Assembly: GCA_028697455.1 (NCBI GenBank)
Contig: JAQVEZ010000002.1
Location: 89,921-153,920, forward strand
Reading direction: 5' to 3'
From: Minisyncoccota bacterium
GTDB lineage: Bacteria; Patescibacteriota; Minisyncoccia; Phycocordibacterales; UBA1006
DNA: 64,000 nucleotides
The position numbers were made by a program, and so were the translations under genes. The notes beneath the pieces are model-generated. The model made no database searches, had not been told where the DNA came from, and saw only the letters and a list, made by a program, of their open reading frames with translations. Positions 1 to 64,000 of this stretch are shown piece after piece; the stretch's first letter is position 1, and the number at the start of each line of letters is the position of its first letter.

Positions 1-368
1 ATAATAGAATAAGAACGGGGGTCCTTGATAAAGAAACAGGGAAAACTCAATACCTCACTCTTCAAACCTTGGCTGATAAATGCGTCTGGTCAAAAGAAAG
101 TCTTTATATTTATTGTGGGGTTCCCCTTTCTCTTGTTGGAAATGAATACCCTGATCTTTGGTATCAAGGGCTTCAATCATTTACCGATAGTCTTTGGGGG
201 ATTAGTGTTGAGAGTTTCAAGGAGGTTCAAATTTCTAACCTTTCAAGAGAGTACGAAGTAAACCTTGATATAGAAAAAATGGGAATTGACGAAAGAAACG
301 GCTACCTTTATTTTATTGATAAGAATACAGAATTCCTTTGGAGTTATAGATTAGATGCCTCTTCATAG
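1..368 (+). CDS. 3' end of a CDS that begins upstream of the window; hypothetical protein
   Basis: Frame 3 is open from position 3 to the stop at 366-368 (…NRIRTGVLDKETGKTQYLTLQTLADKCVWSKE…DASS*). A terminator-like hairpin cctcttc-ataga-agagg-ttttt follows it. Confidence 0.4.
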   Translation, partial: NRIRTGVLDKETGKTQYLTLQTLADKCVWSKESLYIYCGVPLSLVGNEYPDLWYQGLQSFTDSLWGISVESFKEVQISNLSREYEVNLDIEKMGIDERNGYLYFIDKNTEFLWSYRLDASS

Positions 369-411
369 AAGAGGTTTTTCTATTATAATGAAAGTATAGT
401 ATACTTTTAGT

Positions 412-2256
412 ATGTCATTTTTGTCGAGACTTTTTGGATCTTCTCAAAAAGAAGAACCTAAAAAAACAGTTTCTCCTATTTTACCAGGAGAAATTTATAA
501 AACAGCAAAACTCCAACTCCAAGATATTCTTGCACCCGCTGCCGTTGAAATTAATTCAAAGTTTGTAAAGATTGCAGGAAAAACTTCAAAGACTTTTTTT
601 ATCATGTCGTATCCGCGATTTCTTACTGATGGATGGCTCGCCCCTATTATCAATCTTGATAAGGTTTTTGATGTGGGGATACACATACAGCCAATTGCAA
701 CTGATAAAATCCTTAACGAGTTCAAGAAAAAAGTAGCTGAAGTTCAATCACAAATTAGTATCCGAGAGTCAAAAGGGCTTGTTCGTGATCCTATTCTTGA
801 TACTGCTTATCGAGATCTTGAGCAATTACGAGACGCTCTTCAACAAGCACAAGAAAAAATCTTTTCTGTAGGATTGTATTTTACTATTTATGCCGAAGAC
901 GAAGACGAGCTTTTCAAAACAGAAAATGAAATTCGCTCTCTCCTTGAATCAAAACTTATTTATGCAAAACCTGCGCTTTTTCAGCAAATGGAAGGATTTC
1001 TTTCGGTTGCCCCTCTTGCAAAAGACCGGCTTGAAGTCTATACCAAACTCAACACGGGGCCAGTGTCATCCTTCTTCCCGTTTATTTCTTCTGAACTTAC
1101 TGATGATAAGGGGATTCTCTATGGAATAAACCGACATAACTCGGGACTTATTATCTTTGACCGCTATTCTCTTCCAAACTACAACTCTGTTATTTTTGCT
1201 ACTTCGGGAGCGGGAAAATCATACGCAACAAAACTTGAAATTTTGAGAACCATGATGTTTGAAACAGAAGTTATTGTCATTGACCCCGAGCGAGAGTATG
1301 AATATCTTGCAGAAGCTGTTGGGGGAAGATATTTCAACATCTCTCTATCCTCAGAGCATCATATCAACCCCTTCGATGTGCCAAAACCTCTTGATGATGA
1401 AGATCCCGCTGATGTTTTGCGGACGCATACTATTCACCTTGTAGGACTTTTTAGAATCCTTTTAGGAGGACTCACTCCAGAAGAGGATTCCGTTATCGAC
1501 AGAGCCATCACTGAAACCTACGCACTCAAGGACATCACCCCTCAAACTGACTATTCACGAATTCAACCACCACTAATGTCAGATTTTGAAATGGTTCTTT
1601 CCTCTATGGAAGGGAGCGAATCACTGCTCACTCGACTCACCAAATATACTCACGGTACATGGGCTGGTTTTATTAATAAACCTTCAAACGTTGATATCAA
1701 CAAAAAACTTGTTGTTTTCTCTATTCGAGATATGGAAGATGAGCTGAAGCCAGCAGCGATGTACATTATTACTCAGTTTATCTGGAACGCCGTAAGAAAG
1801 AACATCAAAAAGAGACTTCTCGTTGTTGATGAGGCATGGTGGATGATGAAATCAGACGATACTGCTTCATTCCTCTTTATGATTGCAAAAAGAGGTCGTA
1901 AATACTATCTTGGACTTGCTACGATTACTCAAGACGTAGGGGACTTTATCAAGTCACGTTATGGAGTTCCTATTATCACCAACTCATCGATGCAAATCCT
2001 CCTCAAACAATCCCCAAGCGCCATCGATGATCTCCAAAAGATTTTTAGACTCACTGATGAGGAAAAATTCCTCCTTATAGAATCAGGGCTCGGAGAAGGA
2101 ATTTTCTTTGCGGGGCTTAAACATGTTGCTATCAAGGTTGTTGCTTCTTATACCGAAGACCAAATTATTACTTCAGATCCAGCTCAAGTTCTCGCTATCA
2201 AAAAATCAAAACAAGAGCTTCGATCGTCTGGAGGAGAAACTGCTTTTGTAAACTAA
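412..2256 (+). CDS. VirB4/TrbE/TraC-family type IV secretion or conjugation ATPase
   Basis: 614 aa. Walker A FATSGAGKSYATK, Walker B LLVVDEAWWMM, and a C-terminal GLATITQ motif typical of the VirB4 family. Confidence 0.7.
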   Translation: MSFLSRLFGSSQKEEPKKTVSPILPGEIYKTAKLQLQDILAPAAVEINSKFVKIAGKTSKTFFIMSYPRFLTDGWLAPIINLDKVFDVGIHIQPIATDKILNEFKKKVAEVQSQISIRESKGLVRDPILDTAYRDLEQLRDALQQAQEKIFSVGLYFTIYAEDEDELFKTENEIRSLLESKLIYAKPALFQQMEGFLSVAPLAKDRLEVYTKLNTGPVSSFFPFISSELTDDKGILYGINRHNSGLIIFDRYSLPNYNSVIFATSGAGKSYATKLEILRTMMFETEVIVIDPEREYEYLAEAVGGRYFNISLSSEHHINPFDVPKPLDDEDPADVLRTHTIHLVGLFRILLGGLTPEEDSVIDRAITETYALKDITPQTDYSRIQPPLMSDFEMVLSSMEGSESLLTRLTKYTHGTWAGFINKPSNVDINKKLVVFSIRDMEDELKPAAMYIITQFIWNAVRKNIKKRLLVVDEAWWMMKSDDTASFLFMIAKRGRKYYLGLATITQDVGDFIKSRYGVPIITNSSMQILLKQSPSAIDDLQKIFRLTDEEKFLLIESGLGEGIFFAGLKHVAIKVVASYTEDQIITSDPAQVLAIKKSKQELRSSGGETAFVN

Positions 2257-2264
2257 AACTCCTT

Positions 2265-2732
2265 TTATTTGGGAGTTTTTTTCTTGATAATAAGATAACG
2301 TTCTTTTCCTTCTCCCTCTGAATAAGAGTAGAGGAGGGGGTTTTTTTTGATCATTGAGTGAATAATCATTCGTTCAAAAGCATTACTATACTTAAACTCA
2401 TACGGCTTATCAAAAAAGAGTACCCGTTCTGCTGCAATGAGTGCTTTTTGTTTTGCTTCTGCAACAAAATGGATATTCTTTTTGTTAATATCAAAAATAC
2501 TATCTTGGTAGAAATGATATTTTTTTTCAAAAAGAAGTTTAAAAAAATGGCTAAAATCTCGAAGCACTTCATTATTATTTTCAAAAAAAATACGTTCCTC
2601 ATAAGAGGGGACACGTATTGAAAAAAAGAGGATACGAAGATCGTTATCGAAAAAGGTTGTTATTTCTTTGGTTTTTATGCCCATCATTTCAAGAACAAGC
2701 TTTATTTCTTTGATATAAAGATCCTTTTCCAT
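2265..2732 (-). CDS. Jag/KhpB-like R3H-domain protein
   Basis: It lies immediately downstream of yidC, the conserved position of jag. An R3H-like motif FERMIIHSMIKKNP is present. At 155 aa it is shorter than a typical Jag. Confidence 0.45.
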   Translation of the reverse strand: MEKDLYIKEIKLVLEMMGIKTKEITTFFDNDLRILFFSIRVPSYEERIFFENNNEVLRDFSHFFKLLFEKKYHFYQDSIFDINKKNIHFVAEAKQKALIAAERVLFFDKPYEFKYSNAFERMIIHSMIKKNPLLYSYSEGEGKERYLIIKKKTPK

Positions 2733-2768
2733 TAAAAATAATTATAGCACTTTTTGAAGGAAAATAAA

Positions 2769-3482
2769 CTATGCTTGTTTTTTAAGGAGTTTTTTATGAA
2801 AAATCAATTCCTGAATAATCATAAAGAGGTTTGACGTTACCCAATAAACAGAAACCTCAGGCCCAATAACATAAGAAAAGATCATGAGCATCCCTGGAAT
2901 AATATATTTCATAAAACCATTCATAAGAGCCATAACTTTTTCTTGGTCAGTTGAATCATTCGTTAGGGTTGGTTGGTTGACCTTGTTAGACCTATGCATG
3001 TAAATATACTGTGTTACCCCCACAAAGAAAGCAAGGATGAGATTCTTTTTTGAAAAATCAATAATCCAATGAGCATTCACAAAACCTGGGTTATCAACAA
3101 AAGAATAAAGGAGATCAGTATTAATTTCTATTCCCCCATCACGAAAAACAAGGTACAGGGCAATGATAATAGGAAATTGTATCAGCAAGAGAAAGAAACT
3201 TGAAAAAGGATTAATCCCTTCTCTTCGATAAATTTCAAGAGTTTTTTTTGCCTGCTCTTGTTTATCTTTAATTTTTTTAATTTCCCGAAGTTCTGGTTCG
3301 ATAAGCTTGTTTTTTATTTGCGTTTTAACAACCTTATATGAAAGAGGAGAGATAATGAATCTCACAATAACAGTAAGGAGAACGACCGCAAGGAAAAGTG
3401 AATTATGAGGTAAAAATCCTACAAAAAAAACAAGCGCATTGTAAAGGGGTTGGTAAAAAAGAATATTCCAGAGAGTAATCAT
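2769..3482 (-). CDS. yidC: Membrane protein insertase YidC/Oxa1 (short form)
   Basis: It has a multi-TM 60-kDa-insertase-like core. It sits in the conserved rpmH-rnpA-yidC cluster. Confidence 0.85.
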   Translation of the reverse strand: MITLWNILFYQPLYNALVFFVGFLPHNSLFLAVVLLTVIVRFIISPLSYKVVKTQIKNKLIEPELREIKKIKDKQEQAKKTLEIYRREGINPFSSFFLLLIQFPIIIALYLVFRDGGIEINTDLLYSFVDNPGFVNAHWIIDFSKKNLILAFFVGVTQYIYMHRSNKVNQPTLTNDSTDQEKVMALMNGFMKYIIPGMLMIFSYVIGPEVSVYWVTSNLFMIIQELIFHKKLLKKQA

Positions 3483-3521
3483 AAAAAGAATTGTAGCATG
3501 ATCTTCAAAAAGAAGGTAGGA

Positions 3522-3842
3522 CTAAACAAGCGATTCCATTATTTTTTTTAATTCTTTTTCTAAATCAACAAAAGAGAGGTCTTTTGTATCTTTAAAGACA
3601 GTAATAACAACAGCAAATGAAAGCTTTTCTTGATAAGATCTCAAGAGGGCAAGAATTCTTCTTTTTTGTTTATTCCTTAAAACTCTTTTTTTGATAATTT
3701 TTTTAGGAACAAGAACCGCTGCTTTAAAGTGTTTGGAAGGAAGATATCGTAATTTAAGAAAAGACGATTTATTAACAGAACGTCCTTTTGTATAGATTTT
3801 TTTAAAATCACTACTTTTAATTCTCTGTCTTTTTGAAAGCAT
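3522..3842 (-). CDS. rnpA: RNase P protein component
   Basis: A basic 106-aa protein with KLRYLPSKHFKAAVLVPKK…RNKQKRR. It lies between rpmH and yidC. Confidence 0.85.
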   Translation of the reverse strand: MLSKRQRIKSSDFKKIYTKGRSVNKSSFLKLRYLPSKHFKAAVLVPKKIIKKRVLRNKQKRRILALLRSYQEKLSFAVVITVFKDTKDLSFVDLEKELKKIMESLV

Positions 3843-3881
3843 AGTTCTTTTTTATACTAAAAATCCCTTTTTAAAAAGGGT

Positions 3882-4028
3882 TTAAAGTGTGGTTAATTTA
3901 TTTCTTCCTTTTCGTCGTCGAGCAAGAATCACTGCGCGTCCACCAACAGTCTTCATTCGAGAAAGAAATCCATGAGTTTTATGAGCTTTTCTCACTTTAA
4001 GCTTTTTTAAGGTTTGAGATTTTGCCAT
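3882..4028 (-). CDS. rpmH: 50S ribosomal protein L34
   Basis: Hand translation of the minus strand gives [49 protein letters not shown] (48 aa). It falls below the ORF-track length cutoff. Confidence 0.9.
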
Positions 4029-4114
4029 AACAATAGTAACTAAGGTTTAATAATAATATGCACCTTATACTATAGAAAAAAGAAAAAGAATCAAGTGTCT
4101 TTTAATCAAAAAAA

Positions 4115-4123
4115 TTATCCACA
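4115..4123 (+). promoter_or_regulatory. Perfect DnaA box TTATCCACA in the rpmH-dnaA intergenic region
   Basis: Exact 9-mer. A one-mismatch box TTTTCCACA lies at 4155-4163. A TGTATAAT-like -10 element sits at 4175-4182. Confidence 0.7.
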
Positions 4124-4201
4124 GACTTATACACGTTTTACAATTTTTGTCTTTTTTTCCACATATGAGATTCTCTAGTATAATAAGAAAGTAATTGCTC
4201 T

Positions 4202-5554
4202 ATGAATACTATTGATAAAATCTGGAAAAACATTCTAACAGAAATAGAACTCGAAATATCAAAACCTAATTTTAATACTTGGTTCAAAAAAACCTTCGCT
4301 CTCAATAAAGAAGGTGGTGTTTTTATCATTGGTGTTCCTAACGAGTTTAATAAGGAGTGGCTTCATAGTAAGTTTCACGAAATGATCCTCGAAAAACTTC
4401 AAAAATACGATGAAGGAATAAATTCAATAGAATATAGGGTTAAAAAACAAAATCTCGAGAAGAAACCTGCTCCTTTTGAAGAAGAGGGGAAGAAAAATTC
4501 AGGAAGAACACTTCCTTTTGAAATGAACACGGTAAACAAGGAAACGGGATTAAACGAAAAGTATTCGTTCCATTCGTTCGTTGTAGGACCCTTTAATGAA
4601 CTCGCTTACTCAGCGGCTCAAGCTATTATAAAGAAACCAGGAGTATATAATCCTCTCTTCATCTATGGATCAACAGGATTGGGGAAAACTCATCTTATTC
4701 AAGCAACAGGTAACAAAATAGCTCAGGATTATGAAAATTTAAAGATTTTTTATACGAGTTCAGAAAAATTTTCTCAAGATTACGTAAACGCTCTCAAAAA
4801 CAACTCAATAAACGCCTTCAAAAACAAATACCGAAGTTATGACCTCCTTATTATGGATGATATTCAATTCTTTTCAGGAAAAGAAAAACTTCAAGAAGAA
4901 CTCTTTCATTTGTTCAATATTCTTTATGATAAAGAAAAACAAATAATCTTTTCATCTGATAAACACCCAAATTATATTATTGGGCTTGAAGATAGATTAC
5001 GGTCTCGATTTTCTGCAGGGATGATTGTTGATATAACCAAACCCGATTACGAATCAAGATCTGCCCTCCTTAAAACAAAAGCAAGTCAAAGAAAGATACC
5101 TATTAATGAAGACGTTGTAGATTTCTTGGCATCAAATCTTGATGGAAATATTCGTGACCTCGAAGGAATCCTTAATTCTATTAATATTCAAACAGAATTA
5201 AAACAAAAGAAACTTTCAATTCAGGATGTTAAAGCTCTTATAAAAAATAATATAAAACCCAAAAAACATCTTGCAGTGGATGAGATTATAAAAATAGTTT
5301 CTGAATTCTATAATACTGAGACAGAAAAGATATACGACAAAACAAGAAAAAAAGAAGTTGTATATGTAAGACAAATTATTATGTATATCCTAAGAGAATT
5401 CTTTAATGTCTCATATCCAACAATTGGGAAAGAAATTGGTGGAAGAGATCATACGACCGTTATTCATTCATACGAAAGGGTAAAAGAATTTATGAAAGAA
5501 GATCCAAACATTGTTCAAGAAATAGATCAATTAAAAGCAATCCTTGATGTGTAA
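4202..5554 (+). CDS. dnaA: Chromosomal replication initiator DnaA
   Basis: Walker A GSTGLGKTHL and LIMDDIQF. The C-terminal DNA-binding domain contains IGGRDHTTVIHSYERV. Confidence 0.97.
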   Translation: MNTIDKIWKNILTEIELEISKPNFNTWFKKTFALNKEGGVFIIGVPNEFNKEWLHSKFHEMILEKLQKYDEGINSIEYRVKKQNLEKKPAPFEEEGKKNSGRTLPFEMNTVNKETGLNEKYSFHSFVVGPFNELAYSAAQAIIKKPGVYNPLFIYGSTGLGKTHLIQATGNKIAQDYENLKIFYTSSEKFSQDYVNALKNNSINAFKNKYRSYDLLIMDDIQFFSGKEKLQEELFHLFNILYDKEKQIIFSSDKHPNYIIGLEDRLRSRFSAGMIVDITKPDYESRSALLKTKASQRKIPINEDVVDFLASNLDGNIRDLEGILNSINIQTELKQKKLSIQDVKALIKNNIKPKKHLAVDEIIKIVSEFYNTETEKIYDKTRKKEVVYVRQIIMYILREFFNVSYPTIGKEIGGRDHTTVIHSYERVKEFMKEDPNIVQEIDQLKAILDV

Positions 5555-5761
5555 AAAGCTGTTAATAAACTTCTCATAAGTTCTGAACAATTTGTTAACA
5601 AAAAAGTTAATAAATAATATTCACAAAATTATTCAGTTTCCACATTTTTTATCCACAAGAAAAAAATAAAAAATCTCTTTAATTTATTAAACATTTTATT
5701 TAATCCCCAGAATTAACAGCCCTAATAATAGATAATAATTTTATTCTATTAAATTAATATT
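5555..5761. other. Candidate oriC / DNA-unwinding region in the dnaA-dnaN intergenic DNA
   Basis: A 207-bp, very AT-rich spacer. It contains a perfect DnaA box at 5649-5657 and three copies of the TTAATAAA motif. dnaA-dnaN is the conserved origin position. Confidence 0.5.
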
Positions 5762-6862
5762 ATGAAAATAGAAGCTCACTTAGAAAAAATTAAAGATGCT
5801 ATCTCTCGAATACAAAAAGTATCAGCAAAGAATATTAGTCTTCCTATTCTTGAAAATGTCCTTATAACATCTGGTAATAATACTCTTGTTTTAAGGACAA
5901 CGAATCTTCATGTTGGGGTTGAGATAACGGTACCAGTAAAGGTCATTGAAAAAGGGGAGGCGTTGGTTAAGCTTGAAGTCTTTAATGCCATTATTAATAA
6001 TTTAGGAAATGAAGAAGTTGTTATTTTTGAAGTTATTGATAACATACTAAAAATTACAACAGAAAAATCAGAAATGAGTATTAATCTTTTTCCTGTTGAT
6101 GACTTTCCAACACTTCCAAAAAAAGAAAATGAAGTTGAGATTAAACTTCCTCTCCCACTTTTTCTTGATGGAATACGATCGGTTATTTACGCTGCGTCAA
6201 CATCTGATATAAAACCTGAAATATCGAGTGTATATATTTATAGCGATAACAACGAAGTTATCTTTGTTTCAACAGATTCATTTCGGCTTGCAGAAAAACG
6301 AGTTGTTTTTGAAGGAAATGCTGATTTTCCAGGAATTATTATCCCTGTAAAAAATATCAATGAGTTTGTAAAAATCTTTTCTGGAATTGACGAAGAAGTA
6401 AGTGTTTTTATAGGAAAAAATCAATTTTTTGTGCAATCAGAAAATATTTTCTTTACTTCACGTTTAATCGATGGAAATTATCCAGATTACAAACAAATTA
6501 TTCCAAAAGAATCAAAAACAGAGTTTGTACTTCTCAAAGAAGAGCTTGTTCAGTCATTACGACTTGTAAATATCTTTTCAGATAGTTTTAATCAAATACT
6601 CATTAAAACAAAAAATAAAGACGGAAAAGTTGAGATTTTTTCTCGAAATACTGATGTTGGGGAAAATGAAACAGCCATAGACGCGGCAATAAAAGGCGAT
6701 GATATTGATGTGTATCTAAACCATAAATATCTTACTGATGTTTTTCCTGTTATTGGAAGTGATAGTATGAGTTTTTCATTTCTTGATAAAAACAAAGCAG
6801 CTGTTGTGCGATCAGTGGGAGATCCTTCATTTTTGTATTTGATTATGCCAATGAATCGATAA
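5762..6862 (+). CDS. dnaN: DNA polymerase III beta sliding clamp
   Basis: 366 aa, directly downstream of dnaA, with a three-domain clamp-like length. Confidence 0.9.
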   Translation: MKIEAHLEKIKDAISRIQKVSAKNISLPILENVLITSGNNTLVLRTTNLHVGVEITVPVKVIEKGEALVKLEVFNAIINNLGNEEVVIFEVIDNILKITTEKSEMSINLFPVDDFPTLPKKENEVEIKLPLPLFLDGIRSVIYAASTSDIKPEISSVYIYSDNNEVIFVSTDSFRLAEKRVVFEGNADFPGIIIPVKNINEFVKIFSGIDEEVSVFIGKNQFFVQSENIFFTSRLIDGNYPDYKQIIPKESKTEFVLLKEELVQSLRLVNIFSDSFNQILIKTKNKDGKVEIFSRNTDVGENETAIDAAIKGDDIDVYLNHKYLTDVFPVIGSDSMSFSFLDKNKAAVVRSVGDPSFLYLIMPMNR

Positions 6863-6872
6863 TACTTTTGTT

Positions 6873-7118
6873 ATGGATATAAAAAAAGTTAAAGAGTTTC
6901 TCAAGCAACGTATTCCTCTTGATGAAGAAAAAGTAATTATTTTTGAAATACTCAAAAATTATTATCCAGAACTTGATTATTTTGATTTTAAATACAGTAA
7001 AGGAACCTTATATCTCTCAAAAATTCCTCCCTTGTATCGTACTCATATCAAATTAAATAAAATGACCATCAAAAAACTCGCAAAAGAAAAAGGGCTTGGT
7101 ATCTATGATATAATATAA
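6873..7118 (+). CDS. Small conserved hypothetical protein; possibly DUF721/DciA-like
   Basis: 81 aa, immediately after dnaN. KGTLYLS…IKLNKMTIKKLAKEKGLGIYDII resembles the DUF721 pattern. The ORF is tightly packed between its neighbours. Confidence 0.35.
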   Translation: MDIKKVKEFLKQRIPLDEEKVIIFEILKNYYPELDYFDFKYSKGTLYLSKIPPLYRTHIKLNKMTIKKLAKEKGLGIYDII

Positions 7119-7120
7119 CC

Positions 7121-7603
7121 ATGATTATTATCGCTATTGATCCTGGGTACGATAGGCTAGGAATAGCAATCCTCCAAAAAGAAAAAAACAGCAAAGAAAA
7201 AATTCTTTTTTCTGAATGTTTTATAACAGAACGAGAAGAAAGTTTTTATAAGAGACTTTTTGCTCTTGGAAAAAGAATTGATGATCTTATCAAAAAATTT
7301 GAACCAAAAGCTCTTGTTCTTGAAGACTTGTTCTTTTCTCGAAACACCAAAACAGCACTCAAGGTAAGTGAAGCACGTGGTGTTATTGTTTTTCAAGCAC
7401 TTAATAACAATATTCCTATCTTTGAATATAAACCGAATCAAATAAAAGTAGCCATCACAGGTTATGGATCGGCAAAAAAAGAAGATGTTTTTTTTATGGT
7501 CAAAAAGCTTATTTCTCTTGAGGGGAGAAAATATATCGATGATGAAATCGATGCTATTGCAGCAGGGCTTACTTTTTTTGCTCACACGAATAATTTTGTG
7601 TAA
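7121..7603 (+). CDS. ruvC: Holliday junction resolvase RuvC
   Basis: MIIIAIDPGYDRLGIAI at the N-terminus and IDAIAAGLT near the C-terminus, 160 aa. Confidence 0.85.
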   Translation: MIIIAIDPGYDRLGIAILQKEKNSKEKILFSECFITEREESFYKRLFALGKRIDDLIKKFEPKALVLEDLFFSRNTKTALKVSEARGVIVFQALNNNIPIFEYKPNQIKVAITGYGSAKKEDVFFMVKKLISLEGRKYIDDEIDAIAAGLTFFAHTNNFV

Positions 7604-7648
7604 AGTCCCTTTTTTTGTAAAAAATCTCAGCTGTGTATAATAATAACA

Positions 7649-10399
7649 ATGGAAGAAAAGAAAAAGAATTTTTTATCACAACAAAAAGAATCAGCAAAAA
7701 AACATAGAGATTATATGGAAATTCGAAGACAGCGAAGCGTTCAAAAAAAAGAAGAAGAAAAGAAAAAGAACAAAATATCTTACTTTTTCTTCTCGGTGAG
7801 TAAAAAAATAAAGACGTTTTATTTTGATATGAGTAAAAAAACAAAAAAAATAATAGAAGATAAAAAGCTTGAAGAAAAAGGGAATTCATTTTTAACCCTT
7901 AAAAATATAGCGTTTTTTATCCTTATTACTCTTTTTGTTCTTGCTGGAATATTTTTCATTTGGTTTGCAACACTCAAAATCCCAGATATTACCAATTTTG
8001 AAAACCGCAAAATTGCAAACTCAACAAAAATTTACGACAAAACAGGTGAAGTTCTTTTGTACGATATTCATGAAAACATCAGAAGAACCGTTGTTGACCT
8101 TGATAATATTGCACCATCAGCAAAGGACGCGATTATTGCTATCGAAGATCATTCTTTCTATGACCACAAAGGAGTCGTGGTGAGTTCAACTCTGCGGGCA
8201 ATTTTTCAAACAGCACTTTCAAAGATAGGAATGAGAAAAGGAGGAAGTGTTGGAGGGTCAACGCTCACTCAACAAGTGATAAAAAACACCCTTCTCACAC
8301 GAGATAAAGTTCTTTCACGAAAGGCAAAAGAATGGGTTCTCGCATATAAAATAGAACAACGCTTTACCAAAGATGAAATTCTTGAAATCTACCTCAACGA
8401 AGCTCCTTATGGAGGAACTCTCTATGGAATTGAAGAAGCTTCAAAACATTTCTTTGGTGTTTCTGCTTCAGAGCTCACCCTTGCTCAATCAGCATATCTT
8501 GCAGCTATTCCAAATCTTCCTACCTACTATTCTCCATACGGACCCAACAAAGATAAGCTTGATGCACGACAAAAAATTGTTTTGCAGCAAATGAAAAAGT
8601 ATGGATTCATTTCAAACGATGAATATAAAGAAGCCATGGTTGAAGAAGTCACTTTTCTCCCCCAAGAAGATAACTTTGCAAAATCACTACACTTTGTTCA
8701 GTACATACGAGCTTATCTTGAAGAAAAATATGGAGCCGATCTTGTCCAAAACGGTGGACTTAAGGTTATTACAACTCTTGATTATGAACTCCAAGAACGA
8801 GCTGAAGAAATAATCAAAGATCACGTTGAAGAGGTAAAAGATGTTTACAATGCCTCAAACGCAGCTCTTATGGCTATTGATGCCAAAACGGGACAAATCC
8901 TCAGTATGGTTGGTTCTCGAGATTATTCTGACACAGAAGACTTTGACGGAAACTTTAATGTAACCCTCTCACCACGACAGCCAGGGTCATCGTTCAAACC
9001 AATTGCCTATGCAACTGCCTTTGAAAAAGGGTATTTACCAGAAACATTTGTATTTGATACAGAAACACAATTCAACGCTCGCTGTGACGCAAGTGATACC
9101 ACCAGCAATAGCGGATGTTATTCTCCGCGAAATTATGATAACGCCTTTAAGGGACCTATTTCTTTAAGGTCAGCACTTGCAGAATCACGAAACATTCCTG
9201 CAGTAAAGGTAAACTACCTTGCAGGAATTAACAACGTTATCCAAAAAGCAAAAGATATGGGGATAACATCTCTTACCAAACCTGCAAGTTTTTATGGGCT
9301 TGGACTTGTTTTGGGAGGAGGAGAAGTTTCTCTCCTTGAAATGACAAGTGCCTATTCTGTTTTTGCTACCGACGGTATTTATCATAAACCAACAGGAATT
9401 CTCGAGGTCACTGATATGGACGGTACCGTTCTTGAAAAATTTACCCCAAACGAACAACGAGTATTGGGGGCAAATTCTGCTCGGATGATTAACAGCATTC
9501 TCTCAGATAATGTTGCACGAACGCCACTTTTTGGAGCCCAATCATTTCTTTATTTTGGTGAACGACCGGTTGCAGGTAAAACCGGAACGACCAACGACAA
9601 CAAAGATGCGTGGCTTATTGGTTACACTCCTGATGTGGTTGTTGGTGTGTGGACGGGGAACAATGATAACAAACCAATGAAGAAAGGTTCTTCAATTTCT
9701 GGAAAACCATGGCGACAATATATGGATGAAGTTTTGAAGAAGTACCCATCTTCTCGTTTTGATGGATATGCACTTCCAGACGATTTTGAAAGTCTCCCAG
9801 GAATGGTCCGAGGAGACTGGTATGGTGGAACAACCGTGTACCTTGATAGCGTTTCAGGAAAGCTTGCAACAGAGTTCACTCCTGAAGAATCAAAAATTGC
9901 GGTCCCTCAACCAGATCCTCATACTATTTTGTATAGTATCAACAAAGACAATCCGAGAGTTTTGGATTATTCACAAAGCGATCAACAATATCAAAACTGG
10001 GAATATGGTGTTCGGCAATATGTAGAAAAGAATATCGCGCCTCTTCTTTCCCAATTTAATATTCCTCTCCCTGAAGAAGAAGATGATATTCACACCGAAG
10101 AAGAGGCAGAAAGTGATTTTAACATCCTTCTTTCTGGGTATAGTCCCGAGAATGTTTATATGAAAGATCAGACGATTCACTTTATTCTTTCTTTTGTAGG
10201 AAGAGAGCTCAGTGAGATAAAAGACGTACAGTTCTTTATAAACAACGCCTTTGTCTCAAGTGATACCGATGCACCTTTTGATATTTCTTTTGTTCCTCAT
10301 GATCTCTCATACCTTGAACAAAATAACATTCTCAAGGTAGTTGCAACTGACACCAAGGGTTATAGCTCAAGCAAAGAATTCACGATCAATGTTCAGTAA
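7649..10399 (+). CDS. mrcA: Class A penicillin-binding protein (bifunctional glycosyltransferase/transpeptidase)
   Basis: GT51 motifs EDHSFYDHKGV and RKGGSVGGSTLTQQ. Transpeptidase motifs SSFKP, SRN and KTGT. It has a Lys-rich cytoplasmic N-terminal extension and a C-terminal Ig-like extension of about 150 aa. An extended -10 TGTGTATAAT sits 7 nt upstream of the ATG. Confidence 0.9.
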   Translation: MEEKKKNFLSQQKESAKKHRDYMEIRRQRSVQKKEEEKKKNKISYFFFSVSKKIKTFYFDMSKKTKKIIEDKKLEEKGNSFLTLKNIAFFILITLFVLAGIFFIWFATLKIPDITNFENRKIANSTKIYDKTGEVLLYDIHENIRRTVVDLDNIAPSAKDAIIAIEDHSFYDHKGVVVSSTLRAIFQTALSKIGMRKGGSVGGSTLTQQVIKNTLLTRDKVLSRKAKEWVLAYKIEQRFTKDEILEIYLNEAPYGGTLYGIEEASKHFFGVSASELTLAQSAYLAAIPNLPTYYSPYGPNKDKLDARQKIVLQQMKKYGFISNDEYKEAMVEEVTFLPQEDNFAKSLHFVQYIRAYLEEKYGADLVQNGGLKVITTLDYELQERAEEIIKDHVEEVKDVYNASNAALMAIDAKTGQILSMVGSRDYSDTEDFDGNFNVTLSPRQPGSSFKPIAYATAFEKGYLPETFVFDTETQFNARCDASDTTSNSGCYSPRNYDNAFKGPISLRSALAESRNIPAVKVNYLAGINNVIQKAKDMGITSLTKPASFYGLGLVLGGGEVSLLEMTSAYSVFATDGIYHKPTGILEVTDMDGTVLEKFTPNEQRVLGANSARMINSILSDNVARTPLFGAQSFLYFGERPVAGKTGTTNDNKDAWLIGYTPDVVVGVWTGNNDNKPMKKGSSISGKPWRQYMDEVLKKYPSSRFDGYALPDDFESLPGMVRGDWYGGTTVYLDSVSGKLATEFTPEESKIAVPQPDPHTILYSINKDNPRVLDYSQSDQQYQNWEYGVRQYVEKNIAPLLSQFNIPLPEEEDDIHTEEEAESDFNILLSGYSPENVYMKDQTIHFILSFVGRELSEIKDVQFFINNAFVSSDTDAPFDISFVPHDLSYLEQNNILKVVATDTKGYSSSKEFTINVQ

Positions 10400-10410
10400 C
10401 AGATAAAAAA

Positions 10411-10437
10411 AGCAATAAAGAATATTTATTGCTTTTT
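10411..10437 (+). terminator. Intrinsic terminator after the PBP gene
   Basis: Stem agcaataaa/tttattgct with loop gaata and a T-run. Confidence 0.6.
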
Positions 10438-10439
10438 AT

Positions 10440-10448
10440 TTATCCACA
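10440..10448 (+). promoter_or_regulatory. Perfect TTATCCACA box upstream of the secreted BNR protein gene
   Basis: Exact 9-mer, 66 nt upstream of the ATG at 10514. Confidence 0.5.
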
Positions 10449-10513
10449 AATTATTTTTACTTCTCACAAAAAACTTGCTCAAGAGAAGGGCGAGGTGATA
10501 TTCTAGTAAGAAT

Positions 10514-11725
10514 ATGAAGAAAATTAATTTTATATTATTATCAATATTTTTTATAAGTCTGGCGTTTTTGGGAACAGATGCGTATGCAAATGAAATCGAA
10601 TGGTCAAGCATCGAAGCTCCTGCACAAAATTCTTGGCGTGCTGTAACCTATGGTGAAGGGAAATTTGTTGCCGTTTCTACCGATGGAACAAATCGAATTA
10701 TGATTTCAGAAGACGGTAAAAACTGGGAAGTAACTCCAACTACTTGGGGAAGCCAATGGTTTACTGGAATTGCTTACGGGAACGGAGCTTTTGTTCTTGG
10801 AAATGCTTGGAATGGCAACATTTTCTATCGATCAATAGATGGAGGACAAACGTGGACAGGAGTTACCGGAGCCGCTAGTGGAGCTCAATTGGGAGACATT
10901 GCTTATGTTGACGGGGTTTTTGTTGCTGTTGATTATTCAAGAAGCTTTACTAATCAAGCAGCAGGTCAGCAAATATTCATTTCAAATGATGGATGGACGT
11001 GGGAAGCAAAAGGAGAATCAGCCAAGAAATACTGGCATGGTATTGCTTACGGAGATGGAAAAATTGTTATTGTAGGGGGGAAAGGAGAATCAGCAACTGA
11101 TGGAAAACACATTGGAGTATCCGAAGACAAAGGACAAACCTGGCAATACTTTGCGGCACCAGTGGCTGGAGGTGGTTATTGGACCAGTGTTGCTTACGGG
11201 AATGGTAAATTCGTAGCCGTCTCAGACGACGAGGGAGCTGCTCAAGACATTATTGTATCAAGTGATGGTAAGAACTGGACAGCCTACTCTTCTCCCGACA
11301 CCAAAGCATGGTGGGAAGATATTGCTTTCGGAAATGGATATTTTGTAATGGTATCGTATGACTACGATAATAATTTGAGTGAACCAGGAAAGGCTGTTGC
11401 TATCTCTAAGGACGGAATTAACTGGGAGACCGTTGATACAGTACCGGGTCACGGATATTACTCAGTTACTTTTGGAGACGATAAGTTTGTTGTCGTAGCC
11501 CTTGACTCTGATGATAATAATCGAATCTTTCTTGGAGAATTTCCTCCACAAAAAAGCCTTTCATCTTCCAATATCTTCGGAACCCGATTCTGTTCAGCAG
11601 AAGTTACCACCTTCTGTCGACCACAAAACGGATTTATGAATAATAATCCATTAGTAAATATCTACACTGAACTTTTGGGACTCTATCAACAACTCCTTTC
11701 TGCAATGCAGGGACAAAACAGCTAA
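10514..11725 (+). CDS. Secreted BNR/Asp-box repeat beta-propeller-like protein carrying the conserved C-terminal module (paralog A)
   Basis: Signal peptide MKKINFILLSIFFISLAFLGTDAYA. It has about 8 repeats of W..IAYGNGKFVAV and SxDGxxW. The C-terminal 55 aa (SSSNIFGTRFCSAEVTTFCRPQNGF…LLGLYQQLLSAMQ) are shared with the genes at 12043 and 22905. Confidence 0.75.
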   Translation: MKKINFILLSIFFISLAFLGTDAYANEIEWSSIEAPAQNSWRAVTYGEGKFVAVSTDGTNRIMISEDGKNWEVTPTTWGSQWFTGIAYGNGAFVLGNAWNGNIFYRSIDGGQTWTGVTGAASGAQLGDIAYVDGVFVAVDYSRSFTNQAAGQQIFISNDGWTWEAKGESAKKYWHGIAYGDGKIVIVGGKGESATDGKHIGVSEDKGQTWQYFAAPVAGGGYWTSVAYGNGKFVAVSDDEGAAQDIIVSSDGKNWTAYSSPDTKAWWEDIAFGNGYFVMVSYDYDNNLSEPGKAVAISKDGINWETVDTVPGHGYYSVTFGDDKFVVVALDSDDNNRIFLGEFPPQKSLSSSNIFGTRFCSAEVTTFCRPQNGFMNNNPLVNIYTELLGLYQQLLSAMQGQNS

Positions 11726-11821
11726 GGCTGTTTTTCTTTTGTGAGATTCTTGTTGATGTTTTGGAAATAGATTATAATAAAAGAGAGAAGATCCTCTTCT
11801 GTTGAGAATAAGTTGTTTAGG

Positions 11822-11848
11822 AGCCCGCTATTCCGTAGCGGGCTTTTT
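11822..11848 (+). terminator. Intrinsic terminator after paralog A
   Basis: Stem agcccgcta/tagcgggct with loop ttccg and a T-run. Confidence 0.7.
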
Positions 11849-11885
11849 GATATAAAAAGTTACCCACAGGTATCTTTTCTGATAC

Positions 11886-12010
11886 TTGACATTTATCTTT
11901 ATTGTGATAAATTTACTAATGAATCTAACCAATTTAACAACAACACACCGCTTTAACCAAGCACCTAAACCACAAGGCTCCCTTTCATTCGTGAAAGGGG
12001 CTTTTTTCTT
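11886..12010 (+). ncRNA. Candidate small RNA (promoter, CA-rich body, terminator)
   Basis: TTGACA at 11886-11891 followed by a -10-like tgtgataaat. The body is CA-rich (caacaacacaccgctttaaccaagcacctaaaccacaagg). It ends in the hairpin ccctttc-attcgt-gaaaggg plus a T-run at about 11980-12008. No plausible ORF spans it. Confidence 0.3.
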
Positions 12011-12042
12011 TATTTTATTTAATCTTGGTATACTAAAAGAGT

Positions 12043-12894
12043 ATGAAAAAATACGTTTTTACATCACTACTATCATTGTTCGTTATAGTAGGATTTACAA
12101 GCTTTATGAGTCCACACAAAGTTTCTGCTGATTTTGAAGAAGGTCCTGAGGTTGTTTTTGAGGATGGAGGAAGATCTATTGTTGCAACTTTTGATCATGT
12201 TTTTCTTTTTACTCTTAAATATTTTGAGGAGGAAGATGGTACTGGTTATGAATTTGAAGATATAAGTATTCAAAGTTCTAGTGATAAGTGCGAAACAGAA
12301 AATGATGGGGACATCTACACAATAAGTTGTTATCAAGATATTCCCTTTGAAGTACAGAGTATAGTTATTGATTTTATGTGGAAGGGAGAATCACAAGGTG
12401 GTTATGCTCCAACACTATCTTCTTCAGATGTCTATAACAGAGCATTTACTTACCCAGAAATAATCTTTGAAGAAGGTGGTAGAGTTGTTATTATCAATTT
12501 TGATTCTGAATTTTATTTTGATATTTGTTATTTTGATGACGATTGTCTAATATATCTTTCTGATGGGGATTCTCTTGGAGAGGAATGTGAGATTATAGGA
12601 GATTATTCTGTTCGTTGTGAACAAGACATTCCTAAAGGAGCACTCGGGGTTGGGGTAGATGTATACGATGGAGATGGGAACGATTTTTATGATGAATATC
12701 TTTTTTCAACTCATAATCCTTCCTCATCAAGTATTTCAAATATCTTCGGAACACGATTCTGTTCAGCAGGAGTTACGACTTTCTGTCGACCTCAAAATGG
12801 ATTTACGAATAATAACCCATTAATCAGTATCTATACTGAACTTTTGGGATTGTATCAACAACTCCTTTCTGCTCTTCAAAACGAAAACAGCTAA
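12043..12894 (+). CDS. Secreted acidic Cys-containing repeat protein carrying the conserved C-terminal module (paralog B)
   Basis: Signal peptide MKKYVFTSLLSLFVIVGFTSFMSPHKVSA, near-identical to paralog C. It has an internal two-fold repeat (FEEGPEVVFEDGGRSIVATFD… / IFEEGGRVVIINFD…). The C-terminal module is SISNIFGTRFCSAGVTTFCRPQNGFTNNNPLISIYTELLGLYQQLLSALQ. A TGGTATACT -10 element sits 8 nt before the ATG. Confidence 0.75.
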   Translation: MKKYVFTSLLSLFVIVGFTSFMSPHKVSADFEEGPEVVFEDGGRSIVATFDHVFLFTLKYFEEEDGTGYEFEDISIQSSSDKCETENDGDIYTISCYQDIPFEVQSIVIDFMWKGESQGGYAPTLSSSDVYNRAFTYPEIIFEEGGRVVIINFDSEFYFDICYFDDDCLIYLSDGDSLGEECEIIGDYSVRCEQDIPKGALGVGVDVYDGDGNDFYDEYLFSTHNPSSSSISNIFGTRFCSAGVTTFCRPQNGFTNNNPLISIYTELLGLYQQLLSALQNENS

Positions 12895-12906
12895 TCCTAG
12901 CTGTTT

Positions 12907-13434
12907 TTATTCTGCGTTATAATACACATCTTGAACGTCATCGTGTTCTTCGAGAGTTTCAATAAGGGCTTCGAGTTTCTCACCTGTTTCATCATCAATT
13001 TCAATGGTGGTGTTAGGTATCCAATCACGCTCTTCGTTTTGACTAAAATTCCAAGCAACGGATCCACTTGCCCCAAGTGAAGCTCCGTTTTTTGAAAGAA
13101 GGTGTTTGATTTCTTGACTGGTTCGATTGTTGTTATCGGTAAGGCCGGTAATAATAATACCAACTCCTCCAGGGCCATAAGCTTCATAGAGAACAGGAGT
13201 CATATCTCCCGATTCAGATGCTTTTTTGATGGCACGATCGATGTTATCGTTTGGCATATTTTCTTTTCGTGCTTTTTCAATTGCTGTTTTAAGTCCAGGA
13301 GCATTCACATCCCCTCCAGATTTTTTTGCTTCAACTTGAATAAGACGAACGAGCTTTCCAAAGATTTTTGATTTTTGTGCATCAGTTGCTGCTTTTTTGT
13401 GTTTTATTTTTGACCATTTATTGTGTCCAGACAT
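12907..13434 (-). CDS. yebC: YebC/PmpR-family transcriptional regulator
   Basis: MSGHNKWSKIKHKKAATDAQKSKIFGKL is the canonical YebC N-terminus. 175 aa, short form. Confidence 0.85.
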   Translation of the reverse strand: MSGHNKWSKIKHKKAATDAQKSKIFGKLVRLIQVEAKKSGGDVNAPGLKTAIEKARKENMPNDNIDRAIKKASESGDMTPVLYEAYGPGGVGIIITGLTDNNNRTSQEIKHLLSKNGASLGASGSVAWNFSQNEERDWIPNTTIEIDDETGEKLEALIETLEEHDDVQDVYYNAE

Positions 13435-13469
13435 AAGTTAAGAAAGATAAGGGTGAATAATAGAGAAGG

Positions 13470-14486
13470 TTATTTTTTACCGAGATGAGCATAAGCTTTT
13501 TCGGTTGCGACACGCCCTCGTGAGGTGAGCTCGACAAGCCCCAATTGAACAAGATAGGGCTCAACGACCGATTCAAGCGTATCTTTTTCTTCATGAGTTG
13601 CAATAGCGAGCGTCCGCAAGCCAACAGGTCCTCCATTGAATTTATCAATAATAGTATTGAGAATATCGCGGTCATTCTGATGAAGCCCGATTTCATCTAC
13701 CCCAATAAGAGAAAGGGATTCAAGGACAGTGTCTTTGTTGATGGCTTTGTTATGAACATCAGCAAAGTCACGAACACGTTTTAAAAAATAATTTGCTGTC
13801 CGAGGGGTATAGCGACTTCGAATGGCAATTTCACGAGCAGCATCGGTATCAATACGAATGCCTAACTTTGCTGCTGATTGGTGGATAATTGTTTCCATTT
13901 CCTCGTTCGTATAGAATTCGAGTTTGAAAGTTCCTCCAGAAAATCGAGACCGCAATGGAGCCGAGAGCATCGCGATTTTTGTTGTCGCTGCAATGAGGGT
14001 AAAAGGAGGAAGATCGAGTTGAATCGTTCGAGCTGAAGGTCCTTTCCCAATAATAATATCGAGGAACCCAGATTCCATTGCAGGGTAGAGGACTTCCTCG
14101 ATATTTTTATTGAGACGGTGAATCTCATCAATAAAGAGAACATCTCCTTCGCTGAGGTTGGTGAGGATACTTGCGAGATCACCGACTTTTTCGATAGCAG
14201 GCCCTGAAGTTGTTTTGATATTTCGTCCGATTTCTTTTGCAATAAGATAGGAAAGCGTTGTCTTACCAAGACCAGGGGGTCCATAAAAAAGTAAGTGCTC
14301 GGGTTGTTGCCCGCGGTTTTGCGCAGCTGTGAGTAAGATGTGAAGATTATCTTTTATTGACTGCTGGCCTATGTATTCATCCCATGTTTCTGGTCTGAGC
14401 TGTGAATTAAGTGCTTGAGGTGCTTGTTCTTGCATAATAGATATCATAACATTTTTTAAGCTTTTTTTGAAGAAAGGGCTTGACAA
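13470..14486 (-). CDS. ruvB: Holliday junction branch-migration helicase RuvB
   Basis: AAA+ Walker A FYGPPGLGKTTL and FIDEIHRL. The true start may be an internal Met. Confidence 0.92.
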   Translation of the reverse strand: MSSPFFKKSLKNVMISIMQEQAPQALNSQLRPETWDEYIGQQSIKDNLHILLTAAQNRGQQPEHLLFYGPPGLGKTTLSYLIAKEIGRNIKTTSGPAIEKVGDLASILTNLSEGDVLFIDEIHRLNKNIEEVLYPAMESGFLDIIIGKGPSARTIQLDLPPFTLIAATTKIAMLSAPLRSRFSGGTFKLEFYTNEEMETIIHQSAAKLGIRIDTDAAREIAIRSRYTPRTANYFLKRVRDFADVHNKAINKDTVLESLSLIGVDEIGLHQNDRDILNTIIDKFNGGPVGLRTLAIATHEEKDTLESVVEPYLVQLGLVELTSRGRVATEKAYAHLGKK

Positions 14487-14503
14487 TTTTATTTATTCAC
14501 ATA

Positions 14504-14512
14504 TTATCCACA
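14504..14512 (+). promoter_or_regulatory. Perfect TTATCCACA box in the ruvB-pilB divergent intergenic region
   Basis: Exact 9-mer, 18 nt upstream of the ruvB start on the opposite strand. Confidence 0.5.
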
Positions 14513-14588
14513 GGAATATATGACATTGAAAAAATGCCATGTTATAGTCAAGATCCAACAGAGCTATTTATACGAGGGGAAAGGCCTC

Positions 14589-14616
14589 TTGACAAAATAA
14601 TTAGTTCTGCTATACT
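14589..14616 (+). promoter_or_regulatory. Strong sigma70-like promoter (TTGACA, 16-nt spacer, TATACT)
   Basis: Consensus -35 at 14589-14594 and -10 at 14611-14616. It lies about 230 nt upstream of pilB, which has its own TGTATAAT element right at its start. Confidence 0.55.
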
Positions 14617-14621
14617 GTTCT

Positions 14622-14775
14622 TATACATTGAAAGCGTGAATCTCTAAACAATCAGATCTCGCGAATTTGGCCACGTGGATAGGAATATTTGGCTCTCATC
14701 TTGTAATGAGTTCTGCTGAGTATCTCGTTGAAGCGTCGTCAACCTTTATTTTATAAAGTTTTTTTCTGGGTGTTT
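14622..14775 (+). ncRNA. Candidate sRNA or structured leader transcribed from the 14589 promoter
   Basis: The GC content is higher than the flanking AT-rich spacer. It ends with the hairpin gttga-agcgtcg-tcaac followed by a T-rich tract at about 14727-14770. No ORF is present. Confidence 0.3.
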
Positions 14776-14843
14776 AGAGGTTTATGCTTTTAATGAAAAA
14801 GCCGTTCTCATTCTGAGAGCGACTTTTTTATTACTGTTTTTGC

Positions 14844-17159
14844 TTGTATAATAGAAAGAGCATGGCTGCTTTCGACGATAAGGAACAAAATAAAAAAATC
14901 CAAGACATCCGAGCGAAGGAAGAAGAAGCATTCACCGAAAAAATTGCAAAGAAATTTGACCTTCCTTATATTGATCTTACGGGAGCCACGATAGAAACAG
15001 ATGCTCTTTCTAAGGTAAAAGAAGAAGACGCGCGGAAAGCCCTCCTCGCTCCTTTTAAAATTGTTGGAAAAGATTTATATGTTGCGCTCAAGTCGCCTAA
15101 TCTCCCCGAAACAAAAAGAGTTCTTGATAATCTTGAAAAAGACTACAATCTTGGAATTCATCTTGCATCCCAACGAAGTCTTGAAAAAGCATGGGGGCGT
15201 TATGAAGACATTACCTTTACCTTTGGAATAGAAGGAGGGGTTTTAGATATTTCTGAAGAAGAAATCAAAAAACTCGCTGCAAAAATCAAAACCAACCAAG
15301 ACATTGCCTTTGAATTTGACCGGGTTCTTGCTTTGGGAGAAGAGCGAAAGGTAACGCGTCTTATGGAAATTATTTTTGCCGGAGCTATTGCAACCGATTC
15401 TTCTGATGTGCATATTGAAGCGCAAGACGGAAAGGTAAGACTTCGTTTCCGTCAAGATGGAGTTCTTCAAGATATTATTTATTTTGACCCAGCTACCTAC
15501 AAACAAATTCTTTCACGAATTAAGCTCCTTTCAGAAATGAAACTTACTCAAACAGAAAATGCTCAGGACGGAAGGTTTACGATTGATTACGATAAAAAAG
15601 AAATTGAAATCCGTGTATCGGTTGTTCCAGGAGCTTTTGGAGAATCTTTTGTGATGCGTATTTTGAATCCCGATGGGATTAAAGTTGGAGTTGAACATCT
15701 TGGAATCGAAAAACGTCTTTATGAAATCCTTCTCAAGGAAATCGAAAAACCAAACGGAATGATTTTGACAACCGGACCTACCGGATCAGGAAAGACCACA
15801 ACCTTGTATTCTTTTATGAACAAAGTCTATTCTCCTGAGGTAAAGATTCTCACGATTGAAGACCCTATTGAATATCGTATTGAAGGAATCAACCAAACAC
15901 AGGTAAATCGCCAAAAAGGCTACACTTTTTCTTCTGGACTCCGAGCGGCTTTGCGACAGGACCCAGATATTATCATGGTGGGAGAGATTCGAGACAGTGA
16001 AACGGCAAGTATCGCGGTGAACGCTTCACTTACGGGGCACTTGGTTCTTTCAACACTCCACACGAACAGTGCAGCAGGAGTTATTCCTCGACTCCTTGAC
16101 CTTGGAGTATCCCCACAAATCCTTGCGGCTGCCTTATCGGTTTCGATTGCTCAGCGTTTGGTTCGTAAGGTTTGTGAATCATGTAAAGAAATTGTTGCTC
16201 CAACACCAGAACAAGAAGGTATTATTAGAGACGTTTTGAGAGAAGCACAAAAGAACGAAAAACCTCTTCACGAATACGGAATCAGCGTAAACCAAAAAAT
16301 AGAACTCAGTCGCGGAAAGGGCTGTGAAGTATGTAATGGAACAGGATATAAAGGACGTATCGGACTTTTTGAAGCTATTATTACTGATGAATATATCGAA
16401 GAACTCCTCAACAAGAGCCCGTCCGAACAAGAAATTCGTCGTGTTGCCGAAAAGCAGAGACTTCTTAATATCCGTGAAGATGGGGTAGTAAAAATCCTTA
16501 ATGGAATTACTTCTTTTGAAGAAGTTCAAAAGGTGATCGATCTTGATATCAAAAATATCACCCAATTTAAAACTGATACAGAAACCTCTCAAGGAGAAAA
16601 TATTTCTTTGGTAAACGAAGAAAGTAATCTTCCTCAGCAAAATACTTTTGCAGAAATACCTGAAAGTTCCAAACCCATATCTCAAGAAAACAAAGAAGAA
16701 GAAAATCTTGAAAAACTCCTCGAAGAAGTAAGTAAAAAAATCGACCTTGTCAAAGGGTCTGTTATCCCAAGCAAAAAAATTATCCCCGAAGAAGGAGCCC
16801 AAATCTCTCAGATTCCCCCTGCTGCAATTCTTAATAACAAAAGTATTGAGATATCGCTTTTGATTGATTATTTAAGACGACTTGAGCAGGATCAAATTCT
16901 TCGTCCCGATGTTGATATCAGTAAACAGATCAAACAAGTACAGCTCACAATACTTGAGCTTCTCCAGCGGAAACAAGCAGAAAGTATTCTCAACGCACAA
17001 GGAAATTTTGCACAAGCACACAAAACCTATACCGAACTTGCTGATGAGCTTGATACGCTCTATCGAGAACAACTTCAGAACCCAGGAGTTGATATGTCAG
17101 AAAGGATTAAAAAAATCCGTGAAGAAATTGAGTACTATCATTCACAACAAAGTATCTAA
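14844..17159 (+). CDS. pilB: Type II/IV secretion ATPase (PilB/GspE family) with a long C-terminal coiled-coil extension
   Basis: N-terminal T2SSE_N-like domain and Walker A TGPTGSGKTTTLYSF. A zinc-binding tetra-Cys CESCKE…CEVCNGTG is present. The C-terminal extension is about 200 aa. Confidence 0.9.
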   Translation: MYNRKSMAAFDDKEQNKKIQDIRAKEEEAFTEKIAKKFDLPYIDLTGATIETDALSKVKEEDARKALLAPFKIVGKDLYVALKSPNLPETKRVLDNLEKDYNLGIHLASQRSLEKAWGRYEDITFTFGIEGGVLDISEEEIKKLAAKIKTNQDIAFEFDRVLALGEERKVTRLMEIIFAGAIATDSSDVHIEAQDGKVRLRFRQDGVLQDIIYFDPATYKQILSRIKLLSEMKLTQTENAQDGRFTIDYDKKEIEIRVSVVPGAFGESFVMRILNPDGIKVGVEHLGIEKRLYEILLKEIEKPNGMILTTGPTGSGKTTTLYSFMNKVYSPEVKILTIEDPIEYRIEGINQTQVNRQKGYTFSSGLRAALRQDPDIIMVGEIRDSETASIAVNASLTGHLVLSTLHTNSAAGVIPRLLDLGVSPQILAAALSVSIAQRLVRKVCESCKEIVAPTPEQEGIIRDVLREAQKNEKPLHEYGISVNQKIELSRGKGCEVCNGTGYKGRIGLFEAIITDEYIEELLNKSPSEQEIRRVAEKQRLLNIREDGVVKILNGITSFEEVQKVIDLDIKNITQFKTDTETSQGENISLVNEESNLPQQNTFAEIPESSKPISQENKEEENLEKLLEEVSKKIDLVKGSVIPSKKIIPEEGAQISQIPPAAILNNKSIEISLLIDYLRRLEQDQILRPDVDISKQIKQVQLTILELLQRKQAESILNAQGNFAQAHKTYTELADELDTLYREQLQNPGVDMSERIKKIREEIEYYHSQQSI

Positions 17160-17219
17160 ACACTCTTGACAAAGAGTGTTTTTACTTTATGATAAGGAAG
17201 AATTTAAAATATTTTAAAA

Positions 17220-17933
17220 ATGAAAATAAAAACATTGTATTTGGTGTTGACGGCATTTTTTCTGAGTGCTTGCGCAAGTAGCACTTACCAGAAGATGCCT
17301 CCACCGAACCTTCAGCTATCCTTTCAAAATTTACAGTTTGAAAGGATAGATCCTGTGTCCCTTGTAGGCGTCTATGTCTCGTTTACAACAGCGGGACAGT
17401 TCTACAAAGACTCGCGAGCCGATCGTGAGGAAGCAGTCGATGCGGGTGTTTACATCCAGCACGACATTCTGTCGGGCGAGAGTTTGTATCAACCACTGGT
17501 CACTCCTGTTTTATACCTTACTGGTAAGGATCAGGGAAAACCTGTTCGGGACAAACGAACTGGCAAGATCCTCACGGATGATTTCCTTGGTGAGATCGTC
17601 TCGGTTGAGATAATGGACGGAGGACTTCCCTTGTTCTGGGTACATATTGATTCTCCTACGGGAGGAGCGATTTTGCCCTTTGGGCTTAGAGAAAGCCCCA
17701 AGCAAAAGGGACGACTTCAGGACAAGTTCGTCCTGATGATTGATAACAAGAGCGTCAGCTCTGGGGGGAAGAATTTCTTTCCAATTACGGATCTCTCTGG
17801 ACAAACCTGGTTTGCTCAGAATCCTGGCATGGGATTGAGCAAAATCTATTTTGCGAAATCCTCGGAGAACCAATCAACCTCTGAGGTGGGAACCTCAAAA
17901 AAGGTTGGGTTACCCGCCATTCGGGAACAGTAA
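17220..17933 (+). CDS. Lipoprotein, hypothetical (first gene of the GC-elevated island)
   Basis: Lipobox LSAC with signal peptide MKIKTLYLVLTAFFLSAC. The local GC content is visibly higher than elsewhere in the window. Confidence 0.6.
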   Translation: MKIKTLYLVLTAFFLSACASSTYQKMPPPNLQLSFQNLQFERIDPVSLVGVYVSFTTAGQFYKDSRADREEAVDAGVYIQHDILSGESLYQPLVTPVLYLTGKDQGKPVRDKRTGKILTDDFLGEIVSVEIMDGGLPLFWVHIDSPTGGAILPFGLRESPKQKGRLQDKFVLMIDNKSVSSGGKNFFPITDLSGQTWFAQNPGMGLSKIYFAKSSENQSTSEVGTSKKVGLPAIREQ

Positions 17934-18091
17934 TAATTAAAACAAAAACCCCAATTCTTGGACTTTTCCACAGGAGAGGGGTTTTATTCTTGACAAGTTA
18001 TCTTAATTATGATAAGATATTATCAAGGCTGAGTTCTTTACAAGTTCATTTTATTTAATTTTGAGAGTTAATTGTTTTTTTCAATGTAAAG

Positions 18092-18152
18092 TCTCAGCTC
18101 TTTAGGGAGAGTAACAGCATTATTATTCCTAAAGAGCTGAGAATGGTTCTCA
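18092..18152 (+). promoter_or_regulatory. Perfect 15-bp stem hairpin in the 5' UTR of the 18181 gene
   Basis: tctcagctctttagg (18092-18106) pairs exactly with cctaaagagctgaga (18128-18142), enclosing a 21-nt loop. A second hairpin, gagaa-tgg-ttctc, follows. A TTGACA promoter lies at about 17989. Confidence 0.5.
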
Positions 18153-18180
18153 GTAATTCAAAACTCAAAAAATTAAAAAA

Positions 18181-19140
18181 ATGAAAAAAATCTTTTTTTT
18201 GTTCATTGCAATACTGGGTATTGTGGTGAACGCAAATTATCTGGCTCCTGAAGGTTATTTTGTCCTTGAGGGAAGAACACAGGCAATGCCCAATGTGAAT
18301 TGGCTGGCCTCAGAAATGAACCCAACCAATTTTCCCATCTATGCACAGGAAAACAATAGTATGGGAGCATACTTTAACTATTCTTTCGTTCAGGATGGGA
18401 GAGTGATGGGTACTGAAAGGATTCACCTTTCGGATCAGATAGTAGCGTCCATTGGGCGCCACTTGTCAAATCCGAGAACCGGAGAGTCTTTGTCATCCGT
18501 TTGTGCCCGACAGGGAGGGCAATTTAATGCTGTTAATCGTATCGCTTTGCAATACGCACAACAGCAGATACCTGCTCCTCAGCAGCAATGCTGTCCTACG
18601 CCAGCCCCCCAACAAACTCAAATTGAGTATGTGGATAGACCTGTTTATATACAGGATCCACAAACCAATGAGATGTTGGCTCAATTACAAGCTGACAACG
18701 TTCAGCTTGAAAAACAACTGAGACGCAACCAGACCTGGACCCATATTTGGGGAGGGGTGAACCTGGCGGCGACAGCAGTAGACGGGTATTTGACTCGTCG
18801 TGAGATTAAAAAAAGAAACCGCCCTGTTAACTATAATTATAAAATAGTTAACAATACTCGTACCACCAATAATACCTATAATAATGGTGGAACGACTGGT
18901 AGTGGTGAGACCTGGACTGGAAACGGTTCAGGAAACGAGAACGGTGGTAGCTGGAATCCGAACAACAATCCCGGAAATAACAACGGGAATGGTTCGGGAG
19001 CCGATCCCTTTGGGAGAGGCTATCAGCAAGGAAGTGGATACTCACAAGGCTATTCGTCTATGACGAGCCAGGTGAGAACATCAGCTTCTGGAAGAAGCTC
19101 AAACGGAACAAAATCCGTGCGCTTCCAGAAGAAGCGTTAA
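18181..19140 (+). CDS. Secreted low-complexity (N/G/T/Q-rich) hypothetical protein
   Basis: Signal peptide MKKIFFLFIAILGIVVNA. The C-terminal half is NNTYNNGGTTGSGETWTGNGSGNENGG…. The GC content is elevated. Confidence 0.55.
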   Translation: MKKIFFLFIAILGIVVNANYLAPEGYFVLEGRTQAMPNVNWLASEMNPTNFPIYAQENNSMGAYFNYSFVQDGRVMGTERIHLSDQIVASIGRHLSNPRTGESLSSVCARQGGQFNAVNRIALQYAQQQIPAPQQQCCPTPAPQQTQIEYVDRPVYIQDPQTNEMLAQLQADNVQLEKQLRRNQTWTHIWGGVNLAATAVDGYLTRREIKKRNRPVNYNYKIVNNTRTTNNTYNNGGTTGSGETWTGNGSGNENGGSWNPNNNPGNNNGNGSGADPFGRGYQQGSGYSQGYSSMTSQVRTSASGRSSNGTKSVRFQKKR

Positions 19141-19159
19141 GCAAAATTTAAAACAACAA

Positions 19160-19186
19160 GAGCCTTACGAGTTAAGGCTCTTTTTT
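19160..19186 (+). terminator. Intrinsic terminator
   Basis: Stem gagcctta/taaggctc with loop cgagt and a T6 run. Confidence 0.7.
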
Positions 19187-19254
19187 ATTGCACCAAAACA
19201 TTGACAAGAGACTCTTACAATGCTATTTCTAGGGTAAATATAAAAAAATTAAAG

Positions 19255-20055
19255 ATGAAAAAAGTTTTCTTTTTCTTTGTTGTGCTTTTTTCAAGCTTTG
19301 CGCTTGAGGCACAACGAAATGACGGGGTTGCCCGTCCGACCCGAGGTGCTTTTTGGGATCAGGGCTGCGACGGCTCCATATCCAAGTACGTCGAAAATAA
19401 TCTTGGACCAGGGACTTACTCTGTAGAGTGTGGCGGAATTTCTTATTCCATTGTTGTTGAGCAGATGTGGGATAAAGATACTAAAATTCTTTTCCGTGAT
19501 GGAAATTTTTCCGAAAGAAATCGTAACTGGGTTACGATTTACGGAAAAAAAATCTGGAGATATTCAAGCTCAAATGACTGGACCCTTGCAGATTGTGGAA
19601 ATCGTATCTACGATATCTCTCGTGGACCAAAAGATCTCCAAGGAGGAGGGCTTGTTGTTACTGGCGATAACGGATGTAATTGTCCCGAGCCAAAAGTAAA
19701 GGACTATCAGTTCGAAACGACACCCTTGCGGGGGACAAATACTCCTATGTATTATTTTCCTCCACAACCCCAACAGCCAATGTACGCTTTTGACCAAAAT
19801 GCGTTCTTACCAAAGCAAAAAACTTGGATGGGGAGAAATTGGGGATGGTTTGTTCCACTTCTTGCTGTTGGCGTTGGTACGGGAACGTATTTCCTGATAG
19901 ACGCACTCAACAGCAACCACAGCTCAAGCAACCCACCACCTGATGATGGAGATGGTGATGAGACCTGGGGTCCGAACGACTCTGGGAGTGAACGAGGAAA
20001 AGTGTATACCGTTCCAACCCCTTCAAGAGGGTTTGTTATTCCTATTTTCCAGTAA
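19255..20055 (+). CDS. Secreted Cys-containing hypothetical protein with a C-terminal TM anchor
   Basis: The likely start is the Met at 19255 (MKKVFFFFVVLFSSFALEAQ signal peptide); the ORF track begins at 19201. A TM segment WGWFVPLLAVGVGTGTYFLI lies near the C-terminus. The GC content is elevated. Confidence 0.55.
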   Translation: MKKVFFFFVVLFSSFALEAQRNDGVARPTRGAFWDQGCDGSISKYVENNLGPGTYSVECGGISYSIVVEQMWDKDTKILFRDGNFSERNRNWVTIYGKKIWRYSSSNDWTLADCGNRIYDISRGPKDLQGGGLVVTGDNGCNCPEPKVKDYQFETTPLRGTNTPMYYFPPQPQQPMYAFDQNAFLPKQKTWMGRNWGWFVPLLAVGVGTGTYFLIDALNSNHSSSNPPPDDGDGDETWGPNDSGSERGKVYTVPTPSRGFVIPIFQ

Positions 20056-20067
20056 AAGAGGGAAAAC

Positions 20068-20076
20068 TGTGGATAA
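20068..20076 (-). promoter_or_regulatory. Perfect DnaA-box 9-mer (TGTGGATAA on the + strand) upstream of the large surface protein gene
   Basis: Exact reverse complement of TTATCCACA, immediately after the 19255 gene's stop. Confidence 0.45.
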
Positions 20077-20099
20077 CTTTTAAAAAGTAAAAGGTGTAG

Positions 20100-20128
20100 T
20101 TGACAACTACATCTTTTTTTGCTATGAT
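20100..20128 (+). promoter_or_regulatory. Sigma70 promoter (TTGACA, 17-nt spacer, TATGAT)
   Basis: Consensus spacing, upstream of the 20165 gene. Confidence 0.55.
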
Positions 20129-20164
20129 ACACTTGTTATTCATTATAATTTATCACGACATAAC

Positions 20165-22804
20165 ATGAATCAATTTATCAAAAAATTTGTACAAATTGCA
20201 GTACTTACCGGATCCCTCGTTATTGCAGGGAATGCTTTGGCTGCAAATTTTGACCCCCAACCAATGGGGAATCATGGTTTTACAACCATTAACACCAATT
20301 GTTCACAAGATTGTGCAAATCAAAAAAACAGTATTTCATACAACGAGCTTCCAGCAAGCAAGGAATTTACTGTGTATTTGAATTTTCACAATAATACCCC
20401 TGGGCATATTACTAATGCTGCAGGAAAGGTGAGCTATGCTTCATCTGGAAGTTCAGGGTCTGCGACTTTCACCGGACAGCTTTCTGGGTCAGGAGCATCA
20501 ACTATTACTGACACAGCGACTATTACAAACCTTCCATCAAGTTGGCAAATTCAATTTGTTTCTGGTTTTGTAAGAGTAGAAGAACACTACAGTAACCAAG
20601 GAACTCCCTGTACTGGGACTTTTCCTGGAACATGGCCATGGCAACATAGTTTTTCAAACCCTTCTAATGCACCAATAGGAACACTTCATTACTTTAATGC
20701 TAATGAAGGAGGATGGTGTGATCAAGGATATGTTTTTGCAAAATTTAAAATCGTTGATACCACCGTTAATGATCCAACACCAGTAAACGGTCAGTGTCGT
20801 GTTTATAATGGAACCTACTCCTCACAACCTGCAACGAACACCGCAACTGGATGTCTTGCAGGAACCTATCAAGATACACAGGACACTCAAACACAATGGA
20901 GATGGCAATGTAACGGATTGCATGGTGGAGCAACAACCAGTTGTTCTGCCGCAAAGCAAACCATTAACCAACCAGAGTATAGTTATGCCTGGGGATGGAG
21001 TGCCTGGGGATCCTGTATTAACAACATTCGAACAAGAACAGCTCAGTGTTTACGAACAGAAGTAGGAACTCAAGGACCGTCAAACCCTGTTGTGGTAAAT
21101 GATAGTTACTGTATCCAAAATGTTGGGCCAAAACCAGCACCACAAACTCAATCTTGTTCAGGAACACCTTCTGAAGATACTCTTTCTATTGAAACCTTAG
21201 GAGCAACGAATATTACCCAATCAAGCGCAAAGCTTAATGGACGAGTTCTTGCGGGAAGTACTAACTATGTTTACTTTGTATTAGGAACTAACAGTAACAA
21301 TCTTACCTGTTCTTCTAATAACAAATATTTCCCTTATGATTTCAACATTAACCGAAATGCTGGGGATATGTTTAGCTATACTTTCCCTAACGGAAGTTTG
21401 AGCAGCAACTCAACCTATTACTACCGAGCATGTGCCCAAGGAGTTACCGGAATTACTCCAGGACAAATTGTTTCTTTCAAAACAAAAAAAGCTTCATCAA
21501 ATGAAAATCACGTTGAGATCGTTACCGAAGCGCCACAATCAGTAACCAAGACAACAGCTGATCTCTGTGCGAACCTTGTTGAGGATGGAGGGAGTCAAGT
21601 TCAAACATGGATTGAATATCGAAAGAGTTCAGCAAACTCATGGTCAGAGACACCTACTCATCAACGATATGCAGGATACTTCTGTCAGTCAGTTACAGGG
21701 CTTTCTTCAAACACTTCATACGTGTATCGAGCATGTACTCCAGAGGGATGTGCTTCAACCAGAACCTTTAAGACTCTTTCTTCTGGGTCTGGAAGCTATG
21801 ATCCAGGAGAAGCTCCCATTATTATTACTGACGACCCAACAAACGTTCGAAGTAACGGAGCAATCCTTAACGGTACTTATGTAACTAACGCACCAAGTGG
21901 AACCTGTTGGTTCGAATACGGACGAACAGCCAACCTTGGAAGCCAAACACGAAGCTATTCTGTGGGAAGCGGATATGGAACCTGTGTTCATAACTTTACT
22001 AATCTTGCAGCAAATCAGCTTTACTGTGTACGAGCCGTTATTCAGACCGTAAATGGAACTTCACGAGGAGGAATAAAATGTTTCACTACACCAGGAACTA
22101 CTTATACTGGAGGAGGAACAGTCTATGTACCTCCACGAGTTGTTGTTGTTGAAGAAAACCCACAAGTAGACCTCTCTGCTCTTGGACTAGGACTTTCTTT
22201 GGTGAGACTCAATATCGATGATCACAATGATGTTGTTTTTCCAGGACAACAAGTTATGTATGAGGTAACATGGGAAAATATTTCTCATATTGATCTTGAT
22301 AACTTGCAACTCAAGGTTACTATTCCTTCAAAAATCACTATCACCAGTGCTTCACGAGGACGAATTAACCCAGAGGACAACAGTATTCTCTATATGATTA
22401 GTGACCTTCGTTCAGGAGAGCGAGGAGAGCTTACCATTGGAGGACTTGTTGGGAAACCAACCATAGGAACCGCACTTACTGCACAAGCAGAACTTGCGTA
22501 TAAAAACCCTATTAACTTTGCACAAGAAAATGCTCTTGATTTTGACATCAACGATGTTGGAACAAGAATTGCAGGAGTAACGGCTTCTATCTTTGGATTA
22601 GGAAATATTACCTTCCTTGGATGGCTTGTAATTCTCCTTGGACTCTTTATTATCTTCTTGATTGCTCGGTATCTTTACCTTGAACGAGAAGAATTGAGAG
22701 CTCAGGCATATATGAGTGGATATTCACCATATAACAATCCACCAAACTTTAACCCACGACCTCAAGACGATTATTACAATCCGTATCGACCAAATCGTGG
22801 ATAA
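20165..22804 (+). CDS. Large Cys-rich cell-surface protein with a C-terminal TM anchor and a Pro/Tyr/Asn-rich tail
   Basis: 879 aa with signal peptide MNQFIKKFVQIAVLTGSLVIAGNALA. The body has many Cys and repeated blocks of about 90 aa (fibronectin-III-like by pattern). A TM segment FLGWLVILLGLFIIFLIARYL is followed by the tail YSPYNNPPNFNPRPQDDYYNPYRPNRG. Confidence 0.7.
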   Translation: MNQFIKKFVQIAVLTGSLVIAGNALAANFDPQPMGNHGFTTINTNCSQDCANQKNSISYNELPASKEFTVYLNFHNNTPGHITNAAGKVSYASSGSSGSATFTGQLSGSGASTITDTATITNLPSSWQIQFVSGFVRVEEHYSNQGTPCTGTFPGTWPWQHSFSNPSNAPIGTLHYFNANEGGWCDQGYVFAKFKIVDTTVNDPTPVNGQCRVYNGTYSSQPATNTATGCLAGTYQDTQDTQTQWRWQCNGLHGGATTSCSAAKQTINQPEYSYAWGWSAWGSCINNIRTRTAQCLRTEVGTQGPSNPVVVNDSYCIQNVGPKPAPQTQSCSGTPSEDTLSIETLGATNITQSSAKLNGRVLAGSTNYVYFVLGTNSNNLTCSSNNKYFPYDFNINRNAGDMFSYTFPNGSLSSNSTYYYRACAQGVTGITPGQIVSFKTKKASSNENHVEIVTEAPQSVTKTTADLCANLVEDGGSQVQTWIEYRKSSANSWSETPTHQRYAGYFCQSVTGLSSNTSYVYRACTPEGCASTRTFKTLSSGSGSYDPGEAPIIITDDPTNVRSNGAILNGTYVTNAPSGTCWFEYGRTANLGSQTRSYSVGSGYGTCVHNFTNLAANQLYCVRAVIQTVNGTSRGGIKCFTTPGTTYTGGGTVYVPPRVVVVEENPQVDLSALGLGLSLVRLNIDDHNDVVFPGQQVMYEVTWENISHIDLDNLQLKVTIPSKITITSASRGRINPEDNSILYMISDLRSGERGELTIGGLVGKPTIGTALTAQAELAYKNPINFAQENALDFDINDVGTRIAGVTASIFGLGNITFLGWLVILLGLFIIFLIARYLYLEREELRAQAYMSGYSPYNNPPNFNPRPQDDYYNPYRPNRG

Positions 22805-22811
22805 TACCAAA

Positions 22812-22832
22812 AAACACCTTCGGGTGTTTTTT
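22812..22832 (+). terminator. Intrinsic terminator
   Basis: Stem aacacc/ggtgtt with loop ttcg and a T-run. Confidence 0.65.
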
Positions 22833-22859
22833 GATATGGAACAAAGAGTACAAAAGTTT

Positions 22860-22902
22860 TTGACAAAAAATTGACTCGGGGGGGGGGGCAGGGTGATATA
22901 CT
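22860..22902 (+). promoter_or_regulatory. Promoter of paralog C with a G11 homopolymer tract in the -35/-10 spacer
   Basis: TTGACA at 22860-22865 and TTGACT at 22871-22876. The G x11 tract runs 22878-22888. An extended -10 TGATATACT lies at 22894-22902, with 20 nt between TTGACT and TATACT. The G-run is unique in the window. Confidence 0.6.
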
Positions 22903-22910
22903 AGATGAGT

Positions 22911-24209
22911 ATGAATAAACATATTTTTACGTCACTACTATCGTTATTTGTGATAGTAGGTTTTACAAGTTTTATTAACCCACACACGGTTTCTGCTCAA
23001 CCTATCGAATGGGAGGAGTTTGATTTGAGTCCTGATAATTATAATTCTATTGCTTACGGAAATGGAGTGTATGTTGTGGTCGGGGATGAAGCCTCAATGT
23101 ACTCCTCTGACGGAAAGAATTGGTACCCAGCAATGACCTCGTTGGCGGGAGTCCTGTACTCCGTTGTTTATGGAGATGGAAAATTTGTCGCAGTAGGAAG
23201 CAGCAACAACACAAGTACAAGCAATCCTGTAGCTTATACCTCTACAGATGGAGTAATATGGAGTCCTTCTTTTGAGGCCTTGCCCCCTAAAGTAAATACT
23301 GGAGCTGGGCTTAAAAAAGTTTCCTATGTCTATGACAATATCAACGAAAAAAACCTTTTTGTCGCAGTAGGATCTGACTTATCTAATCTTTTAGGAGGAA
23401 GTCAGATTCCTTACATTATTTATTCTTCTAATGGAAACGAGTGGTTTAAGGCTACCTTACCAATGGGGGTTAATGGTACCGCTTCAGATTTAACAGGAGG
23501 TTATAATGAAGATGGAGAGGTCGTTTTCCTATCTTCAGTAGCAACAAACCCCCTTCTCTCTTCATCAAATATTATTATGTCTACTAATGGTGGAGCAAAT
23601 TGGTTCTATCCAGACGACGCTCTTACAGGACTTGACGGTTTTAGCGGGGCAGCTATGAGCTACCTTAATGGAGAATTTTTTCTTGGAGGAACTATTTCTG
23701 ATATGGGAAGTAAGCTTATTTATGTAATGTCTTCATCGGATGGATTCAATTGGGAGCAGCATGAAGTTGGGTCAACTGTCTCATTTTTTCCTAGATTCAA
23801 TTTTGCATATGGAAATGATAATTATATATCGATAGGGGCAGAAGAATCAATATATTCTTTGGGTGGAGAAAATTGGGAATTTTTTACTCCAAGTTTTGAC
23901 AAGAGCACTGATTTTGGAGTCTATCCAATACAATTAATTTATGCAGATGATTCCTTTGTTCTTTTGGGACAAAATGAATTAGGAGAATCTATTGTTGCTT
24001 TTCCTAAACGCCTGAACGATTCATCAGAAGGGCTTTCTTCAAAATCTTCAAGCATTTTTGGAACACGATTTTGTTCAGCAGGAGTTACGACTTTCTGTAG
24101 ACCACAAAACGGATTTGTGAACAACAACCCATTGATTAGTATTTATACTGAACTTCTGGGACTGTACCAACAACTCCTTTCTGCGATGCAGAGTGAAAAT
24201 AGCTTATAA
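22911..24209 (+). CDS. Secreted BNR/Asp-box-like repeat protein carrying the conserved C-terminal module (paralog C)
   Basis: Signal peptide MNKHIFTSLLSLFVIVGFTSFINPHTVSA. Repeats such as YSVVYGDGKFVAVG and SxDGxxW are present. The C-terminal module is SSIFGTRFCSAGVTTFCRPQNGFVNNNPLISIYTELLGLYQQLLSAMQ. The ORF-track start at 22905 is 2 codons upstream. Confidence 0.75.
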   Translation: MNKHIFTSLLSLFVIVGFTSFINPHTVSAQPIEWEEFDLSPDNYNSIAYGNGVYVVVGDEASMYSSDGKNWYPAMTSLAGVLYSVVYGDGKFVAVGSSNNTSTSNPVAYTSTDGVIWSPSFEALPPKVNTGAGLKKVSYVYDNINEKNLFVAVGSDLSNLLGGSQIPYIIYSSNGNEWFKATLPMGVNGTASDLTGGYNEDGEVVFLSSVATNPLLSSSNIIMSTNGGANWFYPDDALTGLDGFSGAAMSYLNGEFFLGGTISDMGSKLIYVMSSSDGFNWEQHEVGSTVSFFPRFNFAYGNDNYISIGAEESIYSLGGENWEFFTPSFDKSTDFGVYPIQLIYADDSFVLLGQNELGESIVAFPKRLNDSSEGLSSKSSSIFGTRFCSAGVTTFCRPQNGFVNNNPLISIYTELLGLYQQLLSAMQSENSL

Positions 24210-24252
24210 GAGCTGTTTTTTTATTTTCGGATTTTGTTAGTATAAGAACTGT

Positions 24253-24702
24253 ATGGAAACCTTCCTTATCAAAAATAAAAAGGAACTCGATTCTTTTGCT
24301 GATAATTTTTTGACAAAATTTGAACCTTCTTTAGAGGGAGCAAGCTTAGTACTTCTTGAAGGAGATCTTGGCTCTGGAAAAACAACCTTTGTTCAATCGT
24401 GTGCAAGGTATTTTGGTATTGAAGAAGCTCTGACAAGCCCGACTTTTGTTATCCAAAAATCCTATCCAATAAAAGCTCATCAGAATTTTCACAAGCTGGT
24501 TCACATTGATGCCTATCGTTTGGATGGACACAAAGACCTTGAATATCTTGGCTGGGAAGAATTGATTCAAGAAAAGGGGATAATTATTTTTTTGGAATGG
24601 CCTCTGATTGTTTCTGGGATTCATTTTCCTCACGATACGGTATCATTATCCTTCTCAATTCTCGAAAACGAAGAGAGAAAAATCATTTTTTCAAAGAAAT
24701 AA
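24253..24702 (+). CDS. tsaE: tRNA t6A biosynthesis ATPase TsaE (YjeE)
   Basis: P-loop GDLGSGKTTFVQ and SPTF motif, 149 aa. Confidence 0.8.
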   Translation: METFLIKNKKELDSFADNFLTKFEPSLEGASLVLLEGDLGSGKTTFVQSCARYFGIEEALTSPTFVIQKSYPIKAHQNFHKLVHIDAYRLDGHKDLEYLGWEELIQEKGIIIFLEWPLIVSGIHFPHDTVSLSFSILENEERKIIFSKK

Positions 24703-24735
24703 AAGACTCGTTGTGTGATATAATCAAAGAAGAAT

Positions 24736-27090
24736 ATGTCTTCTCGTAAGGAAAAAATCGTTCTTCTTGACGCTCACGCTATTATCCACAGGGCTTATCA
24801 CGCACTCCCTGGTTTTTCAACGAGGACCGGTATGCCAACAGGGGCTATTTTTGGCTTTGGGTCAATGATTCTGAGAATTATTGGCGATCTCAAGCCAGAC
24901 TATGTTATTGCGTGTTATGACCTTCCAGGGAAGACCTTTCGTCACGAAGCTTTTGATGAGTATAAGGGAACGAGAGGAGAAACTGATGATTCTCTCAAAT
25001 TACAATTTGATGCGACACGAGAGATGTGCGAAGCTCTTGATATTCCTATATACGACGCAGAAGGCTTTGAAGCAGATGATATCTTGGGGACCATCAGCGC
25101 AAAACTCAAGAGTTCTAATATCGACGTTGTCATTGCTTCTGGAGATATGGATACCTTACAACTGGTTGATGGTGAGAAGGTTCAGGTTTTTACTCTCAAG
25201 AAAGGACTCAACGATACGGTTGTCTATGACGAAAAGGCTGTTCGTGAGCGTTTTGGTTTTGCCCCAATTTCTATTGTTGATTTTAAAGCTCTTCGAGGAG
25301 ATGCTTCTGATAACATTCCAGGGATTAAGGGGATAGGAGAAAAGGCAGCAACAATCGCTATTACTCATTTTGCTACTATTGAAAACCTCTATGCAGCTCT
25401 TGAAAAAAACGAACAAGACCTTCTTGATGCAGGGCTTACCCAGAGAATGGTAACCCTTATTCGAGAAGGAAAAGAAGACGCTGAGTTTTCAAAAATTCTC
25501 GCGACGATTAGGAAAGATGCTCCCATACATTTTAAACTTCCAAAACAAAAATGGGGAGAAGCACTTTCTATGGAAAAAACTCTTGAGATTTTTGAACGCT
25601 ATGAGCTTCATAGTCTTGGAAAACGTCTTAAGACGTTGCTCCACATTGAAGATGAGAAAGAACAAATCAAAGAAAATTTTTCTGAAGAAGATTTAAAAAA
25701 ACTCGCACTCAAATTGTGGGTTCTTGATTCTGATGAGACGGATGCGTCTTTTATAGAAATCAAAGAGTACACCAAAGAAAAAACTTTTTCTCGAGCTCAA
25801 AAGAAAATAGACACAGAGCTTGCACAAGACGCAAGAGTCAAGGAAGTTTATGATTATATTGAAGAACCCCTTTTTCCCATTGTTCAACAAATGCAAAAAA
25901 CAGGCGTTGCTATTGATGAGAAGTTTTTTAAACAACTTAAATCAGAATATGCTGAGTGTTTAACAAAGCTTGAAGAGAAAATTTTTCAATTTTCTTCTGA
26001 GCCTTTTAATATTAAATCTCCAAAACAGCTTTCAAAAGTCCTTTTTGAAGATCTTGCGTTACCAACAAAGGGAATCAAAAAATTACAATCAGGATCATAT
26101 AGTACCAATGTTGACACCCTTGAAAAACTCGCAGAAGCCCATCCTATTATTCCTCTTTTGGTTGAGTTTCGTGAATTTGAGAAACTCCTTTCAACATATA
26201 TTGAAGTTATTCCCACTATGGTTGCCGAAGACAAACGTCTTCATGCTGAATTTCTTCAAAATGGAACATCTACTGGTCGTTTTTCTTCTCGAAATCCAAA
26301 TCTCCAAAACATTCCTACACGAACCGAGAATGGTCAAAAAATACGACAAGGGTTCGTTGCAGAAAAAGGCTATTCATTTATTTCTTTTGACTATTCTCAG
26401 ATCGAGTTAAGGTGTTTGGCACTCCTTTCAGGAGATAAAGCGCTCACAAAGATTTTCAAAGAACACGATGACATTCACTCGGGAGTCGCTGCGCTCATTG
26501 GTGGTGTTCCTATCAACGAAGTAACCAAAGAAATGCGAAGGAAGGCAAAGATTATAAACTTTGGAATTCTTTATGGAATGGGAATAAACTCCCTCAAGAA
26601 AGAGATGGATGTTTCAAGAGAGGAGGCCGAAAGTTTTTATTACGGGTTTTTTGACCAGTTTCCTGATGCGACAAAATATCTCGAAGATGCCAAGGAGCTT
26701 GCACGGAAACGGGGTTACACGGAAACCTTCTTTGGAAGAAGACGACAGTTTAAAAACATCAATTCAAAGCTCCCCTTTATTCGTGCAATGGCAGAGAGAA
26801 TGGCTCTCAATGCACCGATACAGGGAACTTCTGCTGATATGATTAAACTTGCTATGATCCATATCCACCAATGGCTTGAGGAGCAGCACTTACTTGAAAA
26901 TATTCGTCTCGTTCTCCAGATTCATGACGAAATTATTTATGAGGTTGAAGATAGTCTTTGTTCTCAGTTTGAACAAAAAGCACAAGAAATTATGGAAAAT
27001 GTTCTTGAAATTTCTTACAAAAAAGTAAAATCAGAAGTACCTTTTGTTGTAAAATCGAGTGTTGGTAAAAATTGGGGAGAGCTGAAGTAG
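24736..27090 (+). CDS. polA: DNA polymerase I (5'-3' exonuclease plus polymerase domains)
   Basis: FEN-like N-terminus. Polymerase motifs DYSQIELR, RRKAKIINFGILYGMG and QIHDEII. Confidence 0.93.
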   Translation: MSSRKEKIVLLDAHAIIHRAYHALPGFSTRTGMPTGAIFGFGSMILRIIGDLKPDYVIACYDLPGKTFRHEAFDEYKGTRGETDDSLKLQFDATREMCEALDIPIYDAEGFEADDILGTISAKLKSSNIDVVIASGDMDTLQLVDGEKVQVFTLKKGLNDTVVYDEKAVRERFGFAPISIVDFKALRGDASDNIPGIKGIGEKAATIAITHFATIENLYAALEKNEQDLLDAGLTQRMVTLIREGKEDAEFSKILATIRKDAPIHFKLPKQKWGEALSMEKTLEIFERYELHSLGKRLKTLLHIEDEKEQIKENFSEEDLKKLALKLWVLDSDETDASFIEIKEYTKEKTFSRAQKKIDTELAQDARVKEVYDYIEEPLFPIVQQMQKTGVAIDEKFFKQLKSEYAECLTKLEEKIFQFSSEPFNIKSPKQLSKVLFEDLALPTKGIKKLQSGSYSTNVDTLEKLAEAHPIIPLLVEFREFEKLLSTYIEVIPTMVAEDKRLHAEFLQNGTSTGRFSSRNPNLQNIPTRTENGQKIRQGFVAEKGYSFISFDYSQIELRCLALLSGDKALTKIFKEHDDIHSGVAALIGGVPINEVTKEMRRKAKIINFGILYGMGINSLKKEMDVSREEAESFYYGFFDQFPDATKYLEDAKELARKRGYTETFFGRRRQFKNINSKLPFIRAMAERMALNAPIQGTSADMIKLAMIHIHQWLEEQHLLENIRLVLQIHDEIIYEVEDSLCSQFEQKAQEIMENVLEISYKKVKSEVPFVVKSSVGKNWGELK

Positions 27091-27117
27091 ACAGAAGTTA
27101 TTTTAAATTCATTACCA

Positions 27118-27800
27118 TGTTGTATCTTTTTTTTGGAAATAAAAATAAAATAAAAAAAGAAACCGAGAGTCTTCTTCAGTCACGAACTGTTGATGTGTAT
27201 CATTTGTACGAAGAGGATTTTGTAGAGAAATCTTTTTTTGAGCTGACGTCTTTTCAGAAAGGACTTTTTGATGATACCAAGGTGTATATTATTCACGAAG
27301 CTTCTTCTCATGTTCCTCTCAAAAAAATTCTTCCCGAGTGTGCATCTTCTGAGAATATTTTTATTTTTTCAGAAGAAAAAGCCCCCAAAGCTACTCGAGA
27401 ATTGTTTGAAAAAAACAATGGAGAGATTAAGGATTTTTCAGAAAAAATCTTGCAAAAGAAAAATGAAGCTTTCAATATTTTTTCTCTTACTGATCTTTTG
27501 GGAAGGAGAGACAAAAAGGCTTTGTGGCTTTCTTTCCAAGAAGCAAAAAAAGAAAGTAGTCCAGAAGAAATTCATGGCGTCTTGTGGTGGGGACTTAAAA
27601 ATCTTTTTCTTGTAAAATCCTCTCCTACAAAAAATCCAGGAATGAGCCCCTATGTATATCAAAAGAATCTTAGTTTTGCAAAAAATTTTGAAGAGAAAGA
27701 ACTTCTTTCTCTTGCGGACACGCTCGTTCGTATGTTCCACGAGAGAGATTCGGTAAGTTCTCTTGAAATAGAGCTTGAGAAATTTATCTTAAATATATAA
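27118..27800 (+). CDS. holA: DNA polymerase III delta subunit-like (short HolA)
   Basis: MLYLFFGN N-terminus and a C-terminal IFSLTDLLGRRDKKALWL…WWGLKNLF matching the delta-subunit pattern. The ORF-track start at 27072 overlaps polA, so an internal Met is preferred. Confidence 0.5.
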
Positions 27801-27837
27801 AAACCAAACAATTCTCATTGTTTGGTTTTTATAGTAT

Positions 27838-27913
27838 TGGTCCCCCCGGTAGGGATCGAACCTACGACCGTCAGCTTAAAAGGCTGCTGCTCTACCAGCT
27901 GAGCTACAGGGGG
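27838..27913 (-). tRNA. tRNA-Lys (anticodon TTT)
   Basis: Minus-strand sequence CCCCCTGTAGCTCAGCTGGTAGAGCAGCAGCCTTTTAAGCTGACGGTCGTAGGTTCGATCCCTACCGGGGGGACCA. The cloverleaf folds, the anticodon loop is CTTTTAA, the T-loop is TTCGATC, and CCA is encoded. Confidence 0.9.
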
Positions 27914-27954
27914 AGATGTATACTCTATTTATTTAAAGTATTTTGTTACATTGT

Positions 27955-28170
27955 GCTCATTCAGCAGCCTTTTCTTAAAAGGCGTTCGGCGTGCCGTTAA
28001 GGCACCCCTCACCTCCACCAGCTGAGCTACAGGGGGAGATGAATGTTATGTATCCCTCAAAAATTTTATTTCAAAATTCTCACGAAGCAGCCTTTTCTTA
28101 AGAGGTGTTCGGCGTGCCGTTAAGGCACCCCTCACCTCTACCGACTGAGCTACAGGGGGATATCTAACAA
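27955..28170 (-). repeat. Two tandem degenerate tRNA-Lys-derived repeats (tRNA 5' half fused to GC-rich palindromes)
   Basis: The units end at 28044 and 28166 on the minus strand and repeat CCCCCTGTAGCTCAG(C/T)(T/C)GGT(G/A)GAG of the tRNA. They then diverge into GTGAGGGGTGCCTTAACGGCACGCCGAAC and the palindrome GCCTTTT-AAG/CTT-AAAAGGC. Neither has a T-arm or a 3' acceptor strand. The period is about 120-130 bp. Confidence 0.6.
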
Positions 28171-28248
28171 GAATCACTATAGAAAAAAAAGACAAGAAAG
28201 TCAATAAAAATCTTTTGTTTTGTATTCGCTGTGATAGTATTCGCCTTA

Positions 28249-28718
28249 TGAAGACATCTTTGTGGCTCCACAATATTCGAAGTGCCTATAATGTTGGTTC
28301 TCTTTTTCGAACAGCTGATGCTGTTGGAATCCAGCACATCTATCTTTCTGGCTATACACCACTCCCAATTGATCGCTTCGGACGTTATCGTTCTGATATT
28401 GCCAAAACGGCTTTGGGTTCAGAAAAAACACTTTCATGGTCACAACTTAAAAATATTCCAAAAGATATTCTTGAGCTCAAAAGTAGGGGGAATTTTTTTG
28501 TTTGCGTAGAGCAGGATAAAAAATCAATCGATATTTTTGAAGCAAGACTCCCGCAAGGAAAAGATATTATTCTTGCTGTTGGCGAAGAAACACGTGGTTT
28601 TGAGCCAGAGCTTCTTGGGCTTGCAGATATGATTGTCGAAATTCCTATGCGTGGCAAAAAAGAATCTCTTAACGTCACGGTTGCTTTTGGAATTGCTGCT
28701 TATACCTTATTAAAATAA
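28249..28718 (+). CDS. SpoU/TrmH-family RNA 2'-O-methyltransferase
   Basis: NVGSLFRTADAVGI N-terminal motif and C-terminal ESLNVTVAFGIAAY, the SPOUT knot motifs. The ORF-track start at 28215 is probably too early. Confidence 0.7.
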
Positions 28719-28725
28719 AAACCCA

Positions 28726-29301
28726 TTATTGAATGAATTTGAGTGCGAGACGAATCCTCTCGTTGACTTCGGTTATGGCAGGATCAACTTTTGCCAATGA
28801 CGAGTATGCTTGCGAAGGAGAGTAACCTAAGGCAATAAGAGCATCAACCACATCACTATCGTTGTCTTTGAAGGTGTTGGGTGTTTCGGGATTATAATCC
28901 TTGAGATTGTCTTTGAGTTCAATACACATGCGTTCTGCTGTTTTTTTCCCTATACCAGGAACACTCGTAAGAAAATCAATATTGTTACTCACAATTGCTT
29001 GGTAAAGGGTATCCGTCGACGCAAGGGCAATAATCCCCAGCGCTGATTTTGGACCAACACCAGACACTCCTAAAAGTTTTTTGAAAAAATAAAGCTCGTT
29101 TTTGGTTTCAAATCCGTAGAGATCAAAAATATTTTCTCGTATCACGGGGAAAATCCAAAGAGAAACTTTGTTTTGAATGAGTGCCCAGTTGAGGGTTGGT
29201 TCAGTTACATAGATAGAATACCCAACATCTCGGACATCGAGAATAAGCATTTTATCAACTTCAAAGAGAGCTTTTCCTGTTAAATAACCAATCATAGTCA
29301 T
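28726..29301 (-). CDS. ruvA: Holliday junction DNA helicase subunit RuvA
   Basis: MIGYLTGKALFEVDKMLILDVRDVGYSIYV N-terminus, HhH motifs GVGPKSALGI, and a C-terminal domain. Confidence 0.88.
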   Translation of the reverse strand: MTMIGYLTGKALFEVDKMLILDVRDVGYSIYVTEPTLNWALIQNKVSLWIFPVIRENIFDLYGFETKNELYFFKKLLGVSGVGPKSALGIIALASTDTLYQAIVSNNIDFLTSVPGIGKKTAERMCIELKDNLKDYNPETPNTFKDNDSDVVDALIALGYSPSQAYSSLAKVDPAITEVNERIRLALKFIQ

Positions 29302-29317
29302 AGTATAACACGTATTT

Positions 29318-30238
29318 TTGGGATATAATTTATGTATGCGTTTTGAAAATAATATTAAAATAGAGATTTATGAATCATTTTCGAAAAATACAGAGAGGCA
29401 GGAGCGATATTTGAGCCTTTTGAAAAAAAGAGCAGAGCCCTATACTCCAAAAGAAGAGAACTTTACTGATCTTTATTCAGAAAAAGAGATTAACACTGAT
29501 TTAGAGAGGGTTGTGTTTTTAGAAAAAAAATTTGAAGAAGATTCCACAAAAGAAAGCAAAACACTTAAAAGAATTTCTGATGTTTTTGAGGGTGTTGTCG
29601 TTGAACAAGCAGAGCAAGGGGCATGGTTTGGAGAGAAAGTTCATTTCTACCCAACCTCGCGATATGATGATTTTGTTAATGGTGTTGATGGTGTCGCGGA
29701 ATTTTATGACGAGCAAGAAGACGAGAACGGAGAGATTGTTTCCGTTCCAAGTCATACGGCCTTGAGTTTTGATGTTGTTTTTTCTCGAGAGGCAAAAAGA
29801 ATAGAAGAAAAACTCCAAAGAACAAAAGAGATGATTGAACGAGGAGAACTTACTGAAGTAAAATATTTTGAAGATGAAGAAGGAAATAGAAAATCCTTAA
29901 GAGCCCCTCGTATTGTTTTGGGTTCACGACTTTCGTCTGCAGAAAAATTGATTGACCTCTGGGGGAGCAAAACTCCTGATAAAAATAAAAAACTTGCCCG
30001 ACACCCAATGCAGATTAAGCTCCTTTTGGAATCATATTTGCAGTTATATCATTTCTCTGAATACGCTCGAGAGCTCGGTAAGCCAGAAATAGCCCATGCT
30101 TACGGATCTCTTTGTAATCGGGTTTCTGAAATTTTAAATAATGAGAAAAAAGATCTTCTTAATGAGCACTATAATGAAATCTCAGATGATATTGTATTTG
30201 AAACGGTTCGTGATTTTTGTTCAAAAGCCTCTCTTTAG
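29318..30238 (+). CDS. Hypothetical protein
   Basis: A 306-aa ORF in the genomic coding style, with no motif I recognise. Confidence 0.4.
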   Translation: MGYNLCMRFENNIKIEIYESFSKNTERQERYLSLLKKRAEPYTPKEENFTDLYSEKEINTDLERVVFLEKKFEEDSTKESKTLKRISDVFEGVVVEQAEQGAWFGEKVHFYPTSRYDDFVNGVDGVAEFYDEQEDENGEIVSVPSHTALSFDVVFSREAKRIEEKLQRTKEMIERGELTEVKYFEDEEGNRKSLRAPRIVLGSRLSSAEKLIDLWGSKTPDKNKKLARHPMQIKLLLESYLQLYHFSEYARELGKPEIAHAYGSLCNRVSEILNNEKKDLLNEHYNEISDDIVFETVRDFCSKASL

Positions 30239-30271
30239 TTGTAAGGAGGCTTTTTCTTGTTCTGTGTTAGT

Positions 30272-31066
30272 ATGATAATTACCATGGATATTCCCATTAT
30301 TTTTGAAAATGAAGATTTTCTTATTATCAACAAGCCTGCAGGGCTTGTTGTTCATGCTGACGGAAAGACGAAGGAAAAAACACTCGTAGATTGGATACAG
30401 GAACATTATCCAGAACTTTCTACAGTTGGTGAGGATATGCATTTTGAAAATAAAGGAGAGGAAATTACTATCAAGAGACCAGGTATCGTTCATCGCATTG
30501 ACCGAGACACCTCGGGGATTCTGCTTATTGCTAAAACCCAGCAAAGCTTTCTCTATTTTAAAAACCTCTTTAAAGAACAAAAGATTCATAAAAAATACCA
30601 AGCACTTGTCTACGGGCTTATACGAGAAAATGAAGGAACCATTTCTGAACCAATTGGTCGTCATCCAAAAGATTTTAGAAAAAAAATGGCGGGAAGATAT
30701 TCCCGAGGAACTCAACGACCAGCAGAAACTGACTATCAAGTTCTTGCTCGCTATAAAAATGTAGTACTTGAAAAGACAAAAAATTCTTTTGAAAAAAACT
30801 TTACCCTTCTTGAGTGTTCCCCAAAAACAGGGCGAACCCACCAAATACGTGTACACCTCAAATGGATGCACCACCCCATTGTTGGGGACACTCTTTATGA
30901 AGGGCGGGGAAACAAGCATCCCTTCCCAATACAAAGAACAATGCTCCATGCGCATGAAATCTCTTTTATTGATCAAGGGGGAGAGCAACAGCATTTTGTC
31001 GCAGAACTTCCATTTGATTTTGAAGAAACGCTTCGTCTCTTAACACTTTACAAAACTTCTTTATAA
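30272..31066 (+). CDS. RluA-family pseudouridine synthase
   Basis: Catalytic motif HRIDRDTSGILLIAK and the C-terminal GRTHQIRVHL. The ORF track starts at 30257. Confidence 0.85.
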   Translation: MIITMDIPIIFENEDFLIINKPAGLVVHADGKTKEKTLVDWIQEHYPELSTVGEDMHFENKGEEITIKRPGIVHRIDRDTSGILLIAKTQQSFLYFKNLFKEQKIHKKYQALVYGLIRENEGTISEPIGRHPKDFRKKMAGRYSRGTQRPAETDYQVLARYKNVVLEKTKNSFEKNFTLLECSPKTGRTHQIRVHLKWMHHPIVGDTLYEGRGNKHPFPIQRTMLHAHEISFIDQGGEQQHFVAELPFDFEETLRLLTLYKTSL

Positions 31067-31073
31067 TAAAGAT

Positions 31074-31799
31074 ATGAATCTTCGTATAAAGAAGTCCGCT
31101 CTTTTTCTTATTGCTCTTGGTTTTATTCTTTTGACAATAAGTATCTATTTTGGAGGTGGAGAATATCTTGTTATTCAAAAAGGAGAAAAAATTGAAGGAA
31201 CGGTTGTTCGCGTAGAGGAAATTATAAAAACAAACGAAGAAAAAAGTTATCGTTTCTATATTTGGTATCCTCTTCCTTCTCCCGATAAAATTTTTGTAAC
31301 CTCTGAATACTCTAAAACTTCTTTTACCCTCGACCAAACCATACCCCTTTCTTTATATAAAGGAGAGTTGTCTCTTCATAATGAAAAACTCCTCTTTCCG
31401 ATTCTTTTGGGTGTGTTCTTTGGGCTTGTGTTTTTTATCTGGGGATTGTGGTCCTTTCTTAAGAATCTCAAACCCTACTCTGATGAAGAGTACTTAAAAC
31501 TTTTTGGAAAAAAAGTCGTTGCTCGTTTTGTGGAGGCAGAAGTCGTCCATAACATTCTCGGAGAACAAGATGGGTATATTCTCCACCTCGAAAGCCTTGA
31601 ATCGGAAAAAGTTTTTTCCTCAAAACCAATTCTTGATACGCGATCAATACACGATCTTGAGAGAACTTTTTTTGATGTGTACTACAACCCTCAAAAACCA
31701 GAGAGATATTATATTGACCTTGAAAAATATTTTGGAAAACCCGTTATTTTTGAAAAAACAAAACGAAAGAAAAACAAACGAGAAAGTCTTGATAATTAA
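31074..31799 (+). CDS. Hypothetical membrane protein (two TM segments flanking a soluble domain, DUF3592-like topology)
   Basis: TM segments are at residues about 9-27 and about 107-127. Confidence 0.4.
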   Translation: MNLRIKKSALFLIALGFILLTISIYFGGGEYLVIQKGEKIEGTVVRVEEIIKTNEEKSYRFYIWYPLPSPDKIFVTSEYSKTSFTLDQTIPLSLYKGELSLHNEKLLFPILLGVFFGLVFFIWGLWSFLKNLKPYSDEEYLKLFGKKVVARFVEAEVVHNILGEQDGYILHLESLESEKVFSSKPILDTRSIHDLERTFFDVYYNPQKPERYYIDLEKYFGKPVIFEKTKRKKNKRESLDN

Positions 31800-31825
31800 C
31801 AATTTTGTGTTAAGGTGGCTATATT

Positions 31826-32419
31826 ATGAGTAAAATAAAAGAACAATTCCTTCCAGAATCAGTTCGAAATCGTAAAGATCTCGACATCCGAGCAGGTGAT
31901 ACTGTTCGTGTTAACGTAAAGATTCAAGAAAAAGGAAAAACTCGAATTCAAACATTTGAAGGGCTCGTTTTGGCTCGCAAACACGGGAGCGAAAACGGTG
32001 GAACATTTACTGTTCGAAAAATTTCAAAAGGTATTGGAGTAGAAAGAATCTTTCCTCTCTATGCACCTTCTATAGACTCGATTGAAATCTTGAGAAGAGC
32101 AAAGGTACGACAATCAAAACTTTACTTCTTGCGAGATTCAGTTTCTAAGAAGATCCGATACAAACTTCGACGTATTACGAATATCGGAACAGGAACAAAC
32201 GACTTACCTGAGTGGATCAACGAGACACCTGAAGAAATTTCAAACGAAGATCTTCTTGATGAAGAAACGGTTCTCGAAGAAGGATCTGATACACAAGTAG
32301 CCGAAGAAGTTTCGTCTGACGATGTTACGGCAGAACCAGAGGAGACTCCTGAACAAGTTGCTGAAACTGAAGATGTTTCTCCAGAAGAAACTCCTTCCGA
32401 AGAAGCAGCTGCTGAATAA
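31826..32419 (+). CDS. rplS: 50S ribosomal protein L19 with an acidic C-terminal extension
   Basis: MSKIKEQF…[33 protein letters not shown] matches L19. A C-terminal D/E-rich tail of about 70 aa follows. Confidence 0.9.
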
Positions 32420-32483
32420 GAAAAAACCCTTTGTGGGTTTTTTTATTTCCTTTACAAAGTATTTATTGGTATACTAAAGAAGT

Positions 32484-33497
32484 ATGATATGGATAACTTT
32501 AGGTATTATTATTACTTCAATTGCTGGTATTTTTTTAGCACAACACATCGAAAAACATCGCTCTGATGAGAATCACAGTATTTGCCCAATAGGAAGTAAC
32601 TGTGAACCACTTCTCAACGGAAGATTCTCACATTTTTTTGGAATTTCTGTTGAGAAAATTGGAAAATGGTATTTTGCATTTATTCTTGCTCTTTATACGG
32701 CAAGTCTTGTTGTTCCCCTTCCTTTGTGGATTTTATTTATAGGACTTTCGTCTTCTCTTGTTGCGTTCGCTTTCTCTTTATACCTTTCAATCGTTCAGGT
32801 TTTTGTTGTGAGGCGATGGTGTACGCTTGCGCTCTTTTCAACAGCCCTTAGTTTCCTGGTTCTCGTATTGGCTTTTCTTGGTTATGAAAAAACCTTTATA
32901 GAGTTTACCTATTCTCATCGAGATCTTTTTAGGTGGGTGTATGTTCTTGCTGTGTGGGGAGGAACACTTATCACAACGTTCCATGCAGGAACTTTTATAA
33001 AATTCCTTAAAGATTTTAAAATTTCAAAACGAGAAGAGAAACGACTCACTATGTTTTCTCAGGTAGCGTGGACTGCTCTTGGACTTGCTTTCCTTGCGGG
33101 GATAGGACTTGTTTTGACAGATCAATGGAGAGAAATTGTCGACAGTACTTCCTTTGTTGTTATGGTTTTTGTTATGGGGATGCTTATTGTCTATGAGGTT
33201 GTCGCAAATATGATTGTAGCGCCTTGGCTTATTCATCTTAATTTTGAAGAAGGTCTCTCGGAAGAAGAGCTCACACGACACGCTTTTTATAGAAAAACTG
33301 CCTTTAGTTTTATTGGGGTTGGGGTTGTTTCTTGGTATTCGCTCCTCCTCCTCACTACCTTTGACTGGTTCAGTTATTCAAGCTTACAAATTTTCCTTAT
33401 TTACGTAGGACTTATTATTGCATCAGTTATTTGTGCACTCTATCTTGAGCTTATTATTTCTAGAAAATCACAACTTTTCCAAAAAAAAGAACTCTAA
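32484..33497 (+). CDS. Polytopic membrane protein, hypothetical
   Basis: 337 aa with about 9 predicted TM segments and an N-terminal CPIGSNCEPLL Cys pair. A TTGGTATACT -10 element sits 8 nt upstream of the ATG, the same architecture as at 12043. Confidence 0.5.
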   Translation: MIWITLGIIITSIAGIFLAQHIEKHRSDENHSICPIGSNCEPLLNGRFSHFFGISVEKIGKWYFAFILALYTASLVVPLPLWILFIGLSSSLVAFAFSLYLSIVQVFVVRRWCTLALFSTALSFLVLVLAFLGYEKTFIEFTYSHRDLFRWVYVLAVWGGTLITTFHAGTFIKFLKDFKISKREEKRLTMFSQVAWTALGLAFLAGIGLVLTDQWREIVDSTSFVVMVFVMGMLIVYEVVANMIVAPWLIHLNFEEGLSEEELTRHAFYRKTAFSFIGVGVVSWYSLLLLTTFDWFSYSSLQIFLIYVGLIIASVICALYLELIISRKSQLFQKKEL

Positions 33498-33592
33498 CTA
33501 AAGAGTCCAAAGAAGTTACCTACGTTTGATTTTTATCTTGAAAAAGATATACTTTTTGACACGCCAGCCTCTTTGGGGTAGTGGCGTAGTAT

Positions 33593-33665
33593 GGTGGCTA
33601 TGGTGTAACGGTTAACACAGCGGGTTGTGGTTCCGCTGATCTGGGTTCGATTCCCAGTAGCCACC
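33593..33665 (+). tRNA. tRNA-His (anticodon GTG) with an encoded G-1 and C73 discriminator
   Basis: Sequence G-GTGGCTATGGTGTAACGGTTAACACAGCGGGTTGTGGTTCCGCTGATCTGGGTTCGATTCCCAGTAGCCACC. CCA is not encoded. Confidence 0.9.
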
Positions 33666-33723
33666 CTAGAAAAAGGCGAGAGCCTTTTTTATTTTATTTT
33701 TTATTTTATAGAAAATTGCTATA

Positions 33724-34485
33724 ATGAGCACCATGAAAAAACGAAGAAAAATAGTATTTATTATTATCCTTATTGTTCTTGCGACTATCGCAGCCCTTGT
33801 GTTCTCTCTTTTGAAGAAAGATGCTTTTCAAGAAGTTCAGGAAAATGTTCCTGAAGAGCTCGTACAAGAAACAAACGGAGGAGAAGAGAACGCTCTTCCT
33901 GGAATTGGAAAAACATTAACGCTCAACGAAGAAAATATCGAAGGGTCATACCCACAGATTGAAGGAAATAATTTTGTTGCAAAAAGTGCACGAGAATATA
34001 TTAATAACTTTATCCGTGAAAATACCAATCTTGCAAATACTGATCTTCCGGGTTTGAGAGTAGACTTTCCAGAATTTGCTGATCGAAAATACGCAGTAAA
34101 CGTAAATGCTCATTATTTTAAATCACCATACGGTGACTCTATTGTTCTTGAGCAGTTCCTCTATACTGCTGGAGCTAATGGAAACTCATTTTTTATGAGC
34201 TTTAACCAAAATCCTCAAGGAGAAAAAATAACACTCAAAGATATCATTCCAGAAGAGAAGCGCGCTTCATTTACTGCTGAAGTAAAAGCAAGACTTTCTC
34301 ATTATGAAAGAGAGGGAGAGAGTATTGAGCTCTTCCCAGAAGAGGTTGAGGCACTTACCTTTGACCGATTCACACGCTTTGCTTTTGATGGAGAGACATT
34401 GATGCTTTATTTTGATAAATATGAGCTTGCTCCAGGGGCTGTTGGACCCATTACCTTAGTAATACAAAACTTTAAAAATATCTAA
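33724..34485 (+). CDS. Membrane-anchored extracytoplasmic protein, DUF3298/DUF4163-like (RsiV/PdaC-type fold), hypothetical
   Basis: N-terminal TM IVFIIILIVLATIAALVF followed by a soluble domain. The family assignment is from weak pattern similarity only. Confidence 0.35.
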   Translation: MSTMKKRRKIVFIIILIVLATIAALVFSLLKKDAFQEVQENVPEELVQETNGGEENALPGIGKTLTLNEENIEGSYPQIEGNNFVAKSAREYINNFIRENTNLANTDLPGLRVDFPEFADRKYAVNVNAHYFKSPYGDSIVLEQFLYTAGANGNSFFMSFNQNPQGEKITLKDIIPEEKRASFTAEVKARLSHYEREGESIELFPEEVEALTFDRFTRFAFDGETLMLYFDKYELAPGAVGPITLVIQNFKNI

Positions 34486-34526
34486 GCTAAAAAACCATAC
34501 AAACCGTATGGTTTTTTTGATAAGAA

Positions 34527-35270
34527 TTAATGATGAGAAAAAATACTTATTATAATAAACATGAAAACAAGACCAAGAGTAAAAGGGATAATTTTTTTTC
34601 TTAGTTGTTTTTCTTTGTAAAGTTTGAGAGCAGGAAAGAGATCAGTAAAGATAATTCCTAGGAAAAAACTTCCACTCACCCCAAGGAGGAGTCCGCTCAG
34701 AGATCCAGTATCAGCAATCATAATACCAAAGAGAACCCCAACAAGAATAGCAAGGGCAGATATGAAATTCCGCGCAACAGCCTTGAGGTTAGAATATCCT
34801 GATTTTTTTAATACAAAGAACTCTGATACTTCTTGAGGAATTTCATGAAAAATAATTGAAAGAGCAACTCCTATTCCCAATGCAGAGTTAACACTAAAGG
34901 AAGCAACAAGAAAAAGTCCGTCTGCAAGATTGTGGAGAGTATCTCCGATAATGACTTTCCAAGCAAGGTGTTTGTGCCGGTGATCCTTTCCAAGAAGTCG
35001 GTGAGGTTTGAAAAGAAGATGAATAAGTAAAAAAAGAAAAACTCCAGCAAGAACACTGAGAAGGAAGAAAGATGTTTTAAGTGATTCAAAACTTTCGTTG
35101 AGGACGAGAGTGCTCGTAACAAAGAAGATTCCAGCACTGAAGGTCGTTATGGTTATGAGGTTTTTTTCAATATATTCTTGTGCTCTTTTGTTGAGCATGA
35201 GAATAAAAATTCCACTCAAGGAAAGAAGGGCAATAGCAAGCCCATAAATCATAATGGTGAGTTGGGTCAT
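34527..35270 (-). CDS. ZIP-family divalent metal (zinc) transporter
   Basis: Motifs HNLADGLFL and IFHEIPQEVSEF, with 8 TM segments. Confidence 0.85.
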   Translation of the reverse strand: MTQLTIMIYGLAIALLSLSGIFILMLNKRAQEYIEKNLITITTFSAGIFFVTSTLVLNESFESLKTSFFLLSVLAGVFLFLLIHLLFKPHRLLGKDHRHKHLAWKVIIGDTLHNLADGLFLVASFSVNSALGIGVALSIIFHEIPQEVSEFFVLKKSGYSNLKAVARNFISALAILVGVLFGIMIADTGSLSGLLLGVSGSFFLGIIFTDLFPALKLYKEKQLRKKIIPFTLGLVFMFIIISIFSHH

Positions 35271-35674
35271 AGATAGTATCAGTATATTTTTAAATAGAAT
35301 ATTTGCAAAACAAAAACCTCGAGAGAGGTTCTTGTTCGTAAGAGTGTTATTAGGTTTATCTGAGATTATTCAAGGTCTTCGTCGTCGTCTTCCCAAGGCT
35401 CATCGTCTTGATAATCCTCATCATCCTCATCATCATCAAAGTAATTGTCTTCAATTGGATATCCTTCGTCGTCGTAACGAGCGTAACTATCAAGAGTAGA
35501 AAAGGATAATCGCATATTATTAAATAATAATTCGAAGAGTGACATATGTGTTCTGTTTAAAGATATATATCTTGTACTTATTTTTTTAAATAATTAACCT
35601 AAACTTAGGTTAATCGGATTATGAACTTTTTTCAATTTTTGGCAATACTTTTTTGATAGTTTATACTGTGGATT

Positions 35675-36904
35675 ATGAAACGAAAGCACATTGTTATTGC
35701 GGGGGTTGGATTTGCTGGTTTGAATGCCTACAAGTCGCTTCCTCGTTGGATCTCAAGATCTGCTGATATCACCCTTATTGATCAAAAAAATCACTTTCTC
35801 TTCACACCGCTTCTTCATGAGGTTGCAAGTGCAAGCCTCGACGATATGAGTGTTGTGGAACCGTTTCGGGATATTATTCGACCTTCTCACACCTTCATCC
35901 AAGGGTTTGTAGACAGAATTGACCCTGAAAAAAATACTCTCTATCTAGATGAAAAAGAAATTCCCTATGATATTCTTGTGAGCTCATTTGGATCGACAAC
36001 GAATACGTTTGGAATTAAGGGGGTTGATGAATATTCTTTCACGCTAAAAACACTTGAAGATGCTGTTGTTTTAAGGAATCATTGTATTGATATTTTTGAA
36101 AAGGCTTCTCAGATTGAGAACAACGAAGAACGAAAAAAACTCCTTTCTTTTGTTATTGTTGGTGGTGGACCTACAGGAGTAGAACTTGCGGGAGAATTTT
36201 CAGAACTTTTTTTTAAGACGCTTGTGAGAAAACACAAAAATATTCATCCACGAGATATTTCTCTCACCTTGGTAAATGCTGGACCTTCTTTGCTTTCTAC
36301 TTTTCCGAAGCGACTTCAAGATTACGCAGAGAATACGTTGCGTCTAAAAAATGTTATTGTACACAATAATTTTTTTGTTACTGAGGTTCAAAAAGAAGCA
36401 CTTCTTGTTCAGGATGGGAATTTTTTGGATGCGCATACTATTGTTTGGACGGCTGGGGTTCGGGCTCAAGAGCTCAATCTTTCAGGAGTCGAGGCGCAGT
36501 ACCAACAGGGGAAAATTGTTGTTGATCCGAACCTCTTGGTTTCGGGATCTCACAATATTTTTGCTGCGGGTGATATGTCTTTTTTGGAGAACGAAGAAGG
36601 GGGACTCCCTATGACAGCACAGGTAGCAAAACAGCAAGGAATTCATATTGCAAAAAATATTGGGAATCTTATTAAGGGGAAAGAGCTACGTTCTTTTTCT
36701 TATAAGGAGTCAGGAGTTCTTGCTTCACTTGGATTTCTTGATGCTGTTGCATCAATAGGAAAGGTTAAATTTATGGGATTCCCCGCTTGGATTTTGTGGA
36801 GAGCGATTTATCTCTTTAACTTTTCTTCTTGGAAAAAAAGATTCAGGGTTCTCATTGATTGGATTTTCAACGCTTTTACGGGGAGAGAAACAACAAGGCT
36901 TTAA
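35675..36904 (+). CDS. ndh: Type II NADH dehydrogenase / FAD-dependent pyridine nucleotide-disulfide oxidoreductase
   Basis: Two Rossmann motifs, IVIAGVGFAGL and VIVGGGPTGVELAGE. Confidence 0.85.
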   Translation: MKRKHIVIAGVGFAGLNAYKSLPRWISRSADITLIDQKNHFLFTPLLHEVASASLDDMSVVEPFRDIIRPSHTFIQGFVDRIDPEKNTLYLDEKEIPYDILVSSFGSTTNTFGIKGVDEYSFTLKTLEDAVVLRNHCIDIFEKASQIENNEERKKLLSFVIVGGGPTGVELAGEFSELFFKTLVRKHKNIHPRDISLTLVNAGPSLLSTFPKRLQDYAENTLRLKNVIVHNNFFVTEVQKEALLVQDGNFLDAHTIVWTAGVRAQELNLSGVEAQYQQGKIVVDPNLLVSGSHNIFAAGDMSFLENEEGGLPMTAQVAKQQGIHIAKNIGNLIKGKELRSFSYKESGVLASLGFLDAVASIGKVKFMGFPAWILWRAIYLFNFSSWKKRFRVLIDWIFNAFTGRETTRL

Positions 36905-36938
36905 GAGCTTTTGTTTTCATTTATTTCTAGACTATACT

Positions 36939-38120
36939 GATACTATGACACATCGAGATAAAGATAAGATTGAATACCTCCTTACTCGCGGAGTAGAGAA
37001 AATATTTCCCTCAGAGGATTTTGTACGGTCACGACTTCTTTCGGGAGAAAAACTCACCTTGTATATGGGAATTGACCCAACAGGACCTGCACTTCATCTT
37101 GGGCATCTTATTCCTCTTATTAAGCTTTCTCAGTTTCAAGACCTTGGACACAAGGTGATTCTCCTTATTGGAGATTTTACGGCTCAAATTGGGGACCCTG
37201 ACAAAACACAAGTACGGAAACAATTGACTCATAAAGAAGTTTTGGAGAATGCAAAAAACTATAAAAAACAAGCTTCAAAAATTCTCGCTTTTAGCGGTCG
37301 GAACAAGGCGGAGCTTCGGTATAATAGCAAATGGCTCAAAAAGATTGCTTTTCCAGAACTCATCAACCTTGCTTCTCAGATGACGGTACAACGAATGTTG
37401 GATCGAGATATGTTCAGGCGAAGGATGAAAGAGGGAAGTCCTATTTATATACATGAATTTATGTACCCATTGATGCAGGGGTACGATTCAGTTGTTTTGG
37501 CAGTGGATGGCGAGGTTGGAGGAAATGATCAGACCTTCAACATGCTTGTTGGAAGGGACCTTCAAAAAAAGGGAGATGAAAAGAAAGAAAAGTTTATTAT
37601 CCCAATGAAACTCCTTGTCGACTCACAAGGGAATAAAATGGGAAAGACAACAGGAAATATGCTCTCTCTTTCTGATAGCGCAGAAGAACAATTTAAAAAG
37701 ATTATGCGCTGGGAAGACGAAAATATCCTCCTTGCCTTTGAGCTCCTTACTGACGAAGATCTTTCAGTTCTCAAAAAACGAATAGAGCAGAATGAAAATC
37801 CTCGAGATCTTAAGTTGCTACTAGCAGAAAAAATTCTTACCCGATTACACGGAGAAGCACCAGCCTTGAAAGCCAAAGAAATATGGATTCAAGAAGTGAG
37901 CCTTCACAAACAACCAGACAAGTTTCCAGAAATAAAAAACGATGTTGATTTTCTTACAACACTCCAAAAAGGTACGGGAGAAAGTAAGAGTCAATTACGG
38001 CGACTTATCAAAGAAGGAGCTGTTCGAGTTAATGACGAGAGGGTTTCTCGGGAAGATGTTCTTCTCAAAAAAAATGATCTTGTGCAAATAGGTAAGAAAA
38101 AATGGCTTAAAATTATTTAA
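36939..38120 (+). CDS. tyrS: Tyrosyl-tRNA synthetase
   Basis: HIGH-class motif ALHLGHLIP, KMSKS-type KMGKTTGN, and a C-terminal S4 domain. The ORF track starts at 36855, but a start at the Met at 36939 avoids overlap with ndh. Confidence 0.92.
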   Translation, partial: DTMTHRDKDKIEYLLTRGVEKIFPSEDFVRSRLLSGEKLTLYMGIDPTGPALHLGHLIPLIKLSQFQDLGHKVILLIGDFTAQIGDPDKTQVRKQLTHKEVLENAKNYKKQASKILAFSGRNKAELRYNSKWLKKIAFPELINLASQMTVQRMLDRDMFRRRMKEGSPIYIHEFMYPLMQGYDSVVLAVDGEVGGNDQTFNMLVGRDLQKKGDEKKEKFIIPMKLLVDSQGNKMGKTTGNMLSLSDSAEEQFKKIMRWEDENILLAFELLTDEDLSVLKKRIEQNENPRDLKLLLAEKILTRLHGEAPALKAKEIWIQEVSLHKQPDKFPEIKNDVDFLTTLQKGTGESKSQLRRLIKEGAVRVNDERVSREDVLLKKNDLVQIGKKKWLKII

Positions 38121-38167
38121 GCTTTTTATCTTGCAATACTTTTCAGTTCTTTTATAATACGGAGCAT

Positions 38168-38842
38168 ATGACAAGTACATCAAAACGACGAAACAAAAGA
38201 GCTTGGATTATTAGTATTATTGCCATCGTAGCACTTTTGATTATTGCTTTTATTATTTCTCGAACAGAGAAAACTGTCGACCCAGCATCTTTTGCTGATG
38301 TTGTAACCTTTGATTTAGGAGCTCATGAAAAAGGAAATCTTGATTCTCAAATACGACTTATTGAATATTCTGATTTTCAATGTCCTGCATGTAAATCAGC
38401 TGAACCTGCTGTTGAAGATCTTGTAAATACTTTCGGTGATCAGTTTGTGTTTGAATATCGACACTATCCACTGAGATCAATTCACCCTAATGCACAAAAA
38501 GCAGCAGAAGCTTCAGAAGCAGCCGCAAAGCAGGGAAAGTTTTGGGAGATGCATGACATTCTTTTTGCTCGACAAAACGAATGGTCACAATCATTTAACC
38601 CAGAAAAAATGTTTAGCTCTTACGCAAAAGAAATTGGGTTGAACGTTGACCGCTTTAAATATGATTTGAAATCAGATGAGGTTAAGAAGGTGGTTAATGA
38701 TTCTTATAATGAAGCAGTAAGTCTTAACCTTCCAGGGACACCTTCATTTGTGTACGACGGAAAAGAGATTGATTTTAATGACTTTATTAACCAGCACCTT
38801 GATCTTTCTCAATTTATTCAGCCAGAGATTATCGAAGAATAA
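38168..38842 (+). CDS. DsbA-like thiol:disulfide oxidoreductase (membrane-anchored thioredoxin fold)
   Basis: N-terminal TM and the active site FQCPACK. Confidence 0.85.
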   Translation: MTSTSKRRNKRAWIISIIAIVALLIIAFIISRTEKTVDPASFADVVTFDLGAHEKGNLDSQIRLIEYSDFQCPACKSAEPAVEDLVNTFGDQFVFEYRHYPLRSIHPNAQKAAEASEAAAKQGKFWEMHDILFARQNEWSQSFNPEKMFSSYAKEIGLNVDRFKYDLKSDEVKKVVNDSYNEAVSLNLPGTPSFVYDGKEIDFNDFINQHLDLSQFIQPEIIEE

Positions 38843-38872
38843 AACCCTTTTGGGTTTTTTCTTTTACCTGCC

Positions 38873-39562
38873 TTGTGCATGGTATACTGGTACTATATGT
38901 TGCGATTAGCAAGTCTCAAGAAAATTACTATTCCACGCCCTAATACACTTCTTTTTGAAGAAAAATGTTATATTCCCGGAGAAATATTTAAGAAAGATTG
39001 GAGTAAAATATATGAACAACTGAGAACATTCTCTCTTAAATCTCCGATACGAGAAAACTTTCTTGATTACATACCCAAAGAGACTGGCTTTTTTGGCTTC
39101 CAAACTCACCCTCAGACAAAAAAGGAAAATTACTTTCATCTTGGGATTTCATTAGCACTTCCTTCAAATACTAAAATTTTCCCTGTTCTTTCTGGAATTC
39201 TTGAGTATTCGGGATACGGAGCAGTAAATGGACACTATGTTCTTCTTTCTCATCCAGAAATCCAAACAGAAGATGGATACGTCCTTCATAGTATGTACTG
39301 CCACCTCAAAAAGCCTTTGGTAAAATTCAGCTCCTATCAAAAAATGCTGAGAGAGATAAGTCTTGGAAGCTACCCCCTTGTTGAGATAGCTGAGGATACG
39401 GAGCTTGGGATTGCTTCATTTTCTGGAGTGGCATCAAAAGATACCCCAACGCTATATTTGCAACTCAGCTTTAGGAAATTTGGGGAAGACCCCATTATTC
39501 TTGATCCAGCACGTGTCTTTTATAGAAGGGATGAAACAAAGAAGAGCAAGGCTCGGGATTAA
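38873..39562 (+). CDS. LytM/M23 peptidase-domain protein, possibly catalytically degenerate
   Basis: The M23 core pattern HLGISLALP…GYGAVNGHYVLLSHP…GYVLHSMYCHL is present. The HxxxD Asp is replaced (HLGIS) and the HxH motif reads LSHP. Confidence 0.5.
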   Translation: MCMVYWYYMLRLASLKKITIPRPNTLLFEEKCYIPGEIFKKDWSKIYEQLRTFSLKSPIRENFLDYIPKETGFFGFQTHPQTKKENYFHLGISLALPSNTKIFPVLSGILEYSGYGAVNGHYVLLSHPEIQTEDGYVLHSMYCHLKKPLVKFSSYQKMLREISLGSYPLVEIAEDTELGIASFSGVASKDTPTLYLQLSFRKFGEDPIILDPARVFYRRDETKKSKARD

Positions 39563-39600
39563 ATTGATTGTCTTGGTTCTCAATGTTATGATAAATATAT

Positions 39601-40410
39601 ATGAACAATAACCATAAAGAAATAAAATACATTATCTACGTAGGAATCATTTGTTTGATGAGCCTCTCTTTGTTTTTTCTTCAAAAAACTTTTCAATCAG
39701 CAAAAGAAACGAATAGTGCTGAACACACAATAGAGGTTTCTGGATCAGGAGAATTTGTAGCCGTTCCTGATGTTGCAACCTTCTCATTTGTATTTGAGGA
39801 AACTGCGGAAAAAGGAGAGGATGCACAACAAGCTCTTTCTTTGCGTATAAAAACCTTTCTTGAAAAATCAAAGGAACTTGGCATTGACGAAAAAAATATA
39901 AAAACAGAGTCGTACACCATCACTCCTAAATACGAATGGCTCACTCGACCCCAAACTCCTATTATTGCTATCGACGGGACCCCATATCTTCCTGATCCAA
40001 CAGAAAGAAAGCAAGTACAAGTTGGTTTTATTGTTCGGCAAGGAATCAAAATAAAACTCTATGATTTTGAAAAAATACCCTCATTACTAACCCTTCTTAC
40101 TAGTGAGAAAGTCAATAATCTTTATGGCCCTTCATTTGAAGTTGATGATATGGAAGCGGCTCAGGCTGAAGCGCGGAAGGAAGCAATTATCAACGCAAAA
40201 AAGAAGGCTCAAGTGTTGGCACGTATGCTGGGGGTAAAACTTGATACTATTGTTTCTTTTTACGAAAACAACAATAATTATCCTGTGTATCGAGAGGCGA
40301 TGCTTCAATCAAAAGCCCTTGATATGGATGGGGGAATGGTAGAACCCTCACTTCCTACGGGCGAAAATACTATTTCTTCTCAAGTTACTATTGGATACAG
40401 CATTCGCTAA
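39601..40410 (+). CDS. SIMPL/DUF541 (BP26-like) periplasmic protein
   Basis: N-terminal anchor followed by the characteristic IEVSGSGEFVAVPDVATFSFVFEE…DEKNIKTESYTITPKYEW. Confidence 0.6.
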   Translation: MNNNHKEIKYIIYVGIICLMSLSLFFLQKTFQSAKETNSAEHTIEVSGSGEFVAVPDVATFSFVFEETAEKGEDAQQALSLRIKTFLEKSKELGIDEKNIKTESYTITPKYEWLTRPQTPIIAIDGTPYLPDPTERKQVQVGFIVRQGIKIKLYDFEKIPSLLTLLTSEKVNNLYGPSFEVDDMEAAQAEARKEAIINAKKKAQVLARMLGVKLDTIVSFYENNNNYPVYREAMLQSKALDMDGGMVEPSLPTGENTISSQVTIGYSIR

Positions 40411-40561
40411 AAGACTCAACACCCCAAAAGGGTGTGTTTCTTTAATCCTGTCTTTATTGACTTTGCTTGTTGCGAGTGATAAACTAAAATTAATTAAAAG
40501 ACCCCTCGGAAAATCTGACGGGTTTTTTAAATAGATTATTGGATGTTAACCAAAATAATAT

Positions 40562-40735
40562 ATGAGCTATTTTAAGCATATTTGGGGTGAGTTAAAAAAA
40601 GTAATATGGCCAGACAAAAACACAACCGTTCTCTATACTATTGTTGTGGTATTGATTTCTCTTTTTGTTGCCTATTATTTGGGACTTTTTGATTATATTT
40701 TTACTAATTTTGGGCTACGCTCCCTTCTTCAATAA
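40562..40735 (+). CDS. secE: Preprotein translocase subunit SecE
   Basis: Hand translation gives MSYFKHIWGELKKVIWPDKNTTVLYTIVVVLISLFVAYYLGLFDYIFTNFGLRSLLQ (57 aa). It lies immediately upstream of nusG and falls below the ORF-track cutoff. Confidence 0.85.
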   Translation: MSYFKHIWGELKKVIWPDKNTTVLYTIVVVLISLFVAYYLGLFDYIFTNFGLRSLLQ

Positions 40736-40740
40736 GAGAT

Positions 40741-41295
40741 ATGCCAGAACAGCAAGAAAAAGTTAAAAAAGAACGTGGGTGGTATGCCATCCATACCTAC
40801 GCTGGGTACGAGAACGCTGTTGAACGAAATCTCAAACAGCGTATTGAATCTCTTAATATGCAGGATTTAATTTTTGACGTTCTCGTTCCTGTTGAGAAAA
40901 AAATCAAAATCAAAAACGGAAAACGAGTTGAGGTTGAGGAAAAAATTTACCCAGGATATGTGCTCGTCGATATGATTGTTACCGAAGATTCTTGGTTTGT
41001 CGTGCGAAATACCCCTCGCGTTACTGGGTTTATTGGGGCAGGAGGAACTGACCCTGTGCCAGTAAAACAATCAGAGGTTGATGCTATTTTTTCACAAATG
41101 AAAAAATCAACACTTGAACAAGAGCATGGCTATGAGTTAGGAGAAATTGTTCTTGTCATCGATGGACCTTTCTCAGATTTTCAAGGAAAGATAGATACTA
41201 TTGATAACGAAAAAGGGAAGGTGCGACTCCTTGTTTCTATGTTTGGGAGAGAAACTCCTGTTGAGCTTGATTTTCTTCAAATCAAGAAACTCTAA
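40741..41295 (+). CDS. nusG: Transcription termination/antitermination factor NusG
   Basis: NGN domain GWYAIHTYAGYENAV and KOW motif GEIVLVIDGPFSDFQGKI. Confidence 0.93.
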   Translation: MPEQQEKVKKERGWYAIHTYAGYENAVERNLKQRIESLNMQDLIFDVLVPVEKKIKIKNGKRVEVEEKIYPGYVLVDMIVTEDSWFVVRNTPRVTGFIGAGGTDPVPVKQSEVDAIFSQMKKSTLEQEHGYELGEIVLVIDGPFSDFQGKIDTIDNEKGKVRLLVSMFGRETPVELDFLQIKKL

Positions 41296-41387
41296 ACCCT
41301 CTTTCTGTACAAAAATTTTCTTTTTGTTATAGTAATTTTTGTTACGCACATGCTTCATTTTTAGTAAATTTATTTTAACGGTATTAT

Positions 41388-41810
41388 ATGGCAAAACTTA
41401 TCAAACAACTTAAACTTCAAATTGATGCCGGAAAAGCTGTTCCTGCTCCTCCTCTTGGACCAGCGTTAGGACAAGCTGGAGTAAATATTGGAGAATTCGT
41501 TAATCAATTTAACGCCCAAACCCAAGATCAAATGGGAAGTAAGGTTTCAGTTCTCATCAATGTATACGAAGACCGATCTTTTGATTTTGTTATCAAGACT
41601 CCTCCTGTTACAAGCCTCATTTTGAAAGCTGCTGGGGTAAAAGGCGGATCAGGAAAACCTAATGCTAAAAAAGTAGGGAAAATCACTGAAGCGCAATTAA
41701 CTGAAATTGCAGAAATAAAAATGCCAGATCTCAATGCACACGATATTGAAGCTGCAAAAAAGATTGTGGCAGGCTCATGTAGATCAATGGGAATTGACAT
41801 TGTCGCTTAA
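41388..41810 (+). CDS. rplK: 50S ribosomal protein L11
   Basis: [42 protein letters not shown]. Confidence 0.95.
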
Positions 41811-41851
41811 ACTTAAAAACCCACGAGAATTACTTCTCGAGGGTTTTTTTG
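41811..41851 (+). terminator. Intrinsic terminator directly after rplK
   Basis: cccacgagaa-ttac-ttctcgaggg stem with one mismatch, followed by T7. The next gene is convergent, so rplA and rplJ do not follow. Confidence 0.6.
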
Positions 41852-42336
41852 TTGCGCTTCCACATTTCTGTTTGATATGGAAGCTTCTTTTCTTTTTGAA
41901 ATTTCCCCTTTCCGATGATTTCAAAATTATCCCGAAAAAAAGGAAAAAATTTTGAAGAAGAGAATTTTCCTTTTGGATAAATCCTCAAGACCAAAATCCT
42001 ATCGGAATAGGGGAGAAAGTTTTGTATTATTTCTTCACTCCCAAGTATCCAAAAGGTTTTTTCTGGGTTTTCGCGAATGATCTTGTGGACTTCTCCCAGC
42101 TGTTCCTTGCTAAGGATACAATGCTCTCTTTCCTTAACAAAAAAATCAAACTCTTTTTCATTTTCTCGAACCCAATCTTCGTCAGTGACGATTGTAGAGC
42201 CCCATGTAATGAAGTTAAGTTCCTCTATCGCTTCTCTGGGAAAAAAGTGAAAGCTTTCAGCGTTTGAAATGCCGTCATCCTCAGTTTGGCAGCTGAGAAT
42301 ACCAACACCTCCTTTAAAGAAATATTTTTTATTCAT
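41830..42336 (-). CDS. Dihydrofolate reductase-like protein
   Basis: C-terminal ILGSEEIIQNFLPYSDRILVLRIYPKGKF resembles DHFR ([21 protein letters not shown]). The N-terminus fits poorly. Confidence 0.35.
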   Translation of the reverse strand: MNKKYFFKGGVGILSCQTEDDGISNAESFHFFPREAIEELNFITWGSTIVTDEDWVRENEKEFDFFVKEREHCILSKEQLGEVHKIIRENPEKTFWILGSEEIIQNFLPYSDRILVLRIYPKGKFSSSKFFPFFRDNFEIIGKGKFQKEKKLPYQTEMWKRNKKTLEK

Positions 42337-42403
42337 ATTCTCATATTTTTTTATATTATTTCATTTTTAAAATATTTGTCAACACTCCCTTTTACAGAGA
42401 ATA

Positions 42404-43036
42404 GTGTGCTATTATAGAGATATGTATAGGAAACCAGTTGTATCATTTATTGTTTCTCTTTCAGTTTTTGCCCTTGCTCTTTCATTATTGCGTTTATTTC
42501 TATCGGAAGAGACCTCGTATCTGTGGCTCAATTGGAATTTATTTCTCGCACTTCTCCCCCTACTCTTTGCATGGCTTGCTATTCATTTTTCTCGCCAGTT
42601 TCTTTTAAATAAAGTCTTCCTTTTTCTCTGGCTGTTTTTTCTTCCCAATGCACCGTATCTTATTACGGATCTTATCCATCTCAATACTGTTGCTCCAAGA
42701 TCTTTGGTTTGGTATGACGGGGTAATGATTTTTTCATATGCCCTTGTCGGGGTTTTCGTTTGGCTTACAAGCACACTTCTTCTTGAACAACATTTTCACT
42801 GGAAAAAATGGGTGATTTGGCTTATTGCTCTTCTCACTGGTTGTGGAATATACCTTGGAAGAAATCTTCGTTTTAATAGTTGGGATATTTTTTATCGACC
42901 GCATCATATTTTTCAAGAAACACTTTCTTTTTTTGAGGGCCCTTTTATTGATTCCATCTTTTTTATGTCCCTTATTTTTGCCACCTTTTTACTTGTTTGC
43001 TATTTTGCTATGCAAAAGATTTTTAAGGATAAATAA
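42404..43036 (+). CDS. Polytopic membrane protein, hypothetical
   Basis: About 6 TM segments. No motif I recognise. Confidence 0.4.
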   Translation: MCYYRDMYRKPVVSFIVSLSVFALALSLLRLFLSEETSYLWLNWNLFLALLPLLFAWLAIHFSRQFLLNKVFLFLWLFFLPNAPYLITDLIHLNTVAPRSLVWYDGVMIFSYALVGVFVWLTSTLLLEQHFHWKKWVIWLIALLTGCGIYLGRNLRFNSWDIFYRPHHIFQETLSFFEGPFIDSIFFMSLIFATFLLVCYFAMQKIFKDK

Positions 43037-43059
43037 AACTTTTGTGATACTATAAACGT

Positions 43060-44088
43060 ATGAAAGATATTCGAATATCATTTGATAAATACAACCTTTT
43101 TGAGATTTTTCTCGGGGCTTTGTTGGTTTTTATCCTTTGGAAACTTGGAAACCTCCTTCTTATGTTTGGGGTTTCTCTCCTTATTTCTATTTTCATTGAA
43201 GATTTTATACGTTTTGGTAAAAAGTATCGTATTCCTAGAGCAGCTTCTATTATAAGCTTCTATCTTTTTGCCCTTATTATTCTTGCGATTATACTTATTT
43301 TTGTTCTTCCGATTTTCCTCAGGGAACTTTCGAGTATCGCAATGGTGTATCCAGAAATTCATAATTTCTTTAATATCAAAGGAATTTCCCTTGGAGAAAA
43401 CGTAAATGTTAATTTTTCTGAAATTCTTTCAGGGCTCCAGGATCAAGAAATACGAAGGCAGATGATCTCAGGGGTAACTCAGTTTTTTGGCGGAGTTGTT
43501 AACTTCTTGTTCATTTTTATTATTTCTTTATACCTCTCTCTTCAGGAGGGAACTGTTGTTAAGACACTCAAAATTATTACCCCTCTTCGTTATGAAGAGA
43601 GGGTTATTGCCATTTGGGAACGAGCTCAACGAAAAATTGGTTCATGGTTTAGAGGGCACCTTTTGCTTGCTTTACTTATTTTCGTTCTAACCTTTATCTT
43701 TTTGAACCTTTTGGGGGTCCCTTATGCATTTGCATTATCATTCCTCACAGCTATTGTTGAGTTTATCCCCTATGCTGTTTGGGTTATTGGTTTTTTGTCG
43801 GTGAGCGTTGGAGCTGTGTACCAAGGGCTTTGGATTGCTGTCTTTATTGCTATTTTCTACTTTACACTCCAGCAGCTCATTGATCTTGCGGTTCTCCCAT
43901 TTGTTATGAGAAAAATGACAGGAATTCCTTCGCTTATTGTGATTCTTTCTCTTTTGATTGGAGCAAAACTTTTTGGCTTTTATGGGCTTCTCTTGGCGGT
44001 TCCTCTTGCGCTCTTTGTTATGGAACTCGTTTATGAGTCCGAAAAAAACAAAAAAGCAAAGAGAAATCTTTTTTCTCATGATAAATAA
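43060..44088 (+). CDS. AI-2E family (PerM/UPF0118) transporter
   Basis: 8-TM permease with the typical C-terminal LLAVPLALFV. Confidence 0.75.
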   Translation: MKDIRISFDKYNLFEIFLGALLVFILWKLGNLLLMFGVSLLISIFIEDFIRFGKKYRIPRAASIISFYLFALIILAIILIFVLPIFLRELSSIAMVYPEIHNFFNIKGISLGENVNVNFSEILSGLQDQEIRRQMISGVTQFFGGVVNFLFIFIISLYLSLQEGTVVKTLKIITPLRYEERVIAIWERAQRKIGSWFRGHLLLALLIFVLTFIFLNLLGVPYAFALSFLTAIVEFIPYAVWVIGFLSVSVGAVYQGLWIAVFIAIFYFTLQQLIDLAVLPFVMRKMTGIPSLIVILSLLIGAKLFGFYGLLLAVPLALFVMELVYESEKNKKAKRNLFSHDK

Positions 44089-44096
44089 ATTTATTT

Positions 44097-45542
44097 ATGA
44101 CTAAATCTTTTTTAAAACAATATATTACAACAACACTTCCGTACGTAAATTCAGATCCCCATGTTGGGTTTGCTCTTGAACTCGTACGTGCTGATGTCCT
44201 TTCTCGCTACTACTCACTCAATGGCTATGATGTTTTTTTTAACACGGGAACCGATGAACACGGGCTTAAAATTTGGGAACGAGCTAAAAATAACAACATC
44301 CCTGTCCAAGAGTATGTTGACCAATATGCAAAGAAATTTCAGGAACTCATCCTGCTCCTCAATATTTCAGAATCAATTCATTTTATTCGTACAACCGATA
44401 AAAATCATATTCAAGCAGCTCAAACTTTTTGGAAGCGCTGTGATGAAAGAGGATTTATTTACAAAAAACAATATCAAACAAAATATTGTATGGGGTGTGA
44501 GCTCGAAAAAACTGATTCTGAGCTTGACCATGGTAAATGTCCTCTCCACCCAAGTCTTGAGCTTGTGTTAATTGATGAAGAAAATTATTTTTTTAAATTT
44601 TCTGCATGTCAGGATTTCCTTCTTGGTTTTTATAAGGAAAATTCAAATTTTGTAATTCCAAAAACACGTTTTCTTGAAATTCAAAAATTTGTTGAAAACG
44701 GATTACAAGATTTTTCAATTTCTCGTTTAAAAGAGAAGATGCCGTGGGGGATTCCTGTCCCAGGAGATGAAGAGCAGGTAATGTATGTTTGGTTTGACGC
44801 TTTGGTAAATTATATTTCAACTCTTGGATGGCCAGAAGATCTGGATACTTTTGAATCATATTGGACTGAAGGGAACCCTATTCAATACGCAGGAAAAGAT
44901 AACCTCAGACAACAAAGCGCCATGTGGCAAGCAATGCTTTACGCAGCAGGGCTTCCTCAATCAAAGCAAATTATCATTAATGGATTCATTACTTCGGGCG
45001 GGCAAAAGATGTCAAAATCACTTGGTAACGTTATCGATCCGTTGAAACTGGTTGAGGAATATGGGGCTGATGCTTTAAGGTACTATCTCCTACGACACGT
45101 TCAATCCTTTGAGGATTCTGACATGACTCTCGAAAAATTTCATGAAGCATATAATGCACATCTTGCAAATGGCATAGGAAATCTTGTTCAAAGAGTGATG
45201 AAAATGGTAACTTCTTATGACGTTGATATCTCTGAGGTTAATTTCAAGGACCCTGTGCTTGCTTATAATCGTGAATATATTGAACAATTTGATTTTAGTA
45301 AAGCCCTTGATGATATTTGGCGACTTATCGCAGAGGTTGATCAATTTATTGCTGAGCATAAACCTTTTTCAAAAATTAAAGAAAACCCCGAAGGAGCCCA
45401 TGATGATTTACGCTACTGCGTTCGTGAATTATCAAGAATTGCTATAAGTTTATATCCATTTCTTCCTGAGACAGCAGAGAAAATTCAAGAATATATTACT
45501 GAAAAGAAAGTTTCTGAAATTCCCCTTTTCCCAAGAAAATAA
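44097..45542 (+). CDS. metG: Methionyl-tRNA synthetase (short form) with a variant HVGF in place of HIGH
   Basis: PYVNSDPHVGF aligns to PYANGSIHLGH. KMSKS is present, and the zinc knuckle reads CMGCE…CPLH. Confidence 0.88.
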   Translation: MTKSFLKQYITTTLPYVNSDPHVGFALELVRADVLSRYYSLNGYDVFFNTGTDEHGLKIWERAKNNNIPVQEYVDQYAKKFQELILLLNISESIHFIRTTDKNHIQAAQTFWKRCDERGFIYKKQYQTKYCMGCELEKTDSELDHGKCPLHPSLELVLIDEENYFFKFSACQDFLLGFYKENSNFVIPKTRFLEIQKFVENGLQDFSISRLKEKMPWGIPVPGDEEQVMYVWFDALVNYISTLGWPEDLDTFESYWTEGNPIQYAGKDNLRQQSAMWQAMLYAAGLPQSKQIIINGFITSGGQKMSKSLGNVIDPLKLVEEYGADALRYYLLRHVQSFEDSDMTLEKFHEAYNAHLANGIGNLVQRVMKMVTSYDVDISEVNFKDPVLAYNREYIEQFDFSKALDDIWRLIAEVDQFIAEHKPFSKIKENPEGAHDDLRYCVRELSRIAISLYPFLPETAEKIQEYITEKKVSEIPLFPRK

Positions 45543-45561
45543 AAAGAGGTTTTACCTCTTT

Positions 45562-46824
45562 TTATTTTAGGTTTCTTGTTTTCGTTTCGATATGAATCAT
45601 TTTTTCAAGCTTTCGTTTATCTTCAATAAATTGTTCTTTGTTTGTGTTGAAAAGGGTAACCTTGAGTACGGAAGAACCACCATTCTTTGCATAAAGAGAT
45701 TTTCCACCCTTTTTAAGATGCTGGATACTTTCAAGGTAGCTTGTGAGTTTTTTTACTTTTTTAACTCCCTTGATCCCTTTAATAAAACCTTCTTTTTTCG
45801 GGTAAAAATAAATTGTTGAAAGATAGCCGAGAACCTTTTCTTTTATAACAGGTTTTTTATTTGGCATTCGAATGAGAAGATCATTGAGCGTGTGGTTGAT
45901 CCCATAACATTTTTCATAAAGGGTTTCTCTGTTTCCCCCCATACGAGGACCAATTTCAATAATTTTCCAGTCACCGTTTTCAGTAATAACGAGTTCGATG
46001 TGGGTTGTTGTATTTCGTAAACCAAGAGCGTGGACTCCTTTTGTTGCAACAATTTGAGCTTTTGCTATCTTTTCTTTTGAAAGTTTTGCTGGTGCAAGGC
46101 GTTCATAGAGGAAAAAATCATCAAAACCTTTTTGTGCACTTGTTTTATATTTTACAAAAGGAGTAAAAGATATTTCTCCTAAATTATTAACATAAGCATC
46201 AACTGAATAGATTGTTCCTTCGAGGAGTTCTTCTACGAGAACAGCGGGAGTTCCTCTACCTTTTTGCTCTCTATATACAGAGGAGATTTTCTTTTTCATT
46301 TTTTTTAAGATTTCCTCAAGCTCTTCGGGATAATGAGCTGATTGAATGAGGAGACTTGCTGCAAGTCCAGAAGGTTTAACAATGACAGGGAATTGAAGGT
46401 TTTTCATGATTGACTTAACGTCAAAATCTTCATCGAGGTTTTTAATAATTTTAAATTTTGGGGTTATTGAAGGGTCACTTTTTCTGAAAGCCTTTCTCAT
46501 AAGTGTTTTTTCAGTTGATTTTTGTAAAGCATCAACACTTGGAACAAGAACATTTTCAGGAAGGAAGGGAATAATTTTTTGAAAAAGAGGAATATTTTTT
46601 TCTCCGCGAGCGGAAACACAAAGAATGTCTTTCCCATTCGCATCTACCCATTTTTTAAGAGAGCTTTCATCTGAAAAATCGAGATAGACAGTTTCTTTTT
46701 TGGCGATACTTTCTGGTTCTTGGAGAAGAACAATTTCCCACTTCTTATTTTTTTCAGAAATATATTCTCTTATTCTCTCAAGGGAAGAATCACTAACTCC
46801 CCCAATATAAACAATTTTTTTCAT
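45562..46824 (-). CDS. ATP-grasp domain ligase, hypothetical
   Basis: The central region has an ATP-grasp pattern (VIVKPSGLAASL…, EELLEG…YSVDAY, IEIGPRMGG). Confidence 0.55.
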   Translation of the reverse strand: MKKIVYIGGVSDSSLERIREYISEKNKKWEIVLLQEPESIAKKETVYLDFSDESSLKKWVDANGKDILCVSARGEKNIPLFQKIIPFLPENVLVPSVDALQKSTEKTLMRKAFRKSDPSITPKFKIIKNLDEDFDVKSIMKNLQFPVIVKPSGLAASLLIQSAHYPEELEEILKKMKKKISSVYREQKGRGTPAVLVEELLEGTIYSVDAYVNNLGEISFTPFVKYKTSAQKGFDDFFLYERLAPAKLSKEKIAKAQIVATKGVHALGLRNTTTHIELVITENGDWKIIEIGPRMGGNRETLYEKCYGINHTLNDLLIRMPNKKPVIKEKVLGYLSTIYFYPKKEGFIKGIKGVKKVKKLTSYLESIQHLKKGGKSLYAKNGGSSVLKVTLFNTNKEQFIEDKRKLEKMIHIETKTRNLK

Positions 46825-46917
46825 AATAATATACTGAATAGGCTTAAGATACAGGAATTATACACAAAAAAGGATTTTTTACTATACTTTTCACACTGTT
46901 CCGAGTACACTAAAGAT

Positions 46918-47730
46918 ATGAAATTCATAGACACACATGCGCATCTTAACTTTCAAGATTTTCAAGGAGAAGAGGAATCTCTTCAGGAAAAACTCAGCAG
47001 TAACGAGATCACGGTCATTAATGTTGGTATTGATAAATTTTCATCAGGACAGGTGGTAGAACTTGCTCAAAAATATGAAAACTATTTTGCTATTATTGGG
47101 CTTCACCCTATTTCAACGGTTATTACTCGAGAAGATGATTATATTCTTGGAGAAACCTTTGGGTATGAGTTTTTTAAAATGCTAATTCTCACCAACAAGA
47201 AAATTGTTGGAATCGGAGAGTGTGGTTTTGATTACGTGCATAACCCACGAAGCTCACAAGAGGTTCAAGAAAAAGCTTTTCGTGCCCAAATTGAGCTTGC
47301 TCTTGAGATGGATCTTCCGCTGATGCTACACCTCAGACCTTCTCAAAATACGTATGATGCTTATGAGGAGGCTCTTGTTATTCTTCGAGAGTATAAAGAA
47401 CGCAACCCCAACCTTCGTGGGCAAGCACACTTTTTTTCCGGAACAGAAAAAATTGCGCAAGAGTTTATAGAGCTTGGTTTTTATATTTCTTTTACTGGGG
47501 TAATTACCTTTGCCCCATATGACGAGCTTGTTGCTTCAATTCCTATGAACCGCATTCTTTCCGAAACGGATTCCCCTTACGCCGCACCCGTACCTCACCG
47601 AGGGAAGAGAAATGAATCAAGTTATGTTGTTGAGGTTGTTAACAAAATGGCAGAGATTTATCAGGTGCCAATAGATACAATGTCACAGCAAATTATTCAA
47701 AATGCTAAAAAGCTTTATCGACTGGGATAG
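46918..47730 (+). CDS. tatD: TatD-family metal-dependent DNase
   Basis: MKFIDTHAHLNF N-terminus, GECGFDY, and LHLR. The ORF-track start at 46720 overlaps the convergent ATP-grasp gene, so the Met at 46918 is preferred. Confidence 0.85.
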   Translation: MKFIDTHAHLNFQDFQGEEESLQEKLSSNEITVINVGIDKFSSGQVVELAQKYENYFAIIGLHPISTVITREDDYILGETFGYEFFKMLILTNKKIVGIGECGFDYVHNPRSSQEVQEKAFRAQIELALEMDLPLMLHLRPSQNTYDAYEEALVILREYKERNPNLRGQAHFFSGTEKIAQEFIELGFYISFTGVITFAPYDELVASIPMNRILSETDSPYAAPVPHRGKRNESSYVVEVVNKMAEIYQVPIDTMSQQIIQNAKKLYRLG

Positions 47731-47777
47731 ACTTTTTATAAAGAATCTTTTATACTACTTCAAAATTATTCTTTCTT

Positions 47778-48056
47778 ATGAATGTATTGCTGAGTGGTTT
47801 AGTGTTAGGACTTTTTTCTCTTTTTCTATGGAAACAAAGCATGAGTTCTCCAAAAAACCTTAATGTCTATCTCTCGATGAAAACGTCAGCCTTGGTTCCT
47901 GAAGAGCTCATTTTGACTTTCCCGATTGAGTTACAAAAGACACGCTCTCCAAAGAAAAGACAGAAGAAAAATTTTTTTTCTCGAAAACCTTTTCAAAAGC
48001 CTGTAGTTGTACAAAGCGTTTCGCCACGATACGTTATCAAACAGCCTCGTAGTTAG
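47778..48056 (+). CDS. Small membrane-anchored hypothetical protein
   Basis: 92 aa with an N-terminal TM segment and a basic tail. A terminator follows at about 48075-48105. Confidence 0.35.
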   Translation: MNVLLSGLVLGLFSLFLWKQSMSSPKNLNVYLSMKTSALVPEELILTFPIELQKTRSPKKRQKKNFFSRKPFQKPVVVQSVSPRYVIKQPRS

Positions 48057-48147
48057 CAGAAAAGAAAAACCCTTAAACATCCCGTCTTCTGATGGGATTT
48101 TTTTTCACTCTGTACATTTTCCAAAAAATCGGTAATATGCTCTTTGT

Positions 48148-48882
48148 ATGAATGAGAAAAATACAGCAGGTTCTCAAGAAGGTGTTTATTCACCTGAGCC
48201 ACGCGTTTACGAATTAGGGTATATCCTTAGCTCAGATGTAAACGAAGGGAACCTTGGAGAAGAGCGAGATGCTCTTGTGGCTCTTATTACTAATTACAAA
48301 GGAATTGTTATTTCAGAAGGACAGCCAGAACTCATTGATCTAGCATATCCAATGTCAAAAGTTATTAATAACAAACGAAAAACCTTTTCACAAGGGTATT
48401 TTGGCTGGATAAAGTTTGATATTATTCCAGATGTTATTAACAAATTTGAAGAAGAGGTAGACGAAAGAACCTCTCTTTTGCGAAAACTTCTTATTAAAAC
48501 GGTCCGAGAAAATACTATTTTTTCAGAACAACCTTACAAGCTTTCAAAATCTTCATCACATAACGAAGAAGGCGATTCAGGATTTTCGTCAGAAGAAGTC
48601 AGTGGTACTTCTCACGAAGACGAGGGGGGAGAAGGAGACGATCTCACCAAGATAGAAGGAATTGGTCCTGTTATTGCTGGGATTCTTAACCAAAATGGAA
48701 TTCACAGTTTCCAAGACCTTTCGTCTTCAAAGGTTGGAGATTTGAGAAATATTCTTAAAGAAAACGAACTTTCTCAACATGACCCTAAGACATGGTCAAA
48801 GCAAGCAACTCTTGCTAAAAATGGAAAATGGGACGAGCTCAAAGTTCTCCAAGATGAACTTATTGGAGGAAGAGAGGCGTAA
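48148..48882 (+). CDS. rpsF: 30S ribosomal protein S6 with a C-terminal helix-hairpin-helix extension
   Basis: S6 core YELGYILSS…KGIVISEGQPELIDLAYPM…GWIKFDI. The extension contains IEGIGPVIAGILNQNGIHSFQDL. This is the first gene of the conserved rpsF-ssb-rpsR order. Confidence 0.85.
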   Translation: MNEKNTAGSQEGVYSPEPRVYELGYILSSDVNEGNLGEERDALVALITNYKGIVISEGQPELIDLAYPMSKVINNKRKTFSQGYFGWIKFDIIPDVINKFEEEVDERTSLLRKLLIKTVRENTIFSEQPYKLSKSSSHNEEGDSGFSSEEVSGTSHEDEGGEGDDLTKIEGIGPVIAGILNQNGIHSFQDLSSSKVGDLRNILKENELSQHDPKTWSKQATLAKNGKWDELKVLQDELIGGREA

Positions 48883-48931
48883 TCCGTGTTATACTAGAAA
48901 GGTAATTATTCATTAATCTCTTAACTAATAT

Positions 48932-49384
48932 ATGTACTTAAACAAAGCTGTTGTTATTGGGAATCTTACCCGAGACCCAGAACTTAAAAGTCTTCCGTCT
49001 GGAATTAAGGTAACAAGTTTTTCTGTTGCCACTAATCGAGTATGGAAAGACCAAGCAGGACAAAAACAAGAAGCCGTTGATTATCATAACGTTGTTGTTT
49101 TTGGTCGTCAGGCAGAAACAGCCGCACAATATCTTTCAAAGGGATCACAAGTTCTCATCGAAGGAAGAATGCAGACACGCTCTTGGGATGATGCTGGTTC
49201 TGGTAAAAAAATGTACCGAACTGAAATTGTTGCCGATAAAGTACAGTTTGGAAACAGGGGAGGAGGAATGTCTGCTCCGCGGGAAGAAAACCCACAGGGA
49301 GCACCAGAAGCCCCTGAAGCCCCAGATTTTGATGGAATTGACTACCCAGAAGAAGAGATTAATCCAGACGATATTCCTTTCTAA
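48932..49384 (+). CDS. ssb: Single-stranded DNA-binding protein
   Basis: OB fold [16 protein letters not shown] and the acidic C-terminal tip DDIPF. Confidence 0.92.
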
Positions 49385-49425
49385 TACAGTTTTTATTAAA
49401 AATTAGTTTACTTGATATTTATTTT

Positions 49426-49629
49426 ATGAAACAGAATTGTTTTTTTAAACAAAACGGTATTAAACATATCGACTACAAAGACGCTGAACTTTTGAAAAAA
49501 TTCCTCACTCCTAATGCTCGAATTATGGGAAGAAAACGAACAGGAACATCAGCAAAGATGCAACGACAATTAGCCCTTGCTATCAAACGAGCACGATTTA
49601 TGGGACTACTCCCTTATATCCGATCATAA
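49426..49629 (+). CDS. rpsR: 30S ribosomal protein S18
   Basis: [50 protein letters not shown]. Confidence 0.92.
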
Positions 49630-49655
49630 AAAAATACCTCAAAAGAGGTATTTTT

Positions 49656-50240
49656 TTATGCTTTTGAAACTCGTTCGGTATAAGAACCCGTTTCAGTATT
49701 AAGAGCAATAACGTCTCCCGTGTTAATAAAGAGAGGAACGGTTATTTTATATCCGGTTGAGAGCGTTACTAATTTGTCTCCGCCCGTTGCAGTATTTCCT
49801 TTGATAGATGGGGGGGCCTCAACAACCTCAAGCTCAACGCGAATAGGAAGTTTGAGCCCAATAATTTTTTCCTCACCCTCATCATTGGTAAAGACGATGG
49901 CTTCAATGGTATCTTTTTCCTTAATAAAATTGAAGGCATTTCCAACAACTTCTTCAGTCAAAGCAAAACGGTCACGAGGATTTCCTTCTGGGTGAAAATA
50001 AAATTCTGGTCCTTTTCGGTAAATATACGAAATATTTTTTCGTGACATATCTGCTTCTTCGGCAGTATCAGATGATTGGAAAGTATACTCAATGACTCTT
50101 CCTGATATGAGCGATTTGAGCTTAGTTTTATTTACTGGTTTTCGTTGTTGCTGTCGAGAAACCTGTGAATCAACAACCTCAAAAGGCTCATTGTTAAGGA
50201 TAATATATTTTCTTTCTTTGATTTCGTTATAATTTAACAT
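49656..50240 (-). CDS. efp: Elongation factor P
   Basis: 194 aa with a three-OB-domain pattern and the KPVNKTKLKSLISGRV loop region. Confidence 0.9.
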   Translation of the reverse strand: MLNYNEIKERKYIILNNEPFEVVDSQVSRQQQRKPVNKTKLKSLISGRVIEYTFQSSDTAEEADMSRKNISYIYRKGPEFYFHPEGNPRDRFALTEEVVGNAFNFIKEKDTIEAIVFTNDEGEEKIIGLKLPIRVELEVVEAPPSIKGNTATGGDKLVTLSTGYKITVPLFINTGDVIALNTETGSYTERVSKA

Positions 50241-50289
50241 ACCTATTTATAGTAACGATAAGCCATTTTTCTGCAAGCCAAAACCCTTC

Positions 50290-50634
50290 CTAAGAAGGGT
50301 TTTCAATTTCTTGCTTATATTCTTTTTCAATTCCTTTTTGTAATTGTTTGCGAGCTCTTTCGTAATCCCAGTCACTAAAAGTTTGGTGAGTCCAGAGAAA
50401 ATTAAAGATTCCAATAAGCACCGGAATAATAAATCTCTTTTCTTCAAAAGAGGAGATAAGCCCGATACAAACGAGAATGAGAAGGGTAAGGAAAATGTAA
50501 TTGGCACGCCAGATGAAGGCTCTCTTCTTTCTTGAGGAAAAGAGAACATAGACTGAATTTGAAAAGAAAAATAATACTGAAATAACAAGAACGGTCCAAA
50601 ACAAGATACTCGGGATAAGGACTATAAATTTCAT
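50290..50634 (-). CDS. Small membrane protein, hypothetical
   Basis: 114 aa with 3 TM segments. An overlapping alternative frame at 50247-50588 is less membrane-like. Confidence 0.4.
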   Translation of the reverse strand: MKFIVLIPSILFWTVLVISVLFFFSNSVYVLFSSRKKRAFIWRANYIFLTLLILVCIGLISSFEEKRFIIPVLIGIFNFLWTHQTFSDWDYERARKQLQKGIEKEYKQEIENPS

Positions 50635-50657
50635 TGCATAAGGTTCTTTTGTTTATT

Positions 50658-52391
50658 TTAACCTTTTTCAAGATAATCAACAATACGAATACGAAGTTCT
50701 TTTTTTCCCATAAAATAAGATTGTTCAATGTGTCCAAGAATGAGTCCTCCGACGCCAAGCTCAGGAACAAAGGAGAAATCTTCTTTTTCACGGAAGAATG
50801 AAATGGCTCGTAATGATGTATTCCCGTTTTTGAAAGAAAGTTCAAAATGCTCAGAACCTTTTCCAAATTGTTTTACCGACGTGGGAATAATTCCCTTAAA
50901 GAGGAAAAGAGGTTTCTCGTTCCCAGCGCCAAAGGGACCAAGTTTTTGTATTTCTTTATAAAGAGATTCGTTTATTTCATGAAGTTCAATAACATCATCA
51001 TAGACAAAAGATTCTTCATCAGGAACCTCTTTTGTGGGGAAGTTTTTTAAAAGGCGTTCTTCGAGAAAATGAACTTCGTTTTTATCACAACTAAAACCAC
51101 CTGCCTCCTTATGCCCACCAAACTGAATAAAAGTTTCTTTTGGAGCACGTTCCATAATTTCAACAAGGTTGAATCCATTGTAGCTCCGGCAAGATCCTTT
51201 GACGACCCCATTTTCAAGGGACCAAACGAAAGCTGGTTTTTGGTATTTTTCTACGAGCTTTGAGGCAATGAGCCCAAGAATTCCGGCTTGCCAGTCAGGA
51301 CTTCCAACAACAATAATATCTTTGAGCTCTTTTTTCTCTACTTTTGCATAGGCTTGTTTTGACGTTTGAGCAACGAGTAATTTTCTTTTTTTGTTGAGAT
51401 CTTCGAGATGCTTAACACTGCTTTCGGCATCAACATCACTCTCCGCAAGAAAGACCGCAAGGGCATCCTCTGGTTTTCCCATACGAGAAGCAGCATTGAT
51501 TTTGGGAGCAATTCCAAAAGAAACGTCTTCCTCATTAAGGTGATTGAGAGAAGCCCCGCTTTTCCAGATGAGACTTTTGAGACCCTTTCGTTTTGTTTTT
51601 TGTATAACCTTGAGCCCAAAATAAGCAAAAATTCTATTTTCATTAAGGAGAGGAACCATATCAGAAATAGTTGCGATTCCTACCATATCCAAAAGCCATT
51701 TTTCCCAACCCTTTGAAATATGAAATTCCTTTCCGTAACGAATAAGAAACGCCTGCACAAGTTTAAAAGCAACGCCACTCCCTGCAAGCATGGGGTCAGG
51801 ATAGAAACATTCTTCTCGTTTTGGGTTTACAACGGCAAAAGCCTTTGGGAGAAATTCTTTGCCGTCTTTTGTTTCAGGAAGATGGTGATCGGTAATAATG
51901 AGATCGATATCATTGTTCGTGCACCAATCTGCTGCTTCATGTGCTGTGATGCCCACATCAACACTAATGATGAGAGGTTTTTTTTCGGAGGTAATTTTCT
52001 CAAGAGCTTCTTGGTGAATACCATAGCCTTCGTCATAACGATGGGGAATGTAAATCTCGTAATGAGGGTAGTGTATTTTTTTAAAAAGAGAAGAGAGAAT
52101 GATAGCCGCAGGAATTCCGTCAGCATCATAATCAGCATAAATAACAATGGACTCTTTATTTTGTATTGCTCGATAAAGTCTTTCTACAGCAAGAAGCATG
52201 TCTTTCATGAGGAAGGGGTCGTAATTTTTTTCAAATTGAGGATTTAAAAAATCCTCTGCGTCAGAAACACTGAGGATGTTTCTATTATAGAGAAGCTGTG
52301 CAAGGTGAGGTGAATATTTTTTGCGAAGCTCGTGTTGTTCTGGAATGCTCTCTTGTCGTTCAATCAGCGCCATATATATCAAGTATAACAT
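50658..52391 (-). CDS. recJ: Single-stranded-DNA-specific exonuclease RecJ
   Basis: DHH motifs IISVDVG and IITDHHLP, with a DHHA1 domain. Confidence 0.9.
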   Translation of the reverse strand: MLYLIYMALIERQESIPEQHELRKKYSPHLAQLLYNRNILSVSDAEDFLNPQFEKNYDPFLMKDMLLAVERLYRAIQNKESIVIYADYDADGIPAAIILSSLFKKIHYPHYEIYIPHRYDEGYGIHQEALEKITSEKKPLIISVDVGITAHEAADWCTNNDIDLIITDHHLPETKDGKEFLPKAFAVVNPKREECFYPDPMLAGSGVAFKLVQAFLIRYGKEFHISKGWEKWLLDMVGIATISDMVPLLNENRIFAYFGLKVIQKTKRKGLKSLIWKSGASLNHLNEEDVSFGIAPKINAASRMGKPEDALAVFLAESDVDAESSVKHLEDLNKKRKLLVAQTSKQAYAKVEKKELKDIIVVGSPDWQAGILGLIASKLVEKYQKPAFVWSLENGVVKGSCRSYNGFNLVEIMERAPKETFIQFGGHKEAGGFSCDKNEVHFLEERLLKNFPTKEVPDEESFVYDDVIELHEINESLYKEIQKLGPFGAGNEKPLFLFKGIIPTSVKQFGKGSEHFELSFKNGNTSLRAISFFREKEDFSFVPELGVGGLILGHIEQSYFMGKKELRIRIVDYLEKG

Positions 52392-52423
52392 AAATTTCCG
52401 TTTATTTTTGGTATACTTTTCTT

Positions 52424-52804
52424 ATGGAAAAAAGTATTTTTAAGAAAATTATTGATAAAGAGATCCCCGCACACATTCTCTATGAAGACGAGCATTTTTT
52501 AGTGTTTCTTGATAATAACCCAGAGGCTCTGGGACACAGCCTTGTGATTCCCAAAGAAGAAGTTCGTTGGGTTTGGGATACTGAGCATTATCAAGAATAC
52601 TGGAATCTCGTGAGAAAGATTGCAAAAACACTCCAAAGAGTATTCAAAACAGAATGGATTATTTCAAAGGTGGTAGGAGATGAGGTTCCTCACGCCCACG
52701 TGCATCTTTTTCCGGGAGGGATGACAAAAGATGGTACAGAAAAAGATTTTGAAACTATCGCCAAGGTAATAAAAAAAGAGCTTCACGAGGAAACCCTTTT
52801 GTGA
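52424..52804 (+). CDS. HIT-family (histidine triad) hydrolase
   Basis: HAHVHLFPG triad motif. Confidence 0.88.
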   Translation: MEKSIFKKIIDKEIPAHILYEDEHFLVFLDNNPEALGHSLVIPKEEVRWVWDTEHYQEYWNLVRKIAKTLQRVFKTEWIISKVVGDEVPHAHVHLFPGGMTKDGTEKDFETIAKVIKKELHEETLL

Positions 52805-52819
52805 GAGAAATAAAAAATT

Positions 52820-53335
52820 TTAATAAAAAGCTTTCTCTCTTTTCTTTTTCGTTGTAACAGTAAGTGCGTTATCAAGGTCTCGTGTTATTTCTTCCGTGAG
52901 CCTTGTGAGCCATTGGATGTTGTTAATTCTTTCACCGAGCTTCATTTGAAAATTTTTCTCTTGAATCTCTTCAAGGGCCTCGATGATGTAAATCATTTTT
53001 TTCATTGATGGATAAAAATGAATTTCATCACAGGTGACAGAACTCATTTCTTCTTTACTGAGTCCATTCTCCTTAAGAAGAATTAAAACTTCTTTACTTT
53101 TTTCTAAAAAGTTTTTTGTAAGAGTTTGATGACCCTTTTCAATTTTTTTTGGAGTATTTCCATTCAGAGTCACAGTGTTTTCCCCGATAAGAGGTGCAAC
53201 TTTTTGTTGTAAGAATTTTTGATATCGTACCGCCCCATCTTTAAACTCTTTGAAAATCTTTGAACGAAGAATCCAAAATACCGTTAAATAACTTTTCCTG
53301 TCCATATATAAAATTTTTAGTTTATTTTCTTCCAT
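52820..53335 (-). CDS. Hypothetical protein divergent from comEC
   Basis: The ORF track gives 52820-53425, but starting at the internal Met at 53335 avoids a 70-nt overlap with comEC. No motif recognised. Confidence 0.35.
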   Translation of the reverse strand: MEENKLKILYMDRKSYLTVFWILRSKIFKEFKDGAVRYQKFLQQKVAPLIGENTVTLNGNTPKKIEKGHQTLTKNFLEKSKEVLILLKENGLSKEEMSSVTCDEIHFYPSMKKMIYIIEALEEIQEKNFQMKLGERINNIQWLTRLTEEITRDLDNALTVTTKKKREKAFY

Positions 53336-53353
53336 ATTACAATAGAAAGGATT

Positions 53354-54835
53354 GTGGTCAAGTCTTTTGTTATAGGTTTTATCATAGGCATTTTGGGACA
53401 ATCTCTTTTTGCTCCTCATACACACTTGTTTCTTTTGTCACTTGTGCTTTCGCTTGTTTCGCTCTTTTTTATTTTTTTGAGGTCAAAAAAATATCTTATT
53501 ATTACCTGCGCTCTTTTAGGAATATCTACCGGTCTTTTAAGATTTTCTTTTACAGTTTCTGATCATGAAGCTCATATTTTTGATGCTTTTACAGAAGAAA
53601 GAGAAAAAATTGCAGTTCGTGGAACGATATCTTCCGATCCTGTGTATGGTCTTTCATATACAGAGTTTGTTCTTAATACAGAAGGTCTTTTTATCCCAGG
53701 AGGAGATGAAGAAATTATTTCAACAAAAGTTTTAGTCAGAGCTGACAGTTATCAAACTTTTGAATACGGTGAGAGAGTTCTGGTTCAGGCAATTCCTCAA
53801 AAACCCCAGGCATTTGAAACAGAGACTGAACGTATTTTTAACTATGATAATTATCTTGCGAAGGATTCTATTTATTACATTTTTTCTTATGCTGAGGTAA
53901 ACAAACTCGAAGAAGGAAAAAAGAGCCTCCAAAGGTCTCTGTATCGTTTAAAAACTTTTTTCCTTTCTCATGCATATCGCTCAATACCAAATCCTGAATC
54001 AGGATTTCTTGCTGGAATTCTTTTTGGAGAAAAGTCAGCACTCTCAAAAGATTATGATGAAGCTTTTCGTGTTGTTGGGCTGAGTCACATCGTTGTTCTT
54101 TCTGGGTATAACATGAGTGTTGTTGTAGTACTGCTCATGTCGATTCTTTCTTTCCTACGAAGGGAAGTGCGTTCGGTTGTTGCTCTTTGTGGCATTACGG
54201 CCTTTGCTCTTCTGGTTGGGGCAGGTCCGACGGTGGTGCGTGCGTCACTGATGGCATCATTGCTTGTTATTGCAAATCTTTTTGGACGAGAGTATCGTAT
54301 TGACCGAGCTTTGATAATAGCAGGTGTTGTTATGGTGGTGTTTAATCCACGGATTCTTTTGTTTGATATTTCGTTTCAACTTTCATTCCTTGCTACCTAC
54401 GGCCTCATTAAAATTTCTCCGTGGATGACTTATGTTGTACGCTTTCTCCCAACAAAGTTTCTCATTCGAGAAAGTGCTTCGGCAACACTTTCTGCTCAGC
54501 TTATGGTGACGCCTCTTATTTTGTACAAGATGGGAAATATGTCACTCATTTCTCCTCTTGCTAATATTCTTGTGCTCCCCATTATTCCTCTTGCGATGGG
54601 AGTTGGTTTTCTCGAAGCCCTTGTTTCAATGGTGATTCCCGTTGCGCTCGAACCCTTTGCTTTTGTTGCTACGATAATTCTCCGATACCCACTCTGGATT
54701 GCAAAAACCTTCTCTTCAATTACTCTCGCATCTTTTAATATTCCACCTTTTCATTGGGCACTGATGATTCTTGCCTACGTTCTTCTTCTTCGGTATATAA
54801 ACAAGTTTTCAGAGAAACAAACGACCACCCTGTGA
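53354..54835 (+). CDS. comEC: ComEC/Rec2 competence channel protein, membrane core only (lacks the C-terminal MBL domain)
   Basis: N-terminal DUF4131-like TM region and the competence domain (VVGLSHIVVLSGYNMSVV). The protein ends before any metallo-beta-lactamase fold. Confidence 0.8.
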   Translation: MVKSFVIGFIIGILGQSLFAPHTHLFLLSLVLSLVSLFFIFLRSKKYLIITCALLGISTGLLRFSFTVSDHEAHIFDAFTEEREKIAVRGTISSDPVYGLSYTEFVLNTEGLFIPGGDEEIISTKVLVRADSYQTFEYGERVLVQAIPQKPQAFETETERIFNYDNYLAKDSIYYIFSYAEVNKLEEGKKSLQRSLYRLKTFFLSHAYRSIPNPESGFLAGILFGEKSALSKDYDEAFRVVGLSHIVVLSGYNMSVVVVLLMSILSFLRREVRSVVALCGITAFALLVGAGPTVVRASLMASLLVIANLFGREYRIDRALIIAGVVMVVFNPRILLFDISFQLSFLATYGLIKISPWMTYVVRFLPTKFLIRESASATLSAQLMVTPLILYKMGNMSLISPLANILVLPIIPLAMGVGFLEALVSMVIPVALEPFAFVATIILRYPLWIAKTFSSITLASFNIPPFHWALMILAYVLLLRYINKFSEKQTTTL

Positions 54836-54847
54836 TATAATAAAAAT

Positions 54848-55441
54848 ATGAAACATTCTCATCAACAGCACATTATTACTATTGGAGGGAAACCAGGAAG
54901 CGGAAAAAGTAGCACAGCAAAACAGCTCGCGGAGCTTCTTGGATATCAGCATTTTTCAAGTGGAGATTTCTTGCGAGAAGTTGCTCACAAAAGAGGAATG
55001 AGTATTAAAGAACTCATTGAACAAGCTGAAAAAGACGAATCGATTGATAAAGAGATTGATGAGCTTCTTGCGGCAAAGGCACAGGATGAAAATTTTGTTC
55101 TCGATTCACGCCTTGCTTTTCATTGGATTCCTCATTCATACAAGGTCTTTCTCGATATCCAGCCCGAACAAGCTGCCGCGAGGGTTTTTCACGATCTTAA
55201 AAACAACCCACTTCGTCAAAAAAGCGAAGGAACTTCCGAAGAAAATCTTTTAGCTCATGAATTAAGATTAAGGCATGAAAAAGATCTCGAACGTTATCAA
55301 AAATACTATCAGGTTGACTATGCAAATCCTGAGCACTTTGATCTTGTTATCGATACGGGAAATCCCAAGCACGATCTTCCGTATGTCGTCCAAAAGATAC
55401 ATGCTTCATACGAAGAATCATTGAGAAAAAATAATCTATGA
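54848..55441 (+). CDS. cmk: Cytidylate (CMP) kinase
   Basis: P-loop ITIGGKPGSGKSSTAKQLAE. It lies between the two comEC-derived ORFs. Its TGA stop overlaps the next ATG (ATGA). Confidence 0.8.
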   Translation: MKHSHQQHIITIGGKPGSGKSSTAKQLAELLGYQHFSSGDFLREVAHKRGMSIKELIEQAEKDESIDKEIDELLAAKAQDENFVLDSRLAFHWIPHSYKVFLDIQPEQAAARVFHDLKNNPLRQKSEGTSEENLLAHELRLRHEKDLERYQKYYQVDYANPEHFDLVIDTGNPKHDLPYVVQKIHASYEESLRKNNL

Positions 55442-56304
55442 AATTACAGAAGCTCACCTTTGTTATTGGATCTTTTGTAATACTCTGTCTTTCTTTTGTA
55501 TATCTTTCGTCTTTATTAAAAAAACCACAAGATCTCAAAATCATTTTTCTTGACGTAGGACAAGGCGATTCAATTCTTATTCTTACCCCTATGAAAAAAG
55601 TCCTCCTCATTGATGCGGGAGGAGGAAATGATATTGACCGAAAAATTAATACCTATCTTCCCATAAACAAAAGAACTCTCGACATGTTGTTTTTTACTCA
55701 CCCAGACCTCGATCATGTTGGAGGAGCTTTAAGTCTCTTTCGAAGATTCAAAATCAAAAATCTTTTTCATTCAGGACTCTTTGCTGGAAACGAAGTTTAT
55801 GAGGCAATAGCAAATTATAGTCATAAGGCACTCATTCCAAGCAGAGAGCTTTCTCTTGGCGACACCTTTATGATTGAACCAGGGCTTTCTTTAGTAGTTT
55901 TTTCTCCTCATCCAGAGCTCAGGTCGTATGAAGCGAATGATTATTCATTGGTGATGAAACTTGTCTATCACAACACCTCAGTTCTTCTTACGGGAGACGC
56001 AACACAGTTTGTTGAAAATGAACTTATAAATATTTTTGGAAATAATCTTGATTCCGATATTCTCAAGGTAGGGCATCATGGCTCAAACACCTCAACCTCA
56101 GCAGCATTCCTTGATGCTGTTCATCCTGAATACACCGTCCTCTCGTATGGGTGTACCAATAGCTACGGACATCCTCATCCAAACGTTGTCAGCACACTCT
56201 ACAAAAAGAAAGTCCAGGTTCTCGACACCTGTATGATGGGGGACATTGTCTTTCGGTCTGATGGAGAGAGTTTTTTTCTTGAAACAACTCACATAAAAAA
56301 ATAA
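55438..56304 (+). CDS. ComEC-type metallo-beta-lactamase-fold protein (membrane-anchored), encoded separately
   Basis: N-terminal TM segment. MBL motifs HPDLDHVGG and VGHHGS. The start codon overlaps the cmk stop by 4 nt. Confidence 0.8.
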   Translation: MKLQKLTFVIGSFVILCLSFVYLSSLLKKPQDLKIIFLDVGQGDSILILTPMKKVLLIDAGGGNDIDRKINTYLPINKRTLDMLFFTHPDLDHVGGALSLFRRFKIKNLFHSGLFAGNEVYEAIANYSHKALIPSRELSLGDTFMIEPGLSLVVFSPHPELRSYEANDYSLVMKLVYHNTSVLLTGDATQFVENELINIFGNNLDSDILKVGHHGSNTSTSAAFLDAVHPEYTVLSYGCTNSYGHPHPNVVSTLYKKKVQVLDTCMMGDIVFRSDGESFFLETTHIKK

Positions 56305-56324
56305 CAACGAAGTTTCCTTCGTTG

Positions 56325-56570
56325 TTATTTTATCAAACCAGCTTTTTTAAGGGTTTGGTAAGCTCCATTTTTCTTGATAGTTTTGATAGCGTTTGTTGAA
56401 ATACGCATAACAAAGGTTTGATCAAGCTCTGGAACATAAATTCTCTTCTTCTGGAGGTTAGGGAATCGTCGTCGTTTTCCTCGAGGGTTAAACTCAGTCG
56501 CACGAGTTCGATTGCTGTAACCACCTCCTACTTGAGAACTTTTCTGTGTAATTGGACAAGTTCGTGACAT
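56325..56570 (-). CDS. rpmB: 50S ribosomal protein L28
   Basis: MSRTCPITQKSSQVGGGYSNRTRATEFNPRGKRRRFPNLQKKRIYVPELDQTFVMRISTNAIKTIKK. The start is the internal Met; the ORF track begins at 56594. Confidence 0.85.
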   Translation of the reverse strand: MSRTCPITQKSSQVGGGYSNRTRATEFNPRGKRRRFPNLQKKRIYVPELDQTFVMRISTNAIKTIKKNGAYQTLKKAGLIK

Positions 56571-56649
56571 ATTATTGTTGTTTATTACATACAAACGTGC
56601 GCTGCACGCCCTCTTGGTAATAAAAGGATATTAGCATATACTTGAAACT

Positions 56650-57246
56650 ATGCAAGTTGAAAGTATCTTTTTTATTATCACTCTTCTCATCTCTATTATC
56701 TTTCATGAGGTCGCTCATGGCTATGTTGCGTATCGCTTAGGAGACCCAACTGCCAAGTCTTTAGGGCGACTTTCGTTGAACCCTTTGGTTCACCTTGAAT
56801 GGTTTGGTTCCGTAATTCTTCCAGGAATGATGATTCTTACAGGGATGCCTTTTGTCTTTGGTTGGGCAAAACCAGTCCCTTTCAACGTAACTTATTTCAA
56901 AAAACCAGAACAGGGAACACGTCTCGTTGCTGCTGCAGGTCCTTTGACCAATATAGCCCTCGCATTATTTGGGGCAGCGATGTACCACCTTCTTCCTTTG
57001 GGAGAAACAGGAGCGCTCTTTTTTGGAACTTTGGTCGTTATCAATATTGTTCTCGCTATTTTTAACCTCCTTCCCATTCCACCGCTTGATGGTCATCATA
57101 TTCTTTTTTCCCTTCTCCCACGTTCTTTTGACGGGATTAAGGCCTTTTTACGTCAATATGCGCTCATTATTTTGATAGCTTTTCTTGTCTTTGGTTTTGG
57201 TCTTATCGAGCCATTGATGATGTTTGTTATTAACATTCTCCTTTAG
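56650..57246 (+). CDS. Site-2 protease-like M50 metallopeptidase (small, SpoIVFB-type)
   Basis: HEVAHG zinc motif inside the first TM segment. 198 aa, polytopic. Confidence 0.7.
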   Translation: MQVESIFFIITLLISIIFHEVAHGYVAYRLGDPTAKSLGRLSLNPLVHLEWFGSVILPGMMILTGMPFVFGWAKPVPFNVTYFKKPEQGTRLVAAAGPLTNIALALFGAAMYHLLPLGETGALFFGTLVVINIVLAIFNLLPIPPLDGHHILFSLLPRSFDGIKAFLRQYALIILIAFLVFGFGLIEPLMMFVINILL

Positions 57247-57347
57247 AGAGGAAAAAGACTCCCACGTTCTTGCAATTTTTATAATTTATAGTAATGTCTT
57301 CAACATATGACCCTCCACAAGGAGGCGTTATTTTGTAAAGAATATAT

Positions 57348-57761
57348 ATGCCGAAAATTAATCAACTTATTAGAAAGGGTCGACAGTCTCAAAAAGCACA
57401 GCCAAAAGCCATTGCTCTCCGACGTGGATTCAACTCCCTTCAAAATAAACCAACTCGATACCCATCTCCATTCAAACGTGGAGTGTGTACCAAGGTAACC
57501 ACTACGACTCCAAAAAAGCCTAACTCAGCGCTTCGAAAGATTGCTCGAGTTCGACTTACCAACCATATGGAGGTAACTGCGTATATCCCAGGAATGGGAC
57601 ACAAATTGCAGGAACACAGCGTGGTACTCTTGCGAGGAGGTCGTGTGAAAGACTTGATTGGAGTTCGTTATACCGTTGTGCGAGGAGTTCTCGATGCTAC
57701 GGGAGTAGACGGACGAAAGAAATCACGATCACGATACGGAGTAAAGAAACCAAAGGAATAA
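57348..57761 (+). CDS. rpsL: 30S ribosomal protein S12
   Basis: PTINQL-like [12 protein letters not shown] and [17 protein letters not shown]. An anti-SD/SD hairpin cctcc-acaa-ggagg lies in its leader at about 57327-57340. Confidence 0.95.
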
Positions 57762-57778
57762 GAGATATATAATAGATT

Positions 57779-58252
57779 ATGCGAAGACCAGTAAAAAACA
57801 GAAGAAAACCAGGTCCTGATTCAGTATACGATTCAGTTGCCGTTTCTCGATTCATCAACTACGTAATGCTTGATGGAAAAAAAGAAACCGCACGAAAAAT
57901 CGTCTACGGAGCACTTAAGCTTGCCGAAGAAAAAAATGCTGAAAAGAAAGGAGCTCTTGAGATTTTTGAAGCAGCGTTGAAAAACGCAGGTCCTTCTACC
58001 GAAGTTCGTTCACGACGTGTCGGAGGAGCAAACTATCAAGTTCCAATGCCTGTTCGTCCAGAACGACAACAAGCACTTGCGATGCGATGGATTATCGAAA
58101 GTGCCCGAAGCAAAAAAGGAGGAGAGATGTTTACCTTTCTTTCTGAAGAACTTCTTGCTGCAGCTGCAGGAGAAGGGGACGCAGTAAAGAAAAAAGAAAA
58201 CGTTCACAAAATGGCCGAAGCCAACAAGGCTTTTGCTCATCTCTCTTGGTAA
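57779..58252 (+). CDS. rpsG: 30S ribosomal protein S7
   Basis: Canonical S7 (…QVPMPVRPERQQALAMRWIIESAR…). Confidence 0.95.
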   Translation: MRRPVKNRRKPGPDSVYDSVAVSRFINYVMLDGKKETARKIVYGALKLAEEKNAEKKGALEIFEAALKNAGPSTEVRSRRVGGANYQVPMPVRPERQQALAMRWIIESARSKKGGEMFTFLSEELLAAAAGEGDAVKKKENVHKMAEANKAFAHLSW

Positions 58253-58391
58253 TATTCACGAAAAAGAAAACAAGATACATTTCTTGTTTTCTTTTTTTTC
58301 TTTTTCACGCTATACTATCAATAACAGTGATGCGGATAATATTCACAGGCTGTTGTTAATATATTAATTCAGAATAATCGATAGATACACT

Positions 58392-58658
58392 ATGACAGAA
58401 CCACAAGATTTCCTTGCCTATATTGTAAAAGGACTCGTAAGTAATCCTGATGATGTAAAGGTAGAAAAAACCGTTGATGATATGGGAGTACTGCTTACCC
58501 TCTCACTTAACCCAGCTGATATGGGACAAGTAATCGGACGACAAGGAGCTACGGCAAAAGCTATTCGAACCCTCGTTCGTGTAGCAGGGATGAAATCCAA
58601 CGCCCGCGTGAATGTTCGTATTAACGAACCACAAAGAGAATCTTCTGCAACAGAATAA
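58392..58658 (+). CDS. KH-domain RNA-binding protein (KhpA/YlqC-like)
   Basis: 88 aa with the GxxG loop VIGRQGATAKAIRTLV. Confidence 0.7.
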   Translation: MTEPQDFLAYIVKGLVSNPDDVKVEKTVDDMGVLLTLSLNPADMGQVIGRQGATAKAIRTLVRVAGMKSNARVNVRINEPQRESSATE

Positions 58659-58706
58659 AGAAAACGCCGAGAGCGTTTTTTTTATTTATGCTATACTCAA
58701 TACTCT

Positions 58707-59324
58707 ATGAAATTGAACGAAACATTTATTGTTATTGGCCCTTCAGGGTCAGGAAAAGGAACTCAAATCAAACTCCTCAAAGAGTACATCGCGACTCATT
58801 ACCCAGAAACAGACCTTTACTATTTCGAAGCAGGTTCTCATTTTAGGGATTTTACAGAACAAAAAAACAACTACACCAGTAAGATTATGAAATCAATTCT
58901 TGATCGAGGAATGCTTGCGCCAGATTTTGTAACCGAGTGGTTTATCACCGATGCGCTGGTTCACCATATGACAGGAGAAGCCCAAACATTGATTTTTGAT
59001 GGAACACCACGAACCGAAGGACAGGCAAAAACCATCAACGCTATTATGGAATACTATGGGCGAAGGAACATGAAAGTTCTTAACTTTACCGTTCCCGAAG
59101 ACGTTGTTCGCGAACGAATGACCTCACGTGGTCGAGCTGATGATATTGATCCAGAAGCCATCGAAAACAGAATTACATGGTATCGAGAGAAGGTTACCAA
59201 AGCCATCGAATATTTTAGAAACCACGCTGACTATGAAGTCATCGATATTAATGGAGTTGGAGATATTACTGAAATTCACCACAATATTATCGCAAGACTC
59301 CAGCTCGACAAATCAAACGCATAA
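58707..59324 (+). CDS. adk: Adenylate kinase
   Basis: P-loop IVIGPSGSGKGTQ and the LID region. Confidence 0.9.
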   Translation: MKLNETFIVIGPSGSGKGTQIKLLKEYIATHYPETDLYYFEAGSHFRDFTEQKNNYTSKIMKSILDRGMLAPDFVTEWFITDALVHHMTGEAQTLIFDGTPRTEGQAKTINAIMEYYGRRNMKVLNFTVPEDVVRERMTSRGRADDIDPEAIENRITWYREKVTKAIEYFRNHADYEVIDINGVGDITEIHHNIIARLQLDKSNA

Positions 59325-59355
59325 GGCTTCGATTTTTCTTTGATATACTAGAGCT

Positions 59356-60501
59356 ATGAATAATTTTTTTGAAAAATTTTCTCTCATCCATATTCCTGAT
59401 ACCGAGATTCAAGGGCGTGCAGTTCTCATTCGTGTTGACTTTAATGTTCCAATTACCGAAGGGCATGTTGATGACACAGGAGACGGAAGAATCCAATCAA
59501 GCCTCAAAACCATTCGTTATGTTATGGAAAGGGGAGGAACACCGATCCTTATCAGCCACCACGGCAAAAAAGAAGACTCCCTCCTTCCGATTGCAGAATA
59601 TCTCAAAAAATTCTTTGATGTTGTTTTCTTAAAAAATTTCGAAGATTTTAGCCAAGAAAAAAACAACAAAAACTTCCACGGAAAAGTCATTCTCTTTGAG
59701 AACCTCAGACAGTTTGATGGAGAACTCGAAAATGATAGCTCCTATCTCAACCCGTTAATCTCAGAATCTTCATGTTATATCAACGAAGCTTTCCCTGCGT
59801 CTCACCGCGCTCACGGGAGTCTTGATGATATTGTAGGACGATTACCGTCCTATCTTGGCTTCCAATTTCTCGCGGAGCTCGAGGGGCTTGCACTCTTTAA
59901 CAAAGATCACCTTCCACAGAACACAACCCTTGTTCTCGGAGGAGCAAAATTTGGAACCAAACTCAATTTACTCAAAAGTTTTCTCCCGCACCTCGAATAC
60001 GTCCTTATGGGAGGAGCTCTCGCAAACCTTTTCTTGAGAGAACGAGGTTTTGAAGTGGGAAAATCTTTTATTGATGAAGTTGATATTAGCGATATCAAAG
60101 ACAGTGAGAAAATCATTCTCCCAATAGATATCGTTGACCAAGAGGGCGACATTCTCCGCATCGATCGTGTTGGAAGAAATGACAGCATTCTCGATATCGG
60201 CCCAGAAACAGGAGCACTGTTTGAAACCATTATCAAAAAGAGCGCCCTCGTTCTCTGGAATGGCCCTATGGGAAAATACGAAGACAATTATTACGAAGGA
60301 TCACATGCCGTCGTCAAGGCAATGGCAGAAACAACAGCGCGAACACTTATCGGAGGAGGGGATTCTCTTGCGATTATCAAAAAAGAAGGATTCTCCGAAG
60401 AGCAGTTTGATGTTATTTCTATGGGAGGAGGGGCTATGTTGGAATACCTTATTTCAGGAACACTTCCTGTTCTCGAAGCCTACAAAAAACTCACCCAATA
60501 A
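59356..60501 (+). CDS. pgk: Phosphoglycerate kinase
   Basis: RVDFNVP N-terminal motif, 381 aa. Confidence 0.9.
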   Translation: MNNFFEKFSLIHIPDTEIQGRAVLIRVDFNVPITEGHVDDTGDGRIQSSLKTIRYVMERGGTPILISHHGKKEDSLLPIAEYLKKFFDVVFLKNFEDFSQEKNNKNFHGKVILFENLRQFDGELENDSSYLNPLISESSCYINEAFPASHRAHGSLDDIVGRLPSYLGFQFLAELEGLALFNKDHLPQNTTLVLGGAKFGTKLNLLKSFLPHLEYVLMGGALANLFLRERGFEVGKSFIDEVDISDIKDSEKIILPIDIVDQEGDILRIDRVGRNDSILDIGPETGALFETIIKKSALVLWNGPMGKYEDNYYEGSHAVVKAMAETTARTLIGGGDSLAIIKKEGFSEEQFDVISMGGGAMLEYLISGTLPVLEAYKKLTQ

Positions 60502-60525
60502 TAAAAAGCTCATCCGAGCTTTTTA

Positions 60526-61254
60526 TTATTCCGTAACACCCCAGTCTTTGATAATTTCTTTTTCGTGTTCGAGAGAGAGAGCCTTTCTAAATTTTGCTGA
60601 TCGTCCTGTTACGCGCGCTTCACAGTCAGCCCAATTACTAAAGCGTTCAACCTTACCATCAATCAATGCAATATATGAATATGCTGTTCCCGCTTTTCTT
60701 CCTTTGTAGAGTTCTTTTTGCTCTGCATCTTTTGGAATCGTGAGAATATCGTGAATGCCGTATTGAGAGAGTTTCCCTCGATAAAGATTTACCTTGCTTC
60801 CTTCAGCAAGTCCTCGCGCGATATCATCGACACGCTCATTTCCAGGAACGCCAACATGCCCATGAACATGGTGGAAATGAATCGTATTTTTCCCGCGCGT
60901 CTCAATGAGCTCAAGAAGACTCTGCCACAAAGCTTTGTTTTTTACATCTTCCTTCTCACTTGTTTTCCAGCCGTTGCGAGACCAGCGATAGATCCATTCA
61001 GTTGCTCCCTGAATCGTATAACGAGAATCAGTATAAATATGGAGCGGGGCATTACTGTTCAGAGCGTAACCTAGGGCAGAAACAACCGCTGTGAGTTCCA
61101 TTTCATTATTGGTAGTGTGGGCCTTGTTTCCACCAAGTTCAATCACCTCATCAAGTTTCTGATAAATAAGAATCGCTCCCCAGCCTCCAACTCCAGGATT
61201 TCCAAGGGATGATCCATCAGCAAATACAACTAAATCATTTTCGTGCTTTTTCAT
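60526..61254 (-). CDS. rnhA: Ribonuclease HI with a C-terminal hybrid-binding (caulimovirus viroplasmin-like) domain
   Basis: RNase H core DGSSLGNPG, TNNEMEL and HVHGHVGVPGNERVD. The C-terminal 60 aa (AYSYIALIDGKVERFSNWADCEARVTGRSAKFRKALSLEHEKE) match the HBD consensus. The HBD is normally N-terminal. Confidence 0.8.
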   Translation of the reverse strand: MKKHENDLVVFADGSSLGNPGVGGWGAILIYQKLDEVIELGGNKAHTTNNEMELTAVVSALGYALNSNAPLHIYTDSRYTIQGATEWIYRWSRNGWKTSEKEDVKNKALWQSLLELIETRGKNTIHFHHVHGHVGVPGNERVDDIARGLAEGSKVNLYRGKLSQYGIHDILTIPKDAEQKELYKGRKAGTAYSYIALIDGKVERFSNWADCEARVTGRSAKFRKALSLEHEKEIIKDWGVTE

Positions 61255-61305
61255 ATTGTTATCCTAACACATTCAAACAAAAAAACAGAGATTGCTCTCT
61301 ATTTT

Positions 61306-62427
61306 TTATTTAAGGGTCATTTCCTTTCGCATACTTGCTCGGATTTCTTTTTCAAGTTGATTCATAATCTTCTTGTCTTCTTCAAGTTTCTTTCGAGCAG
61401 CATCGTATCCACGACCAAGTTTTAACTCATCAGGATACTTTGCATCGGGGGCAGGGGTATAGGTATACGAAGCACCAGCCTTTTTGATAAATCCATATTT
61501 TTCTCCAAGAGCAAGCAACTCTCCATTACGAGCAATTCCTTCTCCATAAATGATATCAAACTCAGTTTGCCGAAACGGTGCAGAGACTTTGTTCTTGGCT
61601 ACCTTTACGCGTGTTCGTGAGCCAACAACTTCTTCTCCTTTTTTAATAGAAGCAATACGTCTAATATCAATACGAACAGAAGAATAGAACTTGAGCGCTT
61701 TTCCTCCCGTAGTTGTTTCAGGTGATCCAAACATCACACCAATCTTCATACGAATTTGGTTGATAAAGATAACCGTTGTTTTTGATTTCGCAACGAGCCC
61801 AGTAAGCTTTCGCAATGCTTGTGACATAAGTCGCGCTTGTTTCCCAACATGGTGAGCTCCCATATCTCCCTCAATCTCATCTTTTGGAGTAAGCGCTGCC
61901 ACCGAGTCAACGACCACAACGCTAATATTTCCAGAACGAACGAGACTATCAACAATCTCCAAAGCCTGCTCTCCGGTATCTGGTTGCGAGATGAGGAGGC
62001 TATCAGTCTTGACCCCAATGTTCTTTGCATAAATAGGATCGAGCGCATGCTCCGCATCAATAAAGGCACACACGCCACCAGCTTTTTGGGCTTCGGCAAT
62101 AATGTGGAGTGTCAGGGTTGTCTTTCCAGATGATTCAGGTCCGTAAATTTCAATAATTCTTCCACGAGGAATTCCTCCGACTCCCAAGGCTTCATCAAGC
62201 CCAATAGATCCTGTTGGAATAGTATCAATATCCACCTTTGGAGCATCTCCCAATTTGATAATAGATCCTTCTCCAAATTTTGTTTGAATAAGATCAATCG
62301 TTTCCTTGATATGTTCGTCGCGGATATCTTTTTCGGTCATTTTTTCTTTTACTTCTTTTGTTTCCTTTTCTGCTTTTGGAGCGGTCTCTTTAGCAGTTTT
62401 TTTTGTCGTTGTTTTTTTTGTTGCCAT
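61306..62427 (-). CDS. recA: Recombinase RecA with a Lys-rich N-terminal extension
   Basis: Walker [11 protein letters not shown] and the L1/L2 loops. The N-terminal extension of about 30 aa is [27 protein letters not shown]. Confidence 0.95.
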
Positions 62428-62442
62428 AATGCTTAGGTATAA

Positions 62443-62913
62443 TTATTCATTCGTAATAACAAGGCTCTCGTCCAAAGAAGATTCGTCGTGTTCAATCAGG
62501 TCTTCTTCGGGATTGATTTCATTTCCTTGCTGAGAAGCTTTTGCTTCACTGAGCGTTTTCGAGAACGGCTCGGGTTTTTGGGTACTTATAATCGTATAGT
62601 GATAGATACGGTGATGCTTAAAGATATCAGATACATCTACCTCAAGTATAGTCTCTCCTGGAGGAACAACAATAGTTTCCTCAAAGCTGTCTTCTTCTCG
62701 CAAGGTAATGCTTCTTCCGTTAATGAGCATCTCATTTACGTTTTTGATTTTGCCACGAAAGACCAAATGCGCACCGCTAATTTCCGAAATAGGGGAGAGA
62801 GAACTCTCAACAATCAGGGGGCCACGAAACACACGTTCAAACCTTCCAAGGGCAAACAAGAGAACAAAGGCAAAGAACGCAATACCAATACCACTGAGGA
62901 TAACTTTCTTCAT
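62443..62913 (-). CDS. Membrane-anchored hypothetical protein
   Basis: N-terminal TM segment and a C-terminal acidic tail. It lies between ftsK and recA. Confidence 0.4.
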   Translation of the reverse strand: MKKVILSGIGIAFFAFVLLFALGRFERVFRGPLIVESSLSPISEISGAHLVFRGKIKNVNEMLINGRSITLREEDSFEETIVVPPGETILEVDVSDIFKHHRIYHYTIISTQKPEPFSKTLSEAKASQQGNEINPEEDLIEHDESSLDESLVITNE

Positions 62914-62918
62914 ATCAT

Positions 62919-64000
62919 TTATGAGCTCAGAATATCGTTGCCATATTCTTCGTTGCGGTTCTTTGTTTCTTCTTCGCTATACACCTCACGAGCTTTCGAG
63001 CCATCAGCGGGACTAATAATTCTCCGTTCCTCAAGGATATCCATGATACGAGCTGCGCGACTATATCCAATGGCAAGCTTCCTTTGAAGATATGAAGTCG
63101 AAGCCTTGTCGGCTTCTCGTACCGCTGCGATAGCGTCTTCGAGGAGAGGATCTTCTGATTCATCATCAGAGAGAAGAATACCTCCCGTTCCATCGTTTAT
63201 TTGTTCATCAGGAAGGCTAATCGTATCGTCAAGATCATAACGGTGATTTTTTTGGAGATACGCGACGACTTTCTTGACCTCTTCTTCTGATACGAAAGGA
63301 CACTGAATTCGAATGGGTTCATTCGCACCCTCTCCTTTATAAAGCATATCTCCATAACCAAGGAGCTTCTCCGCTCCTGCAGAATCCAAAATCGTTCGTG
63401 AGTCTATTTGTGACGTTACCTTCATGGCAAGTCGTGTTGGAACGTTTGCCTTGATAATTCCAGTAATAACGTTGACCGATGGACGCTGCGTTGCAAGGAG
63501 AAGGTGAATTCCCACCGCTCGTGACATCTGTGCCAATCGTACGATTGAGGCTTCAAGTTCTCGTGGATAGCTACTCATAATATCCGAGAGCTCATCAATA
63601 ATCACCACAATAAACGGCATTTTCTCTGGAAGCTCTTCTTGCATACTTTCGATTTCTTCTTCATCGAGATCTTTATACGCAGGTTGCACAATTGATTTGT
63701 GATAGGACTGGATATCTCGTACCGAATATTGTTGAAGCATTTCCAGTCGCCGCTCCATTTCTCGTACTGCCCATTTGAGCGCCAGCACGGCTTTCTTGGG
63801 GTCGGTAATCACAGGGGTCAAGAGATGCGGAATCTTTTTATAGAGTGTCATCTCAACACGTTTCGGATCCACCATAATGAATCTGAGCATATCAGGCCCA
63901 TTACGATAAAGAAGAGAAAGGATAATGTTGTGAATCGTTACCGATTTTCCTGCCCCGGTTGCTCCCGCAATCAAGGCGTGAGGCATCTTGGAAATGTTCA
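62919..64000 (-). CDS. ftsK: DNA translocase FtsK/SpoIIIE, C-terminal part (the gene continues past the window end)
   Basis: Motor-domain motifs MPHALIAGATGAGKS and LLLATQRPSVNVITG. The gamma winged-helix domain contains SYLQRKLAIGYSRAARIMDILEERRII. The reading frame is open to position 64000. Confidence 0.9.
   Translation of the reverse strand, partial: NISKMPHALIAGATGAGKSVTIHNIILSLLYRNGPDMLRFIMVDPKRVEMTLYKKIPHLLTPVITDPKKAVLALKWAVREMERRLEMLQQYSVRDIQSYHKSIVQPAYKDLDEEEIESMQEELPEKMPFIVVIIDELSDIMSSYPRELEASIVRLAQMSRAVGIHLLLATQRPSVNVITGIIKANVPTRLAMKVTSQIDSRTILDSAGAEKLLGYGDMLYKGEGANEPIRIQCPFVSEEEVKKVVAYLQKNHRYDLDDTISLPDEQINDGTGGILLSDDESEDPLLEDAIAAVREADKASTSYLQRKLAIGYSRAARIMDILEERRIISPADGSKAREVYSEEETKNRNEEYGNDILSS

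Follow-up and report, generated by a model that had tools for sequence, protein, structure and literature searches.

The window analysed here is a stretch of 64,000 nucleotides (64 kb) from a Minisyncoccota bacterium, and all coordinates refer to it. A tRNA-Lys(UUU) gene with an encoded CCA end and the acceptor stem CCCCCUG/CGGGGGG lies on the minus strand at 27838..27913, where it is called both by ARAGORN and by Rfam (RF00005, 66.9 bits), in agreement with the original prediction of a normal tRNA. Immediately upstream on the same strand are two tandem units of 123 nt, the proximal one (unit 2) at 27914..28036 and the distal one (unit 3) at 28037..28159, with R1 scores of 61.7 and 59.3 bits respectively. 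Beyond them, also on the minus strand, a consensus scan identifies a sigma-70-like promoter, TTGACT-17-TATAGT (28176..28204; 10/12), with 17 nt between the end of its -10 hexamer and unit 3; matches of that kind are no more frequent in this AT-rich stretch than chance would give, and we treat it as a candidate promoter on the strength of its consensus match. On the other side of the tRNA a 17-bp perfect hairpin followed by a T-run (27796..27833, minus strand) is the likely terminator of a unit-unit-tRNA transcript, and is possibly bidirectional.

The divergently transcribed gene at 28248..28718 on the plus strand encodes a SpoU/TrmH-family RNA methyltransferase (Pfam PF00588). It is a neighbour of the units and lies outside the element, and it provides an anchor for synteny, which is present in loci L004-L009, L046 and L047; the tRNA synteny is absent from the P0011 loci. 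Its true start is likely the ATG at 28248 and not the listed TTG at 28215, because the latter adds 11 codons missing from the 156-157-aa homologues. A look-up of a 242-aa neighbour protein returned no record.

Five segments make up each unit. Reading along the minus strand, unit 2 consists of a copy of tRNA nt 1-24 (28036 to 28013), a hairpin module GUGAG-GGGUGCC-UUAAC-GGCACGCC-GAAC (28012 to 27984), a copy of the anticodon-loop sequence, GCCUUUUAAG (27983 to 27974), an antisense stretch, AAAAGGCUGCUG (27973 to 27962), with 12 nt complementary to tRNA nt 25-36, and an unconserved spacer (27961 to 27914). Unit 3 has the same order, with the tRNA copy at 28159 to 28136, a hairpin module identical to that of unit 2 (28135 to 28107), a degenerate anticodon-loop copy, ACCUCUUAAG (28106 to 28097), 11 nt of antisense to tRNA nt 26-36, AAAAGGCUGCU (28096 to 28086), and a spacer (28085 to 28037). 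The 29-mer GTGAGGGGTGCCTTAACGGCACGCCGAAC is identical in the two units (27984-28012 and 28107-28135), unique within the 64-kb window and without a match in shuffled sequence. Over their structured 75 nt the units are 92% identical, and over their 48-nt spacers 58%.

The presence of two tandem units carrying the 5' part of the tRNA is thus as first proposed, since no match to the copies at 28013-28036 and 28136-28159 arises in 100 shuffles, but several particulars require revision. The units begin at 28036 and 28159, so that the spacing is exactly 123/123 nt and not 122-130, and the copied segment is 24 nt with one to three D-loop substitutions, instead of the first 25 nt. The 7-bp palindrome GCCTTTT/AAAAGGC, described as perfect in each unit, is so in the proximal unit; the distal one has ACCTCTT/AAAAGGC, in which 5/7 positions pair. 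Nor is the anticodon-loop sequence embedded in inverted form: GCCTTTTAAG stands in direct orientation, and the inverted part, AAAAGGCTGCTG, is the exact reverse complement of tRNA nt 25-36. Two features had gone unmentioned, namely that a hairpin takes the place of the 5' strand of the anticodon stem, and that the right arm of the palindrome extends into the antisense match to the tRNA. Two independent Logan assemblies with an identical neighbouring gene break exactly within a 32-nt exact repeat, which fits a real repeat, as this is where short-read assemblers break.

The units are not themselves tRNAs, intron-bearing ones included, as they lack a T arm and a 3' acceptor strand; in the ARAGORN and Rfam searches called for at the outset 27838-27913 is the one tRNA found, and the units match no Rfam family, RF00005 among them, even at E<=10. 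We also agree that they are not a remnant of integrase attL/attR sites: it is the 5' and not the 3' end of the tRNA that is duplicated, the units are 123 nt apart, and the 20 ORFs spanning ~12-38 kb of the window include no integrase or transposase.

A family of tRNA-linked elements in Patescibacteria

Both units represent an RNA element that is structured, conserved among Patescibacteria (CPR) and apparently undescribed; no Rfam 15 family matches the units of the window or of other loci, and a literature search for an earlier description, the 224-motif paper included, found no such element. The pattern TAGCTCAGNNGGTNGAGGTGAG recovers 26 metagenome loci, 23 of them with the full architecture, and these 23 precede tRNA-Thr(UGU), tRNA-Val(UAC) or tRNA-Lys(UUU) genes. 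Five parts can be distinguished: (a) nt 1-24 of the downstream tRNA, repeated exactly or nearly so and comprising the acceptor 5' strand and the D arm; (b) from tRNA position 25 onwards, a hairpin of 10-12 bp that stands where the anticodon stem would have its 5' strand and in most cases is closed by G-C, U-A and tandem G.A/A.G pairs (GUGAG...CGAAC); (c) the anticodon-loop sequence, again as a copy; (d) an antisense stretch of 10-17 nt, perfectly complementary to the real tRNA over about nt 24-36, from the D-stem 3' strand to the anticodon; and (e) an unconstrained spacer of 40-60 nt. The unit period is 123 nt in the window and 101-123 nt across the family, with long variants of 195-197 nt. 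Two units are present in the window and in L020; a single one is found in L008, the closest syntenic relative of the window, and in L040, a 965-kb scaffold whose EF-Ts cluster has a Kaiserbacteria name and which was reached through EF-Ts and not through the motif.

The window units belong to this family. A model (R2) built exclusively from Thr and Val units, with no Lys unit, scores unit 2 at 32.9 bits (E=4e-7) and unit 3 at 32.0 bits (E=8e-7), compared with 13.6 bits for the 5' part of the real tRNA. Both have the nt 1-24 copy, the GUGAG/CGAAC hairpin, the anticodon-loop copy and at least 10 nt of antisense; their apical loop, C-UUAAC-G, lacks the family-typical GGG and departs from the YGGGR consensus (UGGGA or CGGGG). 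As L008 has C-UUAAU-G and L015 has CUAAA in this position, the window is, judged by its sequence, a loop variant within the family.

The distribution of the element is uneven. At the orthologous locus rpsB-tsf-hyp-[units]-tRNA-Thr the units are kept across many species, but they are missing in 5/7 sampled SpoU/tRNA-Lys lineages and in 2/3 unbiased tsf/tRNA-Thr lineages, and because of these lineages the element is dispensable. In unit-less relatives (among the L004 and L009 comparisons) the same promoter directly precedes tRNA-Lys. Truncated and hybrid copies are found in L024, L015, L021 and L045. The 64-kb window has no further copies, and in ~200 kb of related loci every copy adjoins its cognate tRNA with the exception of L015 60-170; a palindromic element of the REP/MITE type would be expected in many dispersed copies per genome, away from tRNA genes. 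Scans of viral contigs gave 0 matches, and a scan of genome contigs with an over-specific pattern hit a single site by chance, in G-rich Streptomyces DNA that has no tRNA close by.

A number of resemblances to other structures and signals were examined and rejected. The rod-like fold of unit 3 (P1 GUAGCU/GGCUGC, P2 AGAGGUG/CACCUCU) cannot be general, P2 being impossible in Thr units and P1 in L020, and only one or two units can pair their nt 1-7 with the spacer as a pseudo-acceptor stem. The apparent perfect Shine-Dalgarno sequence GGAGGUGA has no start codon at a usable distance and lies inside helices. Comparison of GAGGUGAG...CGAAC with the hammerhead core CUGANGA...GAAA shows that the essential bases C3, U4 and A6 differ, and there are no ribozyme matches; a K-turn would need a 3-nt bulge, which is absent, and the G.A pairs can be replaced by Watson-Crick pairs. 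The likeness of GAGGAAAGUCCGGGC to the CR-I consensus of RNase P RNA (GAGAAAGUCYGGG) is treated as a coincidence because the stem co-varies freely.

Covariation in the hairpin and complementarity to the tRNA

The hairpin is 98% paired, with changes on both sides at 7/10 pairs in alignment A2 and 9/10 pairs in alignment A3. Its covariation score is 0.48 against 0.155 in shuffles, none of 500 of which reaches 0.48, and when the 3' partner is slid by 1-3 columns pairing falls to 42-56% of cells (A2) or 40-61% (A3). Between the window and L008 there are three compensatory pairs, and a G.G mismatch is replaced by C-G. The two units of L021 are especially instructive, having an identical spacer and identical (c)/(d) segments but different hairpin stems beneath the same UGGGA loop.

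The unpaired positions are conserved as well. G25, U26, G27 and A28, together with G, A, A and C on the 3' side, are near-invariant, and the GGG loop is kept in most Thr and Val units and in the Lys units of L020, with adjacent spacers saturated; within groups the spacers cannot be aligned, whereas GUGAG, CGAAC, the loop, (c) and (d) are conserved. The tandem G.A positions turn Watson-Crick in four variants, and four hairpin cells are G.U compared with one C.A; both the tandem G.A and the G.U pairs indicate that the sense RNA strand is the one that folds. As these alignments show, the hairpin and the unpaired core nucleotides are under constraint. It was suggested at the outset that a motif unique in the genome and not transcribed would argue for inert debris, a rule that finds no support here; the motif is unique in the window and yet the element is conserved in many other CPR genomes at three kinds of tRNA gene, and its hairpin covaries and its unpaired nucleotides are conserved while neighbouring spacers have diverged past alignment. 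The related suggestion of recombinational debris finds no support either, and the view of the units as tRNA-derived tandem repeats, perhaps a transcribed RNA array, was right.

Segment (d) is perfectly complementary to the cognate tRNA over 10-17 nt in 20/24 units. For 18 of these 20, both window units included, no shuffle of 300 reached the match, the others being the second unit of L020 and L037, where 3 and 2 shuffles respectively did so. In 19/20 units the match of (d) to the tRNA is longer than its complement within the unit itself, the two being equal in L037, and in L020 a tRNA change, A29->G, is mirrored by U->C in (d). These comparisons show that the antisense stretch tracks its cognate tRNA.

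The units as a probable tRNA leader and competing explanations

The units lie between the candidate promoter and the tRNA, and because of this placement they are probably the 5' leader of tRNA-Lys. We therefore favour, with a probability of roughly 0.55, the reading that they form a leader RNA belonging to a new family, under constraint, transcribed together with the tRNA and acting in cis. They would have originated by partial tandem duplication of a tRNA gene together with an inverted copy of the anticodon region.

The same conserved anatomy could also serve in trans, if the stable, hairpin-rich leader persisted as a small RNA or decoy after RNase P had cut at the tRNA 5' end. Through its tRNA mimic and antisense stretch it would bind something that recognises the D arm and anticodon region, such as a modification enzyme, an anticodon nuclease or toxin, or tRNA halves. 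The G-rich apical loop (YGGGR) and the tandem G.A pairs resemble a protein or RNA docking site, tandem copies such as those in the window and L020 (two units each) would raise the dose, and some loci have 3'-type units and minihelix mimics of the same tRNA downstream. We consider this reading rather doubtful, as no gene consistently co-occurs with the element and the Lys, Thr and Val loci have unrelated neighbours, the predicted unit fold buries the anticodon copy in a stem, and the window and L008 depart from the conserved loop sequence. It is less probable still that the units are neutral by-products, that is, copies made by unequal crossing-over, with palindromes formed by template switching and an RNA of no function. 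Copy numbers of 0 to 2 among close relatives, the truncated, hybrid and 3'-type copies (L024, L015 4256-4345, L021 2913-3110 and L045) and a 60-nt partial 5' duplication of tRNA-Phe in the unrelated contig L032 are all as this would predict; the (c)/(d) palindrome is the type of inverted copy made by a one-step template switch, and such events can mimic compensatory change (PMC8794818). Neutrality does not account well for near-invariant unpaired nucleotides beside saturated spacers, for pairs that indicate the sense RNA strand, for retention of the element at the rpsB-tsf locus across many species, or for two different stems with the same loop and identical flanks in L021.

That the arrays multiply promoters, with a -35-like hexamer in the anticodon palindrome and a -10-like one in the spacer boosting tRNA output, seems to us improbable. 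At several loci TTTACA, TTGTCA or TACACA occurs in (c)/(d) with TAnAAT-like hexamers 16-18 nt downstream, some Thr spacers contain a semi-conserved GTAGAAG, and L008 has a -10-like TATTAT 10 nt before its tRNA with no better -35 than a weak TATACA; the spacers are nevertheless unconserved, the consensus matches are weak and at chance level, the internal candidates in the window reach only 8/12, and the co-varying hairpin, the nt 1-24 copy and the antisense extension are left unexplained. We regard as very improbable a miniature mobile element or integration scar at tRNA position 24/25, or an intron-bearing or split tRNA gene. The same hairpin module does occur at three tRNA gene families, with identical Thr (L017) and Val (L035) modules, and one free-standing long module lies away from any tRNA (L015 60-170). 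This last is the single exception to the lack of dispersed copies noted above, and transposase and integrase genes, terminal repeats and target-site duplications are all absent, the viral collection yields 0 matches, and in each case the tRNA-specific parts fit the host tRNA; the miniature element raised in the original prediction is without support, both window copies adjoining their cognate tRNA. An intron would require a 3' exon, and there is none; removing the hairpin restores no anticodon stem in the full-length hybrid at L015 4256-4345, and units at other loci, like those of the window, are not called as tRNAs by ARAGORN or Rfam.

Returning to the cis-acting leader, we infer that the units are transcribed within the pre-tRNA from the tRNA's own promoter, and propose more tentatively that the leader would then exchange strands with the nascent tRNA in vivo, (d) pairing with tRNA nt ~24-36 and nt 1-7 of the mimic with the 3' acceptor strand. 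In such a strand-swapped leader the genuine 5' cleavage site would not be presented to RNase P until the leader was removed or refolded, perhaps upon some physiological signal, and the leader would gate or throttle maturation of the downstream tRNA. This mechanism is possible, though we would not wager on it; we hold with the same reserve the broader idea of a natural 'pro-tRNA' switch, in which strand-swapping keeps the tRNA RNase-P-incompetent or the mimic 5' end is offered to RNase P in its place. An essential tRNA trapped by its own leader would require a release mechanism.

Folding predictions are consistent with such an exchange. RNAfold gives the genuine acceptor stem a probability of 0.91 when the tRNA is folded by itself, 0.12 once the leader is attached and 0.56 if that leader is shuffled, and the minimum free energy fold of leader plus tRNA is the swapped one in 6/7 loci examined, at 5-14 kcal/mol below the fold in which the native cloverleaf is enforced (in L017 the two are equal in energy), although thermodynamic folding of this kind ignores co-transcriptional order, by which the leader hairpins form first, as well as the tertiary contacts of the tRNA and its modifications. 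For the window itself the prediction is at its least certain, because RNAfold fails to recover the cloverleaf of its tRNA-Lys alone. Unequal crossing-over, rather than selection, could keep nt 1-7 of the mimic identical to the tRNA, and (d) could mirror a template-switch origin rather than a function.

Relationship to known systems and significance

Several known systems share features with the units. The E. coli tyrT/rtT repeats, which are known only from enterobacteria, are likewise tandem repeats in a tRNA transcription unit that carry a fragment of the neighbouring tRNA, and both probably arose by unequal crossing-over; rtT repeats are co-transcribed and released by tRNA processing, as we presume the units to be. 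But the rtT repeats lie downstream and copy the tRNA-Tyr 3' end, whereas the units precede their tRNA and repeat its 5' 24 nt, and the former are not known to have a co-varying hairpin at the anticodon-stem position or antisense to the tRNA; the units are not rtT-type repeats and have no Rfam RtT match. T-boxes bind mature tRNA in trans, and control aminoacyl-tRNA synthetase and amino-acid genes through a terminator/antiterminator with a UGGN bulge. Like them, the units are structured 5' leaders matched to one specific tRNA, down to the cognate codon (AAA for Lys in the window, ACA for Thr, and GUA in some Val units such as that of L029), yet the codon sits inside the 10-17 nt antisense stretch, the controlled gene would be the tRNA itself, there is no terminator, and the hairpin loop is independent of the discriminator base. 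A T-box riboswitch is accordingly rejected, with no RF00230 match and a tRNA as the downstream gene, as is T-box-like pairing of the UGGG loop with the tRNA NCCA end, because changes in the loop do not follow the discriminator base, which is U73 in Thr and A73 in Val and Lys.

Other RNAs also reuse tRNA sequence or shape outside translation, including tmRNA, YrlA/Y RNA and viral TLS, but what such mimics are known to imitate is the acceptor/T-arm half or the entire L shape, while the units have only the acceptor 5' strand and D arm, with no T arm and no Rfam match. Archaeal and eukaryotic pre-tRNA introns lie inside a single tRNA gene and are removed by splicing endonuclease; in their anticodon-intron helix, as in the units, the anticodon loop is followed directly by sequence that can pair with the anticodon and part of the anticodon stem. 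The units differ in that an intact tRNA follows, there is no 3' exon and the host is bacterial. We know of no other natural case of what is proposed here, a tRNA transcript encoding a competitor for its own fold.

CPR/Patescibacteria have tiny genomes, in which the regulation of tRNA supply is poorly understood. The leader hypothesis lends itself to direct tests, since RNase P is already known to be tuned by the structure of the leader: one study reports that bacterial RNase P is inhibited when a leader pairs with the 3' RCCA (PMC9433436), and in E. coli RNase P cleavage can be switched by means of designed leaders (PMC8925977). In those cases, as in the proposed action of the units, alternative leader pairing decides maturation; they involve short leaders or engineered aptamers, while the units are a natural, phylogenetically conserved 75-nt module consisting of a half-tRNA duplicate and an antisense clamp.

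The units also have practical consequences, as short-read assemblies break at them and an annotation pipeline could mistake them for tRNA pseudogenes; with a covariance model they could be annotated. Were they neutral, the loci would be a clear natural record of partial tRNA duplication and of hairpin creation by template switching. If the strand-swapping leader is real, it would parallel in nature the engineered RNase P riboswitches and constitute a tRNA-specific cis-regulator of a new class, gating maturation of tRNA-Lys, tRNA-Thr and tRNA-Val in CPR bacteria at the level of RNA folding. If the units are functional, they would amount to a structured RNA of a new class in the CPR/Patescibacteria, whose biology is poorly understood.

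Organization of the tRNA-Lys array and its surroundings

The window contains a standard tRNA-Lys(UUU) gene on the minus strand (27913 to 27838; called by ARAGORN, and scoring 66.9 bits with the Rfam tRNA model). Two further copies of its first 24 nt start at 28036 and 28159, a match reached in none of 100 shuffles. The original prediction of tandem repeats of the tRNA 5′ end is thus borne out, with a spacing of exactly 123 nt replacing the proposed 122–130 bp. In both repeats, unit 2 (28036 to 27914) and unit 3 (28159 to 28037), the tRNA copy is directly followed by an identical 29-mer, GTGAGGGGTGCCTTAACGGCACGCCGAAC, unique within the 64-kb window, and then by GCCTTTTAAG in unit 2 and ACCTCTTAAG in unit 3. 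The final structured segment, AAAAGGCTGCTG (unit 2) or AAAAGGCTGCTT (unit 3), matches tRNA nt 25–36 in reverse complement, a feature that had gone unremarked. Identity between the two units is 92% over their first 75 nt and 58% over the 48-nt spacers. As previously supposed, the units are not tRNAs: both are missing the T arm and the 3′ acceptor strand, ARAGORN calls neither of them, and no Rfam 15 model matches them at a threshold as lax as E<=10.

A TTGACT-17-TATAGT promoter match (28204 to 28176, minus strand) precedes unit 3 by 17 nt, and a 17-bp hairpin with a T-run (27796–27833) lies 3′ of the tRNA; the order of promoter, unit 3, unit 2, tRNA and terminator therefore looks like a single transcription unit. 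Going by promoter position only, the units probably form the 5′ leader of the pre-tRNA. In the acceptor stem of this tRNA (27907–27913 paired with 27842–27848, minus strand) C1 is paired with G72, not the usual G1-C72, which is atypical for a bacterial RNase P substrate; C1-G72 tRNA-Lys genes also occur in L004, L009 and L020, loci on other contigs, with starts across the lineage of CCCCCUG, CUCCCUG, CCGCUUG and CCGCCCA.

The neighboring genes are housekeeping ones (PolA, TsaE, a divergent SpoU/TrmH methyltransferase, RuvA, RuvB, L19 and TyrRS), and the 20 ORFs around the array include no integrase or transposase, in agreement with the earlier observation on integrases. Because the SpoU homologues carry such names as Pacebacteria, Parcubacteria and Minisyncoccia, the host is placed among the CPR/Patescibacteria bacteria. 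The listed SpoU ORF begins at TTG 28215 (plus strand) and its homologues, of 156–157 aa, cover 93% of it; the true start is likely ATG 28248 (plus strand), which leaves the tRNA promoter (28176–28204) outside the coding sequence. Pfam reports 5′-3′ exonuclease and polymerase domains in the 784-aa PolA ORF (24736–27090, plus strand), and no 3′-5′ exonuclease domain.

An identical SpoU gene is present in two Logan assemblies from different samples and runs (L001 and L002), and position 1 of both contigs (window about 28109) falls within a 32-nt exact repeat of units 2 and 3. Such breaks are as expected of a genuine repeat, and because both contigs end there it is likely that short-read assemblies systematically lose or break up arrays of this kind.

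The tRNA-Lys (minus) and SpoU (plus) arrangement is conserved among relatives. There is no unit in L004–L007, L009, L013, L046 or L047, and in the four of these whose upstream regions were read (L004, L007, L009, L013) the same promoter lies 30–55 nt before tRNA-Lys. The syntenic relative L008, which has the same gene order as the window (PolA, hypothetical gene, tRNA-Lys, SpoU) and the same CCCCCUG acceptor, contains one unit. Its hairpin is GACAUACC-UUAAU-GAUAUGUC, compared with GGGGUGCC-UUAAC-GGCACGCC in the window, a difference of three compensatory pairs and of a G.G mismatch to C-G; the GUGAG/CGAAC flanks and the segment GCCUUUUAAGAAAAGGCUGCUG are the same in both.

A conserved element in other CPR loci

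Scanning metagenomes for the D arm and junction, TAGCTCAGNNGGTNGAGGTGAG, recovered 26 loci, 23 of which follow the same plan: tRNA nt 1–24, GUGAG, a 6–8 bp stem, a loop (mostly UGGGA or CGGGG), CGAAC, an anticodon-loop copy, an inverted copy, and a spacer of 40–60 nt before the real tRNA. There are one or two units per array, the tRNA being mostly Thr(UGU), with Val(UAC) in four loci and Lys(UUU) in L020; fully Watson-Crick pairs take the place of GUGAG/CGAAC in L016, L021, L023 and L040, and the long units (195–197 nt) of L016 and L022 have further hairpins nested inside the module. At the Thr loci, which are orthologous, the order is rpsB, tsf, a 146-aa gene, the units, tRNA-Thr and glycosyltransferase, and the EF-Ts homologues bear the names Kaiserbacteria, Parcubacteria and Paceibacterota. 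The tsf/tRNA-Thr locus was also sampled through EF-Ts, independently of the motif; in this sample a unit is present in L040, a 965-kb scaffold whose EF-Ts cluster bears a Kaiserbacteria name, one species (L042–44) is without a unit, and another (L045) has a downstream derivative only. No Rfam family matches any of the units, none were found in the viral collection, and our literature searches found no description of such an element.

Alignment of 23 units (A2) shows the hairpin to be 98% paired with both sides changing in seven of ten pairs, and the covariation score of 0.48 (0.155 in shuffles) is reached by none of 500 shuffles; when the 3′ partner is shifted by 1–3 columns, 42–56% of cells pair. 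Among 22 Thr/Val units including variants (A3) both sides change in nine of ten pairs, and in the four variants Watson-Crick pairs stand at both G.A positions. The nucleotides that are unpaired or invariant (G25, U26, G27, A28, G29, and C, G, A, A, C) and a GGG loop are conserved in the same alignments in which the spacers are unalignable, and two adjacent units of L021 have identical spacers and inverted repeats, different stems and the same loop. The tandem G.A and four G.U cells, versus a single C.A cell, indicate the sense RNA strand. A model built from Thr/Val units only finds both window units (32–33 bits, E about 5e-7; the real tRNA 5′ part scores 13.6 bits), so their membership in the family does not depend on circular training. 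The window carries two copies of a conserved structured element of tRNA leaders, in a form that differs in its loop.

Perfect complementarity to the cognate tRNA, over 10–17 nt from nt 20–33 through nt 34–40, is seen in 20 of 24 units for the segment 3′ of the anticodon-loop copy. This match is reached by none of 300 shuffles for 18 of the 20 (by 2–3 shuffles for the other two), and exceeds the within-unit pairing stretch (5–10 nt) in all except L037, where the two are equal. Lys and Val units read CGAAC where the tRNA reads CAGCA or CAGCU, and the antisense still fits the tRNA; in L020 a tRNA A29 to G change is paralleled by U to C in the antisense; and in five of six distal Thr-II units (all but L037) it fits the four U's of the tRNA, where the unit itself has only three in its sense copy. 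The antisense segment thus tracks the real tRNA, which is evidence of either functional pairing or repeated templating from the tRNA gene.

Because GAAC and the following bases in Thr units equal tRNA nt 25–38 with a C25G change, their hairpin is a ∼24-nt insertion at the nt 24/25 junction of a duplicated 5′ half of the tRNA. Lys and Val units have this block in place of nt 25–29. The inverted anticodon-region copy is the kind of product made by a replication template switch.

Several related structures were noted. Downstream of tRNA-Thr, 3′-type or hybrid derivatives (L021 2913–3110; L045 3226–3400, with a ∼75-nt insertion in the T arm; L015 4256–4345) combine a D arm, the same kind of hairpin and a complete tRNA 3′ part from anticodon loop to CCA; they have no proper acceptor strand on the 5′ side and are not recognized as tRNAs by ARAGORN. 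Also downstream of tRNA-Thr are short hairpins (L015 4450–4600; L042 3225–3262) that look like acceptor/T-stem minihelices, in which the 3′ arm and tail equal the tRNA 3′ end (…ACAGRTGGCTCC), as in GCCATACCGTATC-AAAG-ATACAGGTGGC-TCCA. A conserved trailer, CCGAnnCGAGA, directly follows the tRNA-Thr discriminator base in L017, L019, L022, L023, L025 and L026. A free-standing long module (L015 60–170, plus strand), GUGAG-AAAGUC-UGGGA-GACUUU-CG-CAAG-(second hairpin)-GAAC-AG-CUUCUGUAAGAAG, adjoins no tRNA and lies ∼4 kb from the tRNA-Thr array; it has no match in an Rfam search, and its extended form is that nested in the 195–197-nt units of L016 and L022. Immediately 5′ of tRNA-Phe on a 296-kb contig (L032 6488–6547, minus strand), a 60-nt partial duplication of the tRNA's first 24 nt contains GUGAG and CGAAC with the hairpin in a different place, and is either a distant, short family relative or an independent partial duplication.

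Predicted refolding and alternative explanations

RNAfold predicts that the leader alters the tRNA fold: the probability of the genuine acceptor stem falls from 0.91 for the tRNA alone to 0.12 with the leader (0.56 with a shuffled leader), and that of the D stem from 0.62 to 0.19 (0.53), in a thermodynamic calculation that takes no account of tertiary structure in the tRNA or of folding during transcription and performs poorly for the window tRNA-Lys. The predicted minimum-free-energy fold of leader and tRNA is strand-swapped with the T arm unchanged; mimic nt 1–7 would pair with tRNA nt 66–72, and the antisense segment with nt about 24–36. This fold is predicted to lie 5–14 kcal/mol below the native-cloverleaf-enforced fold in L022, L015, L008, L033, L040 and the window, and to equal it in L017. 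Because the genuine +1 would then lie outside any acceptor stem, maturation of the tRNA by RNase P would be prevented. Bacterial RNase P is known to be inhibited by leader pairing (PMC9433436), and its cleavage is switchable by designed leaders (PMC8925977). From the swapped fold and these known effects we tentatively propose, as a specific mechanism that is plausible but short of an even chance, that the leader gates or throttles tRNA maturation by strand-swapping.

Conservation of the loop and the dosage of tandem units would fit a released decoy or sponge RNA, but no partner for it was found and we regard this reading as doubtful. Neutral duplication with template switching, a known means of hairpin creation (PMC8794818), would account for the presence of units in some relatives and their absence in others, and for the truncated, hybrid and 3′-type copies (L024; L015 4256–4345; L021 2913–3110; L045 3226–3400); it is nonetheless unlikely, as it leaves unexplained the conserved unpaired bases beside saturated spacers. 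The suggestion of recombinational debris is wrong. Extra promoters for the tRNA are at chance level and make a quite improbable explanation, and a mobile element, att scar, or intron-containing or split tRNA is very improbable indeed, none of them passing its defining tests.

We favor, with a probability of roughly 0.55–0.6, a leader RNA that is transcribed, is under constraint, acts in cis and belongs to a new family; its most likely role would be control in cis of pre-tRNA folding and processing.
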